A stretch of DNA of 63,317 nt, filler included, from Octopus bimaculoides (Eukaryota), in the NCBI RefSeq assembly GCF_001194135.2. It is 6 parts of 6 records of this genome, joined end to end, with 100 filler letters (N's around TTAATTAATTAA, not from the genome) between each part and the next. Parts side by side here need not be neighbours in the genome. Positions count along the whole stretch, not along the records: positions 1 to 20,278 come from NC_068996.1; 5 more parts are not named here. The stretch is one strand, 5' to 3'. A program made the position numbers and the translations under genes. Of this stretch, positions 1 to 63,317 are shown in pieces (positions within the stretch are counted from its first letter, which is position 1; each line of letters begins with the position of its first letter). A model generated the notes under the pieces. That model was given only the letters and a program-made list of their open reading frames with translations, searched no databases and had not been told where the DNA came from.

Positions 1-10935: not shown

Positions 10936-12258
10936 TCATAAAGCATATTACTCCACCTCCAGTATTCGAGTACTAATTTTTACTACCTTGTTTCACATTT
11001 ATGTGCTTACTCTGGTATATATATATTTATATACATATTTTGTTTAGGTATTGCAAAACTAATAGCTTGGTGTAAAACTCAATATGTGCATACTTCAGAA
11101 CACTCAACTATGAATCCACAGCAACTTAAAGCAGAAACAACTGTAAGCTGATGAAATTCATAACATAATTGTTTTTTCATTTGTCACCTCATTTTCTTTT
11201 ATATACATGTGTGTGCGTGTATGTATGCGCATATATATATGTGTGTGTGTGTGTATACACAGGTATTCCTACATGCATGCACATTAACACATATACACAC
11301 ACATGTGCGTGTGAGGAGTAAGTGTGGTGTAAGTTATTATAGAACAGATTAGTCTAGCTATTCCAGTTTTCTGAAGCCAATCACCAGTGGAATTGTCAGT
11401 TGGCTGATTTATGGCATTGACAGAAAACTCCCATACACACAAACACACACACACACAAACACAAATTCTCACACGCATACACACAGACACACACAGATTA
11501 CCCACCACACATGTGCACACAGCCTTTTACGCCCTTTCAACATTATATTTCCATAACGATTAAATGATAAATATCTTGAGAAACCACCGTGAGCCATAAC
11601 AGCGAATGTTTAGCTGCTGACTTTGTGGTGTTAAGTGGATAAGAGATGAATCTTTTCTCCCCTTGGATATAAGACATTTATCTATTACAGGTGCCGTTCT
11701 AGGAATAACTGATAGATCATTTTGGCCATCTCACCTGTGTATAGAGTATATTTTAATTTATGTATATATTTAGTTATTTTCTTTTTATTAATAAAGTCGT
11801 TTATAGAATGGTTGAGTGTATATAAGGGTGTATATAATGCTTTCTATTGTCTTTTACAGTGGTTTTACATGAAGGTTTTGTCTTCTTCAATGCCACCTTG
11901 TTCATCTTAGAGTTCTTCAGATATTTACTGCTTTCCTCTATAAATTTGTTTCAGTCACTGAACTGTGGCCATGCTGGGTTACTCCCTTGACGGGTTTTAG
12001 TTGAATGTATATCTCAACCACTACAGTGATCTTTTGTTGAACTGCTAAGTTGTGAAAATGTAAACAAACCAACACCTATTGTCAAGCAGTGTGGGAACAC
12101 AACGGCACAAAATACGTAGGCAAGAACACTTCGTGGAGGTTGCTGTTCAGAAAATATGGTTCCATAAAGTAAGTACTAGGTTGATAAAATTGACTGAAAC
12201 ACTCAAATCCAGTGCCCCAGAATGGTCACAGTCCAATGAGTGAAAACATTGACAGAAT

Positions 12259-12642
12259 AGGCATGACTGTATGGTAAGGAGCTTGCTTCCCAACCACATG
12301 GTTACTGGTTCAGTCCCACTGGACAAGTGTCTTCTACTATAGCCTTGGACCGATCAAAGCCTTGCGAGTGGATTTGGTAGATGGAAACTGAAAGAAACCC
12401 ATCGTATATATGTATATGTATATGTATATGTATATATGTGTGTGTTTGTCCCACCATCGCTTGGCAACCGATGCTGGTGTGTTTATATCCCCGTAACATA
12501 GCGGTTTGGCAAAAAGAGACCGATAGAATAAGTACTAGGCTTACAAAGAACAAGTCCTGGGGTCAATTTGCTCGACTAAAGGCGGTGCTCCAGCATGGCC
12601 GCAGTCAAATGACTGAAACAAGTAAAAGAGTAAGAGTAAAGA

Positions 12643-12643
<1 letters not shown>
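12259..12643 (+). mobile_element. SINE family A with a short internal deletion
   Basis: Head, body and the complete aaaggcggtgctccagcatggccgcagtcaaatgactgaaacaagtaaaagag tail. Decayed family A pieces also lie at about 11945-12258. Confidence 0.9.
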
Positions 12644-12677
<34 letters not shown>

Positions 12678-13120
12678 TTGAAGCGTACAGTATTATATAC
12701 CCATTATGGCTGATCTTACCAAGAGGTCTTGCAGTAGTCAAATTGTGTTACCCTGCACTCTTCAGAGGTAGCTGTTATGGAATGAAATATGTCGACTACT
12801 CTCTATTTTGGAGGTGAATAGACACATCTGGTTTGTTGTTGCTGTGAAAAAGGTGATGAAAGAAATCAAACAGGGGATTAAGTTAAGAGTTAAGCCCCTT
12901 GGTATCAAAAAACATTATCTCTGGGAGTGGTTTTGTTGCAAGTGAGCAAGAATTTCCTGGAAAAGATCGTATGGGATGGTGGAAAAACGTCTATTGGGTG
13001 GGTGTCCATTGTGCTGGGTATGTGTGTTTGTGGGTGTGTTAGAGTATGTTCTGGTCAAACTTTTTGCCAGACTCCCAGGTATTGGAGGAGCACTGAAGTT
13101 GAGGAATTGGTGATTATAGT

Positions 13121-13139
<19 letters not shown>

Positions 13140-13154
<15 letters not shown>

Positions 13155-13428
13155 ATAATATAAATAATATACAAATATATGCATATATTCATACATATAT
13201 GTACATACCTACATCTATATGTATACATGCGTGCATATATGGGTACAGGACATCATAAAAAAACGTTAAACACAATGAGAAACGAAAACGTAGAAAATGA
13301 ACATTTTTCGAACAACGAAAAAACAAACAGAGAAACGAGACATGCAACATAAAGAGTATATTCCTTCGTCAGTTGTCCCTGTTCCATCTACTCCGTGTTT
13401 CAAAGGCCAGGACAATACACGACTTCAT
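13140..13428. repeat. Dispersed repeat family F (gggtacaggacatc...), possible PLE pLTR
   Basis: Nearly colinear with 18190-18540, including the degenerate (AT)n flank. A more distant relative lies at about 58270-58420. Confidence 0.75.
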
Positions 13429-13769
13429 NNNNNNNNNNTGAGCCAAGACGATAGAAAAATTATTGAGGAGATAGGAAAGGCATGTCTTTTCTTTAGGAAG
13501 GAAATGGACAGAAAGACATATCCCCTTTCGTCACATGTCAGCAACGAGAGAGTCAAGGAGGAAGAGTGAGGGAGAGAGAGAGAGAGGGAACGGTGAAAGG
13601 GAGAGAAGAACAGAAAGGATGAAGAACAAGAGAGGGAGAGAGATACACAGAGAAGAGATAGTAGAAGAGTGTGCATCATAATTATTAAGATAAAACTTAC
13701 TTGGAAAAGGATGCGTGGCGTTCGATCATATAATAATATAAATAATATATAAATATATGCATATATCTA

Positions 13770-14015
13770 TGTGTGTGTGCTTGTGTGTGTGTTTTTGTAA
13801 TTATGTTTGTTCCTCCATCACCACTTGAAAACTGGAGTTGGTGTGTTTATATTCCTTTAACTTAACAGTTTGGCAAAAGAGACTGATAGAATAAGTACCA
13901 AACTTAAGAAAAAGCAAAGAAAGAAGTCCTGGGGGTGATTCATTTGACTAAAAAATTATACAAGGTAGTGCCTCAGCATGGCTGCAGTCTGATGACCAAA
14001 ACAAGTAAAAGATAA
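13770..14015 (+). mobile_element. SINE family A, 3' half, decayed
   Basis: tgtttgttcctccatcaccacttg...gactgatagaataagtacc...cagcatggctgcagtc...aacaagtaaaaga. Confidence 0.8.
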
Positions 14016-14239
14016 AATATAATCTTGAGGGACAATGCCATTATTTATAGATGACCGATCATGTATTCAAGAAATGGTTGTAACTCAAGTGAAGATAGAG
14101 CTTGAATGAAAATGAAAATGAAAATGAGTGAAATTAATTATTTACTGTAATTAAGTATTGTATAATGAAAAATGGTTATGTTACTATCTTCAATCTAAAA
14201 ATAAACAACCAATGGCATTAGAAACTTAATGAGGTCAAT

Positions 14240-14545
14240 CTGTCAGGATTATATAATTACATTAGATTACATTTGCATATCGCATAGTTTGGTGACCGTT
14301 GGGGCACCATGCGACCTTGCGACTGGATCCCTCCACCCCTCTCTGTCTTCTGCCTCTCACACTGCGTCTCTCGTCCTTAGGCCTGTCCATTCATAGATGT
14401 GGTTTTCCAACCTCTTTCTCTGTCTGCCTCTGCATCTGCCACCTTTGATTATTCCCTGAAGGACTGTTTTGATCATCCCTGATGAGTGGGTGACACGCCC
14501 AAACCACTTGATCTTGCATTTCTTTACTGTGGTAAGAAGTTCCTC
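14240..14545 (-). mobile_element. 3' end of an RTE-clade (BovB-like) LINE
   Basis: Frameshifted minus-strand peptide EELLTTVK../KWFGRVTHSSGMIKTVLQGIIKGGRCRGRQRKRLENHIYEWTGL...AEDREGWR is the typical RTE ORF C-terminus. Confidence 0.88.
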
Positions 14546-14636
14546 ATGAGGCCCTAATGCCTGCCTTATTCTTATTTACACTTCCTCATTTGAATTATAT
14601 AGTGAAAGACAGTCAAATGAACCCTTTTGCAGCCAT

Positions 14637-14772
14637 ATTGGCAATAGGAAGGGCATTCAGCTATAAAAACCATACCAAAACCAACAATGGAACCTGGTGC
14701 AGCTTCTGGCAAACCATCCAACTCATGCCAATATGGGAACCAGATGTTAAATGATGCTGCTGCTGCTGCCAC

Positions 14773-14832
<60 letters not shown>

Positions 14833-14837
14833 CGATG
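14637..14837 (+). mobile_element. Family C copy with expanded (GAT)n tail
   Basis: ttggcaataggaagggcattcagctataaaa...catgccaatatgggaac...gttaaatgat followed by a long (GAT)n run. Confidence 0.8.
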
Positions 14838-15113
14838 ACAATATAAACTGATTGTGTTTTAATTAATTCAGAGAACAGCCAAAAATTTGAAAGGATTTAG
14901 CTCAGCAATGTATTTCTATCAAATGTAGTTGAGACAAACTCTGGTTTTGTATTACAAAACGTTCCAACATTTCTTTCTTTAGCATCCATATCAGAACTCA
15001 AACATTCCCTCATAATTCTAAGCAAACAAAATAATTTTAAAAAATTATAAAAGAAAACATTACATTTTATTATTTTTTTTTCTAAATCTAGCCAAAACTT
15101 ACTTTAATAATAA

Positions 15114-15622
15114 TCATCATCATCATCATCATCATCGTTTAACGTCCGCTTTCCATGCTGGCATGGGTTGGACGGTTTGACTGAGGAGTGGTGAAACCAG
15201 ATGGCTACACCAGGCTCCAATCTGATTTGGCAGAGTTTCTACAGCTGGATGCCCTTCCTAATGCCAACCACTCTGAGAGTGTAGAGGGTGCTTTTACATG
15301 CTACCGGCACGAAGGCAAGTCAGGCAGTACTGGCAATGGCCACGCTCAAAATGGTGTATTTTACATGCCACCTGCACAGGAGCCAGTCCAGGGGCACTGG
15401 CAACGATCTCGCTCAAATGTATTTACATGTGCCAGGAAGGCGATGCTGGGCACAGGTGCTATCACAATTTCGCTTTCGCTTGCCCCAACAGGTCTTTGCA
15501 AGCCGAGTTTAGTTCTAATGAAGAAGAGGTTGGCATGGGGGCCAGTCGTCGAATTTAGTTCAATTTCGATTTCACTTGCCTCAACGGGTCTTTGCAAGCA
15601 GAGTTTAGTGTCCAATGAACAA
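15114..15622 (-). mobile_element. Longest family C copy, with internal tandem modules
   Basis: (cat)n-cgtttaacgtccgctttccatg...ctggatgcccttcctaatgccaaccactc, then a 5' extension with two atttcg.ttc.cttgcc.caac.ggtctttgcaagc modules. Confidence 0.88.
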
Positions 15623-15809
15623 AATTAACTGTAGTTCATGGATAATGTATTTCACATAAAGTATGATTACAAAAGGATTAACAAAAATGTTCTATGCTCT
15701 AACACCACTGAGCCATGCTATCAAAATGCAAAGATCTGGAAATGGTTCCACAAAACATCTTGCCCAACCTTCTAGTTATTCCATCTAAGAGGCTCATGTA
15801 TGAGAAGCA

Positions 15810-16470
15810 TGTGCCAATGCAATACATTGCTGTATCCATCATTTGTCAATATTTGCTTCGGTCATCCTGGGGAATCCCTCCAAACAGAACCCCTTTTAGT
15901 CTCCTATCTTTTCAAGATTCTTCAGGTGGTAATAATTACTGTTATTATTACTACTCAGATATTTCCATCACCATGCCAACCAGTTGAAAACGAGGCTTTG
16001 GAATTATATTTAAACATGGCTGGCTGACTCCTGATCAACAAGGTTCCCGACTAAAACAACTAACGATAGATACTATATCCTTGTTCTAAGAAGAGTAAAG
16101 CCTTTTTATGGTCAATCATTTCCAGTCTTCTGTATTCAACAATCTCACCAGTTTGATAACCAGAATTACTATAACTTCTTCATCTGCCTATAACCATGTG
16201 CCAATGTAGCACATTACCGCATCCATCATTTGTCGGTATTTGCTTGACTCATCCTGGGGGAATCCCTCCAAGCAATGCCCTGGTCAGTCTCCCATCTCTG
16301 CAAAATACTTCTTCATTCACCAATGACCATGTGGTATGTGGTCAACCAACACGAACTGTCACCCCAAATGGATCCTCAGAGAAGAGAACACAATATGCAG
16401 GAACCAACACAGAAAATCAAGAAACATGACCAAACAGTCTGTGCAGACACTGCTGAATCTTACAAGTAAC
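15810..16470 (-). mobile_element. Two decayed 3' ends of a second RTE-like LINE
   Basis: Peptide RLFGHVS..VPAYCVL..EDP.G...G.PHTTW...KYRQMMDAVM at 16190-16470. The terminal 80 bp or so recur, diverged, at 15810-15890. Confidence 0.6.
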
Positions 16471-16619
16471 AGGATTCCTTTCAGTTTCTGTGTACACTCC
16501 TTGGTTGGATAAGAAATCTGGCCAGCAGTAGCCAATAATCCTATGAAAAGTCCTCATGCCAAAAGAGTGCAGGAAACCCTCTTAGAGCCCTGGACAATGT
16601 CCAAGTCTCACAACTATAA

Positions 16620-17290
16620 ATTCTTTTATTCTTTTACTTGTTTCAGTCACGTGACTGTGGCCATGCTGGAGCACCACCTTGAAGGATTTTAGTCAAACAA
16701 ACTGACCCCAGGAATTATTCTTTGCTTGCCTACTACTTATTTTATCAGTTCCTTTTGCCAAACCACTAAGTTACAAGGAGGTAAACACACCAACACCAAC
16801 TGTCAAGTGGTGAAAGTGGGAGCAGGGAACAAACACAGACACAAAAATACACACATGTAGATACACACACACACACATACATACAATGGGCTTCTTTCAG
16901 TTTCTTATTACTTTATTACCCACAAGGGGCTAAACATAGAGGGGACAAACAAGGACAGACAAAGGGATTAAGTCGATTACATCGACCCCAGTGCGTAACT
17001 GGTACTTAATTTATCGACCCCGAAAGGATGAAAGGCAAAGTCGACCTTGGCGGAATTTGAACTCAGAACGTAAAGACAGACAAAATACTGCTAAGCATTT
17101 CGCCCGGTGTGCTAACATTTCTGCCAGCTCCTCGCCAGCTTCTTTCAGTTTCTGCCTAGTAAATCCACTCACAATGCTTTGGTCGGCCTGAGGTTATAGT
17201 AGAAGACACTTACCCAAGGTGACACGCAGTGGGACTGAACTCAGAACCATGTGGTTGGGAAACAAGCTTCTTACCACACAGCCATATGTG
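16620..17290 (-). mobile_element. SINE family A interrupted by a family B insertion
   Basis: The 3' half (16620-16904) and 5' half (17138-17290) are colinear once 16905-17137 is removed. Confidence 0.88.
16905..17137 (-). mobile_element. Full-length SINE family B with a 15-bp target-site duplication
   Basis: gcttctttcagtttc at 16890-16904 and 17138-17152. Head ggcgaggagctggcagaaatgttagc, B box ctgagttcaaattcc, core ctttgcctttcatcctttcggggtcgataaattaagtaccag. Confidence 0.93.
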
Positions 17291-17736
17291 CACCTTTAGA
17301 TCATTAGTTTTTTTTATTTATTGACTCTGAAGGGAAGAAAGGTTAAACTAACCTCAACAGGAACTAAACTATGAGAGCCAAATTAAATAACGCAAGAAAT
17401 TCTATCAAATGCTTTAACGATGCTATTAATTTGCAGCCTTGTGAACACAGAGTTTTAATTTACACATGAATGACAGACGGTTTTAATTTAAGTGTAAGCT
17501 CTTTAAAATGAGAAGTTTTATAACTCAGAGACAGAGATGGTCTTAGATTGGTATTTAAAAAAAAAAAGGGGGGGTTAAATAGTATTTAAAACAGGATCAG
17601 CAATTCCTGGTGAAATTTGATCGTAGGAACTTTGGTCAAAAGGGACTGTCTTGATAGTTATTTAGGTCATGCACACCTAACCTTTTCCTCATAACAAACA
17701 ACAGTGATTTAATGATATTGGTTTCACATTTTGGCA

Positions 17737-17940
17737 CAAGGTTTGCAGCTTCAGGAGAAGGAATAAGTCGATTGCATTCACTCCGCATCATGTATTCAAC
17801 TGGTACTTATTTTATTGACCTCTCAAAAGAATGAAAGGTAAAGTCAACGTTGGCAGAATTTGAACTCAGAACATAAAGACAGATAAAATGCTGCTAAGCA
17901 TTTTGTCCAGCGTGCTAAGGACTCAGCCATTTTGCTGCCT
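17737..17940 (-). mobile_element. SINE family B, decayed
   Basis: gaatgaaaggtaaagtcaac...aatttgaactcagaac...ctaagcattttgtccagcgtgctaa. Confidence 0.82.
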
Positions 17941-18051
17941 TACAGCAGTGATATAATGATATTAATTGTGAAGTCTACAGCAATAAAGACAATCTTTTCA
18001 TTTTTATCTTTTACTTGTTTCAGTCATTAGATTGTGGCCATGCTAGGACGC

Positions 18052-18102
<51 letters not shown>

Positions 18103-18189
18103 TCTTTTATCTGTTTCAGTCATTTGACTGTGGTCATGCTGGAGCACTGCCTTTAGTCAAACAAATCGATCCCAGGACTTATTCTTATA

Positions 18190-18540
18190 TATATATAATA
18201 ATATAAATAATATATAGATATACGCATATATCCATATATATATGTACATATCTACATCTATATGTATACATACATGTATATATGGGTACAGGACATCAAA
18301 AAATAAACGTTAAACACAATGTAAAACAAAAACATAAAAACGAAAACAGAAAATGAACATTTTTCGAACAACGTAAAAAACAAACAGAGAAACGAGACAT
18401 ACAACATAAAGAGTATACCCCTTTGTCAGTTGTCCCTGTTTCATCTACTCCGCATTTCGAAGACAAGGACAATACATGACTTCGTTGAAACAGTCCTTCC
18501 CGCAAAGCAAATTAAATAAAATTTGGGATTAACCATCCTC
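18190..18540. repeat. Dispersed repeat family F, second copy
   Basis: Colinear with 13140-13428. Confidence 0.8.
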
Positions 18541-18889
18541 TGATGGTTAATTCTGCTTTCGCTTCACTGGATGGTAATATTATCTGGAGTGTATGTTAGC
18601 AATAATTATAATGTTAAAGAATATGGGGACTGACACATCCTCAAAACTTATTTCCTTTTATTTTACTGTATGGCAAAAAATATTTTTTTATGGTTACGAT
18701 GACCTACACGTGTTTCTACTGCACAGAGTATAAGCAGTTGCATAAGCAACTAGGCATAATTTTCTGTGCAGATTTATTCAGGGTCTTTCAACCAGCTTGG
18801 CTCTAAGCAAACAGTATGGCATTGTAAAATATGAGGAAGTAATTTTGGGGGGATATACCGAATTAATCAGATCAAATGGACTTTCACTG

Positions 18890-19160
18890 ACTTCCATCCC
18901 AGTGGCACGTAAAAAGCACCATCCGATCATGGTCAATGCCAGCATCTCTGGCTCCTATGCTAGTGGCACATAAAAAGCACCGACTACACTCTTGGAGTGG
19001 TTGGCCTTAGGAAGATCATCAAGCTGTAGAAACTTTGCCAGATCAGATTGGAGCCTGGTGCAGCCTCCTGGCTTGCCAGACACCTGTCGAACCGTCCAAC
19101 CCATGCCAGCATGGAAAATGGACGTTAAACGAAGATGGTGATGATGATGATGATGATGAT
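18890..19160 (+). mobile_element. Family C copy
   Basis: Two gtggcac.taaaaagcacc modules, gagtggttggccttaggaag, tail ggacgttaaacg(aag/gat)n. Confidence 0.87.
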
Positions 19161-19256
19161 ATATGTATACAACAGAGACAGAAAGAAAGAGTGAGAGAAA
19201 GTTGTGGTGAAAGAGTACAGCAAGGTTTGCACCCCACCTGCCAGGGCCTTGTGTAC

Positions 19257-19325
<69 letters not shown>

Positions 19326-19344
19326 TATATATATATATATACAC

Positions 19345-19521
19345 ATATATATATACATGATTAGCTTCTTTTAGTTTCCATCTATCAAACCCATGAACAA
19401 GGCTTTGGTCGGCCCGAGGCAATAGTAGAGGACACTTGCTGAAGGTTCCATGCAGTTGGACTGAACCCAGAACCTTGTGGTTCGGAAGCAAGATTCTTAC
19501 CAAACAGCCACACCTGCACCT
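19345..19521 (-). mobile_element. SINE family A, 5' half
   Basis: Ends in cttaccaaacagccacacctgcacct. Confidence 0.82.
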
Positions 19522-19539
19522 ATATGTGTATACATACAT

Positions 19540-19590
<51 letters not shown>

Positions 19591-19614
19591 CATATATAGA
19601 TATACATATATATA

Positions 19615-19667
19615 CTCTTTTACTTGTTTCAGTTATTTGACTGCGGCCATGCTGGAGCACCGCCTTT
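19615..19667 (-). mobile_element. Family A-type 3' tail attached to the 5S-derived head
   Basis: Minus strand aaaggcggtgctccagcatggccgcagtcaaataactgaaacaagtaaaagag is almost identical to the tail at 12578-12629. Confidence 0.9.
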
Positions 19668-19679
19668 AAAGTGTTGGAT

Positions 19680-19794
19680 GCTTACAGCACCTAGGTTTCC
19701 CAAGCGGTCACCCATCTAAGTAGTCACTAGGCTCGACGTTGCTTAACTTCGGTGATCGGACGAGAACCGGTGCTCTCAGCCTGATACGGCCGTA
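19680..19794 (-). rRNA. 5S rRNA-derived sequence (retroposed copy or SINE3-like head, probably not a functional 5S gene)
   Basis: TACGGCCGTATCAGGCTGAGAGCACCGGTTCTCGTCCGATCACCGAAGTTAAGCAACGTCGAGCCTAGTGACTACTTAGATGGGTGACCGCTTGGGAAACCTAGGTGCTGTAAGC. The first 3 nt are missing, loop E is altered and there is no T4 terminator. Confidence 0.93.
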
Positions 19795-19849
19795 TATATA
19801 TAGATATATATATACAGACAGACATACACATATATATATAAACACATAC

Positions 19850-19888
<39 letters not shown>

Positions 19889-20000
19889 CATATATAAATA
19901 TATATATATATATGCATACATACATAAATACATATATATACATATGTACATACATTATTATATATATATATATGTATATATATGTAAATATATATATATA

Positions 20001-20108
20001 TCATCATCATCATCATCATCGTTTAACGTCCGCTTTCCATGCTAGCATGGGTTGGACGATTTGACTGAGGACTGGTGCAACCGGATGGCTACACCAGGCT
20101 CCAATCTA
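20001..20108 (-). mobile_element. Family C 3' fragment
   Basis: (cat)n-cgtttaacgtccgctttccatgctagcatgggttggacg...caccaggctccaatct. Confidence 0.88.
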
Positions 20109-20278
20109 ATATACATAAATATATGTATACATAGATATATATATATACATAATTATATATATATATATGCATACATAAATATATATATATACATACATAT
20201 ATATATATATATACATACATATATATATATATATATACATACACATATATATAATACATATAAATATATATATATATA

Positions 20279-20378
20279 NNNNNNNNNNNNNNNNNNNNNN
20301 NNNNNNNNNNNNNNNNNNNNNNTTAATTAATTAANNNNNNNNNNNNNNNNNNNNNNNNNNNNNNNNNNNNNNNNNNNN
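20279..20378. other. Artificial 100-bp spacer N44-TTAATTAATTAA-N44
   Basis: The 12-mer at 20323-20334 gives stops in all six frames. The same construct occurs five times in the window. Confidence 0.95.
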
Positions 20379-20407
20379 CAAATGCAGACGCAAAGATACA
20401 CACATAT

Positions 20408-20611
20408 ATTCTTTTATTCATTTCAGTCATTTGGTTGTGGCCATGCTGGAGCACCACCTTGAATGATCTTAGTCAAACAAGTTGACCCCAGGACTTATTC
20501 TATCGGCCTCTTTGGCTGAACTGCTAAGTTATGGGGGACCTAAACACACCAATATCAGTTGTCAAGCATTGGTGGGGGTGGACAAGCACAGATACACACA
20601 AACATATATAC

Positions 20612-20657
<46 letters not shown>

Positions 20658-21035
20658 GAGTAGTTGGCGTTAGGAAGGGCATCCAGCTGTAGAAACTCTG
20701 CCAAATTTAGATTGGAGCCTGGTGTTGCCATCCGGTTTCACCAGTCCTCAGTCAAGTCGTCCAACCCATGCTAGCATGGAAAGCGGACGTTAAACGATGA
20801 TGATGATGATGATTATATATATATATATATATAACAGGCTTTTTTTCAGTTTCTGTCTACCAAATCCTCTCACAAGGCTTTGGTTGGCACCTGAGGCTAT
20901 AGTAAAAGACACTTGTCCCAGGTGCCACACAATGGGACGGAACCCAGAACCATATGGTTGGGAAGCAAGCTACTAACCACATAGACACATCATGCAGTGG
21001 ACTGAACCCCCAAACCATGTGGTTGGGAAGCAAGG
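20408..21035 (-). mobile_element. SINE family A halves (20408-20600, 20836-21035) flanking a plus-strand family C copy (20657-20813)
   Basis: The tail half and head half are colinear around the microsatellite-embedded family C fragment. Confidence 0.75.
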
Positions 21036-21171
21036 AGAAGCCCCAATTTAAAATGAAGTAAAGGAGAAATATTTGTTTATTTAGATGAGGGCACCCTGAT
21101 GAATTTGAAAATGAAACCTGCCTAGTCTTATAAGTCTCATCATCTGAATAAATACACACACACACACACAT

Positions 21172-21810
21172 TGATTTCAAATTTTGGCACAAGGCCAGCA
21201 ATTTGTGGGCAGAGGGTATGTTGATTACATCAACCCCAGTGTTCAACTGAAACTTATTTCATCAATTGTGAAAGGATGGGAAGCAAAGACGTAAAGATGG
21301 ATGAAGTTCCACTAAGCATGTTGCTTAGTGTGGTAATGATTCTGGCAGCTTGCCTTACCCATGCCAGTGATACTGGCACCTGTGCCAGTGACACACAAAA
21401 GGCACTCATTACAGTCTGTAGAGTGGTTGGCCTCAGGAAGAGCATCCAGATGTAGAAACCAGGTCAAAACAGACTGGAGCCTGGTGCTGCTTTCTGGCTT
21501 ACCAGCTACGCTCAGGTTGTCCAACTCATGCCAGCATGCATGGAAAACAGATGTTAAGTGATGGTACCAAGCAAAATCGCAGTCGTGGCAGATACCAGTA
21601 TCACGCAAATTGACACCCATGCCGGTGGCACGCAAATGGCACCCATGCTTGTGGCACATAAACGCACCCATTACAATCTCAGAGTGATTGGCATTAGGAA
21701 GGGCATCCAGCCGTAGAAAACCATGCCAAATCAGACTGGAGTCTGGTGCAGCCATCCAACCCATGCCAGCATGGACAACAGACGTTAAATTATGATGACG
21801 ATGATGATGT
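21172..21810. mobile_element. Family B (minus, 21172-21355) followed by two head-to-tail family C copies (plus, 21358-21562 and 21565-21810)
   Basis: gagtggttggcctcaggaagagcatccag and gagtgattggcattaggaagggcatccag, each followed by the family C tail. Confidence 0.8.
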
Positions 21811-23174
21811 TATTAAAACTGTATTCAGATATTCATATAAGTTCATGTTATGTATATGTGTGCACACATGCAGGCACGCACACATGTAATGGAACAAAAC
21901 ACGCTATTTAACTGAGTAATAATATGCTTGCTACATTTAGTGTCTCCCCACCACCTTCTTATTGTAACAATAAGAGACAGGGAGGGAAGAGACCAAATAA
22001 TGTGTGTGTGTGTGCATACTTTTTGTTGTGCTCAGTTTAACATCACCAAAAACTTTCACCGTTTCTAATTATAATACTTGCAACCTCAGTGTTAAATTTC
22101 AATCAAGCTAACTTTAGTTGTTCCATATTTCTCAAACACAACATGGTTGTTGTGGCTGTTGTTGTTCTTCTTGTTTTCTACTTTTTAAAATGNNNNNNNN
22201 NNNNNNNNNNNNNNNNNNNNNNNNNNNNNNNNNNNNNNNNNNNNNNNNNNNNNNNNNNNNNNNNNNNNNNNNNNNNNNNNNNNNNNGTTGTTCCATATTT
22301 CTCAAACACAACATGGTTGTTGTTCTTCTTGTTTTCTACTTTTTAAAATGAATATCAGTTTTCTTTGTCTTTTTTTTTTATATATATATTTCTATACCTT
22401 TCTCCCTCCATCTCCCTCCCGTTCTCTGTTTTTATTTACGATTTGTATTTGCATTGTTTGTTACCTAGTATGTTTGTATGTAACTAGAGCCTGAGCCAGA
22501 GTGAGGGTGGGAGGTAAATGCTTAAAATGAGGGAGAGGGGGAGAGAGAGAGAGAGGGGAAGCGAGGGAGCTGCTGTAAATGACAGTGTATGGTTGGTATT
22601 AAAACTCAATTTCTCCTAGATGAGTTTTGATTAAAATTATTGACATTCTTTCTGCCCATCAAGGCAAAATTAGGTGAACAACTGATATTGATTTTACTCT
22701 TTCATTCATTCATTCATTCGTACATGCCAGTGGTGAAGGATTTTTGAATGCCATTTTGGCACTAAGAAATATTCCATGTGTGTGTGTGTGCAAATTTATC
22801 ATTTTCAACTTCTGTTCTTCCATGGTGATATTTATGTTTAATGTGTCATCTGCCTGGCCATATTTGACATTATGCCAATTCTGTAGTGTACTTATGGACA
22901 AGTCAATCTTGGTTGTTGTTCAGCCCTAGGTCAACCCTAATCTTTTGAGCTAGTTGTTGTTGGGCTTGTTGTGGGGGGTGGGAAAGGCAAGGTGCAGTGA
23001 GTGTCAAGAAGGGAGACAGAATGGCATCTGGTCAGTGTTGTCTTGTAATCCCACACTGCATTGTCTTGTCGTTATATAACAAGGACAGGACAATGTCAGG
23101 ACATCTTCAGTCAGGTTCATAACAAACTCAAAAAGTAAAACAGTGATTTGTTCATAAATATCAATCCTTTCTTT

Positions 23175-24145
23175 TATATGCACAAGGCCTGAAAAATTTT
23201 GTGGGGAGGGGTAAGTTGATTACATTGACCCGAGTGATCAACTGATACCTGTTTTATCATTACCGAAAGGGTCGATGGTGGCNNNNNNNNNNNNNNNNNN
23301 NNNNNNNGGGGGGGGGGGGATTTGGTGGAAATAGAACTGAGAAGTGATTGTTTGTTTCTGAACTTCAGAGAATTTGAACTCAGAATGCAAAGCCAGAAGA
23401 GATGCTGCTAAGCAATTAGTCCAACACACTAACGATTCTGCTAGCTCACCACCTTATTAATAATAATAATGATCCTTTCTACTACAGCCACAAGGGCTGA
23501 AATTTTAGGGGAGAAGACTAGTCGGTTACATCAACCCCAGTATTTCACTGGTACTGAAATTTATCGATCCCAAAAGGATGAAAGGCAAAGTCGACCTCAG
23601 CAGAATTTGAATTCAGAACATAATGACTGCCAGCTTACCCTCTTTAATAATAATAATAATAATAATGGTAATAATAACGACATTGATCCTTTCTACTGTA
23701 GATGCAAAGCCTGAATTTTTTGGAGGGCAGGGTAGCAGTTGGGTAGTCAATTTCATTGACCCCCAAAAGAATGAAAGGCAAGGTCAACCGTGATAGAAAT
23801 TGAACACGGAACTTAAAGTCAGCAGAAATGCTACTGAGAATTTTGTCCAGCATGCTAACAATTCTGCCAGCTTGTTCCACCTTAATAATAATAATAATAA
23901 TAATAATAATATTAATAATAATAATAATTGTTTCTAAACATAGGTACAAGGCTTGAAATTTGTGTCAGGGATTAATTGATAGTATTCACCACAGTACTGG
24001 ACTGATATTTTATTTTGTTGACTCTGGAAGGATGAAATACAACATTGACCTAAGCATAATTTGAACTCAGAATGCAAAGAGCCATAAATAAATATTGCCA
24101 GACATTTTTTTTTTTTTTTCAACATTTTAACAATTCTGCCTTTTC
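23175..24145 (-). mobile_element. Array of four decayed family B copies separated by (AAT)n tails
   Basis: Repeated ggatgaaaggcaaagtc/aatttgaactcagaa motifs at about 23380, 23580-23620, 23770-23810 and 24030-24075. Confidence 0.8.
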
Positions 24146-24321
24146 ACTATTTTTCTTCATCATCATCATCATTGTTGTAACATCCAATTGCTTGCTTGGA
24201 TCAGATAGAATTTAGTGAGGCAGGATTTTTACAGCTGGATGCCTTTCCTGTCAACAACCTTGACAATGTGTTATTTTCCCTTCAACCAGGCAGAATCATA
24301 AGCACACCTGGCACACCTGTT

Positions 24322-24435
24322 TAACTGCATTTTATCTGTCTTTACATTCTGAATTCAAATTTTGCCGAGGTTGACTTTGCCTTTCATCCTTTCAGTGTCG
24401 ATAAATTAAGTACCTGTCCTTGTGCCAGATTTTAA
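24322..24435 (+). mobile_element. Family B fragment
   Basis: ttctgaattcaaattttgccgaggttgactttgcctttcatcctttcagtgtcgataaattaagtacc. Confidence 0.82.
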
Positions 24436-24880
24436 AACTAAAATAATAATGATGATTTCTTACACAAGCACTAGTCACACCTGTTCTGAGGTGAGAAAAT
24501 AATCAAATGTATTAAGCCCAATGTCTGAATGGTACTTATTTTATTCACCATGGAAGATTGAAAAGCAAAGTTGATCTTGGCACAGTCTGAACTTCAAACG
24601 TACAGGAACATAGCGAAATTTCATTAGGCATATTTTTTTCAGCACTTTTCCAATTCTACCAAACCCTGAAATAAAAGGAATAAAAATAAAAGACCACCCC
24701 TGTCGAGCCCCCCTGATGGAGGTGTGGAAGGATTTGGTGGAAATAGGATTGAAAAGTAAATGTTTGTTTCCTAACTCCAGGGAATTCTGGGAAGATCAAT
24801 GAGATATCATCACCACCATCATCTTTATCATCATCATCATTGTTTTAACATCCACTTTTCCATGCTTGCGTGAGTTAGGC

Positions 24881-25237
24881 CAGTGATTCTCAACCAGGGT
24901 CCATATGATCCATTAGGGTCCATATAAGATTTTTGGGGATCCACACGACAAAATAGTAAATTGGGGATCCAGAATAGTATTTTAAGGGCCCCTGAAAAAA
25001 TGTTGCTTTGGATGTATGTATTGGTATTTATTGTAAGAAACAGCCAAGTTTCTTTCTCTTAACATTTTACAGAGTTCAAACTACCCAAGTGACTGTAAGT
25101 AATACAAAATAAGATGTTTGGAAGTAGTATTTATAAAACTAGGTTTTAAACATTGAATAGCTATGAGGTGGGGGTCACCGGAATAAAACAGTAATCAAAT
25201 GGGGTCAATAGATAAAAAAAATGGTTGAGAACCCCTG
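24881..25237. mobile_element. hAT (Charlie-like) MITE, 357 bp, nested in a family C fragment
   Basis: TIRs cagtgattctcaacc / ggttgagaacccctg (13/15 match). Degenerate 8-bp TSD agttaggc / gattagac. The host fragment is colinear on both sides. Confidence 0.85.
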
Positions 25238-25391
25238 GATTAGACAGAGTTGACTGAGAAAGATTTTCTATGGCCAGATGCCTTTAAAGTAAATATCAGA
25301 GATTCTGTTGTTATGTTTAGAAGAATTCAGATTTAGCCAATGACTCACATGCAGACACACACACACACACACACAGAACAAGGAAAGAGAG

Positions 25392-25720
25392 AGTGCATGG
25401 CTGTGTGGTCAAGAAGTTTACTTCCCAACCACATGGGTTCAGGTTCAGTCCCACTGTGGCACTTCGGGAAAGTGTCTTGTACTCTAGTCATGGGCCAACC
25501 AATGCTTTATGAGTGAATTTGGTTGAGGGAAACTGAAAGTCCATCACGCATGTGTGCCTATCATGTGTATGTGTGACAACCAATGTTGGTTTGTTTACAT
25601 CCCCCATAGCTTAGCAGTTTGACTAAAGAGATCAACAGAATAAGTACCAAACTTTGAAAATAAGTACTGGGGTTGATATGATTGACTAAACCCTCCAAAC
25701 TAAGTGGCCCTAGTATCTGA
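25392..25720 (+). mobile_element. SINE family A, heavily CpG-decayed
   Basis: catggctgtgtggtcaag head, aggttcagtcccactg B box, agaataagtacc...ggggttgat body. Confidence 0.8.
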
Positions 25721-25734
25721 AACAGACCAATAAG

Positions 25735-26105
25735 GTAACAAGCTGGCAGGAACGTTAGCATGCCGGGCAAAATGCTTAGCGATATTTCGTCTGTCAACTT
25801 TACCTTTCATCTTTTCAGGGTTGATAAATTAAGTACCAGTTTGAATACAAGGGTCGATCTAATCGACTGGCCCCCCCTCCCCAAAATTTCAGGTCTCGTG
25901 CAGAAACATTTGCACGCCAGTTGAACTGCTTAGCGGTATTTCATGTCTTTACGTTCTGAGTTCAAATTCCATCAAGGCCGTCTTTGCTTTTCATCCTCTC
26001 GGGGTCAATAAATTAAGTACCAGTTGCGTATTGGGGTAAATCTCATCGACTGCCCACCCACACCCACCTCCTCAAAAAATTTCAGGCCTTGTTTCTGGAG
26101 TTGAA
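25735..26105 (+). mobile_element. Two tandem family B copies
   Basis: agctggcaggaacgttagcatgccgggcaaaatgcttagc head, and two tcatc.t.tc.gggt..ataaattaagtaccagtt cores. Confidence 0.82.
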
Positions 26106-26607
26106 AAGAATATCTGAAACTAACCNNNNNNNNNNNNNNNNNNNNNNNNNNNNNNNNNNNNNNNNNNNNNNNNNNNNNNNNNNNNNNNNNNNNNNNNNNN
26201 NNNNNNNNNNNNNNNNNNNNNNNNNNNNNNNNNNNNNNNNNNNNNNNNNNNNNNNNNNNNNNNNNNNNNNNNNNNNNNNNNNNNNNNNNNNNNNNNNNNN
26301 NNNNNNNNNNNNNNNNNNNNNNNNNNNNNNNNNNNNNNNNNNNNNNNNNNNNNNNNNNNNNNNNNNNNNNNNNNNNNNNNNNNNNNNNNNNNNNNNNNNN
26401 NNNNNNNNNNNNNNNNNNNNNNNNNNNNNNNNNNNNNNNNNNNNNNNNNNNNNNNNNNNNNNNNNNNNNNNNNNNNNNNNNNNNNNNNNNNNNNNNNNNN
26501 NNNNNNNNNNNNNNNNNNNNNNNNNNNNNNNNNNNNNNNNNNNNNNNNNNNNNNNNNNNNNNNNNNNNNNNNNNNNNNNNNNNNNNNNNNNNNNNNNNNN
26601 NNNNNAA

Positions 26608-26845
26608 TATCATCATCATCATCATCATCATCGTTTAACGTCCGCTTTCCATGCTAGCATGGGTTGGACGATTTGACTGAGGACTGGTGAAACCGGATGG
26701 CAACACCAGGCTCCAGTCTGATTTGGCAGAGTTTCTACAGCTGGATGCCCTTCCTAACGCCAACCACTCAGAGAGTGTAGTGGGTGCTTTTACGTGTCAC
26801 CCGCACGAAAACGGCCACGCTCGAAATGGTGTCTTCGAGCGTGGC
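26608..26845 (-). mobile_element. Family C copy, low divergence
   Basis: Nearly identical to 30659-30915 over the tail and core. Confidence 0.9.
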
Positions 26846-27703
26846 CATATATATATATATGCATTAGAGGGTCAAGATATGTAAAAGTCTGGTTTATCGT
26901 GAACACACTCCATCCCTGCAAACATGAAAGAAAGAAAGAGAAAAAAAATACGAGCAAAAGTTTGCTAATGGGGTGTATGGTTAGGGTTAGGGTGCGTTGT
27001 AGAATTACAGTAAGTGTTGTTGTGAGAGAAAGACAAAATCTCCATTCCAAATTCCAACTTTTGAATCTGTATGGAGATTACTGTTTTCATTTTTGTTTTC
27101 TTTTTACTTTCTACTGTTTTTTTTTCTTTCTTTCCATTCTTTTTTTTCTTTCTCTTTCTCTCCTCCTCCTCTTTCTTAAACAAATCTATAGATTCTATTC
27201 CAAGAATAACTTGTCTAGTGCTGTAGTTGTTCTAATACCAGATTAAATGGCATTTCTCTTAGTCAATAAACCATGAACTTGTCTCTGACTTCACTTCAGT
27301 CTCTGTTTACTTACCTCATCATCATCATCATCATCATTTTCATCATCATCATCATCATCATCATTATTATGTTGCTATTTGCTTTCAGACTTTTTTTGTT
27401 TTGTTTTCCTCATTCCTCCTCTGACATGGTTTTATCTCATAGAAGTGGATATTTCAAGTCAACTTTGACAAAACAAGGAAGAATGCATTATCCATTTTAA
27501 TGCATTTCCTTAACCGTTATCTAAGGAATGGCCTACTATATGAGGCTGAATAGAAGAAGATATTTCTTTAATCTTCCTTTACCTTGGACTCTACTCTTTC
27601 TCCTCCCCACCTGCATCTATCAATCTATCAATCAATCTATCTGGCAATATATCTATCTACCTATCTTTCTATCTATCTACATATATCTATATATATTTTC
27701 ATT

Positions 27704-27765
<62 letters not shown>

Positions 27766-28239
27766 GCACACACACACACACACACACACTCTACAGATTC
27801 TGTGTATGACTTGACTGTTGCAAAATGATCTGTGTAAATAATTCAATATTACCATCTTGCCACAATAGGCAGCAGGAAAATTTTTCTTTAGAAATCAGCT
27901 ATATTTCCTTTAGCTATCTTTCCTTTTGTTTCTGACTTCTTTTAAATAAGACTAGAAATTATTATTATTATTATTCTTTTGTTTTGTTTTCTCATCTCCA
28001 TGTGTGCGTCTGTCTGTCTGTCTGTCTGTGTATTTGTGTCTATATGTATGTGTCTATATATATGTGTGTGTGTGCATACATATATATATGTATGTATATA
28101 TATATATCTGTATATATGCATATATATATGTGTGTGTGTATGTGTATATATGTATGTGTATATATATCTGTATATATGCATATATATATGTGTGTATATA
28201 TGCATGTGTGTGTGTATATATATGTATGTGTGTGTGTAT

Positions 28240-28339
28240 NNNNNNNNNNNNNNNNNNNNNNNNNNNNNNNNNNNNNNNNNNNNTTAATTAATTAANNNNN
28301 NNNNNNNNNNNNNNNNNNNNNNNNNNNNNNNNNNNNNNN
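28240..28339. other. Artificial 100-bp spacer
   Basis: N44-TTAATTAATTAA(28284-28295)-N44. Confidence 0.95.
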
Positions 28340-28559
28340 ATATATACAGACATACGTATGTATGTATGTATGTATGGATGGATGGATGGATGGACACACA
28401 CAAAAACCTTTTTCTTTTTTAGCCTTGAAGAGAGGAACCAATCTTTGGGTTTTGATTCTAGTCACATTACGAATGTACTTTAGCCAGGACAGATATCGCA
28501 GCTATTACTTTTAGCGACCGTAAGAGCTCTTGTCTTGTATTTTTCGTGCTTAAAAGCAA

Positions 28560-29150
28560 GAGTACTGCGATGTTATTTTCTTGACATTAATATCGTGGTG
28601 TTTTATTTTTGTTGAAAGAGATAAAATTAGCATATAACCAATGAAAGATGTTTTGAGGCCCATGCTGACGAAATTAGTGCATGTTTGGTATATGGTGTCT
28701 AAGTTGCGTGTGGAAGATGCATAGTGGGAAAGGTTTAAGGAGAATGAAGGCCAATATCGTCTGCATAAGTTTGGGCTCGGTTAGTCATAACGGCAAATAG
28801 ATCATTAATATTTGAAAGGAAGAAAAGAATAGGCCAAGCTAGTGTAATCAGATAGGAATATACCGATCAAAGAAATGTATAGCAAGTAGAGACCATACAC
28901 AGGAATTTTGATAAGAGTTTTCTACGCTAGGCACTGTTAGAAGGTTTCTTGATGTTTGCGGCGAGACCATTGCTTTCACTAAATTTCTCCACCGTTGAAT
29001 GACATAAGAGACTTGGTCTCCAGTGAATTTAGTTGAAAAGAAGTCGTTGGTGGCCATTAAGGGGAGCACTTGAATGGTAGTTTCCATCACCATAGAGATA
29101 CTGAAAGGGAGTGTCAATAGTTGGCAGCGTCAGAGGGGTTGCTTTCTTCG
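28560..29150 (-). mobile_element. Decayed reverse transcriptase of a CR1/Jockey-type LINE
   Basis: SDAANY..., ISMVMET, A.NIKK...LLSK, PILFFLSNINDLFAVMTNRAQTYADDIGLHS (YADD at 28756-28767), then I.HW..N.ISFN..K, with stops and frameshifts. Confidence 0.88.
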
Positions 29151-30658
29151 GTTTCTATGTATGTATGCATGTATGTATGTATTTATGTATGTATGTATGT
29201 ATGTATGTACGTGTGTATGTATGTATACACACGCACACACACACACACACGCACAAACACACTCACACATATATATATGGGTTCAAAAATCCTGAATGCA
29301 AAAGACAAAGACAGGCCAGGGAACAACAAAAATATTGTATTAATTTGATGCTCATGAAAAATGGAAGAAGTCTTTGACGTTTCGAGAAAGGAATGAGGAG
29401 AGAAAAAAATGAACGGAGAGAAAGGAAACCTTGTCTGGATTAAAGATTGCACATGTTGAATTGACCGAAAAGAAGGAAGTGGTTGGAGACAAGAGTAGCA
29501 AATGAGGAAATGAGGTAGGTAGCAGGGACCGGGCGCAAGCATTTGTGTGTACGTGTATATATNNNNNNNNNNNNNNNNNNNNNNNNNNNNNNNNNNNNNN
29601 NNNNNNNNNNNNNNNNNNNNNNNNNNNNNNNNNNNNNNNNNNNNNNNNNNNNNNNNNNNNNNCTAAAAAAAACACGCTTTCATTAGACCATGAATTAGTT
29701 TTCTATTTGATGTATTTTCACTTCTAATTAAACCTATTTCTATTCTAATTTAATCGTTGCCATGTTTATTTAGTTTTACAGCCTAGTGTTTTATTCGGAT
29801 CTTTTACGATTATAAAATCTTAATTTGTACTTACTTAACTATATATGTTCTCGCTATCAAATCTGGTTTTCTTTTCAACTTTAATGAACATTAAATATGG
29901 AATTAAAATATTTAAAACGCATTTCAGTTTGTTTTATTTCATTGAAATATCAATTCCATATGTAGATAAGTAACATTATGTTGGCATATGTAAGTCGTAA
30001 TTAGCTGCGCACTTAGTAAGTTTTGGGTGTAGGATTTCAAAAGCAATTATTACTTTTCCTTAATTTCTTGCTGATCAGACCAATAATTTTAACGACAACA
30101 ATTCTTCAAAGCTTTCTAATAGTACATTGAACTGTTAATTATGAGATTCTTATAGCAAAACCAAAGCACCTAAACCAAATACTAGAGCTGTTAAATAGAG
30201 AATTGTTACATATTTCAAATTATATAAAGATTAAATGATATTGGAAATAAGACTTTTTGCAAAGTATGGCGATTTCTTTCATTTTTTTATTCTTTCTATT
30301 TCACTTGTAATAACAACCACACGTGAGAACACCCTCCACTGACGATGCTTCTTAAGCAATCCCTTATATAAATGGTACTATGCCACAGATTATAGGGAGA
30401 AAGTTATCCATCTTAATTTTTGTCAACTTTATTACGTTTTAGAGAGTTTATGTAATTGCGAAACGAACGATGTACAGATATACCTAGCCACTATCTATTC
30501 GAACTCAGATGTAGAAAGAGAGAGAGAGAGATAGAGATAGAGAGAGAGAGAGAGAGTGAGAGAGAGAGGGGGGGAGAGAGAAAGAGAGAGAGAAGGAGTG
30601 ATTGGCGGGGCGAAACGCGCGCGTGCACATGAACGCACTCACACAAACACGCATATAT

Positions 30659-30915
30659 ATCATCATCATCATCATCATCGTTTAACGTCCGCTTTCCATG
30701 CTAGCATGGGTTGGACGATTTGACTGAGGACTGGTGCAACCGGATGGCTACACCAGGCTCCAATCTAATTTGGCAGAGTTTCTACAGTTGGATGCCCTTC
30801 CTAACGCCAACCACTCAGAGAGTGTAGTGGGTGCTTTTACGTGTCACCGGCACGAAAACGGCGACGCTCGAAATGGTGTCTTTTATACGCCACCCGCACA
30901 AGAGCCAGTCCAGGG
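30659..30915 (-). mobile_element. Family C copy, low divergence
   Basis: (cat)n tail, core, and gtgcttttacgtgtcaccggcacgaaaacgg...gagccagtccagggg module. Confidence 0.9.
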
Positions 30916-30991
<76 letters not shown>

Positions 30992-31589
30992 CAAGGGTAG
31001 GACAAAATAATGGAAACACCTAGCATCATAGTATCATAACTTTGAAATATTTATAAAACAGTCAACAGCTTATTTATTTTTGTTTTTTCATTTATTATTA
31101 GTGTTGCTTAATGTTTTGCTAAAGTTGCTGTTTCTTTAGACACAAAAATATTTACATATATACAACTAGATACACGTGCATATGCACACGTAATGGACAA
31201 GTATATACACATATATGTATAGCAACTCATATACGCAGGTATGCACGTGTACACATACATAAATATACGTACATAGCATAGATAAATATGTGCATAGATT
31301 CGTACGTAAAGCAAAATACACACGTCTGTGCAAAGCATGATACACGCACACATACTTGTGTTAATGCACTAGCATATACACATATAAACATACACCCGCA
31401 TACACGTATACACATGTTCACACTAATATACATACATACACCTACAAAAACGCAAATGCGCACAAATGAATGTGTAGACATACATATCTATATATATATA
31501 TATACATACACTCGCACACATGCACACACACACACACGCACACATACATGTACACATATATGCATATACATACACACACATATATATAT

Positions 31590-31621
<32 letters not shown>

Positions 31622-32222
31622 NNNNNNNNNNNNNNNNNNNNNNNNNNNNNNNNNNNNNNNNNNNNNNNNNNNNNNNNNNNNNNNNNNNNNNNNNNNNNNN
31701 NNNNNNNNNNNNNNNNNNNNNNNNNNNNNNNNNNNNNNNNNNNNNNNNNNNNNNNNNNNNNNNNNNNNNNNNNNNNNNNNNNNNNNNNNNNNNNNNNNNN
31801 NNNNNNNNNNNNNNNNNNNNNNNNNNNNNNNNNNNNNNNNNNNNNNNNNNNNNNNNNNNNNNNNNNNNNNNNNNNNNNNNNNNNNNNNNNNNNNNNNNNN
31901 NNNNNNNNNNNNNNNNNNNNNNNNNNNNNNNNNNNNNNNNNNNNNNNNNNNNNNNNNNNNNNNNNNNNNNNNNNNNNNNNNNNNNNNNNNNNNNNNNNNN
32001 NNNNNNNNNNNNNNNNNNNNNNNNNNNNNNNNNNNNNNNNNNNNNNNNNNNNNNNNNNNNNNNNNNNNNNNNNNNNNNNNNNNNNNNNNNNNNNNNNNNN
32101 NNNNNNNNNNNNNNNNNNNNNNNNNNNNNNNNNNNNNNNNNNNNNNNNNNNNNNNNNNNNNNNNNNNNNNNNNNNNNNNNNNNNNNNNNNNNNNNNNNNN
32201 NNNNNNNNNNNNNNNNNNNNNN

Positions 32223-32261
<39 letters not shown>

Positions 32262-32269
32262 TGAATCTA

Positions 32270-33240
32270 GATTGCAAGACCATATGTCAAATACAAGTTA
32301 TTCAAATATAGTTCCTCAAGTTCATGTGTATTAAGAGTTGTGGGTGCCACGTATACATCAAGTTATGTATGGTCTAGATTATAATACGTGAATGTATGAT
32401 TTGCTGTGTGTAGGTATCTGGGTAATTGTTCAGTGAATTTATTTATAATGCGCTCCTTTGTTAACATTATTGAGAGTGACTAACTCCTCGGAGTATAACT
32501 GGCATTTCCAGGATATAGTATTGTAGGGATTCGCGTGTCTAAGTATGGTCCATGTAAAGTTGTATTTTGTCTTCGCTTCCTTAAGCCTCCAGATAAAATC
32601 GACCAGTGATGTTACATTTTGTTTAAGGATATTTCGAAAGCTGGCGATGTGGTTGTGGCATCGGTTTTTGAAAAATTCGGCTGATGCCCCGATATATATA
32701 TAGTGGCCTTCTCTAGTGATTATAGTGTACTTGTATATCTCGTTCTTAGTCATAGAATGGTTATTTCAAAGGACAATTGGATCTATCTCTGCTTGAGCAT
32801 AACTGTTTGATTTTGTTGACTTGTGTACGTCGAGCGCTGGAAGGATTGGTTCTGCTAGGTATGCTGGTTGTCAAAATTACCGTTTTATTATCACTATGTG
32901 TTCTCAGTTTATTATTTGAATTGTTGCTGGTATTATTTGTAGGATGGTTATCATGGATATTGTAATTATTGCTCTGTTGGTTGGTAGTATATTTCGAGTT
33001 ATAAACGTTGACTTTAGGTTAGTCATCTAAGTTATGGTTGATGTCGAAAAGGTTATTCTGAGTCCTGATTAATCTTCGCCTCAGTTTACGGTTGTTAATC
33101 CTATGAATATGGTGGTCTAAGTTTCATGAATTTGCATAGGATAGTATTATAGTATGACAGTTGAATATTTTGCTGTACACTCTATTTTTAGGGAAACAGC
33201 GACCAAGTGCAGTGAAAAATTGTTTCGCGATCTTAGATTT
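32270..33240 (-). mobile_element. Second Penelope-like relic
   Basis: SYANS*NL..IHRINNRKL, Cys linker CSSRDRSNCPLK, then the GIY-YIG ORF 32439-32753 (IYKY...YIG...FKNR.HNH..SFR...FIWRLK...W.IL..A.PYN...KCQL). Confidence 0.85.
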
Positions 33241-33315
33241 CTCCGTTTTGTATATATATAGAAATAATACATTTCTAAATCTCTCAGAGAGATTTATGCA
33301 GTAGTGATACGATGA

Positions 33316-33526
33316 AGTAGTTGTATGCTGTCAACTTAATGTGACAGTCCCATAAAGGGAATAATACTACTGCTATTTAGCACTAGGAAGCAGGAGCGCT
33401 TCCTGTCGGCCTTGACACATTTCCTGTGTCCTTATGTTTACAAGGGGTGGGGGACTTGCACCTCCACCCAGCTAAGCCTGCATCCAGAGACTAGTTGACA
33501 CATTAAGTTGACAGCATACAACTACT
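33316..33526. mobile_element. 211-bp element bounded by perfect 28-bp inverted repeats
   Basis: agtagttgtatgctgtcaacttaatgtg (33316-33343) and its exact reverse complement (33499-33526). Related to 47360-47540. Confidence 0.9.
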
Positions 33527-33529
33527 GTA

Positions 33530-33629
33530 NNNNNNNNNNNNNNNNNNNNNNNNNNNNNNNNNNNNNNNNNNNNTTAATTAATTAANNNNNNNNNNNNNNN
33601 NNNNNNNNNNNNNNNNNNNNNNNNNNNNN
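33530..33629. other. Artificial 100-bp spacer
   Basis: TTAATTAATTAA at 33574-33585 between N runs. Confidence 0.95.
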
Positions 33630-33662
<33 letters not shown>

Positions 33663-35607
33663 AGTATATATAAATATATATGTGCGGGTATATATATTTA
33701 CATATATCTTTCTGTTGTTGTTGTTGTTGTTGTTGTTGTTTTAATGATAATATGCTACGACGAAAACAAAACAGAAATATTTTCAATAAACCGATGTGAA
33801 GGCATGTGTGTTTGTATGTGTGTGTTTGTGTGTGTATGTGTGTTTGTGTATGTGAGTGTGTGTATGTGTGTGTGTGAGTGTATGTGAGTGTGTGTGTGTG
33901 TGTGTGTGTGCGTTTCCAACCAAAAGTTTATCCTAGGTTGAAGTTAAAAAAAAAAAAGTTAAAATGTATTGAAAAACCTCGGAGTTGGTGTAAGCTCCGT
34001 CCTTCACTTGTACGAATAAATCTCCCAGAACGGTTAAAGTGAAGTCTCATACAACACATACCAACCAAATAATAATAATAATAATAACAACAACAACAAC
34101 ACCAACAACGACAGCAACAACAAAAGCTAAACTACAGGAAGAAGAAAAAGAAAAAGTCACACACACAAATACAGTCTCACTGAATAACGCACTCACAGTC
34201 TCACTCACACTCAATCACACACACACACACAGACACATATACACTCTCTTTGTTTTTATCTCTCTACCTATCACTCACGCACACACACTATCTCTGACTA
34301 CCCTCAATTTCTCTCTCGCTGTCTATCTCTCCCTCTGTCTCTCTGTTTCTCAGTCTCTCACTCTCTCTGTCTCTGTCTGTTTGTCTGTCTCTCTCTTTCT
34401 CTCTCTTCCCACTTCTCTCCTATAATTGATATCCGACCGTGCGTGTTTATTCACGTTCAACGGGCGAACCGCCGTCGTATGCTCCTCAATCGCACATGCA
34501 ACCACGCAAAAACAAACACAAACACACAAAACTCTAGCACACACGCAATCACACAAGCACCCACACATTCACTTACATATCAACACACACACACATATAC
34601 GGTTACACAGGTGAAGCCCCTCTTTTTCCGTTCGATTTCCTTTTTTTTCTTTTTTTTTTCTTCTCAATACTCCGTAACCCCTGACAAAACTGTCAATATT
34701 TCGGGTACAACCGCGTCACTTTGTGAAAATTTTTGATGTAAAAAAAAAATCGTGCGGCACCTTCAACCGAGTCAATCCTTTGCTATACCATCGGTATGAA
34801 CAGTTTTGTTATTTATTCTTAGTATCATTATAATATATATATATGTATATGTATATACATTTATATATATTATTAGTCGTGGTATTAGTATTATTATTAT
34901 TATTATTGATTTTAATGTTGCTGTAGTCGTTATTGCTGCTGCTGCTGCTGTTGGTGATGTTAATGTAACGATGGTACCATTCTACAGCTGATTGCTCCTC
35001 TTGATGGTCTTAAAGAAATACGCCGATGTCCTGGTATAAGCTATTCCAACTTCTAAATACTGCCGGTATGTTACGGGAATCTACGTGTACGCGAGAGCAC
35101 ATGTGAGTGCGTGACTCTATGACTCTGTGTGACTCTGTATGTGTGTGTGTGTCTGTTCGTTTCCGTGTATTTTATATTGTACATGTATAAGCGTGTGTCG
35201 ATGATAGCTATGTACGTATGGAAGCGTGCATGCGTCCGTCTATTTCTGCGTCCATCGCGCGAACATTATTTGCGAAGGTGAGCTGAATGCTTGTGTGCAG
35301 GTAGCATTGTGGTGCTCTTGCGCGTTTTCAAACATACATCCGTAGGCGTGTGTGTGCATGTGCGTGTGTGTATGTGTGCGCGAGCGTGCAAGTGTGTATG
35401 TGTGTGTGTGTGCGCTTGTATATTTATTCGTGCGCCTATATGTGGGTGAAAGTTTGCCTAAAGATTCATAAACACATACGGACGACTACTTATTATATCA
35501 GCGTTTGCCTGTGCGTGTGTACGTTATGATGTGCAAGTAAGTTCTTATAATATACACTGATTTATATACATATACATACATGTGTAGGTATGTACATATA
35601 TGTGAGA

Positions 35608-35647
<40 letters not shown>

Positions 35648-35812
35648 CCTTTATGTATTTAATTCGATATGTGTAATTCTTCTCTGTTAAATTTTTACGT
35701 GCGGTATAGTATTCATATTTGCGTGTATGTGAAATATATATATATATGTATATGCGTGCGTTTGTACGCTTCCGTGAGTGCACGGACGTACGTGTGCATG
35801 TATGTATGTATG

Positions 35813-35843
<31 letters not shown>

Positions 35844-36827
35844 CAGTGCATCTATATGTATGTGCCTGTACGCGCGCGTTATATTGGTGTAGTTCACATA
35901 TGTTTGTGTTCTGTGTGTAAGCACGTGTTAGTTCGAGACAGGTTACAGATGATAGTGTGTACGTGTGTACGTAACATGCAAACTCCGTTCGTCGTCTTCT
36001 TAGGAAATAAATCTTCTTCTGTACACATTAAGTTATATATATATACATACATATATATATATATATATATTCTACTCTGTTTAAAATACCCACCCCACCA
36101 AAAAACAAACTAAATAAGATAAAGAAATTAATCAATGATACTAATTATATATATCTTTTAAATGTTAAAAGACCATTGTTAATCAAACAGCTTAAACACC
36201 CTAATTAGATTTGAGACTTATTAAAATTATAAAGTGTTCAAAATAAAGTTAACATTTTTAGTTCATTGAAATTAGATTCTGCCAAACAAGAATCTAATGT
36301 TAAAAATGGTACAAAATTAAGAAATAATTTCGAGAAGTTACCATAACTTGGCTTTCGATAATTTTTTTTCTTTTCAATTTTTCAGGAAAAAAAAGAAAAG
36401 AAAAAGAAACACAACAATTTTACTCTCATATTTTCTCAGTGTGAGTTTATTTCTGATTACGTGAGAATTTGCAGCCGAATAATAGATTTGTATGTTTGCA
36501 CGTACGTACGTGCGTATGCATGCATGTATAATGTAAGGTATATATGGATATATGTATGTATTCTTTTATTCTTTTACTTGTTTCAGTTATTTAACTGCGG
36601 TCATGCTGGAGTACCACTTTATGTATGTATGTACTTATGTATGTTTCACCTATTTTTTACTTATTATAAATCTTCAACTGAGGCGGGAGCCGGTTTCCAA
36701 CAAAGATACAAGGCCCCTATCTATCTATCTATCTATCTATCTATGACTGAATATTTTCAGGGTATATTCCTCTATGTGTGTGTGTGTAAATATATGTATA
36801 TACATACATACATACATACATACATAC

Positions 36828-36858
<31 letters not shown>

Positions 36859-36947
36859 AATACAAACATACTTATATACAAATATGTGTACATATGCATA
36901 ATTGTATGAATATATTTATGTATACGTGTGCGTGTTGTGTGTGTGTG

Positions 36948-36997
<50 letters not shown>

Positions 36998-37996
36998 ACA
37001 CACACACCCCAACAATATCCTGTATATTTTATTATCATTACTATTATTTTTTCTTTCAGGAGAGGCGAGATTGAGCGATTTCTGAGCGGTCTGAGGGTCG
37101 ATTCAATTACATTTCGCTGGTGTAATGTCGCTGGTTTTCCTGCGGCTCTTCTGGAAGAACCATTGCCCTTACCGCTGGTCTTTTCTTCTTTTCGTTTCCA
37201 ATGTGTTTATACTTGTGTCCGCACATATGCTTCGCTCACACAATGTATGCATGCATTTGTGTTTGTACGTACGTGTATATATATATATATATATATATAN
37301 NNNNNNNNNNNNNNNNNNNNNNNNNNNNNNNNNNNNNNNNNNNNNNNNNNNNNNNNNNNNNNNNNNNNNNNNNNNNNNNNNNNNNNNNNNNNNNNNNNNN
37401 NNNNNNNNNNNNNNNNNNNNNNNNNNNNNNNNNNNNNNNNNNNNNNNNNNNNNNNNNNNNNNNNNNNNNNNNNNNNNNNNNNNNNNNNNNNNNNNNNNNN
37501 NNNNNNNNNNNNNNNNNNNNNNNNNNNNNNNNNNNNNNNNNNNNNNNNNNNNNNNNNNNNNNNNNNNNNNNNNNNNNNNNNNNNNNNNNNNNNNNNNNNN
37601 NNNNNNNNNNNNNNNNNNNNNNNNNNNNNNNNNNNNNNNNNNNNNNNNNNNNNNNNNNNNNNNNNNNNNNNNNNNNNNNNNNNNNNNNNNNNNNNNNNNN
37701 NNNNNNNNNNNNNNNNNNNNNNNNNNNNNNNNNNNNNNNNNNNNNNNNNNNNNNNNNNNNNNNNNNNNNNNNNNNNNNNNNNNNNNNNNNNNNNNNNNNN
37801 NNNNNNNNNNNNNNNNNNNNNNNNNNNNNNNNNNNNNNNNNNNNNNNNNNNNNNNNNNNNNNNNNNNNNNNNNNNNNNNNNNNNNNNNNNNNNNNNNNNN
37901 NNNNNCTAGACTTACAAAGAATAAGTCCTGGGGTCGATTTGCTCGAGTAAAGCCGGTGCTCCAGCATGGCCACAGTAAAAAAGTAAAAGAGAGTAT

Positions 37997-38031
<35 letters not shown>

Positions 38032-38175
38032 GGTGCGTGTGTATACAGGTATGTAAGTTATGAAGACTGAAAAGTTAGAAGTCACTGTGAAACACAATAT
38101 AACTCAAGTGTCTGTACACACACGTGTGTGTGTCTGTGTTTGTGTGTGTGTGTGCGTGTGTGTGTGCGTGTGTGT

Positions 38176-38218
<43 letters not shown>

Positions 38219-38323
38219 TGTGCACATAAGGTAGCTACGGTTGATGCCACGCCTATTCTGTACACAGTGTGTGTTTTGTTTTAGTTTTTCTCTGTCCCTC
38301 TCTTCCTTTTTCTCTCTATCCCC

Positions 38324-38369
<46 letters not shown>

Positions 38370-38553
38370 TCACACACTCTACCTACCTCTCTCTCAATCT
38401 CACACACACTCTCTCTCTGTGTATCTCTCTCTCTCTCTCTCTCTCTCTTTCGCTTTCTCTCTCTCCTATCAAACAGTAATCGCAACATCAACAGCAACAT
38501 CAACAGCAGCAGCACCTGTAATATAAGTATTAAGAGTTCTGGGCTTTTGCAGC

Positions 38554-38590
<37 letters not shown>

Positions 38591-39791
38591 ACAGTTACAG
38601 CAGCAGCAGCAGTTTGTCGCTGCTCCGGTTGTTGCTGAGGGGCTTGTGGCTGTTGTTACTGTTGCTGTTTTTCTCGTTGTTGCCGTAGGAGTTGTAGGAG
38701 GAGGAAAGAGAGAGAGGTAGAGAGAGATATATATAGAGAGAGATAGAGAGAGTGAGAGAGAGAGAGAGAGAGAGNNNNNNNNNNNNNNNNNNNNNNNNNN
38801 NNNNNNNNNNNNNNNNNNNNNNNNNNNNNNNNNNNNNNNNNNNNNNNNNNNNNNNNNNNNNNNNNNNNNNNNNNNNNNNNNNNNNNNNNNNNNNNNNNNN
38901 NNNNNNNNNNNNNNNNNNNNNNNNNNNNNNNNNNNNNNNNNNNNNNNNNNNNNNNNNNNNNNNNNNNNNNNNNNNNNNNNNNNNNNNNNNNNNNNNNNNN
39001 NNNNNNNNNNNNNNNNNNNNNNNNNNNNNNNNNNNNNNNNNNNNNNNNNNNNNNNNNNNNNNNNNNNNNNNNNNNNNNNNNNNNNNNNNNNNNNNNNNNN
39101 NNNNNNNNNNNNNNNNNNNNNNNNNNNNNNNNNNNNNNNNNNNNNNNNNNNNNNNNNNNNNNNNNNNNNNNNNNNNNNNNNNNNNNNNNNNNNNNNNNNN
39201 NNNNNNNNNNNNNNNNNNNNNNNNNNNNNNNNNNNNNNNNNNNNNNNNNNNNNNNNNNNNNNNNNNNNNNNNNNNNNNNNNNNNNNNNNNNNNNNNNNNN
39301 NNNNNNNNNNNNNNNNNNNNNNNNNNNNNNNNNNNNNNNNNNNNNNNNNNNNNNNNNNNNNNNNNNNNNNNNNNNNNNNNNNNNNNNNNNNNNNNNNNNN
39401 NNNNNNNNNNNNNNNNNNNNNNNNNNNNNNNNNNNNNNNNNNNNNNNNNNNNNNNNNNNNNNNNNNNNNNNNNNNNNNNNNNNNNNNNNNNNNNNNNNNN
39501 NNNNNNNNNNNNNNNNNNNNNNNNNNNNNNNNNNNNNNNNNNNNNNNNNNNNNNNNNNNNNNNNNNNNNNNNNNNNNNNNNNNNNNNNNNNNNNNNNNNN
39601 NNNNNNNNNNNNNNNNNNNNNNNNNNNNNNNNNNNNNNNNNNNNNNNNNNNNNNNNNNNNNNNNNNNNNNNNNNNNNNNNNNNNNNNNNNNNNNNNNNNN
39701 NNNNNNNNNNNNAGGGGTGGCGGTATGAGCAATAAACAACGGCCGGTGCAGGAGCAGCAAGCAGGAGCACCGGCATCACCATCACCATCAC

Positions 39792-39835
<44 letters not shown>

Positions 39836-39960
39836 ACAGCAGCAGTAGTAGTAGTAGCAGTAGCAGTTATTGTTGTTTCCCACCTCAGCGCCGATCTGAT
39901 TGCTATCGTTGGTGACAATAAATAAGAAGAGAGTTTATTTCTTTTGCTCTTACTGATGCT

Positions 39961-40023
<63 letters not shown>

Positions 40024-40874
40024 CACGATGATACAAATTGTTATCAAACTCTTCTTCTTCTTTTTCTTTNNNNNNNNNNNNNNNNNNNNNNNNNNNNNNN
40101 NNNNNNNNNNNNNNNNNNNNNNNNNNNNNNNNNNNNNNNNNNNNNNNNNNNNNNNNNNNNNNNNNNNNNNNNNNNNNNNNNNNNNNNNNNNNNNNNNNNN
40201 NNNNNNNNNNNNNNNNNNNNNNNNNNNNNNNNNNNNNNNNNNNNNNNNNNNNNNNNNNNNNNNNNNNNNNNNNNNNNNNNNNNNNNNNNNNNNNNNNNNN
40301 NNNNNNNNNNNNNNNNNNNNNNNNNNNNNNNNNNNNNNNNNNNNNNNNNNNNNNNNNNNNNNNNNNNNNNNNNNNNNNNNNNNNNNNNNNNNNNNNNNNN
40401 NNNNNNNNNNNNNNNNNNNNNNNNNNNNNNNNNNNNNNNNNNNNNNNNNNNNNNNNNNNNNNNNNNNNNNNNNNNNNNNNNNNNNNNNNNNNNNNNNNNN
40501 NNNNNNNNNNNNNNNNNNNNNNNNNNNNNNNNNNNNNNNNNNNNNNNNNNNNNNNNNNNNNNNNNNNNNNNNNNNNNNNNNNNNNNNNNNNNNNNNNNNN
40601 NNNNNNNNNNNNNNNNNNNNNNNNNNNNNNNNNNNNNNNNNNNNNNNNNNNNNNNNNNNNNNNNNNNNNNNNNNNNNNNNNNNNNNNNNNNNNNNNNNNN
40701 NNNNNNNNNNNNNNNNNNNNNNNNNNNNNNNNNNNNNNNNNNNNNNNNNNNNNNNNNNNNNNNNNNNNNNNNNNNNNNNNNNNNNNNNNNNNNNNNNNNN
40801 NNNNNNNNNNNNNNNNNNNNNNNNNNNNNNNNNNNNNNNNNNNNNNNNNNNNNNNNNNNNNNNNNNNNNNNNNN

Positions 40875-40928
<54 letters not shown>

Positions 40929-40929
40929 T

Positions 40930-41095
40930 ATATGACAGGCTTCTTTCAGTTTCCGTCTACCAAATCCACTCAGAAGGCTTTGGTCGGCCCGAGGCTATTC
41001 TAGAAGACACTCGCCCAAGGTGCCACGCAGTGGAACTGAACCCGAAACCATTTGGTCGAGAAACAAGTTACGTACCATACAGCCACCCCTTCGCC
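40930..41095 (-). mobile_element. SINE family A, 5' half
   Basis: ggcttctttcagtttccgtctaccaaatccact...gtgccacgcagtggaactgaaccc. An isolated tail lies at 37906-37990, an isolated head at 41466-41520 and family B pieces at 41545-41850. Confidence 0.85.
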
Positions 41096-43165
41096 TGTTT
41101 CTGGGTTTGTACCTTCGTGCTTTTGTGTTTGTGTACCTGTGCTTAAACATGTATATATATTTGTGTATTTCTGTGTGTGTGTGTGTGTGTGTGTGCGTAT
41201 ATGCATGTATATATATGTTTGTGTGTATATGTGTATGCGTGTATGTATGTGTACGGGTGTATTTTTCTTTGTATTTATGAGATGGTGGGTGCGTGTTTAC
41301 TCGACTTTGTGCGTATACTTGCGTGTATGTGTGTGTGTATGCTTACGTGTGTGTGTGCGCGTATGTGTGTCTGTGCGTGTGTATTTGTCAGTATGTGCAT
41401 ATGTGTGTATAAGTCTAGATGTACATGTATATGTATCTGCATATATATATATATATTTATATATATAGGCGCAGGAGGGTCTGTGTGGTAAGTAGCTTGT
41501 TTGCCAACCACATGGCTCCGACTGCTCAACTGCTCAACTGCTACTTATTTCATCGACCTCCTCATGGATGAACGTCAAAGTCGATCACAGCGGAATGTGA
41601 ATTGAGAACGTAATGACGGACGATATCCGCTATGTATTTTGCCCGGCGTCCTAACGTCTCTGTCAGATCGCTGCTTTATACATATAGAAATAATAAAACA
41701 ATAAAGTTACCATAATAAAGAGATAATAATTGCTTCTTAATAATTGCACGAATCTTCGGTGAAGCTTGAAAATCGGAATGTAAAGAATAGGGACAAATAC
41801 GCAAAGCATTTTGTCCGACGAACTAAGGGTTCACTCGATACTTCGCCCTTATAAATTGGTAGAAATATATATCAAATAATACATAATGTAAAGAGTATGA
41901 AAAGAAAGACGCCAGTATGGGAGTAGTAGCGACCAAAGAGTAATGACCAAAGAGATTGGAAGAACCCAATACACGCAACGCCATACAACCCTCACNNNNN
42001 NNNNNNNNNNNNNNNNNNNNNNNNNNNNNNNNNNNNNNNNNNNNNNNNNNNNNNNNNNNNNNNNNNNNNNNNNNNNNNNNNNNNNNNNNNNNNNNNNNNN
42101 NNNNNNNNNNNNNNNNNNNNNNNNNNNNNNNNNNNNNNNNNNNNNNNNNNNNNNNNNNNNNNNNNNNNNNNNNNNNNNNNNNNNNNNNNNNNNNNNNNNN
42201 NNNNNNNNNNNNNNNNNNNNNNNNNNNNNNNNNNNNNNNNNNNNNNNNNNNNNNNNNNNNNNNNNNNNNNNNNNNNNNNNNNNNNNNNNNNNNNNNNNNN
42301 NNNNNNNNNNNNNNNNNNNNNNNNNNNNNNNNNNNNNNNNNNNNNNNNNNNNNNNNNNNNNNNNNNNNNNNNNNNNNNNNNNNNNNNNNNNNNNNNNNNN
42401 NNNNNNNNNNNNNNNNNNNNNNNNNNNNNNNNNNNNNNNNNNNNNNNNNNNNNNNNNNNNNNNNNNNNNNNNNNNNNNNNNNNNNNNNNNNNNNNNNNNN
42501 NNNNNNNNNNNNNNNNNNNNNNNNNNNNNNNNNNNNNNNNNNNNNNNNNNNNNNNNNNNNNNNNNNNNNNNNNNNNNNNNNNNNNNNNNNNNNNNNNNNN
42601 NNNNNNNNNNNNNNNNNNNNNNNNNNNNNNNNNNNNNNNNNNNNNNNNNNNNNNNNNNNNNNNNNNNNNNNNNNNNNNNNNNNNNNNNNNNNNNNNNNNN
42701 NNNNNNNNNNNNNNNNNNNNNNNNNNTATATATATATATATATATATATATATGTCTACATGTATCTCTCTTCTCTCTGAATCTGTGTCTCATTCTCACT
42801 CTCTTTTTCCTTCTACACCCACCTCTCTTACGATGTACTCACGTGTATGCAACATCTCAAGGCTTCTGCTACAGTGATTAAATAACCTGGTAGCCCAGTA
42901 TTGATAGGTAAAAATACAAAGTTTTCGTATGTATGTATGTAGATAGGTAGGTGGGTGGGTAAGTAGGTGGGTAGGTATGTGTATATGGGCGTGCGTGCGT
43001 GCGTGTGATTGAGAGAGAGAGGGAGGAGGAGATAAAGAGGGAGAGAAAGAAAGAGAGAGAGCGAGAAAGAGAGAGTCTATAGTTATGTGTTTGTGTGCGC
43101 GGCTCCTTGTATGCATGTATGTATACATTGACACATGTGTGTATGTATGTATGTATGTATGTATG

Positions 43166-43216
<51 letters not shown>

Positions 43217-44089
43217 CACACATATATATACACATATATATACGTCTGTGTGAATGTGTGAATGCATATANNNNNNNNNNNNNNNNNNNNNNNNNNNNNN
43301 NNNNNNNNNNNNNNNNNNNNNNNNNNNNNNNNNNNNNNNNNNNNNNNNNNNNNNNNNNNNNNNNNNNNNNNNNNNNNNNNNNNNNNNNNNNNNNNNNNNN
43401 NNNNNNNNNNNNNNNNNNNNNNNNNNNNNNNNNNNNNNNNNNNNNNNNNNNNNNNNNNNNNNNNNNNNNNNNNNNNNNNNNNNNNNNNNNNNNNNNNNNN
43501 NNNNNNNNNNNNNNNNNNNNNNNNNNNNNNNNNNNNNNNNNNNNNNNNNNNNNNNNNNNNNNNNNNNNNNNNNNNNNNNNNNNNNNNNNNNNNNNNNNNN
43601 NNNNNNNNNNNNNNNNNNNNNNNNNNNNNNNNNNNNNNNNNNNNNNNNNNNNNNNNNNNNNNNNNNNNNNNNNNNNNNNNNNNNNNNNNNNNNNNNNNNN
43701 NNNNNNNNNNNNNNNNNNNNNNNNNNNNNNNNNNNNNNNNNNNNNNNNNNNNNNNNNNNNNNNNNNNNNNNNNNNNNNNNNNNNNNNNNNNNNNNNNNNN
43801 NNNNNNNNNNNNNNNNNNNNNNNNNNNNNNNNNNNNNNNNNNNNNNNNNNNNNNNNNNNNNNNNNNNNNNNNNNNNNNNNNNNNNNNNNNNNNNNNNNNN
43901 NNNNNNNNNNNNNNNNNNNNNNNNNNNNNNNNNNNNNNNNNNNNNNNNNNNNNNNNNNNNNNNNNNNNNNNNNNNNNNNNNNNNNNNNNNNNNNNNNNNN
44001 NNNNNNNNNNNNNNNNNNNNNNNNNNNNNNNNNNNNNNNNNNNNNNNNNNNNNNNNNNNNNNNNNNNNNNNNNNNNNNNNNNNNNNNNG

Positions 44090-44109
<20 letters not shown>

Positions 44110-44126
<17 letters not shown>

Positions 44127-44710
44127 ATCATCGTGTTTATGACTGTTCCCCCCGACAACAACTTGACAGTCGGTGCTGCTGTTTACCAACCCGTAACTGA
44201 GCGGATTGGCGTCTGATGACGATAGAATAAAAACTAGACTTCATGAAATAAATTTGGGGTCGAGTCATTCGACTAAATATACAGCTAGGCGGTGCTCCAA
44301 CATGGCCGCAGTCTAATGGATGCAGTTGTCGGCTGCCCATCCAATCTTCATTTCGAGCAATATGTATCTTTGACAATATGTATCTTCGATGGCAGTTGCT
44401 TCCACAAATACCAAAATAAAATTTGGGATTTATGGAGGGTCAAGGTTGGGAACAAAAACAGGACAGCGGAGACATACAAGGAAACCGAACGAAAACAAAC
44501 ATAGAGGGTCGTTAGACCAGAACGAGAGGAAAATAGCGAACGCCGGAGAAATACTTTCTTTGACAAGTGAAAGATAGAAGATATATATGTGGGTGCGTGT
44601 TAGTGTGTGTGTATTTGTCCCCCACCACCATCGCTTGACAACCGGTTTTGGTGTGTTTTCGTCCCCCATGGCCGCAGTCAAATGACTGAAACAAATAAAA
44701 GAATAAAAGA
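44110..44710 (+). mobile_element. Two family A 3' fragments (44110-44320, 44600-44710)
   Basis: Both end in atggccgcagtc.aat tail sequence. Confidence 0.75.
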
Positions 44711-45185
44711 ATAACAGAATATATATGTCAAAGATTAATTGAAATCGCTTTTCTGATAATTTTTACGCTTTTAGTAATCAGATTTTTATAAATCATTAGG
44801 TGTTTGCAATATCCTCTCTTTCTGATTCTGTNNNNNNNNNNTACATATAGGTTAAGAATGACGAGTTAATGTCTCCCAGTGGTAATAAGAGGAAAAATAA
44901 ATATATATGTGTGTGTGTGTGTCTGTGTGTGTGTGTGTTTCTGGGAGTGTGTGTGGGGAGAAGACCGAGAGAGTCATACTGAGGAGGTGAGATGTATGCA
45001 TATGCATATAGAGGCATAGACAGACCTGTACACAAGTATGTTAAAGCTAGAGACAGGTTATGTGATGTGACACAAAGTTAAGCTGGTAATGAAGCCGCTG
45101 CATAATTTCACAACTGACTGCTCAAGCACGCACACCTTAGTAGTAGCTGTGTCTCGGAATGTGTGTGTTTGTGTGTTTGTGTGTT

Positions 45186-45224
<39 letters not shown>

Positions 45225-45399
45225 CTGCATGGGGTATTGGCCTAGAAACCTTTCTTGTGTATACATGGTATTTTGCCAATTGAATGCGTGTGTTTGAATA
45301 TATATATGTGTGTATGTATGTATATATATATATATATATATCTTATTGTATTTTTATATCATATAATATTGCAATTATATACATATATAAGATATATAT

Positions 45400-45476
<77 letters not shown>

Positions 45477-45762
45477 GTGTGTGTGTGCATGTGCGTGGGT
45501 CGCGGTGTAAGCACCGGTGCTTGACTCTTGGCGGTGTGGGTGTTGGTGTATGCTCTTAGTGCTTGGGTGTGTGTGCGTAGCTAATTGGTGTGCTTATTAT
45601 GGCTGTCACCCCCACATTTTCACTCCAGCTACTCTGAACGCCTTCATATACACACATATATCCTTACGTACACCATATATCATACACACACGCAGGGGAG
45701 TGTTTTCCAAGACTACAACAAAAGTTACATACCTCAGTGAACTTGTTACTCATATATAACTC

Positions 45763-45815
<53 letters not shown>

Positions 45816-46346
45816 ATAGAAAGGACAACAAAAGAAAGAAAGAGACCTCGGTATTATGTAAATAGAGGAATTTATTTGTGAAAATAAGTGACATTTATTC
45901 GGTTGGCTTGGGTTCCCACCCCGGCATCCGAAACTCGGAGTTTTATCATGGCTACCGAATAAGTATCNNNNNNNNNNNNNNNNNNNNNNNNNNNNNNNNN
46001 NNNNNNNNNNNNNNNNNNNNNNNNNNNNNNNNNNNNNNNNNNNNNNNNNNNNNNNNNNNNNNNNNNNNNNNNNNNNNNNNNNNNNNNNNNNNNNNNNNNN
46101 NNNNNNNNNNNNNNNNNNNNNNNNNNNNNNNNNNNNNNNNNNNNNNNNNNNNNNNNNNNNNNNNNNNNNNNNNNNNNNNNNNNNNNNNNNNNNNNNNNNN
46201 NNNNNNNNNNNNNNNNNNNNNNNNNNNNNNNNNNNNNNNNNNNNNNNNNNNNNNNNNNNNNNNNNNNNNNNNNNNNNNNNNNNNNNNNNNNNNNNNNNNN
46301 NNNNNNNNNNNNNNNNNNNNNNNNNNNNNNNNNNNNNNNNNNNNNN

Positions 46347-46414
<68 letters not shown>

Positions 46415-46532
46415 TGAGTGTGTGTATGTGTGTTTATCTTTGTGATATGTACTTGTGCGTTTCTGTGTACTGCCTGTGTGAATGTGTACCTGTACGATAT
46501 ATGTGTATACGCATTTGCCTTATGCGTGTCTA

Positions 46533-46569
<37 letters not shown>

Positions 46570-46629
46570 TGTGTTGTGTGCGTACATGTGAGAGTATGCA
46601 TGCACATGAATAGTTGTATGTGTGTGTGT

Positions 46630-46672
<43 letters not shown>

Positions 46673-47162
46673 AGAATATATATGTAATTATTCGGACTAT
46701 AAAACAAGTGAATCGATAAAAAATGTGTATAACTAACCACAACTACTACCTTCCCCAACCTCCACTACTACTACTACTACTACTACTATTAATGCCACCA
46801 CCACCATCACTGCCACCGTCCGCGCCGCCTCTGCCACCAACACCAAAACCGACTGATCCGTCTCCGGCTTCACATTCACAGACAGTGACTTTAAATTGGA
46901 TATAGTAAGGAAAATAGTAAAGAAAGAAAGAGACTCGGAGCTAAGCAAGCATACTGTAAATCGCCTAACACCTCTCTCGCTGTCTAATCTGCCTCCTCTG
47001 TCACTTCCACTCTCCCCCCCCCTCTCTCTCTACTTCATCCCTTTCTGCCACTTTCTCCTTCCCACAGTATAAATTTTACACACGCACCCAAATGTACAGA
47101 GACAGAGAGGGAGAAAGGGAGAGGAAGAAAGAGAGAACGAGAAGGAGAGAGATGTAACAATA

Positions 47163-47334
47163 TACTCTTTTACTCTTTTACTTGTTTCAGTCATTTTTAC
47201 TGCGGCCATGCTGAAGCAGCGCCTTTAGTCGAGGAAATCGGCCCCAGGACTTATTCTTTGTAAGCCTATTCTATCGGTCACTTTGCCGAACCGCTAAGTT
47301 ACGGGGACATAAACGCACCAGCATCGGTTGTCAA
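47163..47334 (-). mobile_element. SINE family A, 3' half
   Basis: (tactcttt)2-tacttgtttcagtc...gaaccgctaagttacgggga...gcatcggttgtcaa. Confidence 0.88.
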
Positions 47335-47359
47335 ACTCCACACAATTCGGGATAATTTG

Positions 47360-47540
47360 CGAGGGGGAGACAAGTGCCCCCACCTAGCCTAGTTTGCATC
47401 CAGGGACATGTTTCTGAGTCATTGCTCGTCATCAGCCTGAAGTAGCAACACCAGCTGGCTGAAGATGTCTGTCAACCCCTCGCAACAGTTTGATTCCCTT
47501 ACTGGGACTGTCACATTAAGTTGACAGTATACAACTGCTT
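47360..47540 (-). mobile_element. Hammerhead-bearing pLTR-like repeat
   Basis: Shares its first about 45 nt (gcagttgtatactgtcaacttaatgtgacagtccc..aagggaat) and its ctggatgc...gtggggg segment with 33316-33526. Confidence 0.8.
47399..47441 (-). ncRNA. Type I hammerhead ribozyme with intact catalytic core
   Basis: TTCAGG-CTGATGA-cGAG-caatga-CTCa-GAAA-C-AT-GT-C-CCTGGA: 6-bp stem I, palindromic ACATGT stem III, GUC triplet. One C.A mismatch sits at the base of stem II. Confidence 0.75.
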
Positions 47541-48600
47541 TATCGTAACATTGCTGCTTAATTCTCTCTCTGTGAGAATAATAATTAGATCATTTATAAT
47601 TAAATATTATTAGGAATTGTATAAAAATCTTTAAATATTTTTCTGTATTGTAGAGGTATAAGCAATTTATTGCGCCCGTGGGCAATAGAATAAGTACTGG
47701 GGTTGAAATGTCCGTCTAAAACACTTCAAGTCGGTGCCCCAGTATGGTCGTAACCCAAAGACTGAAACAAATAAATGATGAAAGAGAAAGTAACGACAAC
47801 AAACAAGGTGGCCTATTTTGGTATCTCAAAAGATCGAAATGAAACGTGCTTCTTCTGGTCAGATATAACTCAAAGAAGTCGGAATTTCAAAAACCGACAT
47901 TTCACAAGTTCTTACATATACTTAACTCATCTTAATTACTTAGTAAAAAGAAATAGATATAAACAATAACGTATATTTTCCCGTTCATATAATTCTCAAC
48001 AGAATTGTATATATTAGATGTTTGTTAAATGAAATCTCTACAGAGCAACTGGAAGCAACTCGAACGCGGTATACTACGAGAAAATAATGCAACAACCATT
48101 GTCTCGCAAATTATAAGTTTTACACCAGATGTGTCAGCATCGAAGGAATTTAATTGTTCAGTTAGTTCTCTTATTGGTTTTCTATTCTCCAAACTTACGA
48201 CGGTCTTCTTTTAAGAATAAGACATTTTAATGTCTAAACGTGTGATGGTGAGAAAATACATACATTTGAATGGCAATGGTTACATTTAAGCTGGGGGGAA
48301 ACAAAAAATTTAACGGCTACATAAATGTCACAAAGACAATTAAATCGTACGATGTATGTTAAAACGTAGCACATGTACTTTACAAGATAAAGATCTAATT
48401 TATGTAATCGGTCACACGACAATATCGTTTATGCATCTGCACGTCGTCGTCCTCCTTTTTCAAAAGAAAATTGCTTATGCATAGGAATTTTTCAGCACCC
48501 TTCGTATGTATTATACATATGCATTATATATANNNNNNNNNNNNNNNNNNNNNNNNNNNNNNNNNNNNNNNNNNNNNNNNNNNNNNNNNNNNNNNNNNNN

Positions 48601-48665
<65 letters not shown>

Positions 48666-50712
48666 CATTTATACAAATATATATGAATACAGACATTTAT
48701 ACATTTGTATGTGCTAGAATGTGTGCGTAAGTGCGTGTGTGTGTATGTGTGTGTCTGCGTGTGTGTAATGTATTCTTTTACTCACCTGTTATTGGATTGC
48801 AGTTACGCTTTGTGTGTGCGTATGTGTGCGTGTGTGCGTGTGTGCGTGTGTGTGCGTATGTGTGCGTGCGTGTGTGTATATGTGTATTAATAATACATAT
48901 ATATACATACATTCATACACACGCGCACACACAAACGCACACACTGAAACACAAACACACACATCCTTTCCACACACATTCTTCCCATACATACATCCTT
49001 CCCACACATACATCCTTCCTACACACGCACCATTTTCACACTCACGTCCTTTCCACATATAGACACACACTCAAATACACACACTCAAATACACACACTC
49101 AAATACACACTCCTATCCAAAACAATACTTCATAATATTACATCACAAAGCAACTCGGGAGCGTAGATGTTTTCAAAGAACAGAAAAGAAAGCAAAGAGA
49201 AAATGATGAAAAAAAAAAGTAAAGAAAAGGAAAAAGTTCGAAGTCAAAACAGTGATGTACATATTTACTATATCAGTGGTACTACCATTCCTTCATTCCG
49301 AGTATGTCTGTCAAACGCTATATCAGAAGAACAGTATTCCATGGCATCTTGATTGATGGTTCCTTTGATCACATTGGGTGAAACTGATCTTGAATCATGT
49401 TGGAACTCATTCTTACACAGCATGTAGGTGTGTAAAACGCATGTCTTTGAAATAGGTTCGGTATATTGTGTCCTTCCCAATCATTCCAGACGACTACATG
49501 CACACACATATCATACACACAAGCACACACAGACACACATACACAAGCACGCATAATATATACACAGACACACACATACAGAGAAAAAAATGTACATTCA
49601 TTCTGTTTCTTGTTTCTCGTAAGCGTTGTTGTGCAATAAAGAGGCTTGTTTCACAACCACAGGAATTTCGTGTCCAATCCTTACTACCCGGTACCTTGGA
49701 CGAATGTCTGCTGCTATAGCCTTGTTACCAATTTGGTAGATGGAAACTGTGTAGAAGCGAGTGGAATACCCACATACAGAACGGATGCTGTAAATGTTAC
49801 TGGCTTTGGATAAAAGATAATACAGGAAGATCGGTTAATTATGTTTCTATTCAACATATTCCCCTTCCAGATTCACAAACTTATTGCAGCAGTCCTTCAG
49901 TTATCCTAAGCCCTGTAAATGAAATCGGAATGCTGGGTCTCCAGCCAGGCCTTTCGTGATACCCTTACAGCCAAAAACTTTTCAGCACCCCTCACACACA
50001 CGCACACACTTCAAACAAATTAAAAGTTTTTTTTTTCTTTCAGCTCCGCATTGACAAAATGAACTCATGTTAATATCGCTAGCAGGAAGATAAATCCCCG
50101 TCTCTCCTATGCTTCCCACCCTAACTGTCTGTATATTCGTTTTCCTATCTCTCTTCTTTTACTCTCTCTCTCTTTCTGTCTCACATTTTCATTCTCTATC
50201 TCTCTCTCCATTTCTACCTTTGTGTATATTGCTTCATCTTTTTCTCTATTTCCATCTCTCTCTCGCTCAGTCTCTCAGTGTGTGTGTGTGTGTGTGTGTG
50301 TTTCTACGCCAACTTAACATAGTCTACACTATCTATATCTATATCATCAAGCCACATCTTTTACTTTGCCTCACTTCATAAATTTCCAATTTTTTTTTTA
50401 CCTCTTTCCTATGCCAAACTGATTCGGATTCGTTTTCCCCACTCAGTACCACTGAATTTCAAACTCTCATTTGATCACGTCCTTTCACCAGTTCTTCATT
50501 TTCCAACTCTCTCAAGAATTTTAAGAGACTTCTATGTTAAAATATCTATTAGTATGAGAAAACATTGCAGGAAAAATTATGAAGGAAAAAATTTCAATTA
50601 CAATTTTCTAGAAACTATGATATTGATAAAAATACAGAAAAAGGAGAATCCAGCAAACATCATCATCATCATCATCATCGCCATCATCATCGTCACCAAC
50701 ATCATTATTAAT

Positions 50713-50758
<46 letters not shown>

Positions 50759-51050
50759 GCATTGCGGTGTTTCTGATAATATTTTTTTGAAAAAAAAACT
50801 GAANNNNNNNNNNNNNNNNNNNNNNNNNNNNNNNNNNNNNNNNNAAAAAAAAAACAGCATGACTTTGCTTTCATTTATTTTGTTCTACAGAGTTGTGTTG
50901 TGTCCGTGGCAATAAAGTATTTTACTGATATCCTTCAGTAAATATTTATGATATGTAAATATCTTGCCACAAGATAAACATATGATGTTAAGCGATATCG
51001 TTTATTATCATTCATGTATATATATATATATTTACTTACTGTTGTCTTTG

Positions 51051-51086
<36 letters not shown>

Positions 51087-51237
51087 ATTATTATTATTAA
51101 TGTTATTTGATTACTTCCTACTATCAGCTTCATGTGGTGAGAATTTTCTGGTAATGTTTACAGTTTTGCGTTATGTAATATTAAATGATATTATCTAATT
51201 AATAGAAACAACAACAACAACAACAACAATTATAATG

Positions 51238-51283
<46 letters not shown>

Positions 51284-52164
51284 TAATGATAATGGTAATA
51301 ATAATAATAAACTGCTTGAGTTTTACGTATCATACACATGTTACAAAAAGTGGTTTTACCAAATACAATTTGTCGGCGAACACTTTGCAACGGGAGCTTG
51401 GGAATGGAAGAGTTCGAATGATATAAGTCTATAATCAAGGGGACTGGACGTTTGATATCCGCATTACATATAGCCAATCTTGTGTGTTTCCGGTCACGAT
51501 TGATCGCTACCATACTAAATACTTCCGTTTCATGCAAACCTTCTCTTGCGTGAAAACATCAGTGTAAATTGCATCTAAAAGCAGAGAAGTTTTCACAAAT
51601 CGTAAAATTGTGGGTACTGTATTGAATTTTAGAATACCATGGTGTATTCGTGTTACACATGTCATTCCGAATCACAATTAATTTTTGACCAAATGTTGAA
51701 CAATCTTTGGATAATGTTGAGCAGCCTGTGACTGAAATTGAGCGGGCTTTACCTAACGTTGATCAGGCTATGATGAACGTTAAGTAAACTTCGTTAAAGA
51801 CCGATCTCTGTTGATGAAATCTTGTTCAACTTCCAGAAACGTTTGTCCAGTATTGAAAAACCAAAGTTCAATGTACTTTTTGATAAAACTACTTTTGTCC
51901 AACGTCAATTACAATTTGATGTAATACCAATTTAGTAGATTCCATATGATATTGGAAATTGGTTATTTGTGTGTGAAATATTTTGATTAGAGTAGAATAT
52001 TAACAATCAGTTTGGCGGCAAATTTTCTCATTTTACATATCAGTTGTATATCTGAGCCTTACCAGTTTATATTGATATTGGCATTCTCATTCAAGTAACT
52101 GGACTACATTTGGAAGTGCCATACATTTTCATATTAAATGATAATATTCATCGATATTGAACGA

Positions 52165-52321
52165 CAGACATAGCTGTGTGGTAAGAAACTTGGTTCGCAA
52201 CCACATGTTTCGAGTTCAGTCCCACTGTATGGCACCTTGAGCACGTGTCTTCTACAATAGCCTCGGTCCGACCAAGGCTTTGTGAGTGGATTTGGTAGAC
52301 GGAAAGTGAAAGAAGCTCGTC

Positions 52322-52357
<36 letters not shown>

Positions 52358-52588
52358 CTATGTGTGTGTGTGTTTCTGAGTCTGTGTTTGTCCCCCACCC
52401 AATCACTGTTTGACAACTGGCGTTGGTGTATTTACGTCCCAATAACCTAGCGGTTCGGCAAATGATCTCCGATAAAATAATTACTAGGCTTGAAAAATAA
52501 CTGCTGGGGTCGATTTGTTCGGCTGAAACCCTTGGAGGCGGTGCTCCAGCATGGCCCCAGTCAAATGCCTAAAACAAGTAAAAGAATA
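52165..52588 (+). mobile_element. Full-length SINE family A
   Basis: Head atagctgtgtggtaag, B box gagttcagtcccactg, tail ggcggtgctccagcatggccccagtcaaatgcctaaaacaagtaaaaga. A decayed 5' half lies at 49615-49770. Confidence 0.9.
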
Positions 52589-52794
52589 CAAAAATATTAG
52601 ACTGTAAAATTCATCGGTGTATATTCGCATTACATATGCTCTCGTACGGTTGTTGTTGTTGCTGTTAGCGTTGTTTGGTCAGATATGAGCTCTGGTCCAG
52701 CAAATTTATGGTATGCAGGTAGCAGTTTAAATCGATCTACATATTTATATGTGACGAATAAACAATAACTTTGCCAATTGGAGCATTATTCTAT

Positions 52795-52993
52795 CATATA
52801 GGTTGCAGTAGGAAACCCGAACCTGGTGCATTTTGTTTTTCAACTACTCCAGTCAGTAGATTCTGGTCGTGGCTAAGGCGAGGGTGGCCATCTTGGATTC
52901 AGAAGGCATCCATGAAGCGGTTTTTGAGATATCCTGTCCACAGACAAACAAACAATGTGTATGGAAATCTCTCCTATGCTTCCCACCCTAACT
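52795..52993 (-). mobile_element. Possible Helentron-associated non-autonomous element (HINE/DINE-like)
   Basis: Minus strand agttagggtgggaagcataggaga...tgtttgtttgtctgtggacaggatatctcaaaaaccgc...ggtttcctactgcaacc hairpin. The terminal 26-mer recurs at 50101-50126. Confidence 0.4.
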
Positions 52994-55278
52994 TTTCTCC
53001 TACCATCCTAAGTGTATAAGATTAAAAAAAAAAGCAACGTATTATTCCGGATATAAAGTGCATCGTTCTTTACTCAAATTAATTTGAATGTATGATATAT
53101 TCGAGGTAGAATATCTGTTTCTCTTGTTAAACAACATTTTTGATAGGTTTTCTTTAAAATCTGTGATCAACAGCATTATTGATAAAGCTTGTAAAATCGG
53201 ATAGACGTAATTGCTGGCGTGCTTTTCCTACATTGATAGCGTGTTGCGAATGATATTGGTCGAAATCCGATTGAAAAACTATTTGAAGAGAGGCAAATCA
53301 CCGAGCAGAGATTCCTTGGCGTTACTCAACAATACTTATAACATCAAATAAGCATAAGATTCCCTCACCCAAATTATTTCCTTCAACCCGTTGTGTGTTG
53401 GAATAATTACATCAAATCAAATAACGACGGTGCCGACATGAAAATATTTCTTATGCAATAGGGAAACCCTGTTCAGTTACATAGGATTTTGCCAATCATT
53501 TATTCAGTTGCTTGTGGAATGAAGATTACAAGCTAATGTTGGCGAAATAATATCAAGCGTTTCTTTGTGATTTTTACTTGCTGACGAGAAACTGAGAAAT
53601 GACCAGAATAGTTAAAGTAAACCAATATAGTTCCAAATGTATCTTTATTTACTTTCCTTTCAATAAATCATTCAATTGTACGTCAGGATCTAAATAATAA
53701 TACATTAGCTCGTAGCTGAACCGTTCTTTTTATCATTGTTGCTCGTATTGTTGTTGTTCCTGTTGTTGTTGTTTTCTATTCCATCAGCTCTTGCGAGCTG
53801 GTTTTATACAATAGAACCATTTCAGTATTCGGTTACAGAAAAGGAGATTCTCAGGTGTCCATGATGATAAGATTATGGAGATGAACTATGCAAATATAAC
53901 AGTTCTTATACAATTTACGGTCGCTGCATGATACCGAAACCCTTAATATTAAATACCTCTGTGTACCAATCTATTTACTTATCTACCTGTAAACAAATAC
54001 CATTTATAATCACGAAAGAACTGTAAACATCAACACAGGATATTTATCACAACGTGAGTTAATGCCCCGCTATTGAATTAAGAAGCGTAAAACATACTTC
54101 GAAAGTGCTTAATACCTTTTAATGTTGTTAGACTAGGAGGAGTTGCCTGCACCCAGGACATCCTTAGATGCGTCAGAGACTGAGTGAGAGAAAGGAAGAT
54201 ATTCTCAGACCTGGTTCAATATTGCAACAGAGAAGATTGTACTGAAGGCACTAAAGGATCAGCAGGTCGTGCTACAGCGAGGGATGAATTAAACGTACCA
54301 GCCAAAAACAGTTGTTCCTCGGAAGAATCTTCGTACAGCTCCCAACTACCTTCCCAAATTTCTTTCTCTCTCTCTCTCTCTCTCTCTCTCCATCTATATA
54401 TACATATACATACATAAAAGAAAAACAGACGAAAAAGTAGAAAATTACTATTTTTAAATCTCACAATGTGAGATATTCAGCAACAGTACTTTGCAGTAAA
54501 GATTGTTTGCCAACATAACATGGCGGTATTGTTTTGAGCTGAGTGGCGGTGTTAGATTCCCTTGTTCGAAAATATAAGGACACAGATCGTGTCGTATAGC
54601 CAGCTGGAAACGTTTCATATGAACACCCAAGGATCATATAGACTCCTTAAGGATCATATGGACTACGGTTGGAAGCCACTGGCCTAAAGCATCTGGATTA
54701 ACATTTCATTCTTAGTCTCCCTCTTATACCCCTCATCTATAACTACTCGCCAGTAAATACGTAAATATATAACAATACTTATAGTAGAAGGCTGATAGCA
54801 CAGGGGAACAAATTTCACGGTGGAATTAATAATAGTAAAAAGGGAAACGATACTTCAATGAGCGAGACGTTCTCTCGCCTTCACGAATGAATCTTTGGTA
54901 ATCAAGCGAATGCAGTTCTTAATCGATAAAGTTTAAGATGCATCTGTGCGTAGCTGTGATTGTGTGCGTGCATATTTGGGTATGTGTGTGTGTATCAGAA
55001 GCTGGTGTCCCAAATATATGAACAGAGATCGATTGTGGAACGTAGTTTTGCATTTTAGAAAGCAAGTGAGAATTGCTAAAATATCTACTGGCCTTGTTCA
55101 GGCAGTTCAACCTTTCGATGTACTTTTAGCAATGTTATAAGAAGTAAGATCACCGTTAGAAATAATAAAAAAGTAATAAAGTCCGATATTTGGAAAAAAC
55201 GTCTGAGCATTTTACCTTTGTATAGGGACGACAAAATGAAACGATTTATGCATGAATGTCTGTATATACATACATACA

Positions 55279-55314
<36 letters not shown>

Positions 55315-55649
55315 TATATATATNNNNNNNNNNNNNNNNNNNNNNNNNNNNNNNNNNNNNNNNNNNNNNNNNNNNNNNNNNNNNNNNNNNNNNNNNNNNN
55401 NNNNNNNNNNNNNNNNNNNNNNNNNNNNNNNNNNNNNNNNNNNNNNNNNNNNNNNNNNNNNNNNNNNNNNNNNNNNNNNNNNNNNNNNNNNNNNNNNNNN
55501 NNNNNNNNNNNNNNNNNNNNNNNNNNNNNNNNNNNNNNNNNNNNNNNNNNNNNNNNNTATATATATATGTATGTATGTATATATATATATGCATGCATAT
55601 ATATATGCATGCATATATATATATTACACGTGTGTCTGTGGGGCTGCTA

Positions 55650-56050
55650 AATTACATACATAATACGATAGTGCAAACAACTGCCTGTCAAAGGGCAGCT
55701 ATCGTGTGCTCTACATTTGCACGATTTCTTATTGTGGGTCTGATGCCACCGCTTATTAGTTCTGTAGCTGGAACCCGGTGTAACTAAGATGGTAAGGTTA
55801 GCACATTTAGAATGAAGAAAGTCAACCTTATTTCTATTGCAATCAGAGACACCTAATTTATTACAGTTACCGATAATGGAATTTATTCCGGGTTTATGTT
55901 TATTTACATTATGAGGATCAGAATTATGATAATCAACAGTAGTTTGCCACATTACGTGGATCATTTGCTATATATTTTCTTGGGTGGACGGCAAGGCCTG
56001 CTTTGCTCTGTGCCACAATACCACAATGACTGGTAAAATTATTCATTTGG
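55650..56050 (-). mobile_element. Third Penelope-like relic (Cys linker and start of GIY-YIG)
   Basis: KSCKCRAHDSCPLTGSCLHYRIMY aligns with CNCHDAGSCPRDQRCLTKSIMY of the 8.2-kb copy. Confidence 0.6.
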
Positions 56051-56178
56051 AGGAGCAGCGTTTTGATGGCGTGGCTTCATGCTTACACAATGTTGGTCCG
56101 GATGTTGGAGTCGACTTTGTAGGGATCTTGAACTGAACCGATATATTATATATGTATATATATATATATGTATATAAA

Positions 56179-56502
56179 GGCACGTGGCTCAGTGGTTAGG
56201 GTATTCGGTTCACGATCGTAAGGTCGAAAGTTCAATTCTCGGCGACGCGTTGTGTCCTTGAGCAAGACACTTTATTTCACATTGCTCCCTCCAGTACACT
56301 CAGCTAGCAAAAATGAGTAGTACCTGTATTTCAAAGGACCAGCCTAATCACACTTTGTGTCACGCTGATTGTCCCTCACAACTACGATAAGTGTTCATAT
56401 GTTTGTGGAGTACTCAGCCACATGCACGTTAATTTCACCAACAGGCTTTTCCGTTGATCGGATCGACTGAAACCCTTGTCTTCGTAACTGACGAAGTACC
56501 AT
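56179..56502 (+). mobile_element. tRNA-type SINE family D
   Basis: A box gtggctcagtggttagg, B-box-like aagttcaattctc, ttgtgtccttgagcaagacacttt (CORE/V-like), terminal cttcgtaactgacgaag hairpin. Confidence 0.8.
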
Positions 56503-56590
56503 TTATATATATATATAAGTATATGTATCTATAATGAGTTTGTGTTTGATGTACTACGCACATAACTGTTGCGCTCTATCTTTGCCGAGT

Positions 56591-56894
56591 GGCGGCACAT
56601 GGCCTAGTAGTTAGAGCAGCGGACTCGCGGTTGAGGGATCGCAGGTTCGAATCTCAGACCGGACGATGTGTGTGTTTATGAGCGAAACACCTAAACTCCA
56701 TGTGATTTCGGCAGACTGTAGTGGCGAACTTCTGTTGACTCTTTCGCCATTGCTTTCTCTCTCTCACTCTTTCCTCCTGCGTCTAGCAGCTCACCTGCGA
56801 CGGGCAGGCATCTCGTCCATGTAGGGAACCTATACGCCAATGAAACCGGGAAACCAGCCCTTTTGAGCCAGGCATGGCTCGAGAAGGAACAAAC
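56591..56894 (+). mobile_element. tRNA-type SINE family E (V-domain-like)
   Basis: A box tggcctagtagttagag, B box ggttcgaatctc, and cctgcgacgggcaggcatctcgtcca...gaaaccgg resembling the V-SINE central domain (from memory). Confidence 0.75.
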
Positions 56895-57111
56895 ATCTTT
56901 GCCGCAGCCTAATGGCTGAAACCAGTAAAAGAGAATCAATTTTAAGACTATGATATTCTATATGCATGCATTCGTAGAGGCAGATATACAAATGTACAAA
57001 TATACAAGCCATGAATCACCATTATTATTATTATCATCGTTATTATCTTTCATACTCCGTATTCTTACATCTGAATGATTTATTTTGCTTCGCTGAAATG
57101 AAGATACTATT

Positions 57112-57169
<58 letters not shown>

Positions 57170-57854
57170 CTTGTATCTATATATGTGTGTAAGTATACAT
57201 CTATCTATCTATCTATCTATCTATGAATATGACTGTGCTTGCATATTTATATGTATGTAAGCACTATTCCACAGTATATAGATTAATATTTCTTTGTGCA
57301 TAGATGAAAAGAAAAGTATGTACTGTTTAAATTTAATTTAAATATTTGTATACAAATGAATAGAAACTTATAAATTTTATAGCAAACTTAAACAGCCATA
57401 ATGAATAGGATTTGAATGTATTCAGAACGTCATTCCAAATTTGTATAAGTCTATATGTATTCTTAGAATTATCTGGTATTTTGAAAATATAATTTCATAA
57501 CTGAATAATGTGAATGTAATACAATGAATGGTACCGACACATATCGAATATTCAATGTGTGGAATAATAAATCATCATTATTATGAATTTATAAACATGC
57601 ATGTATATATATGCACATTGATATGAATATATACGCACACACACAAATACATATGTGTATGTATATGACTCTATATATCTATATCTATCTATGTCTCTAT
57701 CCGTCTGTCTTTTTCTCTATATAGATAGATATGTATAGATATAGATATTAGCATATAGATACAGCACATAATCACATGTAGTATATTCACACGCAATTAT
57801 GATCATATATATACGGCTGTGCATTTGCATAAACGAATGCATGGACGTGTGTGC

Positions 57855-57899
<45 letters not shown>

Positions 57900-58088
57900 T
57901 ACACGCACGCACACACACAAACATATATATATATATATATACGTATCGAATTACAAGTATGTATGCATTTATATGTGCGTATAAAAGATAAGTGGTGCAT
58001 GTGTATGGTGCTGTCTCTGTGTATACGTGTTTTTGTGAGCATTAATACATATATGCATGCATGTATGTGTGTATGTATCTATGTATAT

Positions 58089-58142
58089 ATGTATCTCTCT
58101 CAATCTATGTATCTCTCTCAATCTATGTATCTCTCTCAATCT
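58089..58142. repeat. 18-bp minisatellite, three copies
   Basis: (atgtatctctctcaatct)3. Confidence 0.9.
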
Positions 58143-59218
58143 ATTTATCTATCTATCCATATCTATATCTATATGTTTGTGTGTGTGTGGTGTGTGTGTG
58201 TAAGGGGGGGGGAGTATAAGAACCTACTGTGGACAAGCCTGTGCGGCGTTCTATTATAAAAAAAAAATGCATTAAGTACAGGACATCATCAGCGAGTGAA
58301 GAATACGCAAACACATAACGAGTGACAAGTACGGGGCAAAATACCGAAAGAAGTGTAACTCCTCATTTGTTGTCTGTTTATTACTCCATATTTCGAGCTT
58401 TCAACGGCAAGATCGGAAAACGTCATATGACAGCAGCATCCAGAAATTTTTAAAATATAAAATTTGTGATAAGTTAGGGCTTCGAACGAACAAACAGCAA
58501 CAGAGTGGACGTGCAGAGTGAACAATCGATGAAGACAAACATTAAGGGCCGTTCGGCCAAGACGAATTGTAATGGGTAACACCTGGGAGAAATTTTGAAA
58601 GGATATAGAATAAATAGAAGAAAATAGTAGAAGAGGAAAAATGTCGGGAGGCAAGAAAAATTAGGTCTAGCTAAATGGACGTCTGGTCCAGAAAAGACAG
58701 GCGAGAGAAAAATGGCCTGTAGTCACGTGTAACCAACAGAGAGTAAGGAGGGGAACAAGAGAAGGGGGATGAGGGAAAGAAATAAAGGGAGTAGAGAGAA
58801 GGAAAAAAGGAACGAAAAATAGAAGGTAGTGGAAGAAAGACAGGGGACAGCGAAAAAGAAGGGGGAGAAACAGAAAATAAAGAGGATTATATAGGGAGAA
58901 AGAGAAAAGGAAAGAAAGGAGTATGGAGTCGCAGATATTATATATAAAAGTGTGTATTTTTTTGGTATTTTGTACTGTTTTTTTACGTATTTTTCACTCN
59001 NNNNNNNNNNNNNNNNNNNNNNNNNNNNNNNNNNNNNNNNNNNNNNNNNNNNNNNNNNNNNNNNNNNNNNNNNNNNNNNNNNNNNNNNNNNNNNNNNNNN
59101 NNNNNNNNNNNNNNNNNNNNNNNNNNNNNNNNNNNNNNNNNNNNNNNNNNNNNNNNNNNNNNNNNNNNNNNNNNNNNNNNNNNNNNNNNNNNNNNNNNNN
59201 NNNNNNNNNNNNNNNNNN

Positions 59219-59254
<36 letters not shown>

Positions 59255-60389
59255 GCGAAATTATGGAGATTTCCAAGTAAACATACAGAATCACTTGTTC
59301 TAGCGAAGACTTCGTACCTCGCAGCGCCGCATGGGATACCGGTTTCATGTTCACTCTTCACTCTCAAGTAGACCATTGTACAACAAAATTTACGCGACTT
59401 AAATCCCCGACGAGAGCTATTAACACTTTTAAAACTCGTACTCAAACACCTCTGGACCTGGCATAAAGCACTTTGACTCTTACCATTTTATTCTTTGCCT
59501 TGCATCCGTCGTGTTTCAATTCACCATTTTGAACAACACTTGTCACATCTGATCGTTCTGCACCTCCATCTAAGCATTACATCGTACATTACGTCATTCA
59601 TTTTTTTTTTTTTACCAGACCATTACTCTATCAGTTCCAATTCCTTCTACTGCTTTTCGCTTCACTTCACCTTTGGTCTCTCTAAATTCATTTTTTAATC
59701 TCTTTTGCTTTCTATTACCCTCATCTTTTAATCCATTTAGATTTCAATCCATTATAAAAATTAGACAGATTTTGATTTCTTTTACTACTTTTTAAAATTC
59801 TCTGTTTTTTTATAAATTACAAATATGTACTTTAATATTTAATATATTTTTATAGATTAATACATATTTATACACATTTATAGATTTAACTTTTTCGTCA
59901 CATATTCTTATTGCATGCATTTTTCATGGACTAAAATATTAATTCATTTTAATATCGATTTTGAAGTTTCATTAGTTAATTCCTATTATCACTTATTCGT
60001 CATTCATCCAGCTCAACTCAGATACAGTAGAAGATATTTCTTGAAGTTGGCACATAGTAGGTTCGAACCAGGAACCATGTGGCTGGGATGCAACGTCCGC
60101 TGAGACTAATATAATGACAAATATGTTTGGCGATATTCAGTTATACTACCAAAAGGGCTATCACCCACAAAACAAAAGCAGACCACACACTCATAGATTC
60201 GTACACTATACAGACATACATACATGTGGAAAATGTACAACGCATTTACCTCCATTAACATTATTTTAGATGAGTGCACTCTATATTCTATTGTTTCTTT
60301 TTGCGCCATTTTAATGTATATAGATGCATAGATACATAAATACATACATACACACGCATATATGTGTATGCGGATGTTTATATATACAC

Positions 60390-60429
<40 letters not shown>

Positions 60430-60529
60430 NNNNNNNNNNNNNNNNNNNNNNNNNNNNNNNNNNNNNNNNNNNNTTAATTAATTAANNNNNNNNNNNNNNN
60501 NNNNNNNNNNNNNNNNNNNNNNNNNNNNN
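60430..60529. other. Artificial 100-bp spacer
   Basis: TTAATTAATTAA at 60474-60485 between N runs. Confidence 0.95.
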
Positions 60530-62086
60530 GTGTGTGTGTGTGTGTGTGTGTGTGTGTGCCTGTGTGTGTGCCTGTGGTGGGATATGTATGTAAAACAACC
60601 TATTGTGTTCTTTCTCAGTATATTCCTATATTTCCATATCTCTGTCATGCTATCAATCCAGAGCTTCATACCCAAAATCCGAAACCTTAAATCATAATCT
60701 TCACACCAAAACTGGAGGAATCATATACATTGATAGAAGGGGAGGATGGGTGGGGCACAAAATGAATTGCATTTTATTCAGTTTTGCCTTATTGCTGCTT
60801 CTACATCTATGCCTTCAGATATTTTTCATGATTCAAGGGAAGGTTCCATGCATTGCGAATGAACTAGGGTGCGTGAAATCTCCTCCGCATCACCTGAGAA
60901 AATATTAAAAGAAAGGCAGAAATATATTACGAAAAAGTTATACTTGAATGCTCTAGTGTAGGCTTTAAATTTCTGACGTTGTGTTTATCGGTTTCAATGA
61001 TGATGTTCTTGCTGTGCCGCAGGTTAGGTCTGACTGATCAGTGATATGATATTCAGATAGTGGGGTAGCGTCACCATCACCAGTTATACCATAACTCATT
61101 CTAGCTGGGGATTATAGTGCATATTATAAATCGCTGAAAGACCCAGTTTCGAGGCGCATATATTCTAGTGGTTTCCAAGGAGAACTCCGTTAGACTGCAA
61201 GTTTGCTTTCCTCTGTAGTTGTATTGGGTTTTCAGCATACAACTAAACACTTTGAGTATAATGCGGCTCTTGATGTTGCAGCTTTTTGCTATATGCATTC
61301 ATTTCTTTCGTTCAATATATTTTCTCTAAGCAGAGTGGAAGCATCGGAGCGTTTAAGATATTGCTATGACTTTACTGCGCGGGGATTGGATGTGATTTGT
61401 CCTGTATTAGTACGCTTGTGTTTGCTCTATTACTTTTTAGTACTTTAGCTTCCCTACGTCTGTGGTCAGAGCGGTGTGATATTTGTACAACCTGAGAATA
61501 TGCTTAATACACTATTTTGTATCCTTTATAGTTCATAGCGGTTTGTTATGAAGAGATTAAAGGATAAGAAAGCACTAACATATCAGAAAGTTTTTCAGAA
61601 TTTCTTGAAATAAATTCTTTCTCATTAAATATTAATAGAATTGTGCTCCAAGCCATTATAATCTTTAGAAACGGACTCTTGATATATATATATATAATGT
61701 TTGTATGTATGTATGTATGTATGTATGTATGTACGTACGTATGTATGTATGTATGTATGTATGTATATGGAATACTTGATAATATATACTCAGTTTCATT
61801 GATTTTAGTTCTTTGTTTTACTATGAAAATGTTTAGACGGATTCCTTTTCTCCTTTATTGCCCCTGAATTCTTCAGCCACTCTCAAGTAGATAATAATTT
61901 AGCCAGCTCACCGCCTTACTACTAATAATAATAATAACAACAGCAGCAGCTACAACAACAAGAACAGCAACAACAGCAACAACAAAAGTAATAATAATAC
62001 GAAAACTGCAACCCTGTGACAAAAATTTTAAAATTTTAATTACATATGCTCCCATATCTATACAATTTCGCTCTCTCACTCTCTCG

Positions 62087-62117
<31 letters not shown>

Positions 62118-62190
62118 TATACATATACATATACATATATAGAGACAGACAGACAGACAGACAGACAGATTGATAGATAGATAGATAGAT

Positions 62191-62290
62191 NNNNNNNNNN
62201 NNNNNNNNNNNNNNNNNNNNNNNNNNNNNNNNNNTTAATTAATTAANNNNNNNNNNNNNNNNNNNNNNNNNNNNNNNNNNNNNNNNNNNN
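62191..62290. other. Artificial 100-bp spacer
   Basis: TTAATTAATTAA at 62235-62246 between N44 runs. Confidence 0.95.
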
Positions 62291-63317
62291 ATGTATATAA
62301 AACTAACTTTAAAAATGTATATGTGCGTGTATTATATGTTTATATATGATTCTCTATGCATTTATGCATGTTTATGTTTAAGTTTCAGAAGATATTAGAA
62401 TAATGGACTAAATGTCAGTCATAATAAGAGATCTCCCATTTTTCTGAATGTTATGAGGTAACAAATTACCATTTGGTCGGGCATACATCGATAGTAATTC
62501 CGAGAAACAATCGACAAATTAAAATAAACTATTGGTTTTCAAACATTTCAGTGGTTGGAATGGATTTGAGAATATTTCTCAAACTAAAACACAACAAACC
62601 AACCAAGCAACGATGGAGGGTGCGGAAGGTACTTCTATGGCTGGAAATAGCAGCCAAATCTCGAATGTGTAACAAACATTTTTCTTTCATAGTTAGAAAT
62701 AGCAGCCAAATCCCGCACAAATGAAGGACATCTCTCATTCATAAATCATAGAAAAGACAAAGAATCGAGGCGCCAAAAACCGAAAGTCTATAGAATTGAA
62801 AACATTGGATATTTTCATTGTTTAATATTTACGGAAATGTTTCATAAAGGATAATGTTGTTATATATGTGTGTGGTAGAACGTATTTTAAGTATTATAAA
62901 TGTATTATTATCAGCTGATCAAGAGAAATTCATGCAGAGGACATCAACATCAATTAGGAAGCACGTTGAATGCGCATGCGTATCTCCTGTCCTGAAATAT
63001 TTCAAGCAGCAAAGTCTAATTATCTCCCTTGATGTCTTAGTATGTTACTGTGGATCTCCGTCCCGTAGAAAGGGAGAACAAGTAAGCACGTTACTAGGAG
63101 AGGTTGGGAAGATGAAAGAGTGGTGGGGGTGAAGTGTAATGAAGGAGAGAAAGAGGAGACGCTAAGCTGATAGAAATTACGAGAAGTTTAATGGGTATGA
63201 GTTAAGGTATTTGTGAATCTGATAGGAGGAATGAACGGGTAGAAGAAAAGTGACATTTGAAAAATTAGCAATTAGCGATGGCGAAACGAAAAGTTAAAAA
63301 AATGAAAAGTGGAAAAA

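What the first reader, a model, noticed from the sequence alone, without database searches (positions are those of the whole stretch)
19615..19794. 5S rRNA head fused to the tail of a tRNA-type SINE: candidate SINE3-like family
Seen: a near full-length 5S sequence (minus strand) is followed by a 12-nt linker and then the same 3' tail used by SINE family A, with no T4 terminator in between. Helices stay paired (TACGG/CTGTA, CCTAG/CTAGG, CTTAG..TGG/CCG.CTTGGG) while loop E is altered. Known: 5S-derived SINEs use the type 1 Pol III promoter and borrow a LINE-recognised 3' tail. Inference: this is either one copy of a 5S-headed SINE family sharing a partner LINE with family A, or a single template-switch chimera. 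I cannot tell whether it is already catalogued.
Basis: partly seen in the sequence, partly recalled or inferred. Interest (0 to 1): 0.75.

Follow-up and report, generated by a model that had tools for sequence, protein, structure and literature searches.

The report
5S rRNA head on SINE tail
In an octopus-like genome, a nearly complete but degenerate 5S rRNA copy is joined in one piece to the 3' tail of the local major SINE; this is the build of a 5S-derived (SINE3-type) retroposon, but whether it belongs to a multi-copy family could not be tested here.

Summary
Rfam finds a full-length 5S rRNA at 19679-19797 (minus strand, 86.5 bits, E 1e-17). An 11-nt linker (TCCAACAC+TTT) follows. Then comes a 54-nt tail that differs at 1 position from the consensus tail of the window's main SINE, which Octopus vulgaris also carries. 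There is no T4 terminator inside the element or for 680 nt downstream.

The head is not a working 5S gene. Real protostome 5S genes score 109-117 bits. Loop E, loop A and helix II are damaged, and nt 1-3 are missing. Box A (15/15) and box C (18/18) of the Pol III promoter are intact.

The damaging changes avoid the promoter boxes (p about 0.03). The head looks more diverged than the tail (p 0.02-0.12). The linker looks like the 3' trailer and U-tract of a Pol III primary transcript.

Best reading (about 0.55): a retroposed copy of a 5S-headed, body-less SINE that uses the same LINE partner as the tRNA SINE. Main rival (about 0.3): a one-off template-switch chimera.

Copy number, the decisive test, could not be run. 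About 24,000 5S-derived loci are reported in the giant squid. I found no description of a 5S SINE in molluscs.

The parts
19795..19797 (-). ATA where 5S nt 1-3 should be. It is continuous with the upstream (TA)n. This is a 3-nt 5' truncation or the edge of the target site.
   Evidence: pairs 1-118 and 3-116 are broken. G1>A and C3>A against all canonical 5S genes compared.
19679..19794 (-). 5S rRNA-derived head, nt 4-119. It is 84% identical (98/116) to the closest genuine protostome 5S gene obtained.
   Evidence: Rfam 86.5 bits; identities and 13 changes at 101 panel-invariant sites; 30/34 pairs.
19734..19748 (-). Box A of the type 1 Pol III internal control region (5S nt 50-64), AGTTAAGCAACGTCG. 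It is identical to canonical genes.
   Evidence: Box coordinates follow Xenopus numbering (established knowledge).
19726..19731 (-). Intermediate element (5S nt 67-72), CCTAGT. This segment also varies among genuine genes. G70>A is compensated in the RNA by C105>T.
19701..19718 (-). Box C (5S nt 80-97), TAGATGGGTGACCGCTTG. It matches two genuine 5S genes at 18/18 positions.
19723..19725 (-). Loop E, 5' strand, altered (T73>G, G75>C). The partner strand is altered too, at nt 102-103 (window 19695-19696). This destroys the conserved AGUA motif.
   Evidence: departure from the upper-case Rfam consensus G at nt 75.
19668..19678 (-). Linker TCCAACAC + TTT. It is read as the 3' trailer and U-tract of a Pol III primary transcript. 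The last T is shared with the tail.
   Evidence: Sequence. Genuine 5S genes have T4-T9 within 3-7 nt of the 3' end. No other copy of the linker exists in the window or in L003.
19615..19668 (-). 54-nt LINE-type 3' tail shared with the tRNA-derived SINE 'family A'. Two hairpins lie at 19645-19664 and 19630-19643. It ends in GTAAAAGAG. One difference from consensus (G>A at 19634) weakens hairpin 2.
   Evidence: alignment; 1/54 from consensus; fold -14.3 kcal/mol, z -2.3; 93.5% of cells paired across 9 copies.
19798..19830 (.). Upstream (TA)n-rich flank, a possible target-site duplication partner. It may also act as a TATA-like upstream element.
   Evidence: 17/19 match with the downstream flank, not significant in microsatellite sequence.
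19560..19614 (.). Downstream (TA)n flank, directly after the tail. Other family A copies have the same arrangement.
   Evidence: window 12631 onward, L003 18437 downward.
12577..12630 (+). Reference family A tail, identical to the consensus. The full family A copy runs from about 12300 to 12650.
4672..4725 (-). Family A tail, 2/54 from consensus.
9774..9827 (-). The same tail module behind an unrelated hairpin element. This is a third context for the tail, and it carries compensated stem changes.

Best explanation
The element is a retroposed copy of a simple 5S rRNA-derived SINE (SINE3 type: head plus LINE-type tail, with no body) in an octopus-like genome.

Shown here: a 5S-derived head with box A and box C fully intact; no terminator; and a 54-nt structured tail identical in kind to that of the dominant tRNA-derived SINE.

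Inferred mechanism:
- TFIIIA/TFIIIC/TFIIIB assemble on the internal control region, and Pol III starts at the element's first base.
- With no T-run present, transcription reads through the tail.
- The two tail hairpins and the terminal GTAAAAGA-like repeat are recognised by the reverse transcriptase of the same stringent-type LINE that moves family A.
- That LINE copies the RNA into TA-rich targets.

Inferred origin: the lineage arose when the reverse transcriptase, copying a tail-bearing RNA, switched template about 54 nt from the 3' end onto the 3' end of a Pol III 5S-type primary transcript. That transcript's trailer and U-tract (UCCAACACUUU) survive as the linker.

This particular copy is probably dead. 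It lacks nt 1-3, has a weakened tail hairpin, and has no terminator for 680 nt.
For: (1) Anatomy.

(2) The head is not canonical 5S. It scores 86.5 bits against 109-117 bits for seven gene copies of genuine protostome 5S. It has 13 changes at 101 sites that are invariant in three genuine 5S types. These include loop A (A11>G), helix II (two broken pairs) and loop E (four changes).

(3) The changes spare the Pol III boxes. One of 34 box sites changed against 12 of 67 outside (p 0.028). With the conservative set of 8 damaging changes it is 0 of 34 against 8 of 67 (p 0.032). Box A is 15/15 and box C 18/18. Published SINE3 heads show the same pattern (PMC10886601).

(4) The tail is among the youngest of 10 copies (1/54 from consensus), while the head is 8-13% from canonical (p 0.017, or 0.12 with the conservative set). 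So the head was probably already diverged when it was joined or copied.

(5) The 3' boundary (GTAAAAGAG followed by (TA)n) is the same as in family A copies in two genomes, and the 5' boundary sits at the start of the 5S transcript. This points to one RNA-mediated insertion.

(6) The tail is a shared module found in at least three element contexts.

(7) Precedent: about 24,000 5S-derived loci, 'likely SINEs', in the giant squid genome (PMC6962438).

(8) Meeting such an element in an arbitrary 20-kb window is far more likely if thousands of copies exist (inference).
Against: - Only one copy was seen. There is no second 5S-like sequence in the window or in 20.5 kb of O. vulgaris.
- Copy number, shared diagnostic substitutions and target-site duplications could not be tested.
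- The species' own 5S gene was not available. Some of the 13 changes, notably the compensated pairs 14/65 and 70/105, may be its normal sequence. That weakens the head-versus-tail contrast to p 0.12.
- The statistics are modest and partly post hoc.
- I found no paper describing a 5S SINE in octopus or any mollusc.
Confidence: 0.55

Rival explanations
1. A one-off chimeric retrocopy. While copying a family A (or LINE) RNA, the LINE reverse transcriptase switched template once to a 5S-type transcript. The product was inserted here and never propagated. This is the kind of event described for L1 with U6, 5S and other small RNAs in human.
For: The architecture fits exactly: a full-length small RNA at the 5' end, a 5'-truncated SINE 3' part, and the same orientation. 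5'-truncated family A stubs are common in the window (18006-18059, 18102-18190), so the machinery truncates or switches often. Template switching to 5S is the published model for composite SINE heads (PMC4824008; PMC4758252). Only one copy was seen, and this copy has no terminator.
Against: The most abundant acceptor RNA would be canonical 5S rRNA. The head instead carries 8-13 non-canonical changes that avoid the promoter boxes, while the co-inserted tail has 1/54. The linker implies an unprocessed primary transcript from a gene with an 8-nt trailer. The chance of meeting a unique event in a 20-kb window is very small (inference).
Confidence: 0.3
2. Two independent events lie side by side: a 5S pseudogene (a DNA-level or retroposed copy) next to an unrelated 5'-truncated family A tail fragment.
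For: Truncated tail stubs do occur alone (18006-18059). The region is a dense patchwork of repeats and microsatellites.
Against: Both parts have the same orientation and are only 10-11 nt apart. No microsatellite or target sequence lies between them, although both outer boundaries abut (TA)n. The 5S part has no spacer or terminator of a 5S array. A stringent-type LINE would not be expected to mobilise 5S RNA without a tail (established knowledge of stringent LINE/SINE pairs).
Confidence: 0.07
3. A functional variant 5S rRNA gene or 5S-like RNA gene, or an assembly artefact that joined two repeats.
For: The Rfam score is well above the gathering score, the promoter boxes are intact, and 30/34 pairs hold. 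The window contains N gaps and many repeats.
Against: There is no terminator for 680 nt. The loop E G75 and loop A A11 positions are changed, helix II is broken and nt 1-3 are missing. The copy is solitary rather than in an array, whereas the Lottia 5S genes are in a tandem array. The junction lies in unique, gap-free sequence.
Confidence: 0.05

Closest known systems
SINE3 / 5S rRNA-derived SINEs (zebrafish SINE3, Kapitonov & Jurka 2003; lepidopteran HaSE3, PxSE4/5 and others; fruit-bat MEG; springhare Ped-1)
   Same: The head derives from 5S rRNA and keeps the type 1 Pol III internal promoter (box A, IE, box C). Conservation is higher in the promoter boxes than elsewhere in the head (PMC10886601). 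The 3' tail is of LINE type. There is no internal terminator.
   Different: There is no body or central domain (zebrafish SINE3 carries a Deu domain). The total length is only about 183 nt. The host is a cephalopod mollusc, a group not listed for 5S SINEs in a 2024 review (PMC10946416). Family status is unproven here. The head descends from the host lineage's own protostome-type 5S, so it shares nothing with those families beyond 5S itself.
Octopus tRNA-derived SINE 'family A' of this window (also present in O. vulgaris, L003)
   Same: The last 54 nt are shared (1 mismatch), with the same 3' end and the same (TA)n after it. The same partner LINE is therefore presumed.
   Different: The head differs (tRNA-like with a long body and an internal microsatellite, against 5S), and so does the promoter type (type 2 against type 1). 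Homology stops at (T)AAAGG.
Template-switch chimeric retrogenes (U6/5S/7SL-L1 or -Alu chimeras; Buzdin et al. 2003, cited)
   Same: A full-length small Pol III RNA is fused to a 5'-truncated retroelement 3' part in one orientation. This is the likely birth mechanism.
   Different: Those are single-copy dead ends made from canonical cellular RNAs by L1. Here the head is diverged with its promoter spared, a trailer plus U-tract is retained, and the tail is a stem-loop type rather than poly(A).
5S-derived loci of the giant squid Architeuthis dux (about 24,000; PMC6962438)
   Same: A cephalopod genome with a massive excess of 5S-like loci, which the authors interpret as SINEs.
   Different: No sequences, structure or tail are described, so a relationship to this element cannot be assessed. 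Squids and octopods are distant lineages, so an independent origin is likely.
UnaL2/UnaSINE1-type stringent LINE-SINE pairs (Kajikawa & Okada 2002, cited)
   Same: A short conserved 3' tail with a stem-loop and a terminal short repeat is shared between elements, as expected for recognition by the reverse transcriptase.
   Different: The partner LINE itself was not found in the window, and no experimental evidence exists here.

Membership tests
SINE (SINEBase definition, PMC3531059) of the 5S-derived class (SINE3) | At least 60% identity to 5S rRNA over at least 60 nt | tested here: met
   84% (98/116) to a genuine protostome 5S gene. Rfam 86.5 bits over the whole model.
SINE (SINEBase definition, PMC3531059) of the 5S-derived class (SINE3) | Short (<1 kb), interspersed, not tandem | tested here: met
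   183 nt, a solitary copy between microsatellites.
SINE (SINEBase definition, PMC3531059) of the 5S-derived class (SINE3) | [quoted passage not shown] | not testable with these tools
The viral, metagenome and prokaryote DNA collections lack this organism, since the control tail pattern also gave 0 hits. The protein routes found no other copy.
SINE (SINEBase definition, PMC3531059) of the 5S-derived class (SINE3) | [quoted passage not shown] | tested here: inconclusive
   Extra sequence is present (linker plus 54-nt tail). Non-canonical substitutions are present. Whether other copies share them is unknown.
SINE (SINEBase definition, PMC3531059) of the 5S-derived class (SINE3) | Intact type 1 Pol III internal promoter (box A, IE, box C) | tested here: met
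   Box A 15/15 and box C 18/18 identical to genuine genes. IE has one change, in a segment that also varies among genuine genes. Sequence level only; transcription was not tested.
SINE (SINEBase definition, PMC3531059) of the 5S-derived class (SINE3) | 3' tail shared with a partner LINE | tested here: inconclusive
   The tail is shared with at least two other non-autonomous element types and is structured. No LINE with this 3' end was found in the window or in L003.
Functional 5S rRNA gene | Conserved loop E / loop A, all helices paired, and a T-run terminator just after the 3' end | tested here: not met
   G75>C, A11>G, two broken helix II pairs and nt 1-3 absent. No T4 for 680 nt, against T4-T9 within 3-7 nt in genuine genes.
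One-off template-switch chimeric retrogene | Full-length small RNA 5' part plus 5'-truncated retroelement 3' part, in the same orientation | tested here: met
One-off template-switch chimeric retrogene | Single copy; 5' part matches the canonical cellular RNA at the time of insertion | tested here: inconclusive
   Copy number is untestable. The head is 8-13% from canonical while the tail is 2% from its consensus (p 0.017-0.12). The species' own 5S was not available.
One-off template-switch chimeric retrogene | Target-site duplications flanking the whole chimera | tested here: inconclusive
   Both flanks are (TA)n. The 17/19 match is uninformative in a microsatellite.

The most novel reading that the evidence does not exclude
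Octopods carry a so far undescribed 5S rRNA-derived SINE family, which would be the first SINE3-type family characterised in Mollusca. It is parasitic on the same LINE as the dominant octopus tRNA SINE. Its copies still carry the 3' trailer and U-tract of the founding Pol III transcript, which would be a direct molecular fossil of the template-switch birth of a SINE head.
Probability: 0.3. Interest if true: 0.6.

Novelty: new member of a known kind. Interest (0 to 1): 0.4.

Why it matters
5S-derived SINEs have arisen independently a handful of times. They are formally described only in vertebrates and insects. A cephalopod family would extend the kind to molluscs. It would also give sequence-level content to the unexplained roughly 24,000 5S-like loci reported in the giant squid.

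The very simple structure (head, transcript trailer, tail) would make it a clean natural example of how a new SINE is assembled, by template switching onto a Pol III primary transcript. It would also show how one LINE tail serves several non-autonomous families in genomes where SINE expansion is prominent.

If it is only a single chimera, it is an ordinary by-product of LINE activity.

Tried and rejected

(2) Junction pattern GCTGTAAGCN{0,30}GGTGCTCCAGCATGGCC in viral, metagenome and prokaryote-genome collections: 0 hits. The abundant family A tail used as a control also gave 0 hits, so these nulls say nothing.

(3) Protein-space detour.
- The junction-spanning peptide found no candidates and nothing relevant among 1.84 billion representatives. 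The single weak hit was a chance match to an unrelated 817-aa protein.
- A six-frame query of the head found only spurious ORFs over genuine 5S genes (Lottia, moth, metagenomes). None carried the element-specific changes.
- In that search every hit was at least 174 aa long. This suggests a length filter that would hide short ORFs.
- Exact look-ups of window ORFs, including two that overlap the element, are not on record.

(4) 20.5 kb of O. vulgaris (L003) contains family A but no 5S.

(5) Literature. I found no paper with the tail or 5S strings, none linking 5S-type SINE classes to octopus, and nothing in the O. minor paper or its supplements. The octopus genome paper and the 1983 invertebrate 5S paper are not held.

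(6) Rejected idea: that the many paired differences from vertebrate 5S show SINE-specific compensatory evolution. They are the normal protostome 5S sequence.

(7) Rejected idea: that the linker comes from an older family A subfamily with a 9-10-nt insert (16629, 13960). The similarity is limited to ATCC and is not convincing.

Full report
OBSERVATION

Rfam's 5S_rRNA model matches window 19679-19797 on the minus strand over its full length (model 1-120). The score is 86.5 bits and E 1.3e-17, against a gathering score of 38. It is the only real RNA-family hit in the window; the many miRNA-family rows are microsatellite hairpins far below threshold.

Read on the minus strand, the element is ATA-TACGGCC...GCTGTAAGCA (5S), then TCCAACAC-TTT, then AAAGGCGGTGCTCCAGCATGGCCGCAGTCAAATAACTGAAACAAGTAAAAGAG, then (TA)n.

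The last 54 nt are the 3' end of a repeat that occurs throughout the window. A 26-nt core is found 5 times against 0 expected by chance. A looser search finds 8 tails in the window and 2 in an Octopus vulgaris locus. Against the consensus of these 10 tails, the element's tail has one mismatch. That makes it the second closest to consensus; the range is 0-14 mismatches.

There is no run of four or more T between head and tail. None occurs on the sense strand until 680 nt from 5S nt 1.

WHAT GENOME THIS IS

A TE-like ORF in the window (7820-8221, minus strand) has a single database relative, a hypothetical protein of Octopus vulgaris at 61% identity. The 20.5-kb O. vulgaris locus around that gene carries the same SINE tail and body.

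All window copies read GTCCTGGGG where both O. vulgaris copies read GTCCCGGGG. The window is therefore probably from another Octopus species.

IS THE HEAD A NORMAL 5S?

No cephalopod 5S gene could be reached. Spurious ORFs over 5S arrays did give me genuine protostome 5S genes:
- a tandem array in the limpet Lottia gigantea (L001);
- three metagenome contigs carrying two further gene types (L002; L004 and L005).

These score 109-117 bits. They have all 34 model pairs intact in Lottia, and T4-T9 terminators 3-7 nt after the 3' end.

They show that much of what looks unusual against vertebrate 5S is simply protostome 5S. This applies to CACCGGTTCTCGTCCGATCACCGAAGTTAAGCAACGTCG and to TTAGATGGGTGACCGCTTGGG.

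Against this panel the head is at best 84% identical (98/116). It differs at 13 of the 101 sites that are invariant in the panel:
- A11>G in loop A.
- C17>G and T19>C, which break two helix II pairs.
- A23>G.
- T73>G and G75>C, with C102>A and A103>C, on the two strands of loop E.
- G116>A.
- Two pairs of changes that compensate each other in the RNA (C14>T with G65>A, and G70>A with C105>T).

Two compensated doubles among 13 random changes are expected in only about 1% of simulations. That part of the divergence therefore arose in an RNA under structural constraint. It may simply be the octopus lineage's own 5S.

The remaining eight changes damage features needed by a ribosomal 5S. None of them lies in the Pol III control boxes. 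Box A is 15/15 and box C 18/18 identical to genuine genes. The avoidance of the boxes is modestly significant: 1/34 against 12/67, p 0.028; with the conservative set, 0/34 against 8/67, p 0.032.

The head is also more diverged than the co-linear tail: 13/101 against 1/54, p 0.017; with the conservative set, 8/101, p 0.12.

Taken together, the head is a 5S derivative that kept its promoter and lost its rRNA features. It was probably already in that state when this copy was made. This is the pattern reported for SINE3 heads (PMC10886601).

THE LINKER

TCCAACAC followed by TTT sits exactly where a 5S gene has its short trailer and T-run. The tail homology begins at the next base, (T)AAAGG.

The simplest reading is a template switch by a reverse transcriptase. 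The enzyme was copying a tail-bearing RNA and switched about 54 nt from its 3' end onto the 3' end of an unprocessed Pol III 5S-type transcript ending in ...UCCAACACUUU. Template switching is the published model for composite SINE heads and for small-RNA chimeras (PMC4824008; PMC4758252). This step is inferred, not shown.

THE TAIL

The tail folds into two hairpins (-14.3 kcal/mol, z -2.3). Across nine copies, 93.5% of the pair cells hold. Two pairs are changed on both sides, both in the copy at 9774-9827; the statistical support is weak.

The tail occurs in several contexts:
- behind the tRNA-like SINE body (family A);
- behind an older subfamily with a 9-10-nt insert;
- as 5'-truncated stubs;
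- behind an unrelated hairpin element with 73-nt arms;
- behind the 5S head.

It ends in GTAAAAGAG-type short repeats, and (TA)n often follows directly, in both genomes. This is the behaviour of a LINE 3' recognition module of the stringent type. The LINE itself was not found.

BOUNDARIES

The 5' end lies at 5S nt 4, so nt 1-3 are replaced by ATA. Both flanks are (TA)n. A 17/19 flank match is compatible with a target-site duplication but is meaningless in a microsatellite.

The 5' limit is at the transcript start. No 5S spacer is present. The 3' limit is the same as in family A. All three points argue for one RNA-mediated insertion of head plus tail. They argue against two neighbouring events and against a displaced piece of a 5S array.

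FAMILY OR SINGLETON

This is the decisive question, and I could not answer it directly.
- The searchable DNA collections contain no DNA of this organism, as the negative control shows.
- Protein-space detours found no second copy.
- 20.5 kb of O. vulgaris has none.

Indirect arguments favour a family:
- the promoter is spared while the head is degraded, and the tail is near consensus;
- a unique event is very unlikely to turn up in an arbitrary 20-kb window;
- the giant squid has about 24,000 5S-derived loci that its authors regard as SINEs (PMC6962438).

Arguments against:
- there is a single observation;
- the p-values are modest and rest on a proxy panel instead of the species' own 5S;
- I could find no report of a 5S SINE in octopus or any mollusc. 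A 2024 review lists such SINEs only for reptiles, insects, fish and mammals (PMC10946416).

I put about 0.55 on a copy of a multi-copy 5S-headed SINE and about 0.3 on a one-off chimera. The rest is split between an independent juxtaposition and a gene or artefact.

VERDICT

If the family exists, it is a new member of a known kind (SINE3-type), of moderate interest. This copy itself is most likely inactive: it has no terminator, nt 1-3 are missing, and one tail hairpin is weakened by G>A at 19634.

Noticed in passing
window 9774-9996: The SINE tail module also sits directly behind an unrelated element made of a long hairpin (arms 9837-9909 and 9924-9996, 73 nt, 89% complementary). A tRNA-like SINE head follows immediately. 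This may be another non-autonomous family using the same LINE tail, or the LINE's own 3' UTR.
   Followed up: partly
window 16629-16682 and 13960-14013: An older tail subfamily (6 and 12 mismatches from consensus) carries a 9-10-nt insert between GACTAAA and AAGG that the young family A copies lack.
   Followed up: partly
window 12631 onward, 19614 downward; L003 18437 downward: (TA)n follows the tail directly in several copies in two genomes, and (GT)n follows it at 18101. This suggests insertion into microsatellites or microsatellite growth at the 3' end. Genuine 5S genes in L001 and L004 have TATA-like sequence upstream, so TA-rich targets might help new 5S-headed copies to be transcribed (speculation).
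   Followed up: no
window 246-284 (-), 15136-15174 (+), 19093-19131 (-), 20020-20058 (+): Another interspersed repeat, CGTTTAACGTCCGCTTTCCATGCTAGCATGGGTTGGACG, preceded by (ATC)n at 20003. There are four copies against 0 expected by chance.
   Followed up: partly
window 9614-9775, 17137-17298, 19363-19524, 4981-5090: Copies of a tRNA-like SINE head (76-80% identical to one another). ARAGORN calls none of them a tRNA. One copy lies only about 90 nt downstream of the 5S element on the same strand.
   Followed up: no
window 7820-8221 (-): A 133-aa ORF whose only database relative is a hypothetical protein of Octopus vulgaris (61% identity, no Pfam domain). It is probably part of an uncharacterised transposable element.
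   Followed up: partly
window about 3397-3860 and about 5300-6220; 6224-6256 = 6548-6580: Two runs of N (assembly gaps), and an exact 33-nt duplicate beside one of them. This may be an assembly artefact around a microsatellite.
   Followed up: no
L004 and L005 (ENA metagenome contigs): A genuine 5S gene lies next to a cluster of genes with histone-fold domains (Histone, Histone_H2A_C, CENP-T_C) in an unidentified eukaryote. This 5S type matches the element best at the sites that vary among genuine genes.
   Followed up: no
result list: With a 318-aa query, every hit of the search for homologous proteins was at least 174 aa long (about 55% of the query). This suggests a length filter, so the empty result for the 43-aa junction peptide may not cover long ORFs.
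   Followed up: no
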